From contig JBBSMS010000002.1 of NCBI GenBank assembly GCA_038233055.1, positions 17,468-81,467 on the forward strand: a DNA stretch of 64,000 bases, in the 5' to 3' direction. Both the position numbers and the translations under genes were made by a program. Position 1 is the first letter of the stretch; the number at the start of each line of letters is the position of its first letter. The stretch is from Nitriliruptorales bacterium. GTDB lineage: Bacteria > Actinomycetota > Nitriliruptoria > Nitriliruptorales > Nitriliruptoraceae. A model generated the notes under the pieces. It saw only the letters and a program-made list of their open reading frames with translations, searched no databases and was not told where the DNA came from. Below, one piece after another: positions 1 to 64,000 of the stretch.

Positions 1-183
1 CAGGTCGTCCACCTCGACGACCTCCAGCGCAGCGTCGACGGGCTGTCGGTGTCGGTCCCGGACGCCTGCACCGACCTGGCGTTGGCGACCGGGCTGGACG
101 TGCTTCGTCACCGCCACGGTCCCGCCGGGCCCGTGCGTGCCCTGTTCCGGCGCGAGTTCGCCTCGTCCGTGCCGGTGCTGTAG
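1..183 (+). CDS. 3' end of a probable maleylpyruvate isomerase (MDMPI)-family mycothiol-dependent protein, running off the left edge
   Basis: Frame 1 reads QVVHLDDLQRSVDGLSV...ALFRREFASSVPVL* to TAG at 181-183; 'VVHLDDL' resembles the C-terminal metal-binding motif of this family. Confidence 0.5.
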   Translation, partial: QVVHLDDLQRSVDGLSVSVPDACTDLALATGLDVLRHRHGPAGPVRALFRREFASSVPVL

Positions 184-234
184 CGCGGTCCGGGGGCGCT
201 GGTGGTGCCGACGCCGCCGCTGGGCGTTGTTGCT

Positions 235-400
235 GGCGCCGAGGCCAGACACGCTGCGGGTCGTGGACGCGTCCACGATCGCCTGCGTCGACATGACCGG
301 CAGCGGCAACGAGACCGCCGCGCACATCGAGGCCGACGGGCGGTTGACCCTGATGTGGTGCAGTTTCGCCCGCAAGCCCCCGGCTGACCGGTCCCTTGGA
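235..400 (+). pseudogene. Internal fragment of a pyridoxamine 5'-phosphate oxidase-like (PNPOx) protein
   Basis: APRPDTLRVVDASTIACVDMTGSGNETAAHIEADGRLTLMWCSF matches the family motif 'D.TGSGNETAAH...GR.TLM.C.F'; no proper start, and similarity is lost after ~390. Confidence 0.7.
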
Positions 401-459
401 CGACGAACCGGGCCCGTCATGTCGGCGGGCCCGGTCGGTGGTGCAGGGTGGTGCGGTGC

Positions 460-699
460 TCAGCGGCCGCCGCTCTTGGCCTGGGACTCGCAGGAGCTCC
501 AGCCCTGGTGGTCGCCCTCGTTGTGGCCCCCCGGGCCGTTGCTGGCGCGGACGTGGGCGGCGAAGTCGGAGTTGCCCGGGCCGCCGTTGTCGGTGCAGTG
601 CGCAGCGGAGGCCGGCATCACGTTGACCGCGAGCATCGCGGCGATCATGGCCACGAGCGCCAGCAGCATCTTGGTGGTCGTGGTGACGGTTGCCATCAT
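460..699 (-). CDS. Small secreted His/Cys-containing peptide (79 aa, Sec signal peptide)
   Basis: AAGGGAG RBS directly before ATG at 699; MMATVTTTTKMLLALVAMIAAMLAVNVMPASA|AHCTD... has a basic residue, a hydrophobic core and an A-S-A cleavage site. Confidence 0.7.
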   Translation of the reverse strand: MMATVTTTTKMLLALVAMIAAMLAVNVMPASAAHCTDNGGPGNSDFAAHVRASNGPGGHNEGDHQGWSSCESQAKSGGR

Positions 700-1095
700 G
701 GGAACTCCCTTGTCCGTGGGTCGACGAGATGCCGACCTCGCATGGGTGTTCGCACGGACCCCCCGGTGCGGTTCACCGTTGGACGAAATCTTCGGGGCCG
801 TCCGATCTGGTCGGCGCCGGCCGCCGGTCGAGCGGTACCGGAACCAACCTCCGAACGGTTCAGGCGGTGCAGGCGGTCCTGCCGGTCCTGCCGGTCCAGC
901 CATCGGCGGGGATACCGCCACTCCTGTCCCGGCCCTCGTCACCTACAGGGATCCAAAGGGATATCGCCACGTGGTCTGGCTCCGGCCAGCACCGGGTGTC
1001 AGGGTTGTCGAAGCCTGCCCGGAGTGCATGAACGCCATGTAGGTTGCGTTTTGCTTGCGGTTGCGATCTACTTGCACTGTGGGAAGGAGGCCCCG

Positions 1096-1872
1096 ATGAC
1101 ATATGCCCAACTTCTTGGCAGTTTCGATGAGGCACGAGAGGCCTGCGATGCGGTGCTCAGTCCATGGGTTGAGGCGATGGATGCCACGCTTCGAGACGCC
1201 ATCATGGGCGATCGACGCGCAGCAACGTCGTATGCATCAAACTACTTGTCTCTGGCTGGGTTCCTGTCAGAGCACATCGCCAGACAACCGGACGAACGGC
1301 GGTGGGTATCGCGCGTGGCGCGACGCGAAGCTGTATCGCTGCCGTTTCGCGCGTGCGTTGTTGACAACCGCTTGGGCCTGAGCGTGGCGCTTGCCCTTAT
1401 CGGCGACCTGCGACGGATCCTGCCCGATCACATGGAGCTTGAGTGGCCGGGCAACTGTGTACCGCTACGGCACTTGGATCCCATGGTCGAAGTCAATGAC
1501 GAGGGAGTACGCCAATTTGAGCATGTCGTAGACAGAATCGTGGACGGAGCGCACAGCCCTCTGGAAGAGGTCCTGGAGACGTTCGGCCTGTCCTACACCG
1601 ATGCTGGTGGCATCTTCGGCGTGAGCCGTCAGGCCGTGACTCACTGGCTGGCGGAGGGCATCCCTGCTGATCGTTCGGCCACGGTGACAACGGCTGCCCA
1701 GGTTGCCTCGCTGCTTCGGCACTACCTCGTTCCGGAGAGGATCCCAGGCATTGCGAGGAAACGAGCCCGTCGATACGGCAACCGGAGCATGCTTGGGATG
1801 ATTCGAGATGGCGACCACGACGAACTTCTGGACATCACTCAAAGCTCGTTCGACTGGTCGCGGACAGCTTGA
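1096..1872 (+). CDS. Xre/MbcA/ParS-type antitoxin with HTH and an extra N-terminal domain (258 aa)
   Basis: AAGGAGG RBS before ATG 1096; HTH-like FGLSYTDAGGIFGVSRQAVTHW; MbcA-like C-terminus; TGATG overlap with the RES gene. Confidence 0.75.
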   Translation: MTYAQLLGSFDEAREACDAVLSPWVEAMDATLRDAIMGDRRAATSYASNYLSLAGFLSEHIARQPDERRWVSRVARREAVSLPFRACVVDNRLGLSVALALIGDLRRILPDHMELEWPGNCVPLRHLDPMVEVNDEGVRQFEHVVDRIVDGAHSPLEEVLETFGLSYTDAGGIFGVSRQAVTHWLAEGIPADRSATVTTAAQVASLLRHYLVPERIPGIARKRARRYGNRSMLGMIRDGDHDELLDITQSSFDWSRTA

Positions 1873-2405
1873 TGGAGAGCACTGGCATTGTGGGCATCTA
1901 CCAGCGAGTTGTCGAACCAGAATGGCTCGATCCTCTGGATCCCAGCTACTCCGTCCGACATGGCGGGCGCTGGAACGCGCCGGAGTCTCACGCGGCGTTG
2001 TACTTGAACGCGGATGTCGTGACCGCTCGAGCCAACGTGAAGGCCAAGTTCGACGGCCTTCCGTATGGAGCCCAGGACCTAGATCCCGCGGACGCACCCC
2101 ACCTGGTCGAGGTCGAGGTTGCCGCCGGGGTGGCCTGCGAAGTCAGAACGCCGTCGGGGCTCACTTCCGTTGGTCTTCCACCTACCTACCCAAGAGACCT
2201 GGGTGGTGGCATCGTCCCATGGAGCGACTGCCAGCCCATCGGCGCAGTGGCCCACTCCACCGGGCTTGACGGGGTGGCCTGCCGATCGGCAGTGTTGGCC
2301 ACCGGCGAAGAACTTGCTTGGTTTTCGCGCCCGCTGCGTGCTGCAGCAACTGTTAGGACTCGGGCTGAGTTTTCTGATTGGTATTGGCTTGACGACGTCA
2401 GGTAA
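1872..2405 (+). CDS. RES-domain toxin (putative NAD+ phosphorylase)
   Basis: Motifs YQRV, GGRWN, ALYL and GVACRSA typical of RES domains; translationally coupled to the upstream antitoxin. Confidence 0.85.
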   Translation: MESTGIVGIYQRVVEPEWLDPLDPSYSVRHGGRWNAPESHAALYLNADVVTARANVKAKFDGLPYGAQDLDPADAPHLVEVEVAAGVACEVRTPSGLTSVGLPPTYPRDLGGGIVPWSDCQPIGAVAHSTGLDGVACRSAVLATGEELAWFSRPLRAAATVRTRAEFSDWYWLDDVR

Positions 2406-2499
2406 GACGTTGCGGAGTCACGTCTGGGGGTCGGGATCGCTAACCAGTGAGGTAAGCCCCGTGTGATGGCCAACACCAGCCGGACCACTCACCGGGGCC

Positions 2500-2799
2500 C
2501 TCTCAGTCCCGCAGTCCTCCGGCCACGTGCAGGTCGAGGTCGACGGGATCGTCGTCGCCGACAGCCACCAGCCACGGATGTTGCTCGAAACCGGGCTGCC
2601 GACCCGCTCCTACCTCCCCAAGACCGACGTCCGGATGGACCTGCTGCGGCCGTCGGACACGCGCACGCACTGCCCCTCCAAGGGCACTGCCAGCTACCAC
2701 GACCTGGTGCTCGACGACTCGGGCGAAGACTCGATCCACGAGGACCTCGTGTGGTGGTATCCGGCCCCGCTGCTCGAGTCGATCGCCATCGCGAGCTGA
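2500..2799 (+). pseudogene. DUF427 (NTP_transf_9) domain fragment
   Basis: HVQVEVDGIVVADS...LETGLPTRSYLP..DVRMDLLRPSDTRTHCPSKGTASY...W.YP.P is the DUF427 signature; it ends early at IAS* and lacks an N-terminus. Confidence 0.7.
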
Positions 2800-2874
2800 C
2801 GGCGTGCTCCAGGACCGTCCGAAGAGCCCGTTCAGCTGACCTTCCGGCAGTCTGCGGCCGTTCGCCCGACGCGG

Positions 2875-4167
2875 TCAAGGGTCGAGTTGGGCCCGCGCCG
2901 CCAACATCAGCACGGCGCCCGTGGCGGCCGTGGCGGCCGCGACGAGCCAGGCCGTGGCGAAGGAGGTTGCCGCGGCCGTCGCGCCGAACGCCAGCGGCCC
3001 GATCGCGTTGCCCACGCCCAGACCGGCCAAGCCCACGCCCGCTGCCGCACCGGGTGCGTGCGGTGTGAGCCGCACCAGGGACAGGAACAGCAGGCCCGAC
3101 CATCCCCACCCGGCCGCGAATGCGCCGACCGTGCCCACGACCAGGGCCGGGGTCGTGCCCAGCGCGCCGACGGCCATCGTCACGGCCCCAGCAGCGAGCA
3201 TCGCCGCGATCAGGTGCAACCGGGGACCACGATCCCGGTCGGCATGCACCCCGGCCCCGACCCTGGCCACGATGCCGGCCACGCTGCCAGTCGCCAGCAG
3301 GAGGCCTGCCGCCGACTCGCCCAGCCCCATCGCGACGCCGCTCTCGGTCAGGAAGACGCTGATCCCACTGGCCGCGGCGCTGCCGGCGGCGGCCGATGCC
3401 GCGATCAGCAGCAGGGCACGGCGCGGAGGCGGGTCAACGACCGGCGCTGCCACCGTCACCCCATCGGTGCGCACCGGCGTGGCGTGGCCAGCCACATCAG
3501 GTCCGGTGTGGTGGTCGCCGTCCGCGCTCGCGGCCCCTGTCCCGGCCGCGCCGCCCCGACGTCCGGCCCCTCGCCTCGCCGGGGCATCGGTGTCCATGTC
3601 GGTGCGGGCCATCAGCCATCCCAGGGCGGCCAGCGGGACGACAGCCAGCAGGAATGCCCAGCGCCATCCGAACGTGGTGGCGGCGCCGGGCACCGCCAGG
3701 CCGGCGACCAGCGTGGCCGTCGGGATCGCCGCCTCCTTGATGCCGAATGCCAGTCCGTGCCGCGTGTCCGGGACAGACCGGGACACCAGGATGGCCAGGC
3801 CCGGGTCGGTGAAGGCGATTCCCAGCCCCGCGACGCCGAGCAGGACGGCGATGTGCAGCCAGGACGTGGCGAACCCGCCGATGCCGACGAGTGCGACGAC
3901 ACTCAGGGCGGAGCCGGCCGCGACCGACGTCCGTGCGCCCAGTCGGTCGGTGGCCCGTCCAACCAGCGGGGCCACCGCGGCGCTGACGAGGAACCCGCCG
4001 GTCACGGCGGCGCCCAGGGCGGTCTCGCCGAACCCGAGGTCTCGTCGGATCTGCACGGCCAGCCCACCGACGAGGAAGACCGGCAGCGCGGCCACGACCA
4101 GGGCGGTGCCGGCGGTCGCGATCGGGCGCACGACCGAGGGTCGTGGCGTCGTGGTGGTGGGGGTCAC
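2875..4167 (-). CDS. MFS transporter
   Basis: About 12 hydrophobic segments; motif-A-like GRATDRLGAR; probable GTG start at 4167. Confidence 0.9.
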   Translation of the reverse strand: MTPTTTTPRPSVVRPIATAGTALVVAALPVFLVGGLAVQIRRDLGFGETALGAAVTGGFLVSAAVAPLVGRATDRLGARTSVAAGSALSVVALVGIGGFATSWLHIAVLLGVAGLGIAFTDPGLAILVSRSVPDTRHGLAFGIKEAAIPTATLVAGLAVPGAATTFGWRWAFLLAVVPLAALGWLMARTDMDTDAPARRGAGRRGGAAGTGAASADGDHHTGPDVAGHATPVRTDGVTVAAPVVDPPPRRALLLIAASAAAGSAAASGISVFLTESGVAMGLGESAAGLLLATGSVAGIVARVGAGVHADRDRGPRLHLIAAMLAAGAVTMAVGALGTTPALVVGTVGAFAAGWGWSGLLFLSLVRLTPHAPGAAAGVGLAGLGVGNAIGPLAFGATAAATSFATAWLVAAATAATGAVLMLAARAQLDP

Positions 4168-4304
4168 TTGCGTCCAGCCGTTGTGTTGGGAGCCGCGCAG
4201 CGTAGGCGATCGGGTGACGGCACCATCCGCCTCCCACCCCCAGGGCGATCGGCCCAAGACCACGTCGAAGGCGCATCGAGACCAGGTGCAATCATCCGGC
4301 CCCG

Positions 4305-4547
4305 TTGGGGCTGGGGAAGTACACCCCGCACGTGCTGCGGCAGTCGGCGGCGACGTTGCTGATCGATGCGGGCGCGAGCGTGAAGGACGTCCAGCAGCAC
4401 CTGGGCCATTCGGATGCGGCGGTGACCCTCAACATTTGCAGCGCCGTGATGGAGGGACGGAGCGAGGACCTGGCCGAGCGTCTGGAAGCGATCCGCCCGG
4501 CGGCGACGGGTGTGGGTCACGACCAGGACGGCAGTGATCGTGACTGA
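4305..4547 (+). pseudogene. C-terminal remnant of a tyrosine integrase
   Basis: TPHVLRQSAATLLIDAGASVKDVQQHLGHSDAAVTLNIC resembles box II (H-x-x-R, LGH); the catalytic Tyr position is Cys; no N-terminal part. Confidence 0.85.
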
Positions 4548-4651
4548 TCGGACCGTGTGGACGGCTGGCCTGGCACCTCGACTCGGGTGGTCCGGGCACT
4601 CCTCATGTGTCCAACCGCCGCGTCCGGGCTGGTGGTTGGAGTGCAGGTCCA

Positions 4652-4681
4652 GGGCATGCTTGGGGCACGAGCAGGGCACGA
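4652..4681 (+). repeat. Three 8-bp direct repeats at 11-bp period (probable integrase arm-type sites)
   Basis: GGGCATGC (4652), GGGCACGA (4663) and GGGCACGA (4674) lie between the integrase remnant and the tRNA 3' end. Confidence 0.5.
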
Positions 4682-4751
4682 CACGTCAGCGGCGCGACCC
4701 TCTCGACGGGAAGTTGTCGCGGTTTTGATCGAATGGGGACGAGCGGAGCAG

Positions 4752-4826
4752 TGCGCCCGGCAGGATTTGAACCTGCGACCGGCGGATTAGAAGGCCGCTG
4801 CTCTCTCCGGACTGAGCTACGGGCGC
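4752..4826 (-). tRNA. tRNA-Arg (anticodon TCT)
   Basis: Reverse complement GCGCCCGTAGCTCAGTCCGGAGAGAGCAGCGGCCTTCTAATCCGCCGGTCGCAGGTTCAAATCCTGCCGGGCGCA folds as a cloverleaf; CCA not encoded. Confidence 0.93.
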
Positions 4827-4927
4827 GCGAGGGACAGGATACGTCGCTCGCCACCCGAGAGACCCGTTGCGTCGCCGGGTGCGGCCGTGGCAGACTGGCT
4901 CCGAGACGGCACCGGCCCGAACCGGTC

Positions 4928-5254
4928 ATGACGCCGTCGCCATCGGCCAGGTCGATGATGAGCGTGGTCAACCGCAACGCGCCCCGGTCCCCACAGGATC
5001 GGGCGATCGATCGTGCCCGCGCGGTCGCCACAACCTTCCAGACGTTCGCCTACGTGTTGATGCTCGCCGCGGTCTGGGGTGCCCCGGTTCGGGCGGTGCT
5101 GGTGGCACACCGTGATGCCGGATCGGCGTGGCGCAGCCCGTGGCACCTGTGGGCCATGGGGGAATGGACGGTCGTCTGCCTGGCCGCGTCCTACCTGCTC
5201 TGGTGCGCGGGGGACTGGGTGCGCGACGAACTGGTCCCCACGTCCAGGCGCTGA
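4928..5254 (+). CDS. Small hypothetical membrane protein (about 2 TM segments)
   Basis: Two hydrophobic stretches (FAYVLMLAAVWGAPV; WTVVCLAASYLLWCAG); start uncertain. Confidence 0.45.
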   Translation: MTPSPSARSMMSVVNRNAPRSPQDRAIDRARAVATTFQTFAYVLMLAAVWGAPVRAVLVAHRDAGSAWRSPWHLWAMGEWTVVCLAASYLLWCAGDWVRDELVPTSRR

Positions 5255-5297
5255 CGCCGCACCGGGATGCGCCCGGGGACGGGGACAAGCGCGTGAG

Positions 5298-6038
5298 TCA
5301 CTCGGTGCGGTACCAGTCGCCCAGCGGCCACTCGATCGCGTCGCAGAACATCGACAGCGCCTCGGCCACCAGCACGGCCGTGGCCGCCTCGGACGGGCCC
5401 GGGTGCACCACGTAGGTCGACTCGGTGGCCGCGGGATTGCGCGTCGTGGACCACCCGGCCGGGACCCCGGCGCGGTCGATCCGGCGGCGCGCCCCGGGCG
5501 GGAACGTCGCCACCACCTCCAGGTCCCGCCCGGCCACGCCTCGGCGGGTCGCACCGGTCACCTCCCATCGCGACAACAGGTCGTTGGACAGGTGGCGCGC
5601 GACGCGGTTGAGGAACGAGCCCGGGCGTCGGCTCACTCCGCTGATCCGATCGGGCCCCGACGTGTCGTAGGCACCCGCGACGGCGGCGGCGACCCCAGCG
5701 ACACTCCAGGCGTCACCCGGGCCCGGGGCGGTGGCGTCTGCCAGCAGCGACAGGTCGACGTCGTCGGCCTCGGCGCGTCCACGGCCGTACTGGCCGGTCG
5801 TCGACGGGTACGCGCGGCGGCCAGTGGACGGCGAGGCCGCAACCGGCGGCTCGCGGTCGGCTCGGTCCAGCAACAGGTCGACGGCCGCGACCAGGTCCTG
5901 GAACACCGCGGCATCGCCACCGGCGTCCGGGTGATACGTCCGAGCTGCACGCCGGTAGGCACGGCGGATGTCGTCGGCGGTCGCGTGGCGGTCCACCTGG
6001 AGCAGTTCGCGCGCGCGGCGATGCGAGAGGCTTGCCAT
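5298..6038 (-). CDS. J-domain (DnaJ N-terminal) protein with an unknown C-terminal domain
   Basis: ARELLQV...DDIRRAYRRAARTYHPDAGGD: J-domain with intact HPD motif. Confidence 0.85.
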   Translation of the reverse strand: MASLSHRRARELLQVDRHATADDIRRAYRRAARTYHPDAGGDAAVFQDLVAAVDLLLDRADREPPVAASPSTGRRAYPSTTGQYGRGRAEADDVDLSLLADATAPGPGDAWSVAGVAAAVAGAYDTSGPDRISGVSRRPGSFLNRVARHLSNDLLSRWEVTGATRRGVAGRDLEVVATFPPGARRRIDRAGVPAGWSTTRNPAATESTYVVHPGPSEAATAVLVAEALSMFCDAIEWPLGDWYRTE

Positions 6039-6642
6039 GGACGTGGGATCACCTCGCACCGTCGAGACGTGGCTGGCGGGAAACCGGGTTGCGACCGTGG
6101 GTTGCAGCGGGCGTGGGATTCCGGCGGTCCGGCAGCGCCCGTCCGGCCCATGCTAACGCTGGTCGGGGCCGATCCCGGACCCGTTGGCGGCGTCCTGTCC
6201 GGCCGGATCAGGCGCTGTGACGGCTCACGGACGCACTCGGCGCGCGACCGGCGGACCTGGCTCGTGCGACGGCCGTGGTGTAGCCGACGGCGCCCAGCAG
6301 GGACGCGAGGAGCAGCACCACCTCGGCGATCGTGACAGCGTTGTCCGGCAGTCGCACGGGTGGCAGCGTGTCCGCACCTGGGAGGTCACGACCGCGGGCG
6401 CCAGCGGGTTGATGGTCACGCCGCCTGTCCGCGCGGCGGCCTGGGCCTGAAGCGCGGGCGCCGTGACGGGCGTGGTCACGACGGGGCGTGGTCACCCCGG
6501 ACGCCGCCACGGCAGGGGCTGCGGTGCGAAGGTCCTCGCCAGGTCGGCGGTCTCCTTGGCCGCGCCTGTTGCTCTGGCCGTGGTCTGCTCGACGGTCTCG
6601 GTGGCGCGTGTGGGCCGATGGACCCGGGGCGCGCCGAGGAAG

Positions 6643-6716
6643 TGGAGCGGGTGAAGGGAATCGAACCCTCATGACCAGCTTGGAAGGCTGGGGCTCTACC
6701 ATTGAGCTACACCCGC
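6643..6716 (-). tRNA. tRNA-Gly (anticodon TCC)
   Basis: Reverse complement GCGGGTGTAGCTCAATGGTAGAGCCCCAGCCTTCCAAGCTGGTCATGAGGGTTCGATTCCCTTCACCCGCTCCA. Confidence 0.97.
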
Positions 6717-6926
6717 GAACGACTCCGCAGGATAGCGACGACTGGTCCGGAACCCGCCCCGGTTCAGGCCTCGCGTTCGTCCAGTGCCCACGATGCCCAC
6801 CCGGTCGGGTCTGTTCCCGCCCACCCGGGCCGTACCGGTGGTGGGCACGAGGGACGTCCACCGGGCAGGGTGCCACGGGGCGGCGCCACACAACGCGGGA
6901 TCGGTAGGATCGGGGTTCGCAGCAAC

Positions 6927-7004
6927 CGGGGCGTGGCGCAGCTTGGTTAGCGTGCCTGCTTTGGGAGCAGGAGGTCGCCGGTTCGAATCCGGCCGCCCCG
7001 ACCA
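6927..7004 (+). tRNA. tRNA-Pro (anticodon TGG)
   Basis: CGGGGCGTGGCGCAGCTTGGTTAGCGTGCCTGCTTTGGGAGCAGGAGGTCGCCGGTTCGAATCCGGCCGCCCCGACCA; usual position upstream of tig. Confidence 0.97.
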
Positions 7005-7138
7005 CGTCGTGACTGGCATCCCCCGCTCGTCCGACCACCATCCATCCGCACACATCCGCGATCCGTGCATGCCCGTGCGACCCTGCTGCGGTCCACCTCG
7101 GCACCACTCCCACGGCCAACGAACAGGCACCCCCTGCC

Positions 7139-8566
7139 ATGAAGACGACCGTCGAAACCCTCGACCCCGTCCGCGTCAAGCTCACCGTCGAGGTCGAGCC
7201 CCACGTGGTCAAGAAGGCCCACGACCAGGCCGCGCGCCACCTCGCCGCCCAGGTCAACCTCCCCGGGTTCCGCAAGGGCAAGGCTCCGCGCCGGCTGCTC
7301 GAACAGCACCTCGGCAAGGGCGCGATCGCCCAACATGCGCTGGAGGACTCGCTGGACAACTGGTACCGCGAGGCGCTGGAGGCCGAGGACCTGGTCCCGG
7401 TCGCGTCGCCCGAGGTCGACATCGACACCTTCAGCGAGGACGAGGGCGCCAACTTCTCCGCCGAGGTCGAGATCCGGCCCGAGATCGACCTGCCCGACCA
7501 CACCGGCATCCAGGTCACCCACCCCGAGTGGTCGGTCACCGAGGACGAGGTCGACGAGAAGGTGGAGGAACTGCGCGAGCGGTTCTCGGAGGTCGACGAG
7601 GTCGAACGCGCAGCCCGCACCGGCGACTACGTCACGATCGACCTGTCGGTGTTCATCGACGGTGAGGAGATCGAGGGCGCCCACGTCACCGACGCGCTCT
7701 ACGAGATCGGCTCGCAGGGGGTGACCGCCAAGCTGGATGACGAACTGGACGGGGTCGAGGGCGGCGAGGAGCTGACCTACGTCGACGACCTGCCCGAGGA
7801 GTACCCCGAGCATGGCGGCGACGAGGCGGAGTTCCACGTCACCGTCCACGACGTCCGTGCCAAGACGCTGCCGGCCCTGGACGACGACTTCGCTGCCACC
7901 GCCAGCGAGTTCGACACCTATGCCGAGTTGCGCACCGACCTGCGCACCAACGTGTTGAAGCAGAAGCTGCGCGGGGCCCTGCACGAGGCCCGCGGCAGCC
8001 TGCTCGAGGCCTACCTCGCCACCATCGAGGTCCCGCTGCCCCCGTCGATGATCACCGACGAGGTCGAGGGCCAGCGCGCCCAGATCACCCAGCAGGGCCA
8101 GCAGTACGGGATGACCTTCGAGGACCTGCTCGCGGCCCAGGACGTGGAGGTCGACGCCTGGGAGGAACAGGTCCGCGAACAGGCCAGCCAGTCGGTCAAG
8201 GCGCGCCTGGTGCTGGACACCCTGGCGGAGGACCTCGAGGTCCAGATCGAGCCCGACGACGTCAACGAGGAGATCTTCCGCCACGCCATGCAGATGGGCA
8301 TGCAGCCCGAGCAGGTCGCGGAGATGATCCAGGACCAGGGGTCGCTGCCGGCCCTGATCGGGGACATCGCCCGGCGCAAGGCGCTGGACGCGATTGTCGA
8401 TGGCGGCACCCTGGACGGCGCCCCCGACGACGCGCTGCTGATCGAACTGGGCCTCAAGCAGGACCCGGACGCTCCCGACCCCACCCCCGAGACTGCGGCC
8501 GAGGCCGCCGACGCCCCGGCCGACGCCGACGAGGCCGCCGACACCACCGAGGCCGACGACGCCTGA
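7139..8566 (+). CDS. tig: Trigger factor
   Basis: [19 protein letters not shown]; ribosome-binding PGFRKGKAP; FKBP-like domain; precedes clpP-clpX. Confidence 0.97.
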
Positions 8567-8583
8567 GGGCCCCACGAGCCACG

Positions 8584-8637
8584 CGTCGAATGTGCGCATC
8601 GCCCCGGAATCCCGGGGTGGGGCGCACACTCGACGTG
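8584..8637. repeat. Intergenic palindromic (REP-like) element, family 2
   Basis: CGTCGA-A-TGTGCGC...GCGCACA-C-TCGACG hairpin; the 16-mer GCGCACACTCGACGTG recurs at 49609-49624. Confidence 0.6.
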
Positions 8638-8753
8638 ATTTGGCGGGCCTGCGGGGAGGGGTCGGGCGGGGTCGGGGCGTGGTCACAGGTTTGGTGCGTG
8701 GTCACGACTCACATCGTGTCGGACCGACAAGGGCGAGGGGTACGGTGCCCGCC

Positions 8754-9467
8754 ATGACGATTTCACCCGTTCAGAGGACTTCCGCCGTGGCATCCACCCC
8801 CTTCGGGTTCGCGCCCCCCTCCGCAGAGGACGTCGTTTCGTCTGCCGACGACCTCGTGACGTCGCCCACCAACTACCTGGTGCCGACGGTCATCGAACAG
8901 ACCAACCGCGGTGAGCGGGCCTTCGACATCTACTCGCGACTGCTGCAGGAACGGATCATCTTCCTGGGCACGCCGGTCAACGACGAGATCGCCAACGTCA
9001 TCATGGCCCAGTTGCTGCACCTGGAGTCGGAGGATCCCGACAAGGACATCAACATCTACATCAACTCCCCGGGGGGGTCGATCACGGCGCTGTTCGCCAT
9101 CTTCGACACCATGGAGTACATCAGCCCGGACGTCGCCACCATCTGCCTCGGCCAGGCCGCCTCGGCCGCCGCGGTCCTGCTGGCCGCCGGCACCAAGGGC
9201 AAGCGCTTCGTGCTGCCCCGCGCCCGGGTGCTGCTGCACCAGCCCCACGGTGGTGCCGAGGGCCAGGCCGGCGACATCGAGATCCAGGCACGCGAGATCA
9301 TCCGCATGCGCGACCAGCTCAACGAGATCCTGGCCGACAAGACCGGCCAGACCGTCGAGAAGATCGACAAGGACACCGACCGCGACTTCATCCTGACCGC
9401 CGGTCAGGCGGTCGAGTACGGCATTGCCGACCGCATCCTCGAGTCCCGCAAGGCCATGGGGGAGTGA
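8754..9467 (+). CDS. clpP: ATP-dependent Clp protease proteolytic subunit
   Basis: [24 protein letters not shown]; catalytic Ser in GQAASAA and His in LLHQP. Confidence 0.97.
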
Positions 9468-9632
9468 CCTCGGCGGCGGTGCGGACGGCCGCACCGCAGA
9501 CCCATCACGAGCGCACCGCCCAGCCGGGCGGTGCGCTCGCGTGGTTCCCCACAGACGGGGGGTGGTGGTGGCCCGGCGGCGGGGCCGGTCAGTACGCTGC
9601 GGGGCGGGACCCGGCGACACGACGAGGACACG

Positions 9633-10907
<1,275 letters not shown>

Positions 10908-10945
10908 GTCGGGACTGCTCCGGCCGGTCCTGACCGGGAGATGTC

Positions 10946-11671
10946 GTGACCCTGCCCTCGCCACGCGTGCGCCGGCTGGTGGATCGGGTCCCGTTCCTCG
11001 ACAAGGAACTGTTCGTCCTGGCCGACCTGGTCCCGTCCGGCGGCACGGTGATCGACGTCGGGGCTGCCGGTGGCGCCCACACCTTCGTGGCCGCCCGTGC
11101 GGTCGGTCCCAGCGGGCGCGTGGTCGCGATCGAGGCCCGGGCCGGCTCCGCCCGGATCCTGCGTGGCTGGCGGCGCGTGCTGGGGGCCGACCACGTCACG
11201 GTGGTCACCGGCGCGGCCGGTGCGAGCCCCGGCGAACTGGTCCTGCGCGTGCCGTTGGTGCCGACCCGCAGCCACCCCGACGGCGGTGACGACGGCACGC
11301 TGCTGGCCAGGTTGCCGGCCGTCACCCGGTCGGTCGGGGTGACCACGCTCGACCACGTGGTCGCCAGCCACCACCTCGACCGGGTCGACCTGGTCAAGGT
11401 CGACGTCGAGGGCGGCGAGGCGGCCGTGCTGGACGGCGCGACCCGCACCCTGGCGAAGCACCGCCCGGTCCTGCTGCTGGAGTTGTTCGACCCGTTCCTG
11501 CGCCGTGAGGGCAGCGGCGCCGACGCCGTGTTCCGGCGGGTCGTCGGCCTGGGGTACCGACCCCACGTGCTGGGCGACGACGGCCTCGTGGCGGTGGATG
11601 CCCACCACGACCACGAGCACAACTACGTGTTCGTCCCGGCTGACCGCCGCGGCGATCCTCCGCGAGCCTGA
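10946..11671 (+). CDS. FkbM-family SAM-dependent methyltransferase
   Basis: VIDVGAAGG, TTLD and VDLVKVDVEGGE..VL.GA motifs. Confidence 0.85.
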   Translation: MTLPSPRVRRLVDRVPFLDKELFVLADLVPSGGTVIDVGAAGGAHTFVAARAVGPSGRVVAIEARAGSARILRGWRRVLGADHVTVVTGAAGASPGELVLRVPLVPTRSHPDGGDDGTLLARLPAVTRSVGVTTLDHVVASHHLDRVDLVKVDVEGGEAAVLDGATRTLAKHRPVLLLELFDPFLRREGSGADAVFRRVVGLGYRPHVLGDDGLVAVDAHHDHEHNYVFVPADRRGDPPRA

Positions 11672-11809
11672 TCACCGGCGCTCCGACGGTCCGCCGGGCG
11701 GGACCAGCAGGGGTGGGGGCTACCCTCGCCAGCCACCACGCGTCCCGTCGTGACGGCCCGATCGGCCGCACGGCGGTCGACGACCTCCCATCCTCCGAGG
11801 CACGCCGCG

Positions 11810-14503
11810 ATGACCGACGACACCGCCACGACGGCGGCACCCGCCACCCTGCCGACCGCCTATGACCCGGCCACCGTCGAGCAGCGCCTGTATGCCGACT
11901 GGGAGCAGTCGGGCCTGTTCCACGCCGAACCTGACGACCCGGGTGAGCCGTTCGCGATCGTGTGCCCGCCGCCGAACGTCACCGGCGCCCTGCACATCGG
12001 CCATGCGCTGACCTTCGGGGTCGAGGACGCGATGGTCCGCCACGCCCGCATGACCGGGCGCAACGCCGTGTGGGTGCCCGGGATGGACCACGCCGGCATC
12101 TCCACCCAGACCGTGGTGGAGAAGGAACTGGCGACGGAGGGCCTGACCCGCCACGACCTGGGACGCGAGGCGTTCCTGGAGCGCGTGTGGGAGTGGGTGG
12201 ACGAGTACGGCGGCCAGATCCTCAACCAGTTGCGTCGCCTGGGGGCGAGCCTGGACTGGGACCGCGAGGCCTTCACCTTCGACGAACAACGGTCGGCGGC
12301 CGTGACCGAGGTGTTCGTGGCGCTGCACGAACAGGGGCTGATGTACCGCGGCAACCGGTTGATCAACTGGTGCCCGCAGTGCATGACCGCGCTCAGCGAC
12401 ATCGAGGTCAACCACGTCGAGACGGCCGGGACCCTGTCCGACTTCGTCTACCCCTGGTCCGACGGGGACGACGCCGACGGCCGCACCGGCATCACCGTGG
12501 CCACCACGCGGCCCGAGACGATGCTGGGAGACACCGCCATCGCCGTGCACCCCGACGACGAGCGCTACACCGCCGCGGTCGGTCGCACCGTCCGCCACCC
12601 GTTCCTCGACCGCGAGATCCCGGTGGTCGCCGACGACTGGGTCGACCCCGAGTTCGGGTCCGGCGCGGTCAAGATCACCCCGGCGCACGACCCCAACGAC
12701 TTCGCACTCGCCGAGCGCCACCACCTGCCGGCGATCTCGGTCATCGACCCCGACGCCACCATGAACGACGAGGCCGGGCCGTTCGCGGGCCTGGATCGCT
12801 TCGCCGCCCGCGAGGCCGTCGTGGCCGCGCTGGACGACGCCGGCCTGCTGGTCGGGCGCACGGACCACACCCACCAGGTCGGCACGTGCTCGCGCACCGG
12901 CGACGTGGTCGAACCGTTGCTGAGCGACCAGTGGTTCCTGGAGGTCCGGGCCCTGGCCGACAAGGCGCTGGCCGCGGTGGACGCCGGCGACACCCGCGTA
13001 CTGCCGCCGCGCCTGCAGACGTTCTTCGTCGAGTGGTTGGAGAACCTCCACGACTGGTGCGTGTCGCGCCAGATCTGGTGGGGCCACCGGATCCCCGCGT
13101 GGTACTGCCCGGACGGCCACGTCACCGTCGCCCGCGACACGCCGGCCACCTGCGTCGACTGCGACGCGACCGACCTGCGCCAGGACGACGACGTCCTCGA
13201 CACCTGGTTCTCGAGCCAGTTGTGGCCGTTCGCCGTGTTCGGGTGGCAACGCCCCGGCGACACCAACGCCGACCTGGAGACGTGGTACCCGGGCACGGTG
13301 ATGGAGACCGGGTACGACATCAACACCTTCTGGGTGTCGCGGATGCTCCAGATCGGGCTGTGGTTCCTGGACGAGGTGCCCTTCACCACGATCTGGAACC
13401 ACGGCATGGTGCGCGACGCCGAGGGCAAGAAGATGTCCAAGTCGTGGGGCAACGTCATCGACCCGCTGGACTTCATCGAGTCCCACGGCGCCGACGCGCT
13501 GCGGTTGGCGCTGTTCCAACACTGCTCGCCCGGAACCGACGTGCCGTTGTCGCCGGACTGGGTCGAGGGCGCACGTCGGTTCCTCAACAAGTTGTTCAAC
13601 GCGACCCGGTTCGCACTCCAGACCCTCGACGGGACGCGGCCGGGCGACCTGCCCCTGCTCGACGATCTCGGGTTGGCCGATCGCTGGATCCTGTCGCGGC
13701 TGGAGGCCACCCGCGCCGAGGTCGACCGCCAGTACGAGACGTGGGACTTCGCCCGCGTGTCGGCGGCGCTCTACCACTTCACCTGGGACGAGTTGGCGGA
13801 CTGGTACCTCGAGGCCGCCAAGGTGGTGTTGTACGGCGACGACGAGGACGCCAAGGCCCGGACCCGCGCCGTGCTGGCCCGGGTGCTGGAGGACCTGTTG
13901 GCGCTGTGGCACCCGTTGATCCCGTTCGTGACCGAGGAACTGTGGCGCCACCTGGCCGGTGCCGACGGTGGCCGCGACTCGCTGATGGCGCAGTCGTGGC
14001 CGGTGGCCTGCGCCGACGTCGACCCCGAGGTGGAGGACGACTTCGCCGCGATCGTCGACCTGGTCACGGAGGTCCGACGCTTCCGGTCGGCCAACGACGT
14101 GCCCCCTTCGCGCCGCTTTCCGTTGCTCGTGGCCTCGTCGCACGCCGACCTGGTGGCCGACCAGGCCGGGCTGATCCAGGCCCTGGCCGGGCTCGACGAG
14201 TTGACGCTGGTCGACGCGATCGAGGAGCGAACCGGCACCTCGACGATCGTGTTCGGGTCCGGCGAGGCCCAGGTCGAACTGGCCGGGCTGATCGACGTGG
14301 CCGCCGAGACCGCCCGGCTGGCGAAGGAACGCGACAACGCCCAGGACTTCCTCGGGCGCAGCCGCGGCAAGCTCGCCAACACCCAGTTCGTGGAGCGTGC
14401 CCCGGACCACGTCGTCGACGCCGAACGAGAGCGCGCAGCCGAGACCGAGCGCGCCATCGCCGAACTGGAACGCCAACTGGCCGCGCTCGCGGACCTGGCA
14501 TGA
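11810..14503 (+). CDS. valS: Valine--tRNA ligase
   Basis: PPPNVTGALHIGH (HIGH), KMSKS, WCVSRQIWWGHRIP and a C-terminal coiled coil. Confidence 0.98.
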   Translation: MTDDTATTAAPATLPTAYDPATVEQRLYADWEQSGLFHAEPDDPGEPFAIVCPPPNVTGALHIGHALTFGVEDAMVRHARMTGRNAVWVPGMDHAGISTQTVVEKELATEGLTRHDLGREAFLERVWEWVDEYGGQILNQLRRLGASLDWDREAFTFDEQRSAAVTEVFVALHEQGLMYRGNRLINWCPQCMTALSDIEVNHVETAGTLSDFVYPWSDGDDADGRTGITVATTRPETMLGDTAIAVHPDDERYTAAVGRTVRHPFLDREIPVVADDWVDPEFGSGAVKITPAHDPNDFALAERHHLPAISVIDPDATMNDEAGPFAGLDRFAAREAVVAALDDAGLLVGRTDHTHQVGTCSRTGDVVEPLLSDQWFLEVRALADKALAAVDAGDTRVLPPRLQTFFVEWLENLHDWCVSRQIWWGHRIPAWYCPDGHVTVARDTPATCVDCDATDLRQDDDVLDTWFSSQLWPFAVFGWQRPGDTNADLETWYPGTVMETGYDINTFWVSRMLQIGLWFLDEVPFTTIWNHGMVRDAEGKKMSKSWGNVIDPLDFIESHGADALRLALFQHCSPGTDVPLSPDWVEGARRFLNKLFNATRFALQTLDGTRPGDLPLLDDLGLADRWILSRLEATRAEVDRQYETWDFARVSAALYHFTWDELADWYLEAAKVVLYGDDEDAKARTRAVLARVLEDLLALWHPLIPFVTEELWRHLAGADGGRDSLMAQSWPVACADVDPEVEDDFAAIVDLVTEVRRFRSANDVPPSRRFPLLVASSHADLVADQAGLIQALAGLDELTLVDAIEERTGTSTIVFGSGEAQVELAGLIDVAAETARLAKERDNAQDFLGRSRGKLANTQFVERAPDHVVDAERERAAETERAIAELERQLAALADLA

Positions 14504-14524
14504 CGGGACACGCCGAGGTCGCCC

Positions 14525-15694
14525 GTGCCTGATCCCCTCGGACCGATCACGGCCGGTCGCCGTGGGCAGGGACTGCTGTCGTTCCGGATCGGTCCGATCC
14601 CGGTCACGATCCACCTCAGCTTCCTGTTCGTGCTGGCCTTCCTGGGACTTGACCTGGCCAGCCCGGTGCTGGTGGCGGTGTGGATCGTGGTCGGAGCGTC
14701 ATCGGTGCTGTTGCACGAACTTGGCCATGCCGTCGGCGCCCTGCTGGCGGGCCACGAGCCCCAGGTCGACCTTGCCGGCATGGGCGGCGTCACCAGCTAC
14801 ACGTCCGACGGGCCGAATGGCGACTCGCGTGGCTGGGGGCTGCTCATCACGGCTGCCGGCCCGGGCATCCAGATCCTGGCCGGGTTCGCGCTGCTGCCGT
14901 TCGTCGGCCGGTTCGGGATCGACGCCAGCCACGGCCTGGGCACCTTCGCCGCGTCGGTGTGGGTGGTGGTGTCGCTGTTGTGGGGCTTCCTGAACCTGGT
15001 CCCGATCCTGCCCCTGGACGGCGGCCAGTTGTTCCGCAACCTCGTGCCGGGCGGCCCGACCACCCGGACCCGCGTCGCCGAGGTCGTGTCGGTCGCCGTC
15101 GCCGCGGCCGGACTGGTGTGGTGCCTGCTCAACGACCAGACCATCGCCGCCCTGCTGGCCGGGTGGTTCGGGTTCGCCAACCTGCAGTCGCTGCTGCGTT
15201 CTCCCGAACCGCCCCGGGCCTCGTCCGGGGCGTCCCCCGACGCGACCGCGGTCGAGGCGTTGCAGGATGCCCAGCAGCTCCAGGCCGAAGGGGAGCATGC
15301 CGCCAGTGCCGAGGCCGCCGGGCGGGCCGCGTCGACCGCCCGAGACCGGCGCCTGCGCACGGTCGGTGGCTCACTTGCCCTGGCCGGGTTGCTGCGGTCG
15401 GACCAGCACGCGGCCGCGTACCGACTGGTCGCCGACCCCCGGCACGGGCTCGCCCTCAACGAGGTGCTGGTGGCCCATGCCTTGGCCGCCCACCCCGATC
15501 GTGGGGCGATTGCGTCGGTCCTGATGGCCGCCGGCGACGACCAGATGGAGGCTCGGCTGCGCGGGATCACGGCCGTCACGGCCTCGTTGCACGGCCGGCC
15601 GGACGTCGCCGATCGACTGCTGGACGCGGGGCCGGTCTCCGACGACGTGCGCGCCGAGGTCCAGCGCCTGGTGGCCGAGCGCGCCCGGGGCTGA
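14525..15694 (+). CDS. Site-2 protease (peptidase M50) family membrane protein
   Basis: LLHELGH (HExxH) and NLVPILPLDGG; Ala-rich TPR-like C-terminal region. Confidence 0.88.
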   Translation: MPDPLGPITAGRRGQGLLSFRIGPIPVTIHLSFLFVLAFLGLDLASPVLVAVWIVVGASSVLLHELGHAVGALLAGHEPQVDLAGMGGVTSYTSDGPNGDSRGWGLLITAAGPGIQILAGFALLPFVGRFGIDASHGLGTFAASVWVVVSLLWGFLNLVPILPLDGGQLFRNLVPGGPTTRTRVAEVVSVAVAAAGLVWCLLNDQTIAALLAGWFGFANLQSLLRSPEPPRASSGASPDATAVEALQDAQQLQAEGEHAASAEAAGRAASTARDRRLRTVGGSLALAGLLRSDQHAAAYRLVADPRHGLALNEVLVAHALAAHPDRGAIASVLMAAGDDQMEARLRGITAVTASLHGRPDVADRLLDAGPVSDDVRAEVQRLVAERARG

Positions 15695-15782
15695 GCAGCC
15701 GCCGGCGCGGGCACCACCCGGGACGTCCGTCCGGCCGGGACCGGGCCGCTACCGTTCCCGCCCGTTGATCGGCTTCGGAGGG

Positions 15783-17090
15783 ATGCCCGTGGACATCGTT
15801 GCCGCTCGCCGGCTGCTGGGGGAACGTGGGCCCGGTGCGATGAAGCCGGACCTGTCGCGCATCACCGCGCTGATGGGCTTGCTCGGCAACCCCCAGGAAC
15901 ACCTCCCCACGATCCACGTCACCGGCACGAACGGCAAGACCTCGACCACGCGGATGGTCGCCTCGTTGCTGTCCGAACTGGGGCTGACCACCGGGACGTT
16001 CACGTCGCCGCACCTGCAGTCGGTGCGTGAGCGGATCCAGGTCGGCTTGCAACCGCTGTCGGAGGAGGACTTCGCACGCACGCTCGAGGCGGTCACCACG
16101 GTCGCCGACCTGGTGGACGCGACCGGCGACGACGTCACCTACTTCGAACTGCTCGTCGCGATGGCGTTGTGGACGTTCACCGACCTGCCCGTCGACGTCG
16201 CCGTCATGGAGGTCGGCATGGGCGGCCGCTGGGATGCCACCAACGTGGTGCGGGGCGACGTCGCGGTCATCACCCCCGTCGACGTCGACCACCGCGAACT
16301 GGGGGACCGGCCCGCGACGGCGCGCGAGAAGTCCGGGATCATCAAGGAGCGCAGCCGCGTGGTGCTGGCCGCGCAGGCCGACGAGGTCGAAGCCATCCTG
16401 GTCGCGGCCGCCGAGGAGGTCGGGGCACCGGTCGCCACGTGGCCGGACTTCCACGGCGTCGAGGACCGCCGGATCGCCATGGGCGGGCAACAGGTCGCGC
16501 TGCGGGTCGGCGAACGGGTGGTCGACGAGATCTTCCTGCCCCTGCACGGCGCCCACCAGGCCGACAACGCCGCGATCGCGCTGGCCACCCTGGCCGCGTT
16601 CCTGGGCTTGCAGTTCCTTGAGGTGGAGGACGACGTCATCCGGGCGGGCTTCGCGCGGGTGGACTCGCCCGGTCGACTGGAGGTCGTCGCGCGCCACCCG
16701 ACGATCGTGCTCGACGGTGCCCACAACCCCCACGGGGCCCGGGCGCTGGCCGCGGCGCTGGACGAAGCCTTCACCTTCCGCAACGTCATCCTGGTCCTGG
16801 GCTGCCTCGCCGACAAGGACCTGCCCGGCATCGTCGGCGCCTTCCGCGACGTCGTCGACCACGTCGTCGTCACCGCGCCGCCGTCGCCACGGGCCGCCAC
16901 CGCGGCCGACCTGGGCGAGGTCGCGCGGGCGGTCTTCGACGGCACCGGGGTCGCCGTGGAGGAGGCCGACGACGTCGCGACCGCGCTGGACCTGGCGACG
17001 GGCGTGGCCGGAGAGGGTGACGGGGTGGTGGTGACGGGGTCGTTGCACACCGTCGGCGCGGCCCGTGACGTGCACCTCCCGCTGGACTGA
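15783..17090 (+). CDS. folC: Folylpolyglutamate synthase / dihydrofolate synthase
   Basis: HVTGTNGKTS, FTSPHL, PGRLE and LDGAHNP; follows valS. Confidence 0.95.
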   Translation: MPVDIVAARRLLGERGPGAMKPDLSRITALMGLLGNPQEHLPTIHVTGTNGKTSTTRMVASLLSELGLTTGTFTSPHLQSVRERIQVGLQPLSEEDFARTLEAVTTVADLVDATGDDVTYFELLVAMALWTFTDLPVDVAVMEVGMGGRWDATNVVRGDVAVITPVDVDHRELGDRPATAREKSGIIKERSRVVLAAQADEVEAILVAAAEEVGAPVATWPDFHGVEDRRIAMGGQQVALRVGERVVDEIFLPLHGAHQADNAAIALATLAAFLGLQFLEVEDDVIRAGFARVDSPGRLEVVARHPTIVLDGAHNPHGARALAAALDEAFTFRNVILVLGCLADKDLPGIVGAFRDVVDHVVVTAPPSPRAATAADLGEVARAVFDGTGVAVEEADDVATALDLATGVAGEGDGVVVTGSLHTVGAARDVHLPLD

Positions 17091-17204
17091 AACCGGCGCG
17101 CCATTGGGGCGAGTCGAGCCATCGTCGGCGCGTTACCGTGGACGCGACGAACCGCCGCCAGCGTGCGGCGACCCCCCACCCACCACCACGAACAGGACCC
17201 ACCC

Positions 17205-17609
17205 ATGGCCGTCGAACAGACCCTGATCCTCGTCAAGCCCGACGGCGTCGCCCGCGGCCTGGTCGGCGAGGTCATCGGCCGGATCGAGGGCAAGGGCTAC
17301 ACCATCGAGGCGCTGGAGATGCGCACGCTGGAGCGCGCGACCGCCGAGGAGCACTACGGCGAGCACGTCGACAAGCCGTTCTTCGGCGAACTGGTCGACT
17401 TCATCACGTCAGGCCCGCTTGTCGCCATGCGCGTGTCCGGTGACGACGCGATCGTCGGCCTGCGCACGATCATGGGCGCGACCAACCCCATCGAGGCCAC
17501 TCCCGGCTCGATCCGCGGCGACTTCGCCACCATCATCGGCGAGAACATCGTGCACGGCTCCGACTCGGTCGAGTCCGCCGAGCGCGAACTGGGCATCTTC
17601 TTCGGCTGA
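17205..17609 (+). CDS. ndk: Nucleoside diphosphate kinase
   Basis: [12 protein letters not shown]; [14 protein letters not shown]; NIVHGSDS. Confidence 0.98.
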
Positions 17610-17647
17610 ATCAGTCATCCGATCCGGAGGGGGTCCCGGCTGCTGCC

Positions 17648-18166
17648 TCACAGGTGGCCGGCGCGGGCCAGGGAGCGCCACTGGTCGTCGGCCAGGACCA
17701 GGTGGTCCAGCAGGTCGACTCCGACCACGTCGCCGGCCCGGGCCAAGCGGGTCGTGACGGCGATGTCGTCGCGCGACGGCGTGGGATCCCCGGACGGGTG
17801 GTTGTGGCCGACGACGACGGCCGCGGCGTTGCCCAGCAGCGCGTCCCGGTAGATCTCGCGCGGGGCCATGAACGTGTGGTCCAGCGAACCGATGCTGACC
17901 ACGTGGACGTCGAGCACGCGGTGGCGGGTGTCCAGCAGGACGGCCGCACAGCGTTCGCGGTCCCGACCGTTCAACAGCGGCGCGAGCACGTCGGCCGCGC
18001 GTTGCGGTGACGTGACCAGCGCCTGGGCCTCGCCCGCCACCGCGAGCGCCCGGGCGGCCTCGGCCACGCACGCCGCACACGAGGTCGCCGCACCGGTGGG
18101 ACCCGCGGCGGGCCCTGCGATCCACGCCCGGTCACGGTCGGTGGGCGGGCGAGTGGTGGTGGACAC
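17648..18166 (-). CDS. RadC-like JAB/MPN domain protein
   Basis: GSLD....PREI...AL..NAAAVVVGHNHPSGDPTPS..D...LLDH; lacks the long HhH N-terminus. Confidence 0.9.
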   Translation of the reverse strand: MSTTTRPPTDRDRAWIAGPAAGPTGAATSCAACVAEAARALAVAGEAQALVTSPQRAADVLAPLLNGRDRERCAAVLLDTRHRVLDVHVVSIGSLDHTFMAPREIYRDALLGNAAAVVVGHNHPSGDPTPSRDDIAVTTRLARAGDVVGVDLLDHLVLADDQWRSLARAGHL

Positions 18167-18530
18167 GGCGATCCTTGGGGCGGCGTGCTGGCCATGGTGG
18201 CCACGGCGACCGCCCGGGGCGTCGTCAACCTCGGCGGCTGTGGACGGTCCGGACCATGCCCGGGAACCCTGCGCATCGCCGTCAGCACAGGAACCACACC
18301 CGCCACTTGCGCAACATGCGTCCGGGGTTTGCTACGGTGTGTGGGGCCGCCGCCCCGGCGGTCAGCGTGCAAGCGGCCATCTATCGGGTGTCGTGGGACG
18401 CACCCCGATATCGTTCAGCCATCACCCGATGTCCGCGGCGCGCCCCCCACGCCGGTCCCCCCATCCCTGCCGCAACCGGCCGCCCGTGGCGAGACGACAT
18501 CGCCAACCCCCCGTTCGAAGGTGAAGTTTC

Positions 18531-19571
18531 GTGGCCTCCAGGTTCCCCAACATCCACATGCTCGGCCGCGACATGGCGGTCGACCTCGGCACGGCCAACA
18601 CCCTGGTCTACGTCCGTGGTCGCGGCATCATGCTCAACGAGCCCTCGGTCGTCGCGATCAACACCAACAACGGCGCCATCCTGTCGGTCGGTGCCGAGGC
18701 CAAGCGCATGATCGGCCGCACGCCGGGCCACATCATGGCGATCCGGCCCCTGAAGGACGGCGTCATTGCCGACTTCGACGTGACCGAGAAGATGCTGCGC
18801 TACTTCATCCAGGCCGTCCACAAGCGTCGCTTCCTGGCCAAGCCGCGCGTCGTCGTGTGCGTGCCGTCGGGCATCACCGGCGTCGAGCAGCGCGCGGTCG
18901 AGGAGGCCACGATGTCGGCCGGCGCCCGCGCCGCCTACATCATCGAAGAGCCCATGGCGGCCGCGATCGGGGCCGGCCTGCCGGTCCACGAACCGGCCGG
19001 CAACATGGTCGTCGACATCGGCGGTGGCACCACCGAGGTCGCGGTCATCTCGCTGGGCGGGATCGTCACCAGCCAGTCGATCCGCATCGGCGGCGACGAA
19101 CTGGACGAGTCGATCATCTCCTACATCAAGAAGGAGTACTCGTTGATGCTCGGCGAGCGCACCGCCGAGGAGATCAAGATGGCGATCGGGTCGGCCTTCC
19201 CGCTGCCCGACGAGCCGCACGCCGAGATCCGCGGTCGCGACCTGGTGTCCGGGCTGCCCAAGACGATCGTCGTGTCGTCCGAGGAGATCCGCAAGGCCAT
19301 CGAGGAGCCGGTCAACTCCATCGTCGACGCGGTCAAGAACACCCTCGACAAGACCCCGCCGGAACTGGCGGCCGACATCATGGACAAGGGCATCGTGCTG
19401 GCCGGCGGCGGCGGCATGTTGCGCGGCTTGGACGAGCGCCTCAAGCACGAGACCGGCATGCCGATCCACATCACCGACTCGCCGCTGTCGGCGGTCGCGG
19501 TCGGCTCCGGCAAGTGCCTCGAGGAGTTCGAGGCGCTGCGCAAGGTGCTGATCTCGTCCTCACGTGGCTGA
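18531..19571 (+). CDS. mreB: Rod shape-determining protein MreB
   Basis: [22 protein letters not shown] and VDIGGGTTE. Confidence 0.98.
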
Positions 19572-19679
19572 CCGACGCGAACCCGTGGCTCCGGCCGCTC
19601 CCGGCACCTCGGGGGCGGCCGTGCTCGTGACGTCGGCCGGCCGGGCCCGGTCGGGCCACGGCGACCGACGGACCGCCTG

Positions 19680-20648
19680 ATGTTCCAACGCCGCCGTGCA
19701 CGCATCCTGCTGGTCCTGTTCGTGGTGGTCGCGCTGGTGCTGGTCACGCTCGACTTCCGGTCCGAGCCGACCGGCGACGACCTCGCCAGCCGCCTCCGCG
19801 GTGCCGTCGGCGTGGTGCTGGGTCCGGTCCAAAACGGGCTGTCCACGCTCGTGCGCCCGATCTCCTCGGCGGCGTCCAACGTCGGTGAACTGGTCGAGAT
19901 CCGGGCCGAGAACGCGCGCCTGCGGGCCCAGTTGGCCCGGACCGAGGAGCGACGCCTGTCCTACGACGACGTCGTGCGAGAGAACGACGAACTCCGCGCC
20001 CAACTCGGATTCCGCGACCGCAACGAGCTCGACACCGTGACCGCCCAGGTGATCGCGCAGGGCGCCTCCAACTTCGAGTGGACCGCCACGCTGGACGTCG
20101 GGACGGACGACGGCGTGCGGCCCGACATGCCGGTCGTCAACGGCGAGGGCCTGGTGGGCCGGGTCATCGCGACCAGCCCGTCGACCTCCAGGGTCCTGCT
20201 GACCATCGACCCGAACTTCGGGGCGGCGGTGCGCGTGGCCGAGACCGGCGTCATCGGCTCGCTGGCCGGGGACGGCAACGAGCCGCTGATCTTCGAGCCC
20301 CTGATCACCGACGTCGGCATCGAGGTCGGCCAGGAACTGGTCACCTCGTCCTACCTCGGCGGCACCTACATCTCCGGCATCCCGGTGGGCGTGGTCACCC
20401 GTGCCGACGTCGAGGACGGCCAGTTGTCGCGGACCGTCGACGTGTTGCCGTTCGTCGACTTCTCCACCCTCGGCCTGGTGTCGGTCGTCATGACCGATCC
20501 GGTCGAAGAAGTCGAGCCGCTCGAACTCGACCCGACACCCAAGTTCACCGTCCCACCGGTCGATCCCCAGCGCCCGGCCGACGAGGTCCCGCCCATTCCC
20601 GAGCCGAACGTCGCGCCGAGCCCCTCGCCGACCGGGTCGGACACCTGA
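19680..20648 (+). CDS. mreC: Rod shape-determining protein MreC
   Basis: N-terminal TM, coiled coil, GLVGRV...S.VLL; position in operon. Confidence 0.93.
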   Translation: MFQRRRARILLVLFVVVALVLVTLDFRSEPTGDDLASRLRGAVGVVLGPVQNGLSTLVRPISSAASNVGELVEIRAENARLRAQLARTEERRLSYDDVVRENDELRAQLGFRDRNELDTVTAQVIAQGASNFEWTATLDVGTDDGVRPDMPVVNGEGLVGRVIATSPSTSRVLLTIDPNFGAAVRVAETGVIGSLAGDGNEPLIFEPLITDVGIEVGQELVTSSYLGGTYISGIPVGVVTRADVEDGQLSRTVDVLPFVDFSTLGLVSVVMTDPVEEVEPLELDPTPKFTVPPVDPQRPADEVPPIPEPNVAPSPSPTGSDT

Positions 20649-21175
20649 TGGCTCGCGCGCTGGTGATCGGACTGGTCATGGTCGTCGTGGCCCTGGTGGA
20701 GGTGTCGATCCTGCCGGTGCTGACCGTGTCGGGGTTCACGCCCGACCTGTTGCTGTTGCTGGTGATCGCGTTCGCACTGGACGACGGCGCCCTGTCCGGT
20801 GTCCGGGTGGCGTTGCCGGCCGGGCTGCTGACCGACCTGTTGTCGTCGACCGCCCCGCTGGGGCTGTCGGCGCTGATCTACCTGGGCGTCGGCTACGGGG
20901 TGGGGGCCGCCCGCCCGTACCTCGCGCCCGAGTCGCTGACCGCGCCGACCCTGTTCGCCGGCGCCGGGACGTTCCTGGGTGTCGGCGGATACGGGCTGCT
21001 GTCGGCGCTTCTGGCGCAGAAGTCGGCGTCGGCGTTGTTGATCGCCGAGGCGTCGTTGGTGGCCACCGTCTATGCGATCCTGCTCGCGCCGGGAGCCTTC
21101 GCACTGACTCGCTACGTTGACCGACAGTTCCCGATCGAGGTTCCGACGTCCTCCAACGTGGGTGCCGGGGGCTGA
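20648..21175 (+). CDS. mreD: Rod shape-determining protein MreD
   Basis: TGATG overlap with mreC; hydrophobic, PDLLLLLV..AL; between mreC and mrdA. Confidence 0.88.
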   Translation: MARALVIGLVMVVVALVEVSILPVLTVSGFTPDLLLLLVIAFALDDGALSGVRVALPAGLLTDLLSSTAPLGLSALIYLGVGYGVGAARPYLAPESLTAPTLFAGAGTFLGVGGYGLLSALLAQKSASALLIAEASLVATVYAILLAPGAFALTRYVDRQFPIEVPTSSNVGAGG

Positions 21176-21284
21176 GTTCCGACCACCGGGGCGGGTCGGC
21201 GTGGACCGGGTGCCGCACCGTCGACCGTCGGTCCCCACGCCCGTTCGTCGCGCCGAGTCGTCCCCGAACCGCAGGTCCGTTGCC

Positions 21285-23408
21285 ATGGCCACCGACGAGT
21301 ACTCCCCGGGCCTCCGCCTGAGCATGCTCACCATCGTGATGGTAGGGCTGCTCATGGCGTTGACCTCGCGGTTGTACTACCTGCAGGTGTTGACCGGCGA
21401 CATCTTCGAGGACCTGTCGGTGTCCAACCGGACCACCCAGGTCACCTCCGAGGCACCGCGCGGACGGTTGCTGGCCGCCGACGGCAGCGAACTGGTCCGC
21501 AACCGGATCGCGCTGGCCGTCAGCGTCGAACGCGACCGCTTCCTGGACGCCGCCGGCGAACCACTCGACGACCCTCCCGTGACCGCGGCGATCACGCGTC
21601 TGGCGTCGTTGTTGGACGTCGAGGAGGCCGACCTCGTCGAGTCGATGCAGTCGCTGGCCCGATCCGTCTTCCGGCCCGTGCCGGTGGCCGTCGACGTCGC
21701 TCCCGAGGTCGTCTTTGCCGTGCAGGAACACCCCGAGCTGTTCCCCGGCGTCGTCGCCGAACGCCTGCCCATCCGCGAGTACCCCCAGGGCCAGGTCGCC
21801 GCGCACCTCGTCGGCTACATCGGCGAGATCCAGGACCGCCAGCTCGGCACCGAGGAGTGGTCCGGCTTCGACGCCGGGGACATCATCGGCCAGGCCGGGA
21901 TGGAGCGGGTCTACGACCAGGCCCTGCAGGGCACCGAGGGCGTCCGCCGGATCGAGGTCAACGCCAGCAACACCATGGTCGGGGAGTTGTCCAACAGTCC
22001 GCCCATCCGTGGCAACGACGTCGTGCTGACGCTCGACCCTGACCTGCAATCATCCGTCGAGGAGATCCTCGAGGACGGCATCATGACGGCGCGCGCCGAG
22101 TTCACCTACCAGTTGGACGACGAGTCGGAGGTGCCGGTCGAGGCGACGGGCGGGGCCGCGATCGTGATGGACCCACGCACGGGCGACATCAAGGCGATGG
22201 CGTCGTACCCCACGTTCGACCCGCGGGGGCTGGCGTCCGGGTCCCCGGACTACTTCGAGTACGTGTTCGACAACGACAACGTGTGGGGTCGCCCCGGTCT
22301 CAACCGTGCCGTCGGCGGCACCTATCCGCCGGCCTCGGTGTGGAAGATCGTGTCCGGACTGGGAGCCCTGCGCGACCGCCAGGCCGGCGACCGACGAGGC
22401 GGGATCACCCCCGACACCGAGATCGAATGCCCGGCCTCGCTGGAGGTGGGCGGGCGCGAGTTCAACAACTGGAACCCGAAGCCGGAGGGCGAGATGGACC
22501 TCGCACAGGCCCTCATGCGCTCCTGCGACACCTTCTTCTACCAGTTGGCCGCCGACCAGTGGGCCCAGGAACGGGCCCAGGAGTCCGACGGCGTCCCGGT
22601 TGACGAGATCACCGAGGTCTACGGTGACACAGCCCGCGAACTGGGCTTCGGCGACCAGGTCGGGCTCGACATCCCGCAGGAGGCCAGCGGGGTCATCCCC
22701 GGTCGCGAGTGGCGCTTGAACTACTGGTTCGACACCAAGGACCTGAGTGTGGCCGGCGGCGACTCCATCAACGGGTCGTGCACGATGGCCAACGACATCC
22801 TGGACCCGGAGGACCAGAACTGGGAGCTGTTCCGGGACCTGTGCATTTCCGGCGGGATCTGGCGCGGAGGTGACGCGGTGAACATGTCGATCGGGCAGGG
22901 TGACGTGCTGGTGACGCCGTTGCAGGTCGCCACGTCCTACGCCGGCATGGCCAACCGCGGCACGATCATGAAGCCGAAGCTGGGCAAGGAGATCCGCGAC
23001 CCGTCCGGGGACGTCATCGAGGTCATCGAGCCCGAGGTGCTCCACGACCTGCAGGCGCCTGGTGCCTGGTGGGACGAACTCCAGCAGGGCCTCGAGGACG
23101 TCGTCATGTCTGACCGGGGCACCGGTCGGGTGCCCTTCGAAGGGTTCCCGCTGGGGCGCTACCCGATCGCGGGCAAGACCGGGACGGGCCAGGCCGGCTT
23201 CAACGCGGCCGAGGACCGTGACAACGTGCCGTTCTCGTGGTTCGCCTCCTACGCCCCGGCCGACGACCCCGAGTACGTCGTCGTCGTGATGATCGAGCGC
23301 GGTGGTGGCGGGTCCCAGACATCGGCTCCGATCGTGCGCAGCATCTACGAGAAGATCTTCGACCTGAAGGGGACCGAGATCCAGGCCGGCCCGGACGACG
23401 TCGACTGA
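21285..23408 (+). CDS. mrdA: Penicillin-binding protein 2
   Basis: N-terminal TM, APRG dimerisation domain, SxxK (SVWK), SCD and KTGT motifs. Confidence 0.93.
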   Translation: MATDEYSPGLRLSMLTIVMVGLLMALTSRLYYLQVLTGDIFEDLSVSNRTTQVTSEAPRGRLLAADGSELVRNRIALAVSVERDRFLDAAGEPLDDPPVTAAITRLASLLDVEEADLVESMQSLARSVFRPVPVAVDVAPEVVFAVQEHPELFPGVVAERLPIREYPQGQVAAHLVGYIGEIQDRQLGTEEWSGFDAGDIIGQAGMERVYDQALQGTEGVRRIEVNASNTMVGELSNSPPIRGNDVVLTLDPDLQSSVEEILEDGIMTARAEFTYQLDDESEVPVEATGGAAIVMDPRTGDIKAMASYPTFDPRGLASGSPDYFEYVFDNDNVWGRPGLNRAVGGTYPPASVWKIVSGLGALRDRQAGDRRGGITPDTEIECPASLEVGGREFNNWNPKPEGEMDLAQALMRSCDTFFYQLAADQWAQERAQESDGVPVDEITEVYGDTARELGFGDQVGLDIPQEASGVIPGREWRLNYWFDTKDLSVAGGDSINGSCTMANDILDPEDQNWELFRDLCISGGIWRGGDAVNMSIGQGDVLVTPLQVATSYAGMANRGTIMKPKLGKEIRDPSGDVIEVIEPEVLHDLQAPGAWWDELQQGLEDVVMSDRGTGRVPFEGFPLGRYPIAGKTGTGQAGFNAAEDRDNVPFSWFASYAPADDPEYVVVVMIERGGGGSQTSAPIVRSIYEKIFDLKGTEIQAGPDDVD

Positions 23409-24595
23409 TGGCCTCCTCCACCTACGGCGACGACCGCACCCGACGGATCATGCGTAAGCAGGTCCAGAGCCGATGGATGCGTGCCTACGAGCCGATCCGC
23501 CACCTCGACCCGATCCTGGTCGGGACCGCGCTCCTGTTGGCCGGCATCGGCGTGGCGCTGATCTACTCGGCGACCACCACCCGCGTCGGCCAGGGCGGCG
23601 ACCCCAGCCTGGGGTTCGTGTGGCGCCAGTTGCTGGCCTTCGGCCTGGGCGGGCTCGGGATGGTCGTGGCCGCCGTGTTGGACTATCGCTGGATCCGCGG
23701 CCTCGCGCCGTTGCTGTACGGGTTGTCGATCGTGCTGCTGGCGATCGTGCTGGTCCCGTCGGTGGGGACACTGGTCAACGGGTCGCGCCGCTGGATCAGC
23801 CTGGGCGGCTTCAACCTCCAACCTTCCGAAGTAGCCAAGATCGCGGTGATCATCGCGATCGCGGCCCTGTTGTACGAGCGTGGCGGCGAGCCGACGATCG
23901 GCACGCTGCTGGCGTGCCTGGCGTTGGCCGGCATCCCGGCGGGCCTGATCTTCCTCGAACCGGACCTGGGCTCGGCGATCGTGATCGTGTGGTTGCTGTT
24001 CGTGATGTTCCTGGTCGGTGGACTGCCGCTGCGATGGCTGGCCGGGCTGGCCGTCGGGGGGATCGGGGCGGTCGCGTATGCCTTCATCGGCGGCTTCATC
24101 AAGAGCTACCAACTCGAGCGGCTCACGGCGTTCCTCGACCAGGGAAACAGCGCCCAGGCCGGCGACGCGCTGTACCAGCTCAACCAGTCCATGATCGCCA
24201 TCGGCTCCGGCCAACTTGCCGGCCAGGGGTTCCGACAGGGGACCCAGAACGCGGCCGCCTTCATTCCGGAGAACCACACCGACTTCATCTTCACCGTCGT
24301 GGGGGAGGAGTTCGGCTTCGTCGGCTCGCTGGTGCTGCTGGCCCTGTTCGCCGTGCTGATGTGGCGCGGTTTGCGGATCGCCATGATCGCCAAGGACCTC
24401 TTCGGATCGATCGTGGCCTCGGCGATCGTGGGGCTGCTCGGGCTGCAGGTGTTCGTCAACGTCGGCATGACGATCGGGATCGCCCCCATCACCGGCATCC
24501 CGTTGCCGTTCGTCAGCTATGGCGGGACCTCGTTGATCATGTGGTTCGCGCTGGTCGGGCTGTTGCTCAACATCCACATGCGGCGATTCCGGTAG
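23408..24595 (+). CDS. rodA: Rod shape-determining protein RodA (SEDS)
   Basis: RRWI.LGGFNLQPSE.AK, EPDLG, PENHTDFIF and PFVSYGG. Confidence 0.95.
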   Translation: MASSTYGDDRTRRIMRKQVQSRWMRAYEPIRHLDPILVGTALLLAGIGVALIYSATTTRVGQGGDPSLGFVWRQLLAFGLGGLGMVVAAVLDYRWIRGLAPLLYGLSIVLLAIVLVPSVGTLVNGSRRWISLGGFNLQPSEVAKIAVIIAIAALLYERGGEPTIGTLLACLALAGIPAGLIFLEPDLGSAIVIVWLLFVMFLVGGLPLRWLAGLAVGGIGAVAYAFIGGFIKSYQLERLTAFLDQGNSAQAGDALYQLNQSMIAIGSGQLAGQGFRQGTQNAAAFIPENHTDFIFTVVGEEFGFVGSLVLLALFAVLMWRGLRIAMIAKDLFGSIVASAIVGLLGLQVFVNVGMTIGIAPITGIPLPFVSYGGTSLIMWFALVGLLLNIHMRRFR

Positions 24596-24853
24596 GCGTC
24601 TGTCCTCGTTCCTCGGACAGATTGCAGGACTCGCTGTGCTCGTTCTGCGGGGCTTGCGTCGGGGCCGGTCGCATTCGGGTTGACGAGTGGCCGGGGTGAG
24701 TGGTGGCGGAGGTCGTGCGCTAGCCTGACGGCACGACGTCGGCAGGTGGTCGAGCCGCTCCGTGGCCGTCCGACACCCCCCGTCACGAACGTCGCCGCGA
24801 CACGTCGCAGCGCCGATCGCCGCCGGCCCCACGACCACACAACGGAGCGCCAC

Positions 24854-26914
24854 ATGTGCGCTGCAGCCCTGACCATCCCCAGCCACCTCGACGCCGACCT
24901 CGCCGCCATCCGACGGCCGCACGACCCCCAGGTCCCGCCGTCGTACTGGGACGTGCTCGAGCCGGTGCTGCCGAAGGTGTCGCAGCCGGCGCAGTACGTG
25001 GGTGGCGAGCACAACATGTCGGTGACCCCGTGGGCCGACGCCCGGACGCGATGGCTGCTGTGCTACCCGGACACCTACGCGATCGGCCAGCCCAACCAGG
25101 GCATCCAGATCCTCTACGAGTTGCTCAACGAGCGCGCGACCAGCCTTGCCGAGCGGGCCTACGCACCCTGGTTCGACCTCGAGGAGGAGATGCGGGCGCG
25201 CGGCATCCCGACCTTCTCGCTCGAACACCACTACCCGCTGTGGGCCTTCGACGTGTTCGGGGTCACCCTCCCGCACGAACTGGGTCACACCAACCTGCTG
25301 AACCTGCTCGACCTGGGCGGGGTGCCGATCCGCACGGCCGACCGGACGCTGGACCATCCGATCGTGCTGGCCGGCGGCCATGCGGCGTTCAACCCCGAGC
25401 CGCTCGCGCCCTTCCTTGACGCGGTCGTCATGGGCGACGGCGAGGAAGCCGTGCTGGAGATCGACGACGTGCTGGCCACGGCCAAGGCCGACCGTGCCGC
25501 CGGCCGGCTGACGTCGCGCGTGCAGCTGCTGGAGCGGCTGTCGGGGGTGACCGGCGTCTACGTCCCGTCGTTCTACGAACCGCGCTACGCCCCGGACGGC
25601 CGGTTGCGCGCCACCGTCGCCACGCACCCCGGCACGCCGCCGCGCGTGCCCAAGAGGACCGTGCAGGACCTCGAGGACTTCCCCTACCCCCAGAAGCAGA
25701 TCGTGCCCATGACCGAGACCGTCCACGAGCGCTTCTCGGTCGAGATCTTCCGCGGCTGCACCCGCGGTTGCCGCTTCTGCCAGGCCGGCATGATCACCCG
25801 ACCGGTCCGCGAACGCCGTCCCGAGACGATCCAGAAGTTGGTGACCGAGGGCGTCGAGGACACCGGGTTCGAGGAGGTCGGGCTGCTGAGCCTGTCGTCG
25901 GCGGACCACGCCGACATCGGCGACATCGCCCGCAACCTGGCCGACACCTATGAAGGCACCACGACCTCGCTGTCGCTGCCGTCGACCCGGGTGGACGCCT
26001 TCAACGTGACCCTGTCCAACGAGTTGGCGCGCAACGGTCGCCGCACCGGGCTGACCTTCGCCCCGGAGGCCGGCAGCGAACGCATGCGGGCGGTCATCAA
26101 CAAGATGGTGTCCGAAGAAGACATGCTCCGCACCGCCGAGATCGCCTTCGCCAACGGCTGGCGCCACGTCAAGATGTACTTCATGGTGGGCCTGCCAACC
26201 GAGCGCGACGAGGACGTGGAGGCGATCGCCCACCTCGGCATCAAGGTCTACGAGATCGCCCAGAAGCACGGCCGCGGCAACAAGGCGACCGTGTCGGTCG
26301 GCGGCTTCGTGCCCAAGCCCCACACCCCGTTCCAGTGGGCGGCCCAGGACACGCCCGAGGAGATCCAGCGCAAGCTCGACCTCGTGCTGGAGATCATCAA
26401 GCCCTACAAGGGCCTGCGGTTGCGCACCAACGATCCGCAGGAAGGCGTGATCGAGGGACTGCTGGCCCGGGGTGACCGTCGCGTCGCGCCGGTCGTCGAG
26501 CGCGCCTGGCGCCTGGGTGCGACCTTCGACGGCTGGCACGAGTCCGACACCCTGCCGCACTGGCATCGGGCGATCGCCGACAGCGGGCTGTCCCTGGACG
26601 ACCTGTCCCACCACGAGCGCGACGAGCACGAGGCGTTCCCGTGGGACCACCTCGACGCCGGGCTCGACAAGCAGTGGCTGTGGGACGACTGGGTCGACGC
26701 GATCGCCGAGAAGCCGCTGGACGACTGCCGCTGGATCCCGTGCTACGACTGCGGGGTCTGCCCCGGCCTCGACATCGCCCACGACACCGGTTACACGAAC
26801 CCGGAGACGCGCGGACCGACCCTGCCGATCTTCGCCGGCGGGCCCGCGACCGGTCCATTGGGCGGCAGCCCCGACCTGCCCACGTCGGCGGCTCGCCTGG
26901 ACGGAGGCGCCTGA
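24854..26914 (+). CDS. TIGR03960-type radical SAM protein
   Basis: CxxxCxxC (CTRGCRFC), FAPEAGSERMR..INK and FVPKPHTPFQW. Confidence 0.9.
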   Translation: MCAAALTIPSHLDADLAAIRRPHDPQVPPSYWDVLEPVLPKVSQPAQYVGGEHNMSVTPWADARTRWLLCYPDTYAIGQPNQGIQILYELLNERATSLAERAYAPWFDLEEEMRARGIPTFSLEHHYPLWAFDVFGVTLPHELGHTNLLNLLDLGGVPIRTADRTLDHPIVLAGGHAAFNPEPLAPFLDAVVMGDGEEAVLEIDDVLATAKADRAAGRLTSRVQLLERLSGVTGVYVPSFYEPRYAPDGRLRATVATHPGTPPRVPKRTVQDLEDFPYPQKQIVPMTETVHERFSVEIFRGCTRGCRFCQAGMITRPVRERRPETIQKLVTEGVEDTGFEEVGLLSLSSADHADIGDIARNLADTYEGTTTSLSLPSTRVDAFNVTLSNELARNGRRTGLTFAPEAGSERMRAVINKMVSEEDMLRTAEIAFANGWRHVKMYFMVGLPTERDEDVEAIAHLGIKVYEIAQKHGRGNKATVSVGGFVPKPHTPFQWAAQDTPEEIQRKLDLVLEIIKPYKGLRLRTNDPQEGVIEGLLARGDRRVAPVVERAWRLGATFDGWHESDTLPHWHRAIADSGLSLDDLSHHERDEHEAFPWDHLDAGLDKQWLWDDWVDAIAEKPLDDCRWIPCYDCGVCPGLDIAHDTGYTNPETRGPTLPIFAGGPATGPLGGSPDLPTSAARLDGGA

Positions 26915-27682
26915 ATGCGACTCCGGATCCGCTACACCAAGCTCGGCCGCGTGCGGTTCATCTCCGCACGCGATCTCAGTTCGGTGTGGGAACGGGCGAT
27001 CCGGCGTGCGAAGGTCCCCATCGCCTACTCGCAGGGGTTCACCCCGCACCCGAAGGTGTCCTTCCCGGACGCCCTGCCGGTCGGGTATGCGTCCACCGGC
27101 GAGTACGCCGAACTGACGCTGGCGAGCGAGATCGACCCCGGCCTCGGGCTCGCGCGATTGTCGGCCGCGCTGCCCACCGGGATGGACATCACCACTTACC
27201 TGGTCGTGGCCGACGGGTCACCCCGGCTGGCCAAGTACCTGCAGGCGACCCTGTGGGAAACGGCCTGGCCGGCCACGACGCCCGACGAGGCCGTGGACCT
27301 GGCCGACGAACTGCGCCGGCGCGGCGACGCGCTGTTGGCGGCCGAGGCGGTCGAGGTCGTTCGCCACCGCCCCAAGGGCGACAAGGTGCTGGACGTGCGA
27401 CCCCCCCTGGCCGCGGTTGCCGCCGCCCCGGCGCCCGCCGATCCCGGCACCCCCCCGAACACCACTTTTGCCACCTTCCGTGCGGTCCTCCGCAACGACG
27501 GTCCTACCATCCGACCGGCCGACCTCGTGGTCGCGCTCGATTCCCTCGGTGACATGCCCCTGCCGGAACCCCGCCTGTACACGCGGGTCGCGCAGGGACG
27601 CATCGTTGACGACGGGATCCTCGAGGCGTTCACGCAGCAGGTCCAAGCCCTGGATGCGGGACGCCAAGTGGAGGCCGCCTGA
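26915..27682 (+). CDS. TIGR03936-type radical SAM-associated protein
   Basis: MRLRIRY.K.G..RFIS.RD...ERA.RRA..PIAYSQGF.PHPK.SF..ALP.G..S.GEY. Confidence 0.9.
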   Translation: MRLRIRYTKLGRVRFISARDLSSVWERAIRRAKVPIAYSQGFTPHPKVSFPDALPVGYASTGEYAELTLASEIDPGLGLARLSAALPTGMDITTYLVVADGSPRLAKYLQATLWETAWPATTPDEAVDLADELRRRGDALLAAEAVEVVRHRPKGDKVLDVRPPLAAVAAAPAPADPGTPPNTTFATFRAVLRNDGPTIRPADLVVALDSLGDMPLPEPRLYTRVAQGRIVDDGILEAFTQQVQALDAGRQVEAA

Positions 27683-27696
27683 CAAGCGAGCCTGAC

Positions 27697-29610
27697 GTGC
27701 CCACCAACGATCATGCCCCCGCGGCCGACATCGACACGACGTCGCCCGACGTCACCGCCACCTCCGATTCCGATCGATCCTCCGATTCCTCGTCGTCCGG
27801 GTCCGACGCGTCGTCCGGGTCCGACGCGTCGTCCCGCTCCGGCGGGCGCCGCCGTCGTGGCCGTCGAGGCGGCCGTGGACGTGGCGGGTCCGAAGCTGGA
27901 TCGGGGTCCGACACCACCTCGTCATCCGATGACGAGCAGTCCTCGTCCTCCACGCGCCGGGGGGGCCGCCGTGGCGGTCGCCGCGGCTCCGGCGGCGGTC
28001 GTGGGTCGAAGGGGTCGTCGGGTGGTGGGTCGAAGAAAGGCACCCGCAACGGATCCAGTTCTGGCGGTGGCTCCATGGACGGTTCGTCGGGCTCCGGTTC
28101 GGGCGGCTCCGGTTCGTCCCGGTCGTCGGGCTCCGGGTCGTCGGGCTCCGGGTCGTCCGGCGCCGCGTCCTCTGGTTCCGGGTCGTCCCGCGACGGCCGC
28201 GGCGCCGGCACGCGCATGGCCGCCAAGAAGCAGCGTCGCTCCGGTGGTCGCCACGTGGCGGGGATCTCCGAGGACCTTCGGCAGGCCCTGCGCAGTGGTC
28301 CGCCCAAGACCATGCTCGTGTCGGCCGACGGCGATCGCACCCAGATCGCCGTGCTCGAGGAACGCACCCTGGTCGAACACCACGTGACCAACGTCGCCGA
28401 CAAGACCCTGGTCGGCAACATCTACATGGCCCGGGTCCAGAACGTCCTTCCGGGCATGGAGGCCGCGTTCCTGGACATCGGGACCGGGCGCAACGGGGTG
28501 CTGTATGCGGGCGAGGTGCTCTACGACGACCTCGACGTCGAGGAGGGCTCGTCGCCGCGGATCGAGGACGCCCTGTCGCCGGGCCAGAAGGTGCTGGTCC
28601 AGGTCACCAAGGACGCGATGGGCACCAAGGGCCCGCGGTTGACCATGCAGTTGTCGCTGGCCGGTCGATACACGGTGCTGGCCCCCAACTCGGACGTGTT
28701 CGGGATCTCGCGCAAACTGACCGACAAGGAACGCGACCGCCTGCGCACCGTCGTCAAGAAGGTCAAGCCGTCCGAGCACGGGGTCATCGTGCGGACCGCG
28801 GCCGAGGACGCCCCCGCCGAACAGCTCGAGGCGGACCTGTCTCGGCTCCTGCGCGTGTGGGCCACCATCGAGGAGAAGGCCAGCACGGCCAAGGCCCTGA
28901 CGCCGGTGTACGAGGAGCCCCCGCTGCACGTGAAGCTGGTGCGGGACAGCTTCGGGGCCGACTACGAACACGCCATCATCGATGACGCCGGCATCCACGA
29001 CGCGGTCGTGGAGTACCTCGGCGAGGTCACGCCCACCGACCGCTCCAGCGATGCCGAGAAGGTCCAGCTCTACGGTGCCGCACGGTGGGAGCGCGAGCAC
29101 CCCGACGCGGCCGAGGACGACGAACGGCCCCGCTTCGCCGACCTGTTCGACGCCTACAACGTGACCGAACAGCTCCGCAAGGCGTTGTCGCGCAAGGTCT
29201 GGCTGCCGTCCGGTGGCTACCTCATCGTCGAGGTCACCGAGGCGATGAAGGTCATCGACGTCAACACCGGCAAGTACACCGGTGGGAAGCGCTCCAACCT
29301 CGAGGAGGTCGTGTTCAAGACCAACCTCGAGGCTGCCGAGGAGATCGTGCGCCAACTCCGCCTCCGAGACATGGGCGGCATCATCATCATCGACTTCATC
29401 GACATGCTCAAGAAGGCCAACCAGGACCAGGTCGTCGCCACGCTGAAGCGCGAACTGCTGCGCGACCGCACCAAGACCCGCGTGTCCGACGTGTCCCGCC
29501 TTGGCCTGGTGCAGATGACCCGCAAGAACGTGTCACACGGGCTGATCGAGTCCTTCGGCCACCGCTGCACCACCTGCGACGGCACCGGCTGGACCACCGA
29601 GTTCGACTGA
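27697..29610 (+). CDS. rne: Ribonuclease E/G family
   Basis: S1 domain (GNIY.ARV.NVLPGMEAAF.DIG), IDVNTG, DMGGIIIIDFIDM and C..C.G.G; Ser/Gly/Arg-rich N-terminal extension with an 18-bp tandem repeat at 27799-27834. Confidence 0.95.
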   Translation: MPTNDHAPAADIDTTSPDVTATSDSDRSSDSSSSGSDASSGSDASSRSGGRRRRGRRGGRGRGGSEAGSGSDTTSSSDDEQSSSSTRRGGRRGGRRGSGGGRGSKGSSGGGSKKGTRNGSSSGGGSMDGSSGSGSGGSGSSRSSGSGSSGSGSSGAASSGSGSSRDGRGAGTRMAAKKQRRSGGRHVAGISEDLRQALRSGPPKTMLVSADGDRTQIAVLEERTLVEHHVTNVADKTLVGNIYMARVQNVLPGMEAAFLDIGTGRNGVLYAGEVLYDDLDVEEGSSPRIEDALSPGQKVLVQVTKDAMGTKGPRLTMQLSLAGRYTVLAPNSDVFGISRKLTDKERDRLRTVVKKVKPSEHGVIVRTAAEDAPAEQLEADLSRLLRVWATIEEKASTAKALTPVYEEPPLHVKLVRDSFGADYEHAIIDDAGIHDAVVEYLGEVTPTDRSSDAEKVQLYGAARWEREHPDAAEDDERPRFADLFDAYNVTEQLRKALSRKVWLPSGGYLIVEVTEAMKVIDVNTGKYTGGKRSNLEEVVFKTNLEAAEEIVRQLRLRDMGGIIIIDFIDMLKKANQDQVVATLKRELLRDRTKTRVSDVSRLGLVQMTRKNVSHGLIESFGHRCTTCDGTGWTTEFD

Positions 29611-29666
29611 CCGGGACCCCACCTCCCACCCTGCCCCACCTCGAAACGCACCCCCCACCCCGTCGA

Positions 29667-29789
29667 GTGGGCGTGGAACCGGCAACCACCTGCCGGATCG
29701 ACACCCGTTGGGCGGCCGCGGGTGGTCATCATCGTCCAGTCCCGTTGAGTGGGTGTGGAATCGGCAGCGGCATGCCGGATCGACGCCCG
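29667..29789. repeat. Two 41-bp palindromic repeats (family 1) separated by a 41-bp spacer
   Basis: 29667-29707 GTGGGCGTGGAACCGGCAACCACCTGCCGGATCGACACCCG and 29749-29789 GTGGGTGTGGAATCGGCAGCGGCATGCCGGATCGACGCCCG. Confidence 0.85.
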
Positions 29790-29833
29790 GCTTGCCCGCC
29801 GCGGGGGCCCGCCGGTCCCCGGACCTCGCAGGA

Positions 29834-30754
29834 TCAGGCCGTCTTGGCCAGGGCTCGGCTGACCTCGGCCACGAGGTCCAGTGGTTCCTCGTGCAGTCGC
29901 CGCCAGGTCACCCACACGATCTCCCAGCCAACTCCGCGCAGTTCACGCCAGCGCACGCGATCACGTTCAAACGCGCCTTGTGACGAGTGGAAGGCGTACC
30001 CGTCGCACTCCACGGCGACGCGGCCCCCCACCACGAGGTCGACGGACAGTCGACCGCCGCGTGTGGCCACCACCACGGGCCCTGACGAGACCTCCAGTCC
30101 CTGGGTGAGCAGCAGACGTCGACACCGGTGTTCCAGGATCGAGTCGGGATTGCCGGCACCAACCTCCGCGATGGCCGTGCGGACATTCGCGGCGCCGCGA
30201 ACGGTTGGCCGGCGTTCGAGTTGACCTGTCACCTCGTCGACCGTCAGCAGGCGCCGCTGCCTGGCCGCGAGCAGCAACCCCTCGACCCTCCACCTCGGGA
30301 CGGAACCTGCAACGTCGAGGATCGACCTGGCCGCCGTCGTCACTCGCAGCCCGTCCACCACGGTCCGGTCGCGGCCGTCGAGTCGGCGTGAGCGGTGTCG
30401 GAGGACGCCGGTGGGGGCGTCGGCCGACCTCCCATGGGGGATGACCACATGGATGCGGCAATCGTGTTCCGGTTGGTCGCGCAGGTCGAGCAGGTCGAGC
30501 GCCGTGTCGTGGCTGAGCAACCCGTCCGGCCGGAAGACCGCCAACGCCGCATGCTGTCGAGTCGTCGGGGTGGTGGGGCACCCGGCGAGCAACCAGGCTC
30601 CTGCACCCAGGGACGACCACCCATCGCGCTCCGCCCGGGCTCGGAACGACCGTTCGGGAACGCCGTGCTCCCGCGCGTTGTCGAGCGTGACGACGCCACC
30701 TCGACGGGCCGCCGAGGCGAACACTGCGGGCCATCCGCCCATCTCGTTCGACAT
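29834..30754 (-). CDS. AbiEi-like N-terminal / DUF559 (Vsr-like PD-(D/E)XK) endonuclease-domain protein
   Basis: AARRGGVVT...G and LSH.TA..L; C-terminal VDLVV..RVAVECDG.AFH....FERD..R..L...GW....VTW. Confidence 0.88.
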   Translation of the reverse strand: MSNEMGGWPAVFASAARRGGVVTLDNAREHGVPERSFRARAERDGWSSLGAGAWLLAGCPTTPTTRQHAALAVFRPDGLLSHDTALDLLDLRDQPEHDCRIHVVIPHGRSADAPTGVLRHRSRRLDGRDRTVVDGLRVTTAARSILDVAGSVPRWRVEGLLLAARQRRLLTVDEVTGQLERRPTVRGAANVRTAIAEVGAGNPDSILEHRCRRLLLTQGLEVSSGPVVVATRGGRLSVDLVVGGRVAVECDGYAFHSSQGAFERDRVRWRELRGVGWEIVWVTWRRLHEEPLDLVAEVSRALAKTA

Positions 30755-30901
30755 GACCACGACCATGCCCTCGGATCGACGAGGCGAGCAGACCCATCAT
30801 CGTCGTTGTGGATGGCCTGCAGCGGCCACGACCGGCGACCACCGTCAGCACCGGCCGCGCCCACGTCCTGTCGAATCCGCCGATCCTGCAGAACCTGCCG
30901 C

Positions 30902-31027
30902 CTGGGCGTGGAATCGGCAGGATGTTGCAGGATCGACACCCGCTCGGGGTGGGTGGGGGAAGGTTGGTCGCGCGGGTGCCCGTTGGGTGGGCGTGGAATC
31001 GGCTGGATGTTGCCGGATCGACACCCG
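30902..31027. repeat. Two 41-bp palindromic repeats (family 1) separated by a 44-bp spacer
   Basis: 30902-30942 CTGGGCGTGGAATCGGCAGGATGTTGCAGGATCGACACCCG and 30987-31027 GTGGGCGTGGAATCGGCTGGATGTTGCCGGATCGACACCCG, each followed by CTCGGGGTGGGTGGG. Confidence 0.85.
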
Positions 31028-31107
31028 CTCGGGGTGGGTGGGGCGCCAGGGGAGGTGCGGGGGCGCCGGGGGGGGGGGGCGGCGGTGCGGGGTGTTCGGG
31101 GGAGGGG

Positions 31108-31536
31108 TCAGTCGAGTTCGTCGGCTTCGACGAAGGGGATCTCGTCGGGCTCCTCGACGACCTCGGGGTCGTCGTCGGCGCCGCCCATGACCATCAGGAG
31201 GGCGCCCAACAGCGAGATGTTCTTGGCGGCGTGGACGAGTTGGGCCTGCTTGGCCTGCTCGTCGTCGGCCTCGGCCGGGTTGTGGCCCAGTGCGGTGGCC
31301 GGCACGAGGTTGGCGGCCAGCGCGAAGGCCGACAGCTTCGGGAAGATGCCGAGTGCCATCGTCGCGCCAGCCACCGCGTTGGTCACGTGGTGTGCGGTCT
31401 CCAGGGTGCTCGGTTCGGGCAGCCCGGCGTCGTCGGCCACGGCCGCCACGTACCCCCGGTTCTGCAGGCCGGTCGCGCCGGACTGGATGAAGACGGTGGA
31501 GAGGGCCATGCGGCCGACGGTGGTCAGGAAGGACAT
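31108..31536 (-). CDS. DoxX-family membrane protein
   Basis: GRMALSTVFIQSG; ALAANLVPATALGH; KNISLLGALL. Confidence 0.85.
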   Translation of the reverse strand: MSFLTTVGRMALSTVFIQSGATGLQNRGYVAAVADDAGLPEPSTLETAHHVTNAVAGATMALGIFPKLSAFALAANLVPATALGHNPAEADDEQAKQAQLVHAAKNISLLGALLMVMGGADDDPEVVEEPDEIPFVEADELD

Positions 31537-31716
31537 GTTCGGATCCCCGGATGGTGGACGATGGGACGACGTTGCGAGTGTAGGAGCGGCCCCACCCCGA
31601 CCGCCGCCCGATGGGGCAGGGATGTCGCGGCACGGGGATACGGTGACCGACCGTGCTGCCCGCGTCGAGGGATTCGACCGGTCGGCCCGACATCGATGTC
31701 CCGGGAGTCGAAGTCC

Positions 31717-33663
31717 ATGTCCAGCGAGTCGTCCAGCCCACGCCGCGACCCGGCGTCGCTGCGGCATGGCTGGGACCTGGTCCGTCGGCAGTTGCGCACG
31801 GCCCCCGTCGGTTTCACCTGGGGTGCGCTGGGAGCCCTGCTGTACGCGGGAATGACCATCGCGTCGTCGCTGGTCGTAGGGGCGGTCGCGGACCGGCTCC
31901 TGCTGCCAGCAGCCACCGAGCCTGCCACGGTCGGCGCGATCGCGTTGGCGGCCGGCGCGATCGTGGCGGTGGCGCTGTTCAAGGCCGTCGGCGTGGTCGG
32001 CCGTCGACTCGGGGCCTACATCGCCCAGTACGGGCTGCAACGCCACGACCGGCGGCTGGTCACCCGGCGCTACCTCGCGCTCGGGATCCCGTGGCACCGC
32101 CGCCATGCCACCGGCACGTTGCTGTCCAACGCGTCGTCCGACGTCGAGTCGGCCGCCTTCGTGGCGGCCCCACTTCCGATGGCGCTGGGCGCGACCGTCA
32201 TGCTGTTGGTCACGGCGATCCTGCTGATGGTCGCCGACCCGTGGCTGGCCGCGGTCGGGTTCGTCGTCGGGCCGCTGATCGGGGCCGCGAACTACTCCTT
32301 CTCGCGCCGGATGCGGTCCGTGTCGCGCATGGCCCAGTCGACCCGTGGCGACGTCGCCGAGGTCGCCCACGAGAGCTTCGACGCCGCCCTGGTGGTCAAG
32401 ACGCTCGGCCGAGAGGTCGCCGAGATCGCGCGCTTCGACGACGAGACCGGCCGCCTGCGCGACCACCTCATCAGCCTGGGCCGCCTGCGCGCCGTGTTCG
32501 ACCCGGTCGTCCAGGCGCTCCCCAACCTCGGCATCCTGGCCGTGCTGGCGGTCGGTGCCTGGCGGGTCGAGCAGGGCGTGCTGACCGCGGGGTCCCTGAT
32601 CACCTTCGCGTACCTGTTCCGGCTCGTGGCCATGCCGATGCGCGTGTTCGGGTGGCTGCTCGGCCAACTGCCCCAGGCGGTCGTCGGGTTCGATCGGGTC
32701 AGCCGGGTCCTGGGTGCCGACGAGGACGTGGTCTTCGGCGATCGTGACCTGGCGGTCGAACGGGCCGCCCGGGTCGACGCCGACCGCGTGACCTACCAGC
32801 ATCCCGCGACGACCCGCGCCGACCTCGACGTGGCGGGCGACCCGGCGACGGATCCGGACCAGGTCGCGGTCGTTCCGGCCGGCGTCGCGACCAACGGCCA
32901 CGCCGCGGCCGAGACCCGTGGGGTGCAACACCTCGACCTGCACCTCGCACCGGGGCGCACGCTGGCCGTCGTCGGAGCGACCGGCAGCGGCAAGACCACC
33001 CTGGCGTGGCTGCTGGTGCGTCTGTACGACCCCGACACCGGCCACGTCCGGTTGGACGAGATTGCGCTGCCCGACCTGGACCGGGCGACCCTGGCCGAGG
33101 ACGCCGTGCTGGTGTTCCAGGAGGCCTTCCTGTTCGACGACACCGTGCGGCACAACATCACGCTGGGACGGCCGGCCACCGACGACCAGGTCGAGGCCGC
33201 GGCCCGACTGGCCGCCGCGCACGACTTCGTGGTCGACCTCGACGACGGCTACGACACCGTCGTCGGCGAGCGCGGGGCGACCTTGTCCGGTGGCCAGCGC
33301 CAGCGGGTCGCCCTGGCCCGGGCGTTGCTGCGGCGACCGCGCCTGCTGGTGCTCGACGACGCCACCTCGGCCGTGGACCCGACCGTCGAACAGGCCATCC
33401 TCAACGGCCTGCGGGCGGCCAATCTCGACACGACCGTGGTGCTGGTCGCCTACCGGTCCGGGTCGATCGCGCTGGCCGACGAGGTCGCCTTCGTCGCCGA
33501 CGGGGCCGTGGTGGCGCGTGGCAGCCACCACGACCTGCTGACGACCGACCCCGCCTACGCCCGGTTGGTGGAGGCCTACGACACCGATCGCGCCGAACTG
33601 GCCGGACGGGGGGCGTCCGGCGACGGCGGGCCCGCACGAGCCGATGCCGGGGCGCGACCGTGA
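31717..33663 (+). CDS. ABC exporter, TMD+NBD half (degenerate ATPase site)
   Basis: Walker A GATGSGKT, LSGGQRQ, Walker B LDDATS (E to D), switch VAYR (H to Y). Confidence 0.93.
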   Translation: MSSESSSPRRDPASLRHGWDLVRRQLRTAPVGFTWGALGALLYAGMTIASSLVVGAVADRLLLPAATEPATVGAIALAAGAIVAVALFKAVGVVGRRLGAYIAQYGLQRHDRRLVTRRYLALGIPWHRRHATGTLLSNASSDVESAAFVAAPLPMALGATVMLLVTAILLMVADPWLAAVGFVVGPLIGAANYSFSRRMRSVSRMAQSTRGDVAEVAHESFDAALVVKTLGREVAEIARFDDETGRLRDHLISLGRLRAVFDPVVQALPNLGILAVLAVGAWRVEQGVLTAGSLITFAYLFRLVAMPMRVFGWLLGQLPQAVVGFDRVSRVLGADEDVVFGDRDLAVERAARVDADRVTYQHPATTRADLDVAGDPATDPDQVAVVPAGVATNGHAAAETRGVQHLDLHLAPGRTLAVVGATGSGKTTLAWLLVRLYDPDTGHVRLDEIALPDLDRATLAEDAVLVFQEAFLFDDTVRHNITLGRPATDDQVEAAARLAAAHDFVVDLDDGYDTVVGERGATLSGGQRQRVALARALLRRPRLLVLDDATSAVDPTVEQAILNGLRAANLDTTVVLVAYRSGSIALADEVAFVADGAVVARGSHHDLLTTDPAYARLVEAYDTDRAELAGRGASGDGGPARADAGARP

Positions 33664-35480
33664 GCGCAACGACCACCGCACCCAATCCCGAGCGGGTCGG
33701 CCGCACCGACGCCATGGACACGGTCCGGCGTGGCCTGCGACTGTCCCCGGAGCTGCGGCGCGGGCTGGTCGTGACCGTGCTGCTGGCGCTGCTGGCCACG
33801 GCTGGGCGCGTGGTGGTGCCGATCGCGATCCAGCAGACCATCGACAACGGCCTCGGCCTGGACGGGCGTGCCGTCGACCTGCCGCTGGTGATCCGGTCGG
33901 TGGCGTGGGCGGCCGTGGCCGTGCTGGTGACGGCGCTGTCGTCGGTCGCCATGAACATCCGGCTCGCGACTGCGGTCGAGACCGCGCTCGCCACCCTGCG
34001 CGTGCGCACGTTCGGCCACATCCACGACCTGTCGATGCTCCACCAGGCCAGCGAGCACCGCGGCAACCTGGTCGCGCGGGTGACCTCCGACATCGACGAG
34101 ATCTCGCGGTTCATGCAGTGGGGTGGGTTGAACCTGCTGACGGCGAGCGCCCAACTGGTCGTGGCCAGCGTGGTGATGGCGGTCTACTCGTGGCGGCTCA
34201 CGCTGGTCGTGCTGGTCCTGTTCGTCCCGTTCGTGCTGGCCGCGAAGTGGTTCCAGGTACGGCTGACGGTGGCCTACACCCTGGTGCGTGAACGCGTCGG
34301 GGTGCTGATCGGGCGCCTGGCCGAGGTCGTCGTCGGCGCACCCTCCATCCGCGCCTACGGCATCGAGGACGACACCCAGGACCGGCTCGACCGCGCGATC
34401 GGGGACCACCATGACGCCGCGCTGGACGCGGGTCGGCTGTCGGCGTACTTCTCGGGGACGGGCGAGTCCTTCTCCGGCGCCGCGACCGCAGCGGTGGTCG
34501 TCGTCGGCGCGCTGCTGATCGGCTCGGGGGCCGAGTCGCCCGGCACGGTCATCGCCATGCTCTTCCTGATCTCGCTGTTCGTCGAACCGGTGCAGATCGC
34601 GGCCGAGACCGTCAACGAGGGCCAGACGGCGGTCGCCGGGTGGCGCCGGGTGCTGGACGTGCTGGACGTCGAGCCCGACGTCGCCGACCCCGGGGCCGAC
34701 GGACTTGTGCTGGCAGACCGCCCCGTCGGCGTGTCGTTCACCGGCGTCGGCTTCCGCTATCCCCGCCCGGGGGAAACCGCCCGCGAGGCGTCCGGGCCGG
34801 TGGTGCTCGACGACGTGTCGGTCGCGATCCCACCCGAACAGCACGTCGCAGTCGTCGGCGAGACTGGGTCGGGCAAGACCACCTTCGCCAAGATCCTGAC
34901 CCGCCTGATGGACCCGTCGACCGGGTCCGTGCAGGTGCAGGGTCTGCCTATCGACCGGATCGCGTTCGGGTCGCTGCGGCGTCACGTCGTGATGGTCCCA
35001 CAGGAGGGCGCGCTGTTCGCCGGGTCGATCCGCGACAACCTGTTGCACGGCCGCCCGGACGCGTCCCGTGCCGACCTCGACCAGGCACTCGCGGACCTCG
35101 GCCTGCAGGACTGGGTGGCGGGCCTGCCGGACAGCATGGACACTCCGGTGGGTGACCGTGGTGGGGCCCTGTCGGCGGGGGAGCGCCAGTTGGTGGCGCT
35201 GACCCGGGCCTACGTCGCGGACCCCCGACTGCTGGTCCTGGACGAGGCCACGTCGGCGGTCGACCCGGCCACGGAGGTGCGCCTGCGGCGAGCGCTGGAC
35301 GGGCTGACCCGCGGTCGCACCACGGTCACGATCGCCCACCGCCTGTCGACCGCGCAGGCGTCCGAGCGCGTCCTGGTGTTCGACGCCGGCCACCTGGTCG
35401 AGGACGGCGGCCACGACGACCTGGTCGCGGCCGGCGGCGTCTACGCCGACCTCTTCGCGTCGTGGGAGTCCGGCACCTGA
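33660..35480 (+). CDS. ABC exporter, TMD+NBD half (consensus site)
   Basis: GETGSGKT, LSAGERQ, LDEATS, IAHRLS; GTGA overlap with the previous gene. Confidence 0.93.
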   Translation: MSATTTAPNPERVGRTDAMDTVRRGLRLSPELRRGLVVTVLLALLATAGRVVVPIAIQQTIDNGLGLDGRAVDLPLVIRSVAWAAVAVLVTALSSVAMNIRLATAVETALATLRVRTFGHIHDLSMLHQASEHRGNLVARVTSDIDEISRFMQWGGLNLLTASAQLVVASVVMAVYSWRLTLVVLVLFVPFVLAAKWFQVRLTVAYTLVRERVGVLIGRLAEVVVGAPSIRAYGIEDDTQDRLDRAIGDHHDAALDAGRLSAYFSGTGESFSGAATAAVVVVGALLIGSGAESPGTVIAMLFLISLFVEPVQIAAETVNEGQTAVAGWRRVLDVLDVEPDVADPGADGLVLADRPVGVSFTGVGFRYPRPGETAREASGPVVLDDVSVAIPPEQHVAVVGETGSGKTTFAKILTRLMDPSTGSVQVQGLPIDRIAFGSLRRHVVMVPQEGALFAGSIRDNLLHGRPDASRADLDQALADLGLQDWVAGLPDSMDTPVGDRGGALSAGERQLVALTRAYVADPRLLVLDEATSAVDPATEVRLRRALDGLTRGRTTVTIAHRLSTAQASERVLVFDAGHLVEDGGHDDLVAAGGVYADLFASWESGT

Positions 35481-35679
35481 CCAGCAGCAGTCGTCCTGGT
35501 GTGGAGGTGGGGGTGCCGGGCGGCGGTCCGATGCCGGCCGGCCATGCTGGGCACGGCCCCCGGACGACGCTCCCGCGCCGGCACCGGCCGGCACGCCGTC
35601 GCCTTCGAAACGCCCGCAGCGACCCTCCGGTTCGACTGGTCCGCCCAGGGCCATGACGGGCAGCGGCGGTCCGGGCGGA

Positions 35680-36564
35680 TCAGGCGACGACGTCCCAGGT
35701 GGCACGGGGGACCGGGTCGGCTCCGCAGGAGACCGGCCCGTCGGGCAGGGGTCGGCGGCGCAGGACGACGTGCTCGACGACGACGGCGTCGGACGTGCGG
35801 CGGGTCACGTGGACGGTCGCGTGGTCCGCGTCGGCGGGATCGGTGGGGGCGAGGGTGACGTCGGGGACGTCGGCCGGATCGACCAGGTCGTGACGTCGTC
35901 GTACGGCGACCTCGGCGACCTGCGCCGGACGTGCCAGTGCGGCATTGCCCCGGTAGGTCGCGAGGTCCAGTCGGCCGGTGCCCACCGCCGCCCAGAAGTC
36001 GTCGACCTCGTCGACGAACCCGTGCACGGCCCCGCTGGGAAAGGACAGCACGCTGGGCGCGAAGCGATGGCCACCGGTGTGGGAGGTCTCCCACACGGCG
36101 TCGCCGCCCGCAGCCGCAAGGGCCGTGACCAGCGGCCGTCCCCACTGGGCGCAGCAGGCGTCGCGGCGGCCATGCGTGCACACGGCCACCATCGGGTCGG
36201 TGACCACGGTGGCGTCGGCGGGCGGTTCGTCGGCGGTGGCGGCTGCCACGTCGAGGTCGACCAGGTCCTCGACGGGGAGGTCGAGGCGGGCCGTCCAGCC
36301 GGCGACGAGGTTGACCAGGAACACCGCCCGGGTCGGGAGACGACGGCGGTCGGGGCGGCGGATGGCCTGGTAGCGGATGCCGGCGCGCTCGGTCTCGTTC
36401 GCGAGGTGGGCGCAGACGGCATGCGGGAGGGCCCCGTCGACCAACGCGTCACGTCCCCACGGTCCGTGGTCCTGGACCAGGATCCAGTGCGTGGCGACCG
36501 GTGCGGTCCCCGGCAGGGGCTCCTCGTCCCGGGCGAGCAGGGCACATCGGACGGCGTCGTCCAT
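35680..36564 (-). CDS. Sucrase/ferredoxin-like protein
   Basis: C.......EPL.GTA; VCTHGRRDACCA..GRP; WETSH.GGHRFAP. Confidence 0.88.
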   Translation of the reverse strand: MDDAVRCALLARDEEPLPGTAPVATHWILVQDHGPWGRDALVDGALPHAVCAHLANETERAGIRYQAIRRPDRRRLPTRAVFLVNLVAGWTARLDLPVEDLVDLDVAAATADEPPADATVVTDPMVAVCTHGRRDACCAQWGRPLVTALAAAGGDAVWETSHTGGHRFAPSVLSFPSGAVHGFVDEVDDFWAAVGTGRLDLATYRGNAALARPAQVAEVAVRRRHDLVDPADVPDVTLAPTDPADADHATVHVTRRTSDAVVVEHVVLRRRPLPDGPVSCGADPVPRATWDVVA

Positions 36565-36912
36565 GGTGATCGGCCCCTCCCGGCGTCGGACCCGGACCGT
36601 ATCCCCGGCGTCGGCGTCGGCGGATGTCGACCGGCCACCGGCGACCGTCAGCCGCTCCGTCGGCGACCCGCCCCGGGACCGCGGACCGCGGACGTGAGGC
36701 CGGCCGGGGGCAGCGGTGGTGGACAGGCGGGCAGGGCCACGCTGCAGGGGCCCCGCACCTGCGATAGCCTGTCGTCCGATGCGGTTCCGCCGGCGCGGGA
36801 CCGTTCCTTTCGTCCGTCCCACCACTTCGCTCCCGCAGCCGCCTCGCGCTGCTCGCCTCGCCTCGGCGACGCGCCCGCGCCTGCACCGTCCCACGACTTT
36901 CAGGAGGCCACC

Positions 36913-37212
36913 GTGTACGCGATCATCGCCACTGGCGGCAAGCAGTACCGCGTCCAGGAGGGCCAGCACCTCACCGTCGAGAAGCTCGTTGGCGACGTCG
37001 GCGACTCCCTCGACCTGCCGGTCGTGCTGGTCGGCGACGGTGCCGACGTGACCACCGGGTCCGACGTCTCCGACCGGACCGTCAGCGCCACCATCACCGA
37101 GCACGGTCGTGGTGACAAGATCCGGGTCTTCACCTACAAGAACAAGACCCGCCAGCACAAGCGCCGCGGTCACCGCCAGCACCAGACCACCATCAAGATC
37201 GACAGCATCTGA
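36913..37212 (+). CDS. rplU: 50S ribosomal protein L21
   Basis: CAGGAGG RBS, GTG start; YAIIATGGKQYRV...GHRQ..T.IKI. Confidence 0.98.
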   Translation: MYAIIATGGKQYRVQEGQHLTVEKLVGDVGDSLDLPVVLVGDGADVTTGSDVSDRTVSATITEHGRGDKIRVFTYKNKTRQHKRRGHRQHQTTIKIDSI

Positions 37213-37269
37213 CCCGCCCACACCACCCCCGGCCAACACCGGGGACGGGCCCACCCGAAGGATTTCACC

Positions 37270-37521
37270 ATGGCGCACAAGAAGGGCGGCGGTTCGTCCA
37301 ACAACGGCCGCGATTCCAAGTCAAAGCGACTCGGCGTCAAGCGTTTCGGGGGTGAGGTCGTCAAGGCTGGCGGCATCATCGTCCGCCAGCGCGGCACCAA
37401 GATCCACCCCGGCGACAACGTCGGCCGCGGTGGCGACGACACCCTGTTTGCGCTCGTCGACGGCTCGGTCCGGTTCCGCAAGTCCGGTGCCCGGACCTTC
37501 GCCAACGTCGACCCGAACTGA
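37270..37521 (+). CDS. rpmA: 50S ribosomal protein L27
   Basis: [24 protein letters not shown]. Confidence 0.99.
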
Positions 37522-37565
37522 ACGACCGGGTCGGCCGACGACACCATGTCCGCCGAACCGCACCG

Positions 37566-37586
37566 GGGGCTCCCCACGGGGAGTCC
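37566..37586 (+). terminator. Hairpin after rpmA (possible terminator)
   Basis: GGGCTCCCC-ACG-GGGAGTCC stem; no U tract. Confidence 0.35.
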
Positions 37587-37737
37587 TCGTCCCGTTTGAC
37601 GGGCCCCGGGCCCGTCGGCGACCGCCGCGCGGCAGGATCGCGTGGGCGGGCCCGCGGGGACCGACCCACTCGCACCCGACGGCTGCACCGCAGCGCCGGG
37701 ACCGCGACCCGACCACCCACCACGAAGGCCCACCGAC

Positions 37738-39261
37738 GTGTCCGACGCCATCGAGTTCGTCGATTCCACCTCGATCCACGTACGGGGTGGTCGTGGCGGC
37801 AACGGCGCGGCCTCCATGCGCCGGGAGAAGCACGTTCCGCGGGGTGGTCCGGACGGTGGCAACGGTGGCCGGGGCGGTGACGTCGTGCTGGAGGCGGACC
37901 GGGGCCAGGCATCGCTGCTGGACATCTCGCGGCGCCCGCACCGGCGCGGTGAGGACGGCGGACACGGCTCCTCCCAGCGCAAGTTCGGCGCCGAGGGCGA
38001 TGACACCGTCGTGACCGTGCCGATCGGCACCGTCGTGCGGACCCGCGACGATCGCGTGCTGGCGGACCTGACCCGGCACGGGCAACGGTTCGTGGTGGCC
38101 GAGGGTGGCCGCGGTGGGCGTGGCAACGCCGCCTTCGCCAATCGCCATCGACGGGTCCCGCGGTTCGCGGAGTTCGGCGAGGAGGTCGTCGAGCACACCC
38201 TGCGCCTGGACCTCAAGGTCATCGCGGACGTCGGGCTCGTCGGGTTCCCCTCGGCGGGCAAGTCCTCGCTGGTGTCGCGCCTGAGTGCCGCCCGGCCACG
38301 GATCGAGGCCTGGCCGTTCACCACGCTCACCCCCCACCTGGGGGTGATGCGGGCCGGCGACCACGCCGACGGCAGTCCGATCGACGTGGTGCTGGCGGAC
38401 GTGCCCGGACTGGTCGAGGGTGCCAGCGACGGCAAGGGTCTGGGCCACCGGTTCCTGCGCCACGTCGAACGCTGCCGGGTGCTGCTGCACGTGCTGGACA
38501 CCTCACCGTTCGACCCCGGTCGGGACCCCATCAGCGACCTCGAGGTCCTGCGGGCCGAACTGGTTGCCCACGACCCTGCCCTGGCCGACCGGGTCGAGGT
38601 GGTGGCCATGAACAAGGTCGACGTGCCGGACGGCGCGGCCATGGCCGAGATGGTCCGGCCGGAACTCGAGGCCCGTGGCTACGAGGTCTTCGAGGTTTCG
38701 GCGGTGTCGGGTGCCGGCCTTGACGCGCTGCGATACCGCCTCGGTGACCTGGTCGCGGCCGCGCGCGCCGCAGACCCGGAGGCCACCGACGACGGCGGCG
38801 AGGCGCCGATCGTCATCACCCTGGACGACCACGGTCCCGCCTACCGGATCGGCCGGGACCCATCCGGGCGGCTGGCCGTGGTGGGCCGCCAGGTCGAGCG
38901 CTGGGTCCAGATGCTGCCGGTCGACAACCCCGATGCCGCCCGGTACCTGCAGGGTCGACTGCGTCGCGCCGGCGTGGTCAAGGCGCTGGTCGGGGCTGGC
39001 GCGCGCTCGGGTGACGAGGTGGTCATCGGCGACGTCCTGTTCGAGTTCGAACCGGAACTGGACGACCTGCCCGCGGACGAGCGGGCCGAGATCCTGGCCG
39101 GGGAGTTCGACGACGCCGACCCCGACGAGGTGGACGGGCAGATCGCCATCGACGACGTGACGTCCGCGGTCACGACCGACGCCGACGACACGGCGGCCCC
39201 CGACGACGCCGACGACGCCGACGATGCCAGCCCCGCTGCGGTCGTGGGCGAGGGAGGCTGA
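37738..39261 (+). CDS. obgE: GTPase ObgE/CgtA
   Basis: Gly-rich Obg fold GGPDGG.GG.GG; G1 GFPSAGKSS; PFTTL.P.LG; D.PGLVEGA; NKVD; C-terminal OCT domain and acidic tail. Confidence 0.97.
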   Translation: MSDAIEFVDSTSIHVRGGRGGNGAASMRREKHVPRGGPDGGNGGRGGDVVLEADRGQASLLDISRRPHRRGEDGGHGSSQRKFGAEGDDTVVTVPIGTVVRTRDDRVLADLTRHGQRFVVAEGGRGGRGNAAFANRHRRVPRFAEFGEEVVEHTLRLDLKVIADVGLVGFPSAGKSSLVSRLSAARPRIEAWPFTTLTPHLGVMRAGDHADGSPIDVVLADVPGLVEGASDGKGLGHRFLRHVERCRVLLHVLDTSPFDPGRDPISDLEVLRAELVAHDPALADRVEVVAMNKVDVPDGAAMAEMVRPELEARGYEVFEVSAVSGAGLDALRYRLGDLVAAARAADPEATDDGGEAPIVITLDDHGPAYRIGRDPSGRLAVVGRQVERWVQMLPVDNPDAARYLQGRLRRAGVVKALVGAGARSGDEVVIGDVLFEFEPELDDLPADERAEILAGEFDDADPDEVDGQIAIDDVTSAVTTDADDTAAPDDADDADDASPAAVVGEGG

Positions 39262-39262
39262 G

Positions 39263-40411
39263 GTGGCGGCGACCCCCGACGTCGGTGCCGGGGCCGGCCG
39301 GCCGGACCTGGTGGTGGTCAAGGTCGGGTCGTCGTCGCTGCGCGGGGACGACGGGTTGCTGGACCGCGCGATGGTCGCCTCCCTGGGTCACCAGTTGGCG
39401 GCGGTGCGTGCGGCCGGCACCGGGGTCGTGCTGGTGTCGTCCGGGGCGGTGTCGGCCGGGATGGGGCTGCTGGGCCTCGCCACCCGGCCCACCGATCGCG
39501 AGCGACTCCAGGCCTGCGCCGCGGTCGGCCAGGCCGAACTGATCAACGCCTGGCAGCAGGCGTTCGCCGACCACGGGCTGTCCGCGGCCCAGGTGCTGTT
39601 GACCCAGGACGACTTCGTGGCTCGCGGGCGCTACCTCAACGCCCGCCAGACCCTGACCCGACTGCTGTCGCTGGCCACCATCCCGGTCATCAACGAAAAC
39701 GACGCCATCACCTTCGACGAGTTGGCCTATGGCGACAACGACCACCTCGCCGCCCTGGTGGCCTCGATGCTGGACGCGGACCTGTTGGTGCTGCTGTCGG
39801 ACGTGGACGGGCTCTACGACGCACCGCCGACGGCGGCGGGGGCGACCGTGATCCCGGCCGTCGCCGACGTCGCCGCCCTCGACCTGGCACGCATCGGTGG
39901 GACCGGGTCGGCCTTCGGGTCCGGTGGCATGCGCACCAAGGTCGAGTCGGCGCAGGTCGTCACGGCGTCCGGAGGGGCCGTCGTCATCGCGAACGCCTCC
40001 CGGCCCGATGTCATCGGCGACGCGGTCGCCGGTCGCGACGTCGGCACCCGCTTCGCCGCCCGCGAGCGGTCGGTGGACGCGCGGCGACTGTGGATCGGCT
40101 TCGCCCTGCGGGTCCGGGGGCGCCTGGCCGTCGATGCCGGGGCGGTCGCGGCCCTGACCGCCCGGGGCCGGTCGCTGCTGGCCGTCGGCGTCACGGCCGT
40201 CGACGACGACTTCCCGGCTGGCGCCTGCGTGGCCATCGACGGGCCCGACGGGGTGGAGGTCGCACGTGGCCTGGTGACCCTGGCGGCCGACGACCTGCGC
40301 CGCATCGTCGGCCACACCACCGCCGACGCCCGCCGTGCGCTGGGGTCGGACCGGATCCGCGAGGTCGTGCACCGCGATCACCTGTTCGTGCTGCCCCGTC
40401 ACCGTGCCTGA
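39263..40411 (+). CDS. proB: Glutamate 5-kinase
   Basis: VVKVGSSSL, VSSGAV, PVINEND, FGSGGM.TK and a PUA domain. Confidence 0.96.
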   Translation: MAATPDVGAGAGRPDLVVVKVGSSSLRGDDGLLDRAMVASLGHQLAAVRAAGTGVVLVSSGAVSAGMGLLGLATRPTDRERLQACAAVGQAELINAWQQAFADHGLSAAQVLLTQDDFVARGRYLNARQTLTRLLSLATIPVINENDAITFDELAYGDNDHLAALVASMLDADLLVLLSDVDGLYDAPPTAAGATVIPAVADVAALDLARIGGTGSAFGSGGMRTKVESAQVVTASGGAVVIANASRPDVIGDAVAGRDVGTRFAARERSVDARRLWIGFALRVRGRLAVDAGAVAALTARGRSLLAVGVTAVDDDFPAGACVAIDGPDGVEVARGLVTLAADDLRRIVGHTTADARRALGSDRIREVVHRDHLFVLPRHRA

Positions 40412-40518
40412 GCGCGTGATGCGGGGACTACCATCCGCCCGGGCCCGGCGGGCGCCGACGACCCGATCGACGGACCCGGGCACCACGACGCCAGCCGCGG
40501 CCCGCACGGAGGACCACC

Positions 40519-41955
40519 ATGGCCCGCAGTGAGCCGTCGCGGGAATGGAGCCGCGACCGCGTGCGCAGCGGGCGGGGTCCGGTCGGGGTCGATCGGCGAG
40601 GTGGCCACCCGCTGCTGCCGGCCTTCCTGCAGCGACCATTCAGCCCGGCCCAGTTGGTGGCGGCGTCCTTCATCGGGCTGATCCTGGCCGGGACGCTGCT
40701 CCTGTGGCTGCCGATCTCCCACGGCGACCAGTCCCAGGACTTCCTCGACTCCCTGTTCACCGCGACGTCGGCGGTGTGCGTGACGGGGCTGATCGTCGTC
40801 GACACCGGGAGTGCATGGAGCCCGGTCGGGCAGGCAGTCATCCTGTTGCTGATCCAGTTGGGCGGACTGGGGATCCTGACCTTCGGCACCCTGCTGGCGG
40901 TGGCCACCGGGCGGAGGCTGGGCTTCGGCCACCAGTTGCGGGTGCAGGAACAGGTCCGAGCAGTCGACCTGGGCAGCCTCGGGCGCCTACTGCGGGCGAT
41001 CATGGTGATCGTGTTCGGGACGGAACTGGTCGGGGCGTTGCTGCTGTACGGCCCGATGGCGGCCGACGTCGGGCCGGTGCGGGGTGTGTGGCACGCGGTG
41101 TTCCACAGCGTGAGTGCCTTCAACAACGCCGGCTTCGCGCTGTACCCGGACAGCCTCACCCGCTACGCCGCCAACTGGCCGGTGTCGCTGGTGATCATGA
41201 CGTTGATCGTGCTGGGCGGGTTGGGGTTCGTCGTGATCGTCAACCTCGAACAGCGCCTGAGGGCCACCCGGCGGGTGCGACTGACGCTGCACACGCGGAT
41301 GGCGCTGGCCATCACGGCGTTCCTGATCGCCGCCAGCTTCGTGATCCTGTTGGTCTTCGAGTGGAACAACCCGGCCACGATCGGCGGGTTGCCACTGCAC
41401 GAGCGCCTGCTGACGACGCTGTTCCAGGCGGTCACGCCCCGCACTGCCGGGTTCAACAGCCTCGACTATGCCCAGATGGTGCCCGCCAGCCTGGTGCTGA
41501 CGATCCTGCTGATGTTCATCGGCGGCAACCCCGGGTCGACCGCCGGCGGCATCAAGACCGTGACCTTCTACGTGCTGGTGCTGGGCGTGTGGAGCGTCGT
41601 GCGCGGCCAGCCCGAGGCAACGGTCTTCGGGCGTCGGCTGCACACCCGCACGGTCGTGCGGGCCGGCGCGATCGTCAGTGGCGCCGTCCTGCTCGCGGGG
41701 GCGGCCCTGACCCTGCTGGCCCTGGTCGAACCCGACATCGAGTTCCTCGCGCTGATGTTCGAAACGGTGTCCGCGCTCGGTACGGTCGGGCTGTCGTTGG
41801 GAATCACCGACGACCTCGGCAGTTCCGGGAAGGCCGTCATCATCGCGCTCATGTACCTCGGTCGGATCGGGTTCCTGACGTTCGCCCTGGCGCTGGTCGA
41901 CCAGCAGCCGCGCGGACGCGGACGCCTGCTGCCCGAAGAAGTGGTGATCGGCTGA
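40519..41955 (+). CDS. Trk/Ktr potassium uptake membrane subunit (KtrB/TrkH family)
   Basis: Four pore loops: SAVCVTGL, AFNNAGF, PRTAGF and ALGTVGL. Confidence 0.93.
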   Translation: MARSEPSREWSRDRVRSGRGPVGVDRRGGHPLLPAFLQRPFSPAQLVAASFIGLILAGTLLLWLPISHGDQSQDFLDSLFTATSAVCVTGLIVVDTGSAWSPVGQAVILLLIQLGGLGILTFGTLLAVATGRRLGFGHQLRVQEQVRAVDLGSLGRLLRAIMVIVFGTELVGALLLYGPMAADVGPVRGVWHAVFHSVSAFNNAGFALYPDSLTRYAANWPVSLVIMTLIVLGGLGFVVIVNLEQRLRATRRVRLTLHTRMALAITAFLIAASFVILLVFEWNNPATIGGLPLHERLLTTLFQAVTPRTAGFNSLDYAQMVPASLVLTILLMFIGGNPGSTAGGIKTVTFYVLVLGVWSVVRGQPEATVFGRRLHTRTVVRAGAIVSGAVLLAGAALTLLALVEPDIEFLALMFETVSALGTVGLSLGITDDLGSSGKAVIIALMYLGRIGFLTFALALVDQQPRGRGRLLPEEVVIG

Positions 41956-42611
41956 TGCGCAGCCAGTTCCTGGTCATCGGGACCGGCCGCTTCGGGTCGT
42001 CGATCGCGACTGCTCTGCATGACTTCGGGCACGAGGTCGTGGCGATCGACGAGCTGGAAGAAGCCCTCGAGCCCATCATGCAGCAGGTCACCCACGCCGT
42101 GGTCATGGACGCCACCGACGAGGAGGGCCTGCGCAAGCTCGGGATTCGCGCGTTCGACACCGTGGTGGTGGCGATCGGCGAAAACCTCGAGGCCAGCATC
42201 CTGGCCACCGTCGCCGCCAAGTCCGCCGGAGCCCGCTACGTCATCAGCAAGGCGAACGGACAACTGTCGGCGCGCGTGCTGGCCAGCGTCGGGGCCGACG
42301 AGGTGGTGCGACCGGAACACGACATGGGCCGCCGCCTGGCGCGCCAGTTGGCCAGTCCGACAGAGGTGTCGGCGCTGGAACTGGGCCGCGACCACACCGT
42401 GGTGGAGATGGAGGCGACCAAGGCGCTGGCCGGCACGCTGGAGGCGTTGCGGCTGCCCAAGAAGTTCGGGGTCCAGGTCATGGCCGTGCACCGTGATGAC
42501 GACATCGTGGTCAACCCCGGTGCCGACTTCGAGGTCCGCCCCAGCGACCGCATCGTGGTGCTGGGCCACAACGACGACCTCAACCGGCTCCGCGAGGAAC
42601 TCGCCGGCTGA
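41955..42611 (+). CDS. Ktr/TrkA-family RCK regulatory subunit
   Basis: VIGTGRFG nucleotide-binding motif, RCK_N plus RCK_C; TGATG coupling. Confidence 0.93.
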   Translation: MRSQFLVIGTGRFGSSIATALHDFGHEVVAIDELEEALEPIMQQVTHAVVMDATDEEGLRKLGIRAFDTVVVAIGENLEASILATVAAKSAGARYVISKANGQLSARVLASVGADEVVRPEHDMGRRLARQLASPTEVSALELGRDHTVVEMEATKALAGTLEALRLPKKFGVQVMAVHRDDDIVVNPGADFEVRPSDRIVVLGHNDDLNRLREELAG

Positions 42612-42641
42612 CGCGCACGCTGGACCGAGAAGGGGCGCGAC

Positions 42642-43691
42642 ATGGCGAACTGGCGAACGGACGGACGCACCATCCCGGTGGTGTGCCTCGCACTCCTGTT
42701 CGGTGGGTTGGTGGTCGACCTCAACACGAACCAGGCCCTGGTGGTGGCGATCATCTACGCCATCCCGATCGCCATCTCGGGCCTGATGTCGTCGAGCACC
42801 CTGACCTGGTGGTGCATCGGCCTGGCGGTACTCGCCAACATCGCGGCCGGGTACGACAACATCTCGACCTTCGGCATCGTCGACGGCATCACGATCCTGA
42901 ACCGCCTGCTGGCCGGGCTGTCGTTCCTGCTGATCGGCGTGATGACGCTGCTGTTCGAGTCCACGTCAGAAGAGGTCGAGCACCTGTCCGAGGCCGAGGA
43001 GGAAAGCGAACGCCAGCGACGCCTGCGGAAGTTCATGGTCGACCTGAGCGGCCCGCTGGAGCCCGAGGAACTGATGCAGCGGGCCGTGTCCGGACTGCGT
43101 CGACTGCTGGGGGCGGATGCCGTGGTGGCGGCCGGTCTGGACGGCGCGCGCTTCGCCGAACCGCGCTGGGCCGACCCGGCCGCCTCGGACCTCGCCGCCA
43201 CCGGGACGATGGCGTCGTGGGCGGTCGACGCGTTGCCGATCACCGACCGACCGGTGATCGCGGTGCGCTCGGACCAGGGGATGATGAGCGTCGGCCGCTG
43301 GCGCTGCGAGTCGTCGAACGACCTGATCGTGCTGGTCGCGCGGCCCGACCGCCGTCGCGCCGCCGGGGTGCTGGGCGACGCCCTGTCGGTGCTGGACCCG
43401 ATCCGCGAACGGGCGATCGAACTGCGCCAGGCGCGGCGGGGCGAGTGGGAACCGCCGGCCGACGAGGACCTGGTCGTGCCGATCCTGGCCGATGCGGCGG
43501 CCGGTGGGGGAGTGATCGTTGGCGGAGACGATCGCGACCCGGGGGACGACGACGGGACGGATCCGCCGTCCTCGCCGACCGGACGGGCTCCCGACGACCC
43601 GGTCGCCCACCCCGCCCTCGAGATCGACCACGACGACGAGCCCGACGACCCGGGTGGCCTGCTCGTGGACCAGGTGAACCGCGGCGGCTGA
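42642..43691 (+). CDS. Membrane sensor-like protein (4 TM, coiled coil, GAF-like) with no output domain
   Basis: Four hydrophobic helices ending NRLLAG, then a charged helix, a GAF-like segment and an acidic Pro-rich tail. Confidence 0.6.
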   Translation: MANWRTDGRTIPVVCLALLFGGLVVDLNTNQALVVAIIYAIPIAISGLMSSSTLTWWCIGLAVLANIAAGYDNISTFGIVDGITILNRLLAGLSFLLIGVMTLLFESTSEEVEHLSEAEEESERQRRLRKFMVDLSGPLEPEELMQRAVSGLRRLLGADAVVAAGLDGARFAEPRWADPAASDLAATGTMASWAVDALPITDRPVIAVRSDQGMMSVGRWRCESSNDLIVLVARPDRRRAAGVLGDALSVLDPIRERAIELRQARRGEWEPPADEDLVVPILADAAAGGGVIVGGDDRDPGDDDGTDPPSSPTGRAPDDPVAHPALEIDHDDEPDDPGGLLVDQVNRGG

Positions 43692-43794
43692 CGGGCGCCC
43701 GCCGGCCGCGGCCCGGCCTCCCCGCCGCGACCGTGCCCCACACCTACCATCGCCGGCGATCGGTCAGACGTCGGCCGACGGTCGAGGAGCCACG

Positions 43795-44490
43795 ATGGTC
43801 TGGGTGCTGGTCGGGATCGGCTTGGTCGTGGCGGTGGGTGTGTTCGTGGCCGTCACCTACAACGCCCTGGTCCGGTTGCGCAACAAGTCCGAGGAGGCGT
43901 GGTCGGGCATCGACGTCCAGTTGCAGCGCCGGGCGGACCTCGTGCCCAACCTGGTGGAGGTCGTCAAGAGCTACGCCAGCCACGAGCGCGAGACGTTCGA
44001 GGAGGTCACGCGCGCCCGACGGGCCGTGGTGGCGGCCTCGGGGCCCGCGGAGGCCGAGGCCGCCGACGGGATGCTGGTGGCGGCGCTGCGACGCCTGTTC
44101 ATCGTGGCCGAGGACTATCCGGACCTGCAGGCATCGGACAACTTCCTGGCCCTGCAACGCCAACTGGCCGTGCTGGAGGAAGACCTCGCGTTCTCCCGGC
44201 GATACCACAACGCGGTGGTGGAGGACCTCAACACCCGAGTCGAGACCTTCCCGTCGGTCCTGGTGGCGGGACCGCTGGGCTTCCAGCGCAAGCCGTACTT
44301 CGAGGCCGGCCAGGACGAGCGCAGCGTCCCCCGCGTCGACCTCGACGCCCCCGAGACCGCCACGGCTGCTCCGGGTGGGCCGGCCGGCGGCACGACCGCA
44401 ACGCCGGTGTCCACCGAACCGTCGAACCCCGGGGACGGTGGTGGCGAGCCACCAGCCGACGAGGCCTCATGGCCGGAGGCGTCGGCATGA
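43795..44490 (+). CDS. lemA: LemA family protein
   Basis: YNALV.LRN..EEAWS.IDVQL.RR.DL.PNLV..VK.YA.HE; AEDYPDL.AS.NFL.LQ. Confidence 0.93.
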   Translation: MVWVLVGIGLVVAVGVFVAVTYNALVRLRNKSEEAWSGIDVQLQRRADLVPNLVEVVKSYASHERETFEEVTRARRAVVAASGPAEAEAADGMLVAALRRLFIVAEDYPDLQASDNFLALQRQLAVLEEDLAFSRRYHNAVVEDLNTRVETFPSVLVAGPLGFQRKPYFEAGQDERSVPRVDLDAPETATAAPGGPAGGTTATPVSTEPSNPGDGGGEPPADEASWPEASA

Positions 44491-46382
44491 CCGCCGGGAC
44501 GGGCCGGAGAAGGACGGCTGCCCACCGGGCCGCGCTGGTCGCGTTGGCCGCGTTGGCTGCGGCGTCCCTGGTCGTCGCCGGTTCGTGGGCACCGGCCGCG
44601 CACGCACAAGAGTCCGGGCCGTGGCGGATCACCGACTACGACGTCGAGATCGATGTGCAGGACGACTCCACCCTGGCCGTCACCGAGCGCATCGAGGTCT
44701 TCTTCGACGGCGACCAGCGCGGGATCCTGCGCTACTGGGACGTCTACGAGTCGTTGCCCGAACCGCTGCCGCCCGAATCCACGATCCAACTGGACGGCGA
44801 CCCCGCCGACTACCAGCGCGTGACCGAGATCGACGACATCGTGGTGTCGTCGCCGTCCGGAGCCCCGAGCGACGTGGACCTGTCGACGTCCGGTGACGAA
44901 CTGACCGCGCGGATCGGGGATCCGGACATCTTCGTGACCGACCGGCAGTCCTACGTGATCCAGTACACGGTGCGTGGCGGGATGAACGCCTTCACCGACC
45001 ACGACGAGCTCTACTGGGACCCGATCGGCTCCTGGGGCGTGGAGGTCCAGGACCTCGAGGTGCGGGTGACGGCCCCTGGGATCCAGCAGGTCGCGTGCTA
45101 CGCCGGGTCGGCCGGCACGTCGGACGTCACCTGCCCGATCAAGCAGGACGGTGACACTGCGACCTTCGCGTTCGGGCGACTGGCCCCGGAAGCCTTCCCG
45201 TCGGTGGTGGCGGGCCTCGAACCCGGTGCGGTCGACGTGTCGCAACCGATCCTGCGTCGGCGGCCCGGCCCCACCCAGGCCCTGGTCGGCAACCCCTGGT
45301 CGGTCCCGGGCAGCGCACTGGTCTTCGTCGCAGGGTTCGCGCTGGCGTTCTCGCGGCTCTGGCGCACGGGCCGCGACCGCCAGGCGGTCGGCGGCGTCAC
45401 GGCCGCCGGCGCGATCCGTTCCGACGCCGAGGGACGTCGCCGCGGGCTGTTCGACACCCCGCCCGTGCCGGTGCTGTTCCGACCCCCGAACGACCTCCGG
45501 CCGGGCGTGCTGGGGGTGATCATCGACGAACGGGTCGATCCCGTCGACGTGTCGGCGTCGATCGTCGACCTCGCCACGCGGGGGTACCTGACCATCACCG
45601 AGGCCCCCGGGACGGGCTGGTTCTCCAAGGACGACTGGCACCTGTCGCGAGTCCCGGGCGTCGACATGGGCGTGTTGGCGGCCTGGGAGTCGGAACTGCT
45701 CGACGGACTGTTCGACGACCGGACCATGGTCACGGTGACCGAGCTCAAGGGCACGTTCTCCGGTACCTACCAGAAGGTGTCGACCATGCTCTACGACACC
45801 GTGACCAGCAACGGCTGGTTCCGTCGGGACCCGTCGTCGGCCCGGACCATCTGGGTCGTCATCGGGCTGGTGCTGGCAGCCCTCGGCTTCGCGTCGTTCT
45901 TCCTGCTCATGGTGCCCGGGTTGGGCGCGATCAGCGTCGCGCTGTTCCTGGTCGGGGTGCTGGTCGCCATCCTGAGCCGGTGGGCGCCGGCCCGCACGCC
46001 CTCCGGGTCCCGGTTGCTCGTCGACACGATGGGTTTCCGCGAGTTCATCGAGCGTGCCGAGGCCGACCGCATGGACTTCGCGGAGAAGGAACAGATCTTC
46101 GCCGACTACCTGCCGTATGCGATCGTGTTCGGGGTGGTGGACCGCTGGGCCGAGGCGTTCGCCGACATCGGCGTCGACATCGGTTCGGCGGTCGGGGGCT
46201 ACTACACCGGGGTGGGCGTGTTCGACGCGGTTCGGTTCTCGCACGGGATGAACGCGTTCTCGAACGTGGCGTCGTCCGCGGTGTCGGCCGCCCCGCCGTC
46301 GTCGTCCGGCGGCGGGTCGGGGTTCTCCGGCGGCGGGTTCTCGGGTGGCGGCGGCGGTGGTGGCGGGGGCGGCGCCTGGTAG
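44487..46382 (+). CDS. DUF2207 membrane protein
   Basis: Signal peptide, YTV.G...F.D.DELYW, PP..L.PG..G..IDE, YLPYA..FG...W and a Gly-rich GGGGGGGGAW tail; typical lemA partner. Confidence 0.88.
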   Translation: MTAGTGRRRTAAHRAALVALAALAAASLVVAGSWAPAAHAQESGPWRITDYDVEIDVQDDSTLAVTERIEVFFDGDQRGILRYWDVYESLPEPLPPESTIQLDGDPADYQRVTEIDDIVVSSPSGAPSDVDLSTSGDELTARIGDPDIFVTDRQSYVIQYTVRGGMNAFTDHDELYWDPIGSWGVEVQDLEVRVTAPGIQQVACYAGSAGTSDVTCPIKQDGDTATFAFGRLAPEAFPSVVAGLEPGAVDVSQPILRRRPGPTQALVGNPWSVPGSALVFVAGFALAFSRLWRTGRDRQAVGGVTAAGAIRSDAEGRRRGLFDTPPVPVLFRPPNDLRPGVLGVIIDERVDPVDVSASIVDLATRGYLTITEAPGTGWFSKDDWHLSRVPGVDMGVLAAWESELLDGLFDDRTMVTVTELKGTFSGTYQKVSTMLYDTVTSNGWFRRDPSSARTIWVVIGLVLAALGFASFFLLMVPGLGAISVALFLVGVLVAILSRWAPARTPSGSRLLVDTMGFREFIERAEADRMDFAEKEQIFADYLPYAIVFGVVDRWAEAFADIGVDIGSAVGGYYTGVGVFDAVRFSHGMNAFSNVASSAVSAAPPSSSGGGSGFSGGGFSGGGGGGGGGGAW

Positions 46383-46706
46383 CGAGGGACCTCGCCCTTG
46401 GATCCGGGTCCCCAACGGCGGATCGTCGGCGCGCGGCTCGGACCGGTGGCTTGCTGAACCGGTGAGGACAGCCGAAGGGGCTCCTGCCACACAATCACCA
46501 CGTCGGACACTGGCCGTGTTGCCACCTGTCCGATCGGGTCGTGGCGGTGAAAGTGCACCAGACCTACCGTGAGGACTCGCGAAGGCCACCACCGTCGCTC
46601 CAACGGTCCCCCTCCCATCACCCCCGAGGCGGGTCTCGACCATTGGCACCCCCGATCGTCGACGTGGCTGGCCGTCGCCTCCATCGTTCCCGGCCGAAAG
46701 CCTTTC

Positions 46707-47597
46707 ATGTTCGTTCCGACATCCGCCATCCGACCATCCCTGCAGACCTGGCTCCAGCGTGGATTGGCGCTGACCGCCGCCACTGCCACCGTCGTCGCCT
46801 TGGGCGCCTTCACCAGCCCGGCCGACGCCGGGACGGGGTCCGAGTGGGACCGCCTCGCCCGGTGCGAGTCCGGGGGCAACTGGCAGATCAACACCGGCAA
46901 CGGCTACTACGGGGGACTGCAGTTCGCGAAGCGCTCGTGGGACTGGGCCGGCGGCCGCCAGTACGCCGCCTACCCGCACCAGGCCACCCGTGCCGAGCAG
47001 ATCCGCACCGCCGAGCGCCTGCTGGACCTCCAGAACCTCTCCAACGCATGGCCGTACTGCTCGCGCCACGTGGGCCTGACCCACGCCGAACTTCAGTCCG
47101 GGTCGTTGTCGGATGGCGGGTCGGACAAGGCCACGTCGTCGAAGAAGAATGCCTCGTCGTCGAAGAAGAATGCCTCGTCGTCGGACAAGGCGACGTCGTC
47201 GGAGAAGTCCGCGTCCTCGCGCCCTTCGGGCACCTACCGCGTCCGCTCCGGTGACACCCTGGCCCAGATCGCGTCGCGACTGGACGTCGACGGTGGCTGG
47301 CGCGCGCTGTACCGCGCCAACGACGACCGCGTCTCCGATCCCAACCTCATCAACGTCGGCCAGGTCCTGCGTGTGTCGGGTGCCGCGGAGGCGTCCGAGG
47401 AGGCCACCACGGCCGAGCCGAAGTCGACCCCCGCCGGTTCCGACGACACCTACCGCGTGCGTCGTGGCGACAGTCTCGCCCGGATCGCGCAGTCCGAGGA
47501 CGTCGACGGTGGCTGGTCCGCGCTGTACCGCGCCAACGACGACCGCGTCTCCGATCCCGACCTCATCTACGTCGGCCAGGTCCTGCGCCTGCCCTGA
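46707..47597 (+). CDS. Resuscitation-promoting factor (Rpf lytic transglycosylase) with two LysM domains
   Basis: WDRLARCESGGNW.INTGNGYYGGLQF (catalytic Glu), Ser/Lys linker, two YRVR.GD.L..IA...LY.AN LysM repeats. Confidence 0.93.
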   Translation: MFVPTSAIRPSLQTWLQRGLALTAATATVVALGAFTSPADAGTGSEWDRLARCESGGNWQINTGNGYYGGLQFAKRSWDWAGGRQYAAYPHQATRAEQIRTAERLLDLQNLSNAWPYCSRHVGLTHAELQSGSLSDGGSDKATSSKKNASSSKKNASSSDKATSSEKSASSRPSGTYRVRSGDTLAQIASRLDVDGGWRALYRANDDRVSDPNLINVGQVLRVSGAAEASEEATTAEPKSTPAGSDDTYRVRRGDSLARIAQSEDVDGGWSALYRANDDRVSDPDLIYVGQVLRLP

Positions 47598-47711
47598 CCG
47601 GTCCTGCCCACTCGACGGCCGCGCCCACCCGGGCGCGGCCGTCGTCGTGTCCGGCTGGGTCGACAGCGACCGGCGACGGTCAGTAGGGTGCGACACGACA
47701 GCAGCCCACCA

Positions 47712-47744
47712 TCCTTTAACCGCGGTCCCGTGAGGCCGAGAAGG
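47712..47744 (+). promoter_or_regulatory. PyrR-binding RNA stem-loop
   Basis: TCCTTTAA-CCGCG-GTCCCGTGAGGCC-GAGAAGG fits the CUUUAA...RUCCNGNGAGGY...AGG consensus; lies upstream of pyrR. Confidence 0.85.
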
Positions 47745-47866
47745 AGCCGGCTCGTGCCTTCACGTGCGCCCCGACCAGCAGCCCGACCCGTCGCCGACCC
47801 CGTCACCTCGGGGGTCGGCGTTTCGCATTCCGGCACGACCACCACGGCCAACCGTGCGGTGTGCGC

Positions 47867-48439
47867 ATGACTCGGCTGCTCGACGCCGACGACATCCGCC
47901 GTGCACTGCGCCGCCTCGCCCACGAGATCGTCGAGGCCAACCACGGTGCCGAGAACCTCGTGCTGATGGGGGTGCAGACGCGTGGGGTTCCGCTGGCCCA
48001 GCGGCTGGCCGCCAACATCGAAGCGATCGAGGACCGGGCCGTGCCGCACGGTCCGCTCGACGTGACGCTGTACCGCGACGACGTGGCCTCCCGGCCGGTC
48101 CGCGCGCTCAACGACACCCGCTTCCCGGTCGACGTCAACGGGACCACGGTGGTGATCGTGGACGACGTCCTGTTCACCGGCCGGACCATCCGTGCGGCCA
48201 TGGACGCCATCCTGGACGTCGGGCGTCCCGACGCGATCCGGTTGGTGACCCTGGTCGACCGGGGCCACCGTGAACTGCCCATCCGCGCCGACCACGTGGG
48301 AAAGAACCTCCCGACCGCCCTGGCCGAGCGGATCACGGTGCGGCTCGCCGAGATCGACGACGTCGACGAGGTCGTGCTCGAGGCGGCCGCAGGCGATCGC
48401 CAGTCGGCTGACGCGACGACGAACGGGGCCAGGGCATGA
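47867..48439 (+). CDS. pyrR: Bifunctional pyr operon regulator / uracil PRTase
   Basis: L.RLAHEIVE; LDVTLYRDD; [14 protein letters not shown]; [16 protein letters not shown]. Confidence 0.98.
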
Positions 48440-48536
48440 GGCGGTCGACGAAGCAACGTTGCCAGGGTTCCCCCCTCGGGGGGGAGCGAGGCCGCCGTGG
48501 AGGGGTTGGACGGCGGCCGATGGGGAGGGATGTGGC

Positions 48537-49526
48537 ATGAAGGCGAACCGACTGATCGGCATCGACGACCTGGACGCCGACGACCTCGCGCTCGTGCTGG
48601 ACACCGCCGAGGTCATGAACGAGATCTCCTCGCGCCGGATCAAGAAGGTCCCGACCCTGCGGGGGCGGACCGTGTGCAACCTGTTCCTGGAGGACTCGAC
48701 CCGCACGAGGTTGAGCTTCGACATCGCCGCCAAGCGCCTGTCCGCCGACGTGATGAACTTCTCCGCCAAGGGTTCCAGCGTGTCCAAGGGCGAGTCGTTC
48801 AAGGACACCGCCCTGACCCTGGACGCGATGGGAGTCGACGCCGTGGTCGTGCGATCGGGCTCGTCGGGCGCGCCGCTGCAACTCACGCGCCACCTCGACG
48901 TCCCGGTCCTCAACGCCGGCGACGGGTGGCACCAGCACCCGACCCAGGCACTGCTGGACCTCTACACCATGCGCAGCCACTTCGGCCACCTCGAAGGGCT
49001 GACGGTCACGATCTGTGGCGACATCATCCACTCTCGCGTGGCCCGGTCGGAGGTCGAGGCGCTCACCCTCGCCGGCGCGCGGGTCCGGCTGGTCGCACCG
49101 GCCACCCTGTTGCCGCTGGACCTCACGCCGTGGACCGACGCCGGGGACGTCGAGGTCATCACCGACCTCGACGACGCGCTGCCGAACACCGACGTGCTGT
49201 ACCTGCTGCGGGTCCAGCGCGAGCGGATGCACCGGGCGTTCTTCCCCTCGACCCGCGAGTACCACCGGCTCTACGGCATGGACGCCCGCCGACTCGCCGC
49301 GCTGCCCGAGCATGCCATCGTGATGCACCCGGGCCCGATGAACCGGGGTGTCGAGATCACCCCCGACGTGGCGGACTCGCCGCGCGCGCTGATCACCAAC
49401 CAGGTCAACAACGGCATCGCCGTGCGGATGGCGTGCCTGTACCTGCTGATCGCCGGGTCGGAACTGGACGACGACCGGGCCGCCGCCTCAAGCGCCCGGC
49501 CCGCGACCGTGGAGGTGCCGGCGTGA
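48537..49526 (+). CDS. pyrB: Aspartate carbamoyltransferase catalytic subunit
   Basis: F.EDSTRT..SF; [15 protein letters not shown]; MHPGPMNRG. Confidence 0.97.
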
Positions 49527-49572
49527 CCCGGACACGAACGCCGAGAACCACCACCGGCCATGGTCCCAGCCA

Positions 49573-49624
49573 TCGAGTGTGCGGATCCGCCCGACATCCG
49601 GGGCCAATGCGCACACTCGACGTG
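49573..49624. repeat. Intergenic palindromic (REP-like) element, family 2
   Basis: TCGAGTGTGCG...GCGCACACTCGA hairpin between pyrB and pyrC; shares a 16-mer with 8622-8637. Confidence 0.6.
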
Positions 49625-49638
49625 GGGGAGGTGGGGGT

Positions 49639-50958
49639 ATGAGCGGCCTGCTGTTGAAGGCGGGACGGGTCGTGGACCCGGCCAGCGGCCACGACGACAC
49701 GGCCGACGTCCGCATCGACGGCCAGGTCGTCGTCGAGGTGGGCGCGGACCTCGATCCCGACGGGGCCGAGGTGGTCGACTGCGCCGGGCTTTGGGTGCTG
49801 CCCGGGTTCGTCGACCTCCACACCCACCTGCGCGAGCCCGGCTTCGAAGACGCCGAGGACATCGCCACCGGGTCGGCCGCGGCCGCCGCCGGGGGCTACA
49901 CCGCGGTCGCCGCGATGGCCAACACGCTGCCGGTCTGCGACACCGCCGCGGTGGCCGAGATGGTCGCCCGCCGGGGACGTGACGTCGGCCTGGTCGACGT
50001 GCGCCCGGTCGGGGCCATCACGGTCGGGTTGGCGGGGGAGCGGTTGGCCGAGATGGGCGAGTTGTACGACAGCGACGCCCACGTCGACTTCTTCTCCGAC
50101 GACGGCATCCCGGTCACGGACAGCCTGATCATGCGGCGCGCGCTGCAGTACGCCGCGCGCTTCGACGCGGTCATCGCCAACCATTCCCAGGACATGGACC
50201 TCACCGAGGACGCCCAGATGAACGAGGGCCGCATGTCCGCGGTCCTGGGCCTGCCCGGGTGGCCGCACGAAGCCGAGGAGGTCATGATCGCGCGCGACCT
50301 GCTGCTGGCCGCCGGACTGGGCGCCCGGTTGCACGTGCCGCACGTGTCCACCGCCGGCAGCGTCGACCTCATCCGCCTGGCCAGGGAGCGCGGTGTGCGC
50401 GTGACGGCCGAGGTCACTCCGCACCACCTCCACCTCGACGACACCGTGGTCGCCAGCTACGACCCGGTGTTCAAGGTCAACCCGCCGGTCCGCACCACGG
50501 CCGACATCGCCGCCCTGCGCGCGGCCCTGGCCGATGGGACCATCGACGCGGTCGCGACCGACCATGCCCCGCACCCGCACGAGCAGAAGGACCAGGAGTG
50601 GGACCACGCCCCGTGCGGGATGCTGGGGTTGGAGACCGCCTTCGCACTGGTGGTCACCGACCTGGTGGCCACCGACGACCTGTCGCTGCTGGACGCCGCG
50701 GCGCGCTTCACCACCGGCCCGGCCGGAGTGCGGGACATGGGCGGCCACGGGGGACCGATCGCCTCGGACGCCCCCGCCAACCTCACCGTCGTCGACCCGG
50801 ACGCCACCTGGACCGTCGATGGCCGGGCGTTGCACTCGCGCGCCCACAACACCCCGTTCCACGGCGAGGAACTGTCCTCCCGGCCCGTCCACACCCTGCT
50901 GCGCGGCGCCTTCACGTTCCGCGACGGCGTCGTCGCCGATGCGAAGGTGGACGCGTGA
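49639..50958 (+). CDS. pyrC: Dihydroorotase
   Basis: PGFVDLHTHLREPG; HVPHVST; EVTPHHL; ATDHAPH. Confidence 0.96.
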   Translation: MSGLLLKAGRVVDPASGHDDTADVRIDGQVVVEVGADLDPDGAEVVDCAGLWVLPGFVDLHTHLREPGFEDAEDIATGSAAAAAGGYTAVAAMANTLPVCDTAAVAEMVARRGRDVGLVDVRPVGAITVGLAGERLAEMGELYDSDAHVDFFSDDGIPVTDSLIMRRALQYAARFDAVIANHSQDMDLTEDAQMNEGRMSAVLGLPGWPHEAEEVMIARDLLLAAGLGARLHVPHVSTAGSVDLIRLARERGVRVTAEVTPHHLHLDDTVVASYDPVFKVNPPVRTTADIAALRAALADGTIDAVATDHAPHPHEQKDQEWDHAPCGMLGLETAFALVVTDLVATDDLSLLDAAARFTTGPAGVRDMGGHGGPIASDAPANLTVVDPDATWTVDGRALHSRAHNTPFHGEELSSRPVHTLLRGAFTFRDGVVADAKVDA

Positions 50959-52160
50959 CCGACTCCACCACCCCCGCACCTCGTGCGGGTCGTCCCGCCC
51001 TGTTCGTGCTCGAGGACGGCCGATCGTTCCGCGGCCGGTCGTTCGGCGCCGACGGGACCGGCTTCGGCGAGTCGGTCTTCAACACGGCGATGAGCGGCTA
51101 CCAGGAGGTCCTGACCGATCCGTCCTACCGCCGCCAGGTCGTCACCATGACCGCCCCGCAGGTCGGCAACTACGGGATGTGCGTGGCCGACGCCGAATCG
51201 GACCGCATCCAGGTGTCGGGCTTCGTGGTGACCGAGGCTGCCCGCCGGGTGTCCAGCCATCGCGCCACCTCGACCCTGCGCGACGACCTCGCGGCCGCCG
51301 GCGTGGTCGGCATCGAGGGCATCGACACGCGGGCGGTGACCGTGGCCCTGCGCGACGGGGGTGCGATGCGGTCGGGGGTGTCGACCGAGGTGCTGGACGT
51401 CGACGAACTCCTGACACAGGTGCGCGACTCGCCGTCGATGGAGGGTCGCGACCTGACCGGCGAGGTCACCACGGGCGAGGCCTACGACGTCGACGCGGTC
51501 GGCGAGGGCCGATTCAACGTGGTCGTGGTCGACTACGGGGTGAAGCGCCGGATGCTGCGCCTGCTGTCCGAGATGGGCTGCGACGTCCGGGTCCTGCCCG
51601 CATCCGCCACCGCCGACGACGTCCTGGCCCACCAGCCCGACGGCGTGCTGGTCTCCAACGGCCCCGGCGATCCCGCCGCGGTCACCCATGGGCAGGCCAC
51701 CGTCCGCGGGCTGCTGGGGGAGGTGCCGGTGTTCGGGATCTGCCTCGGCTCACAGTTCCTGGGCCTGGCGCTGGGAGCCGAGACGACCAAGCTCGCGTTC
51801 GGCCACCACGGCATCAACCAACCGGTCCAACGACGACGCGACGGCGTGGTCGAGATCAGTTCGCACAACCACGGGTTCGCCGTCGTCGCCGACACCCTGG
51901 GTGACCCCACCGGCCAACCGCACACGTACGCCACCGCCGATCACGGGCGGGTCACGGTCAGCCACGTCAACCTCAACGACGACTGCGTCGAGGGCCTGGC
52001 GTGCCTGGACGTCCCGGCCTTGGCGGTGCAGTACCACCCCGAGGCCTCGCCGGGACCACACGACTCCCGGTACCTGTTCGACGACTTCGCCGAGCTGATG
52101 TCGACCGGGCGTCCACCGACGTCGGTCGCCCACAGTGCCACCGCCAGCACGGGAGCCTGA
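50955..52160 (+). CDS. carA: Carbamoyl-phosphate synthase small subunit
   Basis: GESVFNT.M.GYQE.LTDPSY; SNGPGDP; FGICLG.Q; QYHPEASPGPHD. Confidence 0.97.
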   Translation: MTDSTTPAPRAGRPALFVLEDGRSFRGRSFGADGTGFGESVFNTAMSGYQEVLTDPSYRRQVVTMTAPQVGNYGMCVADAESDRIQVSGFVVTEAARRVSSHRATSTLRDDLAAAGVVGIEGIDTRAVTVALRDGGAMRSGVSTEVLDVDELLTQVRDSPSMEGRDLTGEVTTGEAYDVDAVGEGRFNVVVVDYGVKRRMLRLLSEMGCDVRVLPASATADDVLAHQPDGVLVSNGPGDPAAVTHGQATVRGLLGEVPVFGICLGSQFLGLALGAETTKLAFGHHGINQPVQRRRDGVVEISSHNHGFAVVADTLGDPTGQPHTYATADHGRVTVSHVNLNDDCVEGLACLDVPALAVQYHPEASPGPHDSRYLFDDFAELMSTGRPPTSVAHSATASTGA

Positions 52161-52163
52161 CGC

Positions 52164-55543
<3,380 letters not shown>

Positions 55544-55547
<4 letters not shown>

Positions 55548-56500
55548 GCGTGCAGGGTCGGGACGTCGGACCGGTGGCCATGACCTGCGTGGTGGTCGAC
55601 CGGCGCCGCTACGGGCGCTACTGGGGGCTGACCCTGTCGGCGCCCGAGATCGCCCGTCGGGCAGCCCCGGGCCAGTTCGTCAACGTGGCGGTCGAGGCCC
55701 CCGGGACCCTGCTGCGCCGCCCCTTCTCGATCGCCGGGGTGTCGCTGAGCGGGCAGGTGGCCGGCACGCTCGACATCGTGCTGGACGCCCACGGCCCCGG
55801 CACCGGTGCGCTCGCGACCATCGCCCCGGGCGCGAACCTGGACGTGCTCGGCCCGCTCGGCAAGGCCTTCCCGATGCCCCAGCGCCGGGTCGCGACGCTG
55901 TTGGTCGGCGGGGGCTACGGGGCCGCCCCGATGTACTACCTGGGCGGGCGCCTGCGGGCCGCCGGCCACCGCGTGAACTTCCTGATCGGGGCGGCCGACA
56001 CCCAGCGGATCATTGATCCCATCACCCCCAAGCGGATGGCCAACCAGGCCTCGTTCACGACCGAGGACGGGTCGATGGGCCACCGCGGCCGGGTCACCGA
56101 CCTGCTGGCCGACGACCTCGCGTCCACCGGTGCCGAGGTGGTCTACGCCTGCGGGCCCAACGCGATGCTGGCCGCCGTCGGCGCGATCTGCGAGGACCTG
56201 AACGTGCCCTGCCAGGTGTCGGTCGAGGAACACATGGCCTGCGGGGTCGGGGTCTGCATGACCTGCGTTCTCCCGCTGCGGGGCCGCAACGACAAGGTCG
56301 CCAACCGCCGCGTGTGCATCGACGGGCCGGTGTTCTCGTCCACCCGGATCGCCTGGGACGAGTCGCGCTGGGCCGAGCCGGCGCCCGCCACGGTCGACGC
56401 CCTCGTGGACGCCGATCGCGACGCGGTCGAGGTCGAGGCCACCGGCGACGGGTCGTTCCGGTCCGGGGTCCGCACCGTGCGACCGCAGGAGGCGCGATGA
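55544..56500 (+). CDS. pyrK: Dihydroorotate dehydrogenase electron transfer subunit
   Basis: LRRPFSI, GPLGKAF, VGGGYG.AP, YACGP..ML and [13 protein letters not shown] (2Fe-2S). Confidence 0.92.
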
Positions 56501-57486
56501 CGGCCACGACGACGGCCGGGGCGGGTGCGGCGTCCGCCGAGGTGGACCTGTCGGTCGACCTCGGCGGCGGGAACGGCGCCCTGGTGCTGCCCAACCCGAT
56601 CGTGACGGCTTCCGGATGCTTCGCGTCGGGCCGCGAGATCGACACGCTGTGGGACGTGGCCGAACTGGGAGCCGTGGTGGCCAAGTCCGTCACCCGGGAA
56701 CCGCGGCAGGGCCTGCCGACCCCTCGCATGGCCGAGACCCCGTCCGGGATGCTCAACGCCATCGGGCTGCAGAACCCCGGCGTGGACACCTGGGTCGACC
56801 GCGACGTCCCGTGGCTCGCATCTCGCGGGGCCCGGATCATCGCCTCGATCGCCGGCAACACGGTCGAGGAGTTCCGCGAGGTCGCCAAGCGGGTCGGGGC
56901 GTCGCGCGACATCGCCGCCGTCGAGATCAACCTGTCGTGTCCCAACGTGTCCCATCGCGGCCTGGTCTTCGCCACCCAGGCATCGACTGCCGCGGAGGTG
57001 GTCCGGGCCGTGCGGTCCGCGCTGCCCGCGATGCCGCTGTTCGCCAAGTTGACGCCGGACGTGACCGAGATCGCGCCCGTGGGCCGCGCCGTGGTCGAGG
57101 CCGGGGCGACGGGGGTCTCGGCGATCAACACCACCCTGGGCATGGCGATCGACGCCGAGACCGGCCGGGTCAAGGTCGCCAACGGCTACGCCGGGCTGTC
57201 GGGCCCGGCGATCCGCCCGATGGCGGTGCGGGCGATCCACCAACTTCATGTCGAACTGGGCCCCGACGTGCCCATCATCGGCATGGGCGGCGTCCGCACC
57301 GTGCCCGACGTGATCGAACTGGTGCGGGCCGGGGCATCGGCCGTCGCGGTCGGCACCGCCACCTTCGCGGACCCCTTCACAGCCCGGACCCTGGCCCGCG
57401 GACTGGGGGAGTGGTTGTCGCGCCGTGGCTTCACGTCCCTGGCCGAACTCCGCGGCCAGGTCCACCGCTGGCCGCACCACCCGTAG
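56497..57486 (+). CDS. pyrD: Dihydroorotate dehydrogenase, family 1B catalytic subunit
   Basis: NP...ASG; MLNAIGLQNPG; EINLSCPN; KLTPDV; GLSGPAIRP.A. Confidence 0.95.
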   Translation: MTATTTAGAGAASAEVDLSVDLGGGNGALVLPNPIVTASGCFASGREIDTLWDVAELGAVVAKSVTREPRQGLPTPRMAETPSGMLNAIGLQNPGVDTWVDRDVPWLASRGARIIASIAGNTVEEFREVAKRVGASRDIAAVEINLSCPNVSHRGLVFATQASTAAEVVRAVRSALPAMPLFAKLTPDVTEIAPVGRAVVEAGATGVSAINTTLGMAIDAETGRVKVANGYAGLSGPAIRPMAVRAIHQLHVELGPDVPIIGMGGVRTVPDVIELVRAGASAVAVGTATFADPFTARTLARGLGEWLSRRGFTSLAELRGQVHRWPHHP

Positions 57487-57654
57487 TCCGCGGATGGCCC
57501 CATCACGCGTTGTCCGCCAGCCTGCCTCGCCACCCGTCGTCCGCCAGCCTGCCCCGTGGACGCGCCCCCGGTGCAGCTCCGTCACGTCGCGAGGTGTGAG
57601 CCGGATCGGCCGCAGGTGGCCGGGATCCCGAACGGCCGGGTCTGGCGTGGCCGG

Positions 57655-57694
57655 GTGGGAGTGGGATCGGCGGTATCTGGCCGGAATCACGCCC
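57655..57694. repeat. Solo copy of the family 1 palindromic repeat
   Basis: GTGGGAGTGGGATCGGCGGTATCTGGCCGGAATCACGCCC aligns with the copies at 29667-31027. Confidence 0.65.
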
Positions 57695-57830
57695 AGTCGC
57701 GATGGGCTGGTCGGTACAGGTGAGATGCGTCGCGGTCGGTGGTGGGCGGGGTGCACGATTCGTCCGGGCGCACCCGTTAGGGTCAGCGTCGGGCAGCGTC
57801 GCCCGGTTCCCACCCCCTCTGGAGGCACCC

Positions 57831-59204
57831 GTGAGCACGACGACCCAGGACCGGGCCATGTCCGGACTCGACCGGTACTTCAAGATCAGCGAACGTGGGT
57901 CCGACGTCGGAACGGAGGTGCGTGCGGGCATCACGACGTTCCTGACGATGGCCTACATCATCTTCGTCAACCCGTCGATCCTGTCCACCGCGATCGACAT
58001 CGAGGGTGCGTTCCCGCAACTGCTCACGGTCACGTGCCTGGCCGCGGCCTTCGGCACGATGGTGATGTCGCTGTGGGCGAACCTGCCGTTCGCACTGGCA
58101 CCGGGCCTGGGGTTGAACGCCTACTTCGCGTTCACGGTCGTCGGGACCCTGGGCTATTCGTGGGAGACCGCGTTGGGTGCGGTGTTCCTGTCCGGGATCC
58201 TGTTCCTGGTCATCTCGATGACCGGGTTGCGGCAGTGGATCCTGGAAGCGATCCCGCTGTACCTCAAGCACGCCATCACGGCCGGGATCGGGGCGTTCCT
58301 GGCCATCATCGGGTTCGCCAACGCGGGCCTGATCATGGCAAGTGACGCGACCTTCGTGACCCGCGGGGACTGGACCTCCGTCGGCCTGTGGCTGGCCGTG
58401 CTGGGCATCGTGGCCGCCGCCGCGCTGTTGGCGCGCCGCATCAAGGGCGCCCTGGTGATCGCCATCGCTCTCGTCACGCTCCTCGCGATCGTGTTCCGGG
58501 CCCCGGTGTACGTCGGGCCCGACGACACCATGGTCGCCTTCGGTGGGTTCACCGACGGCATCCTGGGCTTCACGTGGCCCGGCGACCTGCTGGGCGCCCT
58601 GGACATCGGCGGGGCGCTGGCGGGCGGGGTCCTGTCCGTGGTGTTCACGTTCCTGTTCGTCGACTTCTTCGACACCGCCGGGACGCTGATCGGCTTGACC
58701 GACAAGGCCGGCATGATGGACGACGAGGGCAACATCGACGCGCCCATGCCGGCGTTCGCCGCGGACGGCCTCGCGACGTCGGTCGGTGCGCTGCTGGGCA
58801 CCTCGTCGACCACGACCTACATCGAGTCGGCGTCCGGGGTGGAGGAAGGCGGGAAGACCGGGCTGACATCGCTCGTCGTCGGCATCCTGTTCCTGGTCGC
58901 GATGGTGTTCGCGCCGTTGGCCAGCGTCATCCCTGCGGTCGCCACCGCGCCGGTGCTGATCGTGATCGGTGCGATGATGATGACGGCCGCGACCAAGGTC
59001 GACTGGGCCGACTACACCCAGTCCGTGCCGGCGTTCCTGGCCATCGTCGGGATGCCGTTCACCTACTCGATCACCGACGGCATCAGCCTCGGCATCATCG
59101 CGCACACGCTGATCATGGCGGCGAGCGGGCGGATCCGCGAGATCCGGCCGGTCATGGCGATCCTCGCGGTCCTGCTCGTGTGGCGCTTCTTCGTGGTCGG
59201 CTGA
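57831..59204 (+). CDS. NCS2/AzgA-family nucleobase permease
   Basis: GGAGG RBS before GTG; TEVRAG.TTF.TMAYIIFVNP.IL; APG.GLNAYF; DFFDT.GT; YIES..G...GG.TG. Confidence 0.93.
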   Translation: MSTTTQDRAMSGLDRYFKISERGSDVGTEVRAGITTFLTMAYIIFVNPSILSTAIDIEGAFPQLLTVTCLAAAFGTMVMSLWANLPFALAPGLGLNAYFAFTVVGTLGYSWETALGAVFLSGILFLVISMTGLRQWILEAIPLYLKHAITAGIGAFLAIIGFANAGLIMASDATFVTRGDWTSVGLWLAVLGIVAAAALLARRIKGALVIAIALVTLLAIVFRAPVYVGPDDTMVAFGGFTDGILGFTWPGDLLGALDIGGALAGGVLSVVFTFLFVDFFDTAGTLIGLTDKAGMMDDEGNIDAPMPAFAADGLATSVGALLGTSSTTTYIESASGVEEGGKTGLTSLVVGILFLVAMVFAPLASVIPAVATAPVLIVIGAMMMTAATKVDWADYTQSVPAFLAIVGMPFTYSITDGISLGIIAHTLIMAASGRIREIRPVMAILAVLLVWRFFVVG

Positions 59205-59296
59205 TGCAGGTCTTCCGCGACGCGGTCGAGGGCGGGGACATCGAGGCGGCGGTGGCCCTGCTGGCCGACGACGTCGAGTTCCGCAGCCCCGCGGTC
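59204..59296 (+). pseudogene. 5' fragment of a SnoaL/NTF2-like protein
   Basis: MQVFRDAVEGGDIEAAVALLADDVEFRSPAV (31 codons), translationally coupled to the permease, then non-homologous sequence. Confidence 0.7.
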
Positions 59297-59298
59297 CG

Positions 59299-59330
59299 AC
59301 GACGGGCGACCCCGGAGGATCGCCCGTCGT
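59299..59330 (-). terminator. Perfect 11-bp hairpin downstream of the small zinc-finger ORF
   Basis: ACGACGGGCGA-CCCCGGAGGA-TCGCCCGTCGT. Confidence 0.55.
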
Positions 59331-59348
59331 GGAAGTGGTGCGGTTCGG

Positions 59349-59501
59349 TCAGCCGCGGCCGGTGCCGTTGCAGGCGGGGCACGCGATGTACCGGAAGTGC
59401 AACGGTGCGCCCAGAGGCACCTGGCCGGTGGCGGTGCAGGCGGGGCAGTTGCCGGCGCGACGGATGTCGATGTCGGTCGGGAGGCGGCGGAAGAGCTTCA
59501 T
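59349..59501 (-). CDS. 50-aa putative zinc-finger miniprotein (two CxxCxxxG motifs)
   Basis: MKLFRRLPTDIDIRRAGNCPACTATGQVPLGAPLHFRYIACPACNGTGRG; followed by a hairpin. Confidence 0.55.
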   Translation of the reverse strand: MKLFRRLPTDIDIRRAGNCPACTATGQVPLGAPLHFRYIACPACNGTGRG

Positions 59502-59727
59502 TGCTCGGGGTCCTGGATGGGTGGTTGGTGGTTGGCACGGTGACCATCCGGGGTTGCCGGTCGGCCGCTGGGACCTCGTCCCTGCCGTGCAACCACGATG
59601 GTACGGAGCACGCCCTCGCCACCCCCTGCACACCACGGTCGGAGTACCCCGGCCGTGGGCCCCGAATCATGGAATACGGCCGGGTCCGTGCCGGCCGGAC
59701 GTCGGGCCTGTCGACCACGTGACGGCG

Positions 59728-60765
59728 TCAGGCCACGCCCGGCTGGACGACGATGTGTCCGTCGCCCGGGACCAACGTCGCATCGACCCCGATCGGCAGG
59801 GTCCACGCCGGTTCGGTGTGGCCGAAGTCCAGGCCGGTGACCAGCGGCAGGTCGGGAGCGAACTCGTCGAGGAGGTCGAGCAGCGCGGCGTCGTAGGCCT
59901 GGTCGTCCGGGCGGTCCAGGGTGCCGTCCACCTCCATGCCGCCGGGCCGCCCCACCAGCAGGCCGGCGATCCCGGCCAGTTCACCGGTGATGGCCAAGGG
60001 TCGCAGCATCCGGACCAGCGCGTCGGGCGGCATCGCCTCCTCGGAGGTCTCGATCGCCAGCAGCGCGCCGTCCAGGTCGGGCCACCACGGTGTGCCGCGG
60101 AACCAGTCCAGCACCTCGATGCAGAACGCCAGCAGTGGTCCCGTCACGGGCTCGTCGCCTCGCAGCCACTGCCACCCGCGCGACGCGCGCAGCGTGCGGC
60201 GCACGGATGCCGTGGCGGGGTCCTCCCAGTCCAGCATCTCGGTGGTCCACCCGTCCTCGTTCGGACGCCACGTCGTGGGCGCGGTCGTGAACAGCGCCTG
60301 CCGGACGCCGTCGCGCGCGTAGTCGAACATCCCGCCGTTCTCGGCGAACCCGGCCAGGATCGACGGACCGCAGAAGCTCACGAGGCCGGCCCGCAGGCAG
60401 GCCAACTGGGTCACGACCGTGTCGGAGAAGCCGAGCACGATGGTCGGGTTCGCGGCCAGCAGGTCGTGGTCGACGTGTGGGAGCATCCGGATCGAGTCGT
60501 CGCCGCCGATCGTGGACACGACCGCCTTGATCGACGGGTCGAGGAAGGCAGTGTGGAGGTCATCGGCCCGGGCCTGCGGGGTCAACGACTCCTGCGGCGC
60601 GCGGGTGTGGGGCAACTCGACGATGTCCAGGTCGAAGGTCTCGGACAGTTGCCGCAGCCCGACGCCGAAGCGGGCCGGGACCTCGTGGGCGCCGGCCCAC
60701 GACAGGGTCGCGACCGCCACGCGGTCGCCGGCGGCAAGCGCGGGTGGACGGACCAGTGGACCCAC
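59728..60765 (-). CDS. S66 family LD-carboxypeptidase (MccF-like)
   Basis: P..L..GDRVAV...S; IGGDDS; LGFSD (Ser); IETSE; DFGHT.P. Confidence 0.9.
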   Translation of the reverse strand: MGPLVRPPALAAGDRVAVATLSWAGAHEVPARFGVGLRQLSETFDLDIVELPHTRAPQESLTPQARADDLHTAFLDPSIKAVVSTIGGDDSIRMLPHVDHDLLAANPTIVLGFSDTVVTQLACLRAGLVSFCGPSILAGFAENGGMFDYARDGVRQALFTTAPTTWRPNEDGWTTEMLDWEDPATASVRRTLRASRGWQWLRGDEPVTGPLLAFCIEVLDWFRGTPWWPDLDGALLAIETSEEAMPPDALVRMLRPLAITGELAGIAGLLVGRPGGMEVDGTLDRPDDQAYDAALLDLLDEFAPDLPLVTGLDFGHTEPAWTLPIGVDATLVPGDGHIVVQPGVA

Positions 60766-60768
60766 GGG

Positions 60769-62061
60769 TCAGGCCGAGGCGGGGACGTCGGCGTCCGTGT
60801 CGGCGTGCTCGTCGGTGGGCGCGGCGGCTCGCGCGGTCGCGAGCCGCACGCACAGCACGAACACGTCCATGGCCCGTTCGACGTCTGCGAGGTCGGGGAA
60901 GGTCGGCGCGAGCCGGATGTGGCTGTCGTCCGGGTCGTCGCCGTACGGGAAGGCCGCACCGGCCGGCGTCAGCGCGACACCGGCCCGGGCCGCGAGGTCG
61001 ACGACCTCGGTCGCCAGGCCCGGCCGGGTCCAGAACGAGACGAAGTAGCCGCCGTCGGGCTCGGTCCACCGGCCGTGCTCGCCCTCGGTGCCCAGCCCGT
61101 CGGCCAGGGCCGAGGTGACCGCGTCGAACTTGGCGCGCACGAGGTCGGCCATGGCGGTCATGTGGTCCTCGATCGCCCCGGGCGCCCCCAGCTTGCGGAC
61201 GTGGCGCAGGTGGTTGGCCTTGTCCGGGCCGATCGTGAACCACTTCAGATGCTGGCGGAACCCGGCGAGGTTGGCCAGCCCGGAGCCCATGAAGGCGACA
61301 CCCGACCCGGCGTGGGTGATCTTGGACGTCGACGCGAACTGCACGACCGAGTCCTGTGTGCCCTCGACGTCGGCCGCGGAGAACATCGACAACAGGTAGT
61401 CGGGGTCGCCCAGGTCGTGGACGGCGTAGGCGTTGTCGTACAGCACCCGGAAGTACTCGCCGGCGTCGCGCCCCAGCACGGCCAGGCGGCGCACGGTGTC
61501 GTCGTCGTAGGTGATCCCGGTCGGGTTCGAGTACTTCGGGACACACCAGATGCCCTTGACCTGGTCGTCGTTGCCGACCAGTTCCTCGACCCGGTCCATG
61601 TCCGGGCCGATGTCGGTCATCGGGACCGTCACCATCTCGATCCCGAGGTACTCGGTCAGGGCGAAGTGGCGGTCGTAGCCGGGCACCGGGCACAGCATCT
61701 TCGGGGTCCCGCGGTTCCACGCCGTGTCGGGCCCGCGGACGCCGAAGACGTGTGCGTGCAGGAGGTAGCGGCCCATCAGTTCGAGGCTGGAGTTGCCACC
61801 GGCCAGCACGTTGGCGGCCGGCATGTCCAGCAGTCGCGCGCCGATCGCCTTGACCGACGGCTGGCCGTCGAGCCCGCCGTAGTTGCGGACGTCGACCCCG
61901 TCCAGCATCCAGTCGTCCCCGATGATCCCGTCGAGGTCGTCGGACAGGTCGAGCTGGTCACTGCCCGGCTTGCCTCGGGTCAGGTTCAGCGACAACCCGG
62001 ACGCCGCGAACTCGGCATGGGCGCGTTCGAGGTCGGCGACCGTGGCGGCGTGGTCGAGCAT
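60769..62061 (-). CDS. PLP-dependent aminotransferase (class I/II fold)
   Basis: L.L..TRGKP...QL; CPVPGYDRHF; VPKYSNPTG; DNAY.VH; STSKIT (PLP Lys); IRLAP. Confidence 0.9.
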   Translation of the reverse strand: MLDHAATVADLERAHAEFAASGLSLNLTRGKPGSDQLDLSDDLDGIIGDDWMLDGVDVRNYGGLDGQPSVKAIGARLLDMPAANVLAGGNSSLELMGRYLLHAHVFGVRGPDTAWNRGTPKMLCPVPGYDRHFALTEYLGIEMVTVPMTDIGPDMDRVEELVGNDDQVKGIWCVPKYSNPTGITYDDDTVRRLAVLGRDAGEYFRVLYDNAYAVHDLGDPDYLLSMFSAADVEGTQDSVVQFASTSKITHAGSGVAFMGSGLANLAGFRQHLKWFTIGPDKANHLRHVRKLGAPGAIEDHMTAMADLVRAKFDAVTSALADGLGTEGEHGRWTEPDGGYFVSFWTRPGLATEVVDLAARAGVALTPAGAAFPYGDDPDDSHIRLAPTFPDLADVERAMDVFVLCVRLATARAAAPTDEHADTDADVPASA

Positions 62062-62177
62062 GGCAGGGGGCCTTCGACGGAGGTGGCGGCTGGCGGGCTG
62101 GCGGTGGCGGACGACGGGGCGTCCCGAACTCGACAGCATATTCCGACGCCACCCCGCCCCGTCCGCCGCCGGGTGGG

Positions 62178-62849
62178 TCAGGGGCGGACGCCCCAGCGGT
62201 CGCGGTAGGCGCGGATGCGGCCAAGGTCGTGGTCGTCCAGGACCCGGGCACCGCGGTCGGGCGACGACAGTTCGGCGACGATCGCGTCGATGTCGGCCAG
62301 CGCGGTGGCGTGGAGGTCGAACTCCTGGGCGACCTGGGCCAGCGCGGTGACGTCGTCGCGGGTGTGGCGTTCGAGCCGGTCGACCGCGATCACCAGTCCG
62401 ACCACGTCCACCTCGGCCACGCTGGAAAGGAGTGGCAGCGTCTCGCGGATCGAGGTCCCGGCGGTGGTCACGTCCTCGATCACCACCACGCGCTGGCCGT
62501 CGGTCGGGGCATGGCCGATCAACGAACCACCTTCCCCGTGGTCCTTGACCTCCTTGCGGTTGCAGGTCCAGGCCACGTCGATGCCGTGGTCCCGCGCCAT
62601 CGACACGGCGGTCGCCACGGCCAAGGGGATCCCCTTGTAGGCCGGCCCGAACAGGACGTCGACGTCGTCGCCGAACGTCTCCACGACGTGGTCGGCGTAG
62701 GCCCGGCCGATCGTGTCGACCTGTCGGCCCGTGGCGAGGTTGCCGAAGTTCAGGAAGTACGGCGTCGAGCGCCCCGACTTGGTCGTGAAGTCCCCGAACG
62801 TCAACACCCCGCTGTCCAGCAGGAAGTCGGCAAGGTCGGCGGTGTCCAT
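62178..62849 (-). CDS. pyrE: Orotate phosphoribosyltransferase
   Basis: FGDFTTKSGR.TPYF.N; LFGPAYKGIP; RKEVKDHGEGG; IEDVTTAGTS. Confidence 0.96.
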   Translation of the reverse strand: MDTADLADFLLDSGVLTFGDFTTKSGRSTPYFLNFGNLATGRQVDTIGRAYADHVVETFGDDVDVLFGPAYKGIPLAVATAVSMARDHGIDVAWTCNRKEVKDHGEGGSLIGHAPTDGQRVVVIEDVTTAGTSIRETLPLLSSVAEVDVVGLVIAVDRLERHTRDDVTALAQVAQEFDLHATALADIDAIVAELSSPDRGARVLDDHDLGRIRAYRDRWGVRP

Positions 62850-62862
62850 GGCAGGTCCTGTC

Positions 62863-62966
62863 TGCGTGCGTCCGTTGTGGCGCGTACGCAACGAGGGACG
62901 CACACCGTGGCGGGCGTCGTGGGTGCGTGCGTCCGTGGTTCCACGGGCGGAACGTGCGACGCACAC
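62863..62966. repeat. Two 43-bp hairpin units in tandem upstream of pyrE
   Basis: 62863-62905 and 62924-62966 share the first 13 nt (TGCGTGCGTCCGT) and last 9 nt (GACGCACAC); interiors differ but are self-complementary. Confidence 0.65.
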
Positions 62967-63051
62967 GTTGTCGGCCGGGCGGCGGGCTGACCTGTCTCGC
63001 TGGACGTTGCGATGGACGTTCTGAGCGCAGCGAGGAACTCCAATGCACGCG

Positions 63052-63951
63052 TCAATAGTGCCAGGGGACGCCGGACCAGTCACGGGGGCGGTGTTCGAGG
63101 AAGGCGTCGCGGCCTTCGACGGCCTCGTCGGTGCCGTAGATCAGGCGGGTGGCCTCGCCGGCGAAGACCTGCTGACCCATCAGCCCGTCGTCGGCCAGGT
63201 TCATGGCGAACTTGAACATCCGGGTGGCGGTGGGGGAGTTGGTGAGGATGGTGCGGCCCCAGGCGATCGCGGTGGACTCGAGGTCGGCGTGCGGGACCGC
63301 GCGGTTGACCGCGCCCATGCGGACCCCGTCGTCGGCGGTGTAGGTCTCGCCCAGCAGGAAGATCTCGCGCGCCACCTTCTGGCCGACCTGCTTCGCGAGG
63401 TACGCCGACCCGTAGCCGCCGTCGACCGAGGCCACGGCCAGGTCGGTCTGCTTGAACCGCCCGTGCTCGGCACAGGCGATGGTCAGGTCACACACCACGT
63501 GCAGCGAGTGACCCCCGCCCGCGGCCCAACCGTCCACCACCGCCACGACCACCTTCGGCATGGTCCGGATCAGGCGCTGGACCTCGAGGATGTGGAGGCG
63601 ACCCGAGCGGGCGGGGTCGATCCCGGAGGCGTCGTCCTCGTCGGAGTACTTGTAGCCATCCTTCCCGCGGATGCGCTGGTCACCACCGCTGCAGAAGGCG
63701 TACCCGCCGTCGCGCTCGGACGGGCCGTTGCCGGTCAGCAGCACGCAGCCGACGTCGGAGGTCTGGCGCGCGTGGTCCAGCGCCCGGTACAACTCATCGA
63801 CGGTGTGCGGCCGGAAGGCGTTGCGGACCTCGGGCCGGTCGAACGCGATCCGCACGATCCCGGCGTCCACGTGCCGGTGGTAGGTCAGGTCGGTGAGGTC
63901 GAAGCCCGGCGCGGCCTCCCAGGCAGACTGGTCGAACAGGGCGGACACCAT
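63052..63951 (-). CDS. menB: 1,4-dihydroxy-2-naphthoyl-CoA synthase
   Basis: DRPEVRNAFRP; FCSGGDQRIRG; HILEVQRLIR; GGGHSLH..CDLT; DGGYGS. Confidence 0.97.
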   Translation of the reverse strand: MVSALFDQSAWEAAPGFDLTDLTYHRHVDAGIVRIAFDRPEVRNAFRPHTVDELYRALDHARQTSDVGCVLLTGNGPSERDGGYAFCSGGDQRIRGKDGYKYSDEDDASGIDPARSGRLHILEVQRLIRTMPKVVVAVVDGWAAGGGHSLHVVCDLTIACAEHGRFKQTDLAVASVDGGYGSAYLAKQVGQKVAREIFLLGETYTADDGVRMGAVNRAVPHADLESTAIAWGRTILTNSPTATRMFKFAMNLADDGLMGQQVFAGEATRLIYGTDEAVEGRDAFLEHRPRDWSGVPWHY

Positions 63952-64000
63952 CGGCAGGCCTCGGTCGTGGACCCGGACAGCCTACGGTTCGTTGACGACC

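Follow-up and report, generated by a model that had tools for sequence, protein, structure and literature searches.

The persistence and origin of REP-like repeats in genomes that lack a RAYT is an open question, and a locus in a Nitriliruptorales genome raises it in concrete form: what links a free-standing nuclease gene to the palindromic repeats that frame it? Within the window (the whole 64,000-nt stretch of DNA analysed here), an inserted segment of 1497 bp (29611..31107), consisting of two repeats, the gene and two further repeats, fills the space between two convergent stop codons. Its C-rich left edge meets the stop codon of rne (27697..29610, + strand; RNase E/G family, Pfam PF10150, E = 1.4e-92) and its G-rich right edge that of a doxX-like membrane protein gene (31108..31536, - strand; PF07681, E = 6.2e-11), and these Pfam matches bear out the original prediction of a cassette between convergent rne and doxX genes. 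No AbiEii (DUF1814)-type toxin gene adjoins the nuclease gene, as had also been predicted: the neighbors are RNase E/G and DoxX, and the segment holds no other ORF.

Four repeats of what we call family A lie in one shared orientation, two on each side of the gene, just as first described (38-bp cores, all within 29669-31026; the palindrome extends ~5 bp further per side). Under a covariance model of the family A repeat (R1), the copies at 29669..29706, 29751..29788, 30904..30941 and 30989..31026 (all + strand) score 52.3 (E = 4e-16), 48.2, 53.9 and 55.5 bits, respectively (i.e., 48–55 bits, with E-values of 1e-14 to 3e-17 across the four). Copies start 82 bp apart in the left pair and 85 bp apart in the right, and are 66–96% identical to each other; copies 3 and 4 are a tandem duplication of 85 bp (96% identical over 56 nt). 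Repeats stand 137 nt before the gene start and, in tandem sets, also past its stop codon. The exact family A motif occurs at four places only in the window, all flanking the gene; the model also finds a solo copy 27 kb from the gene (57657..57694, + strand; 48.7 bits), with a degenerate partial unit beside it (57602-57627; 17.3 bits).

The framed gene (29834..30766, - strand) encodes a 310-aa protein, with a possible true start 12 nt further downstream at MSNEMGGW, that Pfam, AlphaFold and Foldseek together characterize as an AbiEi-like winged-helix protein with a Vsr/DUF559-type PD-(D/E)xK nuclease domain. Its only Pfam match above cut-off is PF18741 (REase_MTES_1575; 40.6 bits, cut-off 38.2), with AbiEi_4 falling below cut-off (E = 0.014). 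All 55 homologues compared keep D243, E253, D255, H260 and D269 unchanged, which upholds the predicted intact Vsr-like nuclease motif; together with the above-cut-off profile, this conservation places the protein in the DUF559/Vsr-like PD-(D/E)xK nuclease class (PF04480, PF18741). The AlphaFold model (pLDDT 91.6) matches AbiEi (6Y8Q; E = 6.5e-8, TM 0.65) over the N-terminal 195 residues, and also Rv2827c (1ZEL), in Foldseek, and the nuclease domain matches I-Bth0305I (3R3P; TM 0.77 over 98 residues) as well as TnsA. We accordingly model the protein as a fusion in which an AbiEi-type module for DNA binding is joined to a nuclease of the Vsr (homing-endonuclease-like) type whose catalytic residues are intact. 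Codon composition of the gene is atypical (GC3 0.80 vs. a genome mean of 0.91 +/- 0.03).

Across the genome, family A comprises ~50 copies (about 43–55) at ~35 sites, nearly all intergenic, found in both orientations relative to genes and mostly far from any AbiEi-Vsr nuclease gene. (An initial permissive regular expression for the repeat, which returned 8206 loci vs. 15199 raw matches in shuffled sequence, was replaced by nhmmer and covariance models.) Convergent gaps hold 44% of the copies but only 17% of intergenic bp, and divergent gaps 8% of the copies vs. 28% of intergenic bp; this enrichment at convergent gene ends resembles that of REP elements. Spacers are locus-specific, those of solo doublets being unlike those adjoining the gene.

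The nuclease gene is one of six paralogues in this genome, mutually 25–46% identical, each with its own repeat family beside it. Five are closely framed on both sides; for the sixth (C93), the downstream repeat copies lie past a second gene. These families are REP-like palindromes of 38–80 bp with within-family identities of about 76–80%, and the five searched genome-wide (A–E) number about 43–55, about 15–20, 38 to over 60, about 13–17 and 5–6 copies, respectively, with four of the five clearly dispersed. De novo clustering of the genome's long palindromes yields families A and C only, and therefore no large orphan family exists. The expectation that the repeat would be enriched next to DUF559 paralogues did not hold as stated: the family is dispersed and every paralogue is framed, but family A shows no enrichment beside the other five, since a distinct family accompanies each of them. 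No Y1/RAYT transposase (PF01797) was found in this 97.9%-complete genome, in which control profiles matched.

Comparison with relatives bears on whether gene and repeats come and go together. The original prediction proposed looking for an empty rne-doxX site, and the closest relative (G005) has one: the rne and doxX stop codons lie 10 bp apart (L026 5184-5199) and the cassette is absent, with the rne 3' end alignable to the stop codon and the doxX orthologue 86% identical. The same gap measures 64 bp in G004 and 102 bp in G002, each holding a single hairpin. Where absence of the cassette was verified, the family A model gave 4, 0 and 0 matches, vs. 95. At the position of the solo copy (57657 in the window), the hairpin present in G005 is a different, degenerate one. 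In G001, whose doxX locus is unassembled, family A occupies about 22 sites, and two genomes carry family C sites with no orthologue at E <= 1e-30, namely G005 (at least 26 sites; assembly 87% complete) and G008 (at least 44; 63% complete). Such cassettes tend to assemble as 1.2–1.5-kb contigs, which are probably dropped in binning.

The layout recurs among homologues. Among loci from this genome, relatives and metagenome contigs, 32/41 (78%) are repeat-framed, vs. 1% of control genes, where a locus counts as framed if its flank-to-flank repeat score exceeds the 99th percentile among 300 control genes. All four of the closest metagenomic homologues (56–66% identity) are flanked by repeats left and right; two of them, with proteins 62–66% identical and related repeats, again lie at the doxX 3' end, and the other two have unrelated repeat families. 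Family C repeats likewise frame orthologues of that family's gene (61 and 47% identity). In G031, the gene is accompanied by its two flanking repeats alone—dispersal is therefore not obligatory. Protein and repeat similarity did not correlate significantly overall (Mantel-type test; rho 0.04); the divergence of the repeats is too rapid, and a host-gene duplication had been extracted as one of the "units". A related-locus search of genome contigs with the 310-aa protein as query returned none. In G012, a homologue cassette lies between perfect 40-nt direct copies of the 3' end of a host gene, which look like a target duplication; no target-site duplication was found at the 29611-31107 cassette.

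We hypothesize, at roughly even confidence, that these sequence patterns reflect a REP/RAYT-like partnership between each AbiEi-Vsr nuclease and its own palindromes, with six cognate pairs in this genome. The original prediction had offered such a system as one of two readings, and dispersed extragenic repeats, framed paralogues, the layout in relatives, the lack of a Y1 enzyme and the empty site all speak for it, although, unlike in that prediction, most copies lie far from any such gene. Weighing against it are the repeats retained in the incomplete G005 and G008 assemblies despite the missing orthologue, the ~22 family A sites of G001, the undispersed repeats of G031, the lack of an overall protein-repeat correlation and of a target-site duplication at this cassette, and the contrast between family A, with no compensatory change and poor hairpins in the window, and family C, which covaries. 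In the mechanism we envisage, the protein, probably as a dimer, would use the winged-helix module to recognize its own palindrome, and the nuclease domain would nick or cut the palindrome or close by; repair of the break or replication would then copy, move or homogenize the palindrome, such that one resident gene could maintain a repeat population. Gene-adjoining copies may double as the gene's own binding or regulatory sites, like the inverted repeats of AbiEi promoters.

These observations can be read in other ways. Mere coincidence, in which generic REP-like elements accumulated in dispensable DNA around a horizontally acquired gene, would suit the atypical GC3 of that gene and the distance of most family A copies from any such gene, but is contradicted by a different cognate family at each of six paralogues and by the excess of framing among homologue loci over control genes, leaving it barely credible. 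Mobility of the whole cassette (i.e., gene plus terminal palindromes), in the manner of a homing endonuclease or transposon, is a more serious contender that we nevertheless regard as rather unlikely. Solo repeats would then be footprints of gene loss (e.g., through recombination between flanking direct repeats) or miniature derivatives, and several features fit: a precise site, bounded by two stop codons, that is either occupied or empty, use of the same doxX site in lineages with 62–66% identical proteins, the target-duplication-like repeat of the G012 cassette, nuclease-fold matches to a homing endonuclease and TnsA, and a G031 cassette lacking dispersed copies. Yet none of the genomes examined holds two similar copies of the nuclease gene, the paralogues being no more than 46% identical where repeat families reach tens of copies at ~76–80%; about 150 insertion-and-loss events leaving no second gene copy seem unlikely, and the solo-doublet spacers do not resemble those at the gene.

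If, alternatively, the palindromes were operators or decoys bound by the AbiEi-type module, with the nuclease serving another role (e.g., defense or repair), the repeats would have spread by an unrelated process and the gene co-evolved with them. In its favor, inverted repeats mediate autoregulation by AbiEi and Rv2827c (PMC7319586), the first 195 residues here match AbiEi, repeats stand 137 nt upstream of the gene start, and family A half-sites vary independently of one another, as expected of duplex DNA recognized by protein. Nonetheless, the repeats also occur in tandem sets 3' of the stop codon, the scattered copies prefer convergent ends and avoid promoter-containing divergent gaps, unlike a regulon, the genome offers no other candidate mobilizing enzyme (RAYT), and the toxin partner is absent; we consider this reading improbable. 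Far less probable still is that the repeats act as RNA, their processed repeat-spacer transcripts serving as guides or antitoxins for the nuclease. The repeat-spacer-repeat arrangement on both sides of the gene would suit such RNAs, as would compensatory changes in family C, which does covary, but family A shows no covariation or compensatory change in covariance analysis, an Rfam scan of the segment gave no match (only a sub-threshold nadA), spacers are locus-specific, the two copies on the right amount to a plain tandem duplication, and the repeats run in either direction with respect to genes. Folded as single-stranded DNA, moreover, the four gene-flanking copies do no better than shuffled sequence (z -1.14 to +0.68). 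These results leave the predicted structured flanking RNAs unsupported, and the description of each repeat as a "nested palindrome" overstated its symmetry, given that the inner arms (GGAAY vs. GATCG) are non-complementary.

Extending the partnership of nuclease and palindrome beyond this genome, we tentatively propose, with somewhat less than even confidence, that AbiEi-Vsr fusions may be enzymes dedicated to replicating or maintaining REP-like palindromes in high-GC Gram-positives—a second, independently evolved partnership beside RAYT/REPIN, in which the winged helix would set specificity and orthogonal pairs could coexist (six here). We found no published description of such a gene-repeat system. 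With six paralogous nuclease genes, no RAYT and a repeat family for each gene, the genome provides a clean natural experiment. Should the nuclease act on the palindrome, this would represent a new way to make and maintain dispersed repeats, the very numerous "DUF559 / AbiEi domain" proteins would gain a function, and a set of orthogonal modules that recognize long DNA sites would become available. On the practical side, short-read assemblies break at these cassettes, which metagenome-assembled genomes probably under-represent.

How does this arrangement compare with known systems? A CRISPR array was rejected on account of only two copies per side, their 66–96% identity and the occurrence of the repeat alone at about 30 other sites, and a type IV (AbiE) toxin-antitoxin system was rejected on the absence of an adjacent AbiEii toxin gene despite an AbiEi-type fold. 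AbiEi and Rv2827c (6Y8Q, 1ZEL) do share the N-terminal two-domain fold with our protein, and AbiEi proteins bind inverted repeats (PMC7319586); those sites, however, lie near their own gene, whereas here repeats flank the gene left and right and recur across the genome, and where the AbiE system has an adjacent AbiEii nucleotidyltransferase toxin, here there is none and the C-terminus is a nuclease domain. With the Vsr-like (EDxHD) homing endonuclease I-Bth0305I (3R3P; PMC3239194) and DUF559 proteins (3HRL), the protein shares the catalytic fold, the D...ExD...H...D motif and presence or absence at a precise site, an empty allele being known; the gene differs in lying outside any intron or intein, as a free-standing, repeat-framed intergenic unit whose repeats also occur alone. 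One REP super-family, the CGTC-tagged REPs, "apparently lacks a dedicated transposase" (PMC3733652); its families occur in genomes with no associated RAYT, as here. The family C consensus also starts with CGTC, but this lies inside a paired stem, and the stems are far longer, whereas the CGTC head of those REPs is unpaired; that survey left out Actinobacteria, and we do not claim membership for family C.

The closest parallel is to the REP/REPIN-RAYT systems (REPtrons) of Proteobacteria (PMC2817692, PMC3116915, PMC5581495). There, the enzyme is a Y1 HUH transposase (PF01797) rather than an AbiEi-like winged helix joined to a Vsr-type PD-(D/E)xK nuclease, the repeat, recognized as single-stranded DNA, forms a short, imperfect hairpin with a GTAG head where ours is a 38–80-bp palindrome without that head, and flanking copies are inverted rather than direct; activity on the repeats is, in our case, only putative. 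In both, however, one gene pairs with one repeat family, the gene is framed by a palindrome that is also scattered extragenically in tens of copies, several gene-repeat pairs share a genome, repeats are biased to gene 3' ends, and the repeat sequence shifts with the gene between lineages, with a patchy distribution among close relatives.

The 310-aa gene and its repeats stand as predicted between convergent rne and doxX genes, as Pfam matches and coordinates bear out. RNase E/G (rne; window 27697–29610) precedes the cassette (29611–31107), and doxX, on the opposite (minus) strand, ends at 31108. Four repeat copies (family A; 29669–29706, 29751–29788, 30904–30941 and 30989–31026), all in one orientation and with start spacings of 82 and 85 bp, frame a minus-strand ORF (29834–30766) and score 48–55 bits with a later covariance model (R1). 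The term “nested palindrome” in the original prediction proved too strong: the inner arms are unpaired, and shuffled sequence folds just as well as the four copies do in single-stranded DNA form. Elsewhere in this locus, the N-terminal ~190 aa of RNase E/G (27697–28300) are low-complexity and Ser/Gly/Arg-rich, and a run of 12–13 G (31070–31082), which could be slippage-prone, lies shortly before the doxX stop codon within the G-rich right edge of the cassette.

The ORF matches Pfam REase_MTES_1575 slightly above cut-off and AbiEi_4 weakly. An AlphaFold model built with 55 homologues (pLDDT 91.6) resembles the AbiEi antitoxin (6Y8Q, E 6.5e-8) and Rv2827c (1ZEL) over residues 1 to ~195. Its C-terminal ~100 residues resemble the catalytic domain of I-Bth0305I, a homing endonuclease (3R3P, TM 0.77), and, more weakly, R2 retrotransposon proteins, TnsA and a DUF559 protein; D243, E253, D255, H260 and D269 are invariant.

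Counting the repeat genome-wide, as had been proposed, revealed a dispersed, REP-like family: ~50 copies at ~35 sites (nhmmer and R1) in a 3.76-Mb, 71% GC assembly of 366 contigs (97.9% complete; window on contig C2), in which no Y1/RAYT transposase was found. The family A consensus is a near-perfect 38-bp palindrome (GGGCGTGATTCCGGCCACATGTGGCCGGAATCACGCCC) that continues ~5 bp either side (cgagt...actcg). Nearly every copy is intergenic, with 44% of copies in convergent gaps (vs 17% of intergenic bases) and 8% in divergent gaps (vs 28%), and many sites carry tandem pairs, 57–116 bp apart, with locus-specific spacers. With both strands counted, R1 matches number 95 in this genome, 39, 6, 4, 0 and 0 in five congeners, and essentially none beyond the genus. 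Family A is thus genus-restricted and patchy within the genus.

Five further paralogues occur in the same genome, four found by tblastn (on contigs C4, C16, C43 and C124) and a sixth member (C93) by DUF559 profile; the six share only 25–46% identity. Contrary to the expected enrichment beside DUF559 paralogues, family A itself is not enriched next to the other five; every paralogue is instead framed by a different repeat family (1–2 copies per side in five of six). The gene–repeat link is specific in this sense. Families A–E were searched genome-wide, and all five also occur elsewhere in the genome: A (window gene; GGGCGT...ACGCCC; ~43–55 copies), B (C4; GCGTGCGCG...CGCGCACGC; ~15–20), C (C124; CGTCGAGTGTGCGCATC...GATCAGCACACTCGACG; 38 to >60), D (C16; ~80 nt, GATGTGAGTT...CACATC; ~13–17) and E (C43; GGGTGCA...GCACCC; 5–6). 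De novo clustering of all long palindromes recovered families A and C only. Two 52-bp family C palindromes (CGTCGAGTG...CACTCGACG) lie inside the window (8584–8635 and 49571–49622), with their cognate gene on another contig (C124:1269–2198). Family E, the smallest, has four copies flanking its gene and 1–2 elsewhere; that gene (C43:12805–13688) is probably a frameshifted pseudogene, as its tblastn matches (residues 19–149 and 145–310) fall in two reading frames. The C93 paralogue (337 aa; locus L001, 760–1773) has 4–5 tandem 60-nt units upstream (396–676) and two copies downstream (2605–2736) past a second, opposite-strand gene (1867–2553), and its frame therefore encloses two genes.

This layout recurs in relatives and metagenomes, and a coincidental pairing of gene and repeats is unlikely. 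For 32 of 41 homologue loci (source genome, relatives and metagenome contigs), the best local alignment between 450-bp flanks scored above the 99th percentile set by 300 random genes from the source genome (19.0; mean 12.6). Repeat detection with find_repeats gave 1–5 palindromes per side, with periods of 59–72 bp and a sequence that varies by locus. The four closest homologues in a large protein collection (56–66% identity) all lie on 1.2–1.5-kb contigs ending in such repeats; two directly follow doxX, like the window gene, and have related repeats (core CCGGCCACATG.GGCCG), and the other two have unrelated repeat families, one of them with a different neighbour. The family C gene has orthologues at 61% identity in G002 and at 47% in G031, which belongs to a different family of the order; family C repeats frame both. 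The family D layout is retained in three relatives (G002, G004 and G005).

An empty rne–doxX site, anticipated in relatives, was seen in the closest one (G005; DoxX 86% identical), where the two stops lie 10 bp apart. The gap is 64 bp in G004, with an unrelated perfect hairpin (19-bp stem; L027 5131–5172), and 102 bp in G002, with a family C repeat (L028 5263–5302); this convergent gap is a recurrent palindrome site. More distant lineages carry a cassette at the same site, which fits either clean loss of an old resident or recurrent site-specific insertion. Genomes in which the site was confirmed to be empty have almost no family A (4, 0 and 0 matches). G001, with 39 matches, and G003 are uninformative on cassette presence because the doxX locus is unassembled in both. 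Family C is a less tidy test of co-occurrence than family A. Specifically, G005 (87% complete) and G008 (63% complete) have 51 and 88 family C matches and no orthologue at E ≤ 1e-30 in these assemblies. Repeats can thus persist after gene loss, or turn up in an assembly that lacks the gene; in G031 the gene is accompanied by its two flanking repeats only, so scattered copies do not always go with it.

The main competing explanation, which we consider possible at a clearly lower level of confidence than the nuclease–repeat partnership, is that the cassette itself is a mobile element and the solitary repeats are its remnants. In its favour, a homologue cassette in another genus (G012:C22) has a perfect 40-nt direct duplication at both edges (L040 718–757 and 1889–1928), which corresponds to the 3′ end of the upstream host gene, TGA included, and looks like a long target-site duplication of a recent insertion. 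Against such mobility, no genome examined contains similar copies of the gene. AbiEi proteins bind to inverted repeats in the promoters of their own genes (PMC7319586); that the repeats here are operator or decoy sites is less probable again, and we rank it after the mobile cassette. Roles for the repeats as RNA are unlikely.

Families A and C differ in what they indicate about the form of DNA that would be recognised. Compensatory change is absent from family A, where 79.5% of cells are paired (80.3% in shuffles). Family C covaries (0.202 vs 0.135 ± 0.010, a score that none of 500 shuffles attained) through a CG↔GC switch at four inner pairs, and much of this may stem from one inherited event. 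Families A, B and C have a central CATG in common, and A and C also CGGCCACATGTGGCCG; their outer arms differ, which suggests that a shared core carries arms particular to each family. For each of the three families tested (A, B and C), repeats are preceded by 50 bp of C-rich sequence (skew −0.21 to −0.31) and followed by 50 bp of G-rich sequence (+0.19 to +0.38), vs 0 in control intergenic DNA; insertion into the tips of pre-existing hairpins might account for it. The skew is genome-wide, with examples at window 29611–29668 (C-rich) and 31027–31107 (G-rich), and G-quadruplex-like runs such as GGGGTGGGTGGGG are frequent on the G-rich side.

Full-text literature searches returned no description of this nuclease–repeat pairing. 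In the nearest item, one row of a table, DUF559 proteins are over-represented among predicted targets of inversion (odds ratio 14.3; PMC9881135), as would be expected were these genes flanked by palindromes. The reading we favour, with roughly even confidence, is a partnership like REP/RAYT, in which dispersed palindromic repeats are paired with a Y1 transposase, here driven by a predicted AbiEi–Vsr nuclease with putative action on the repeats.
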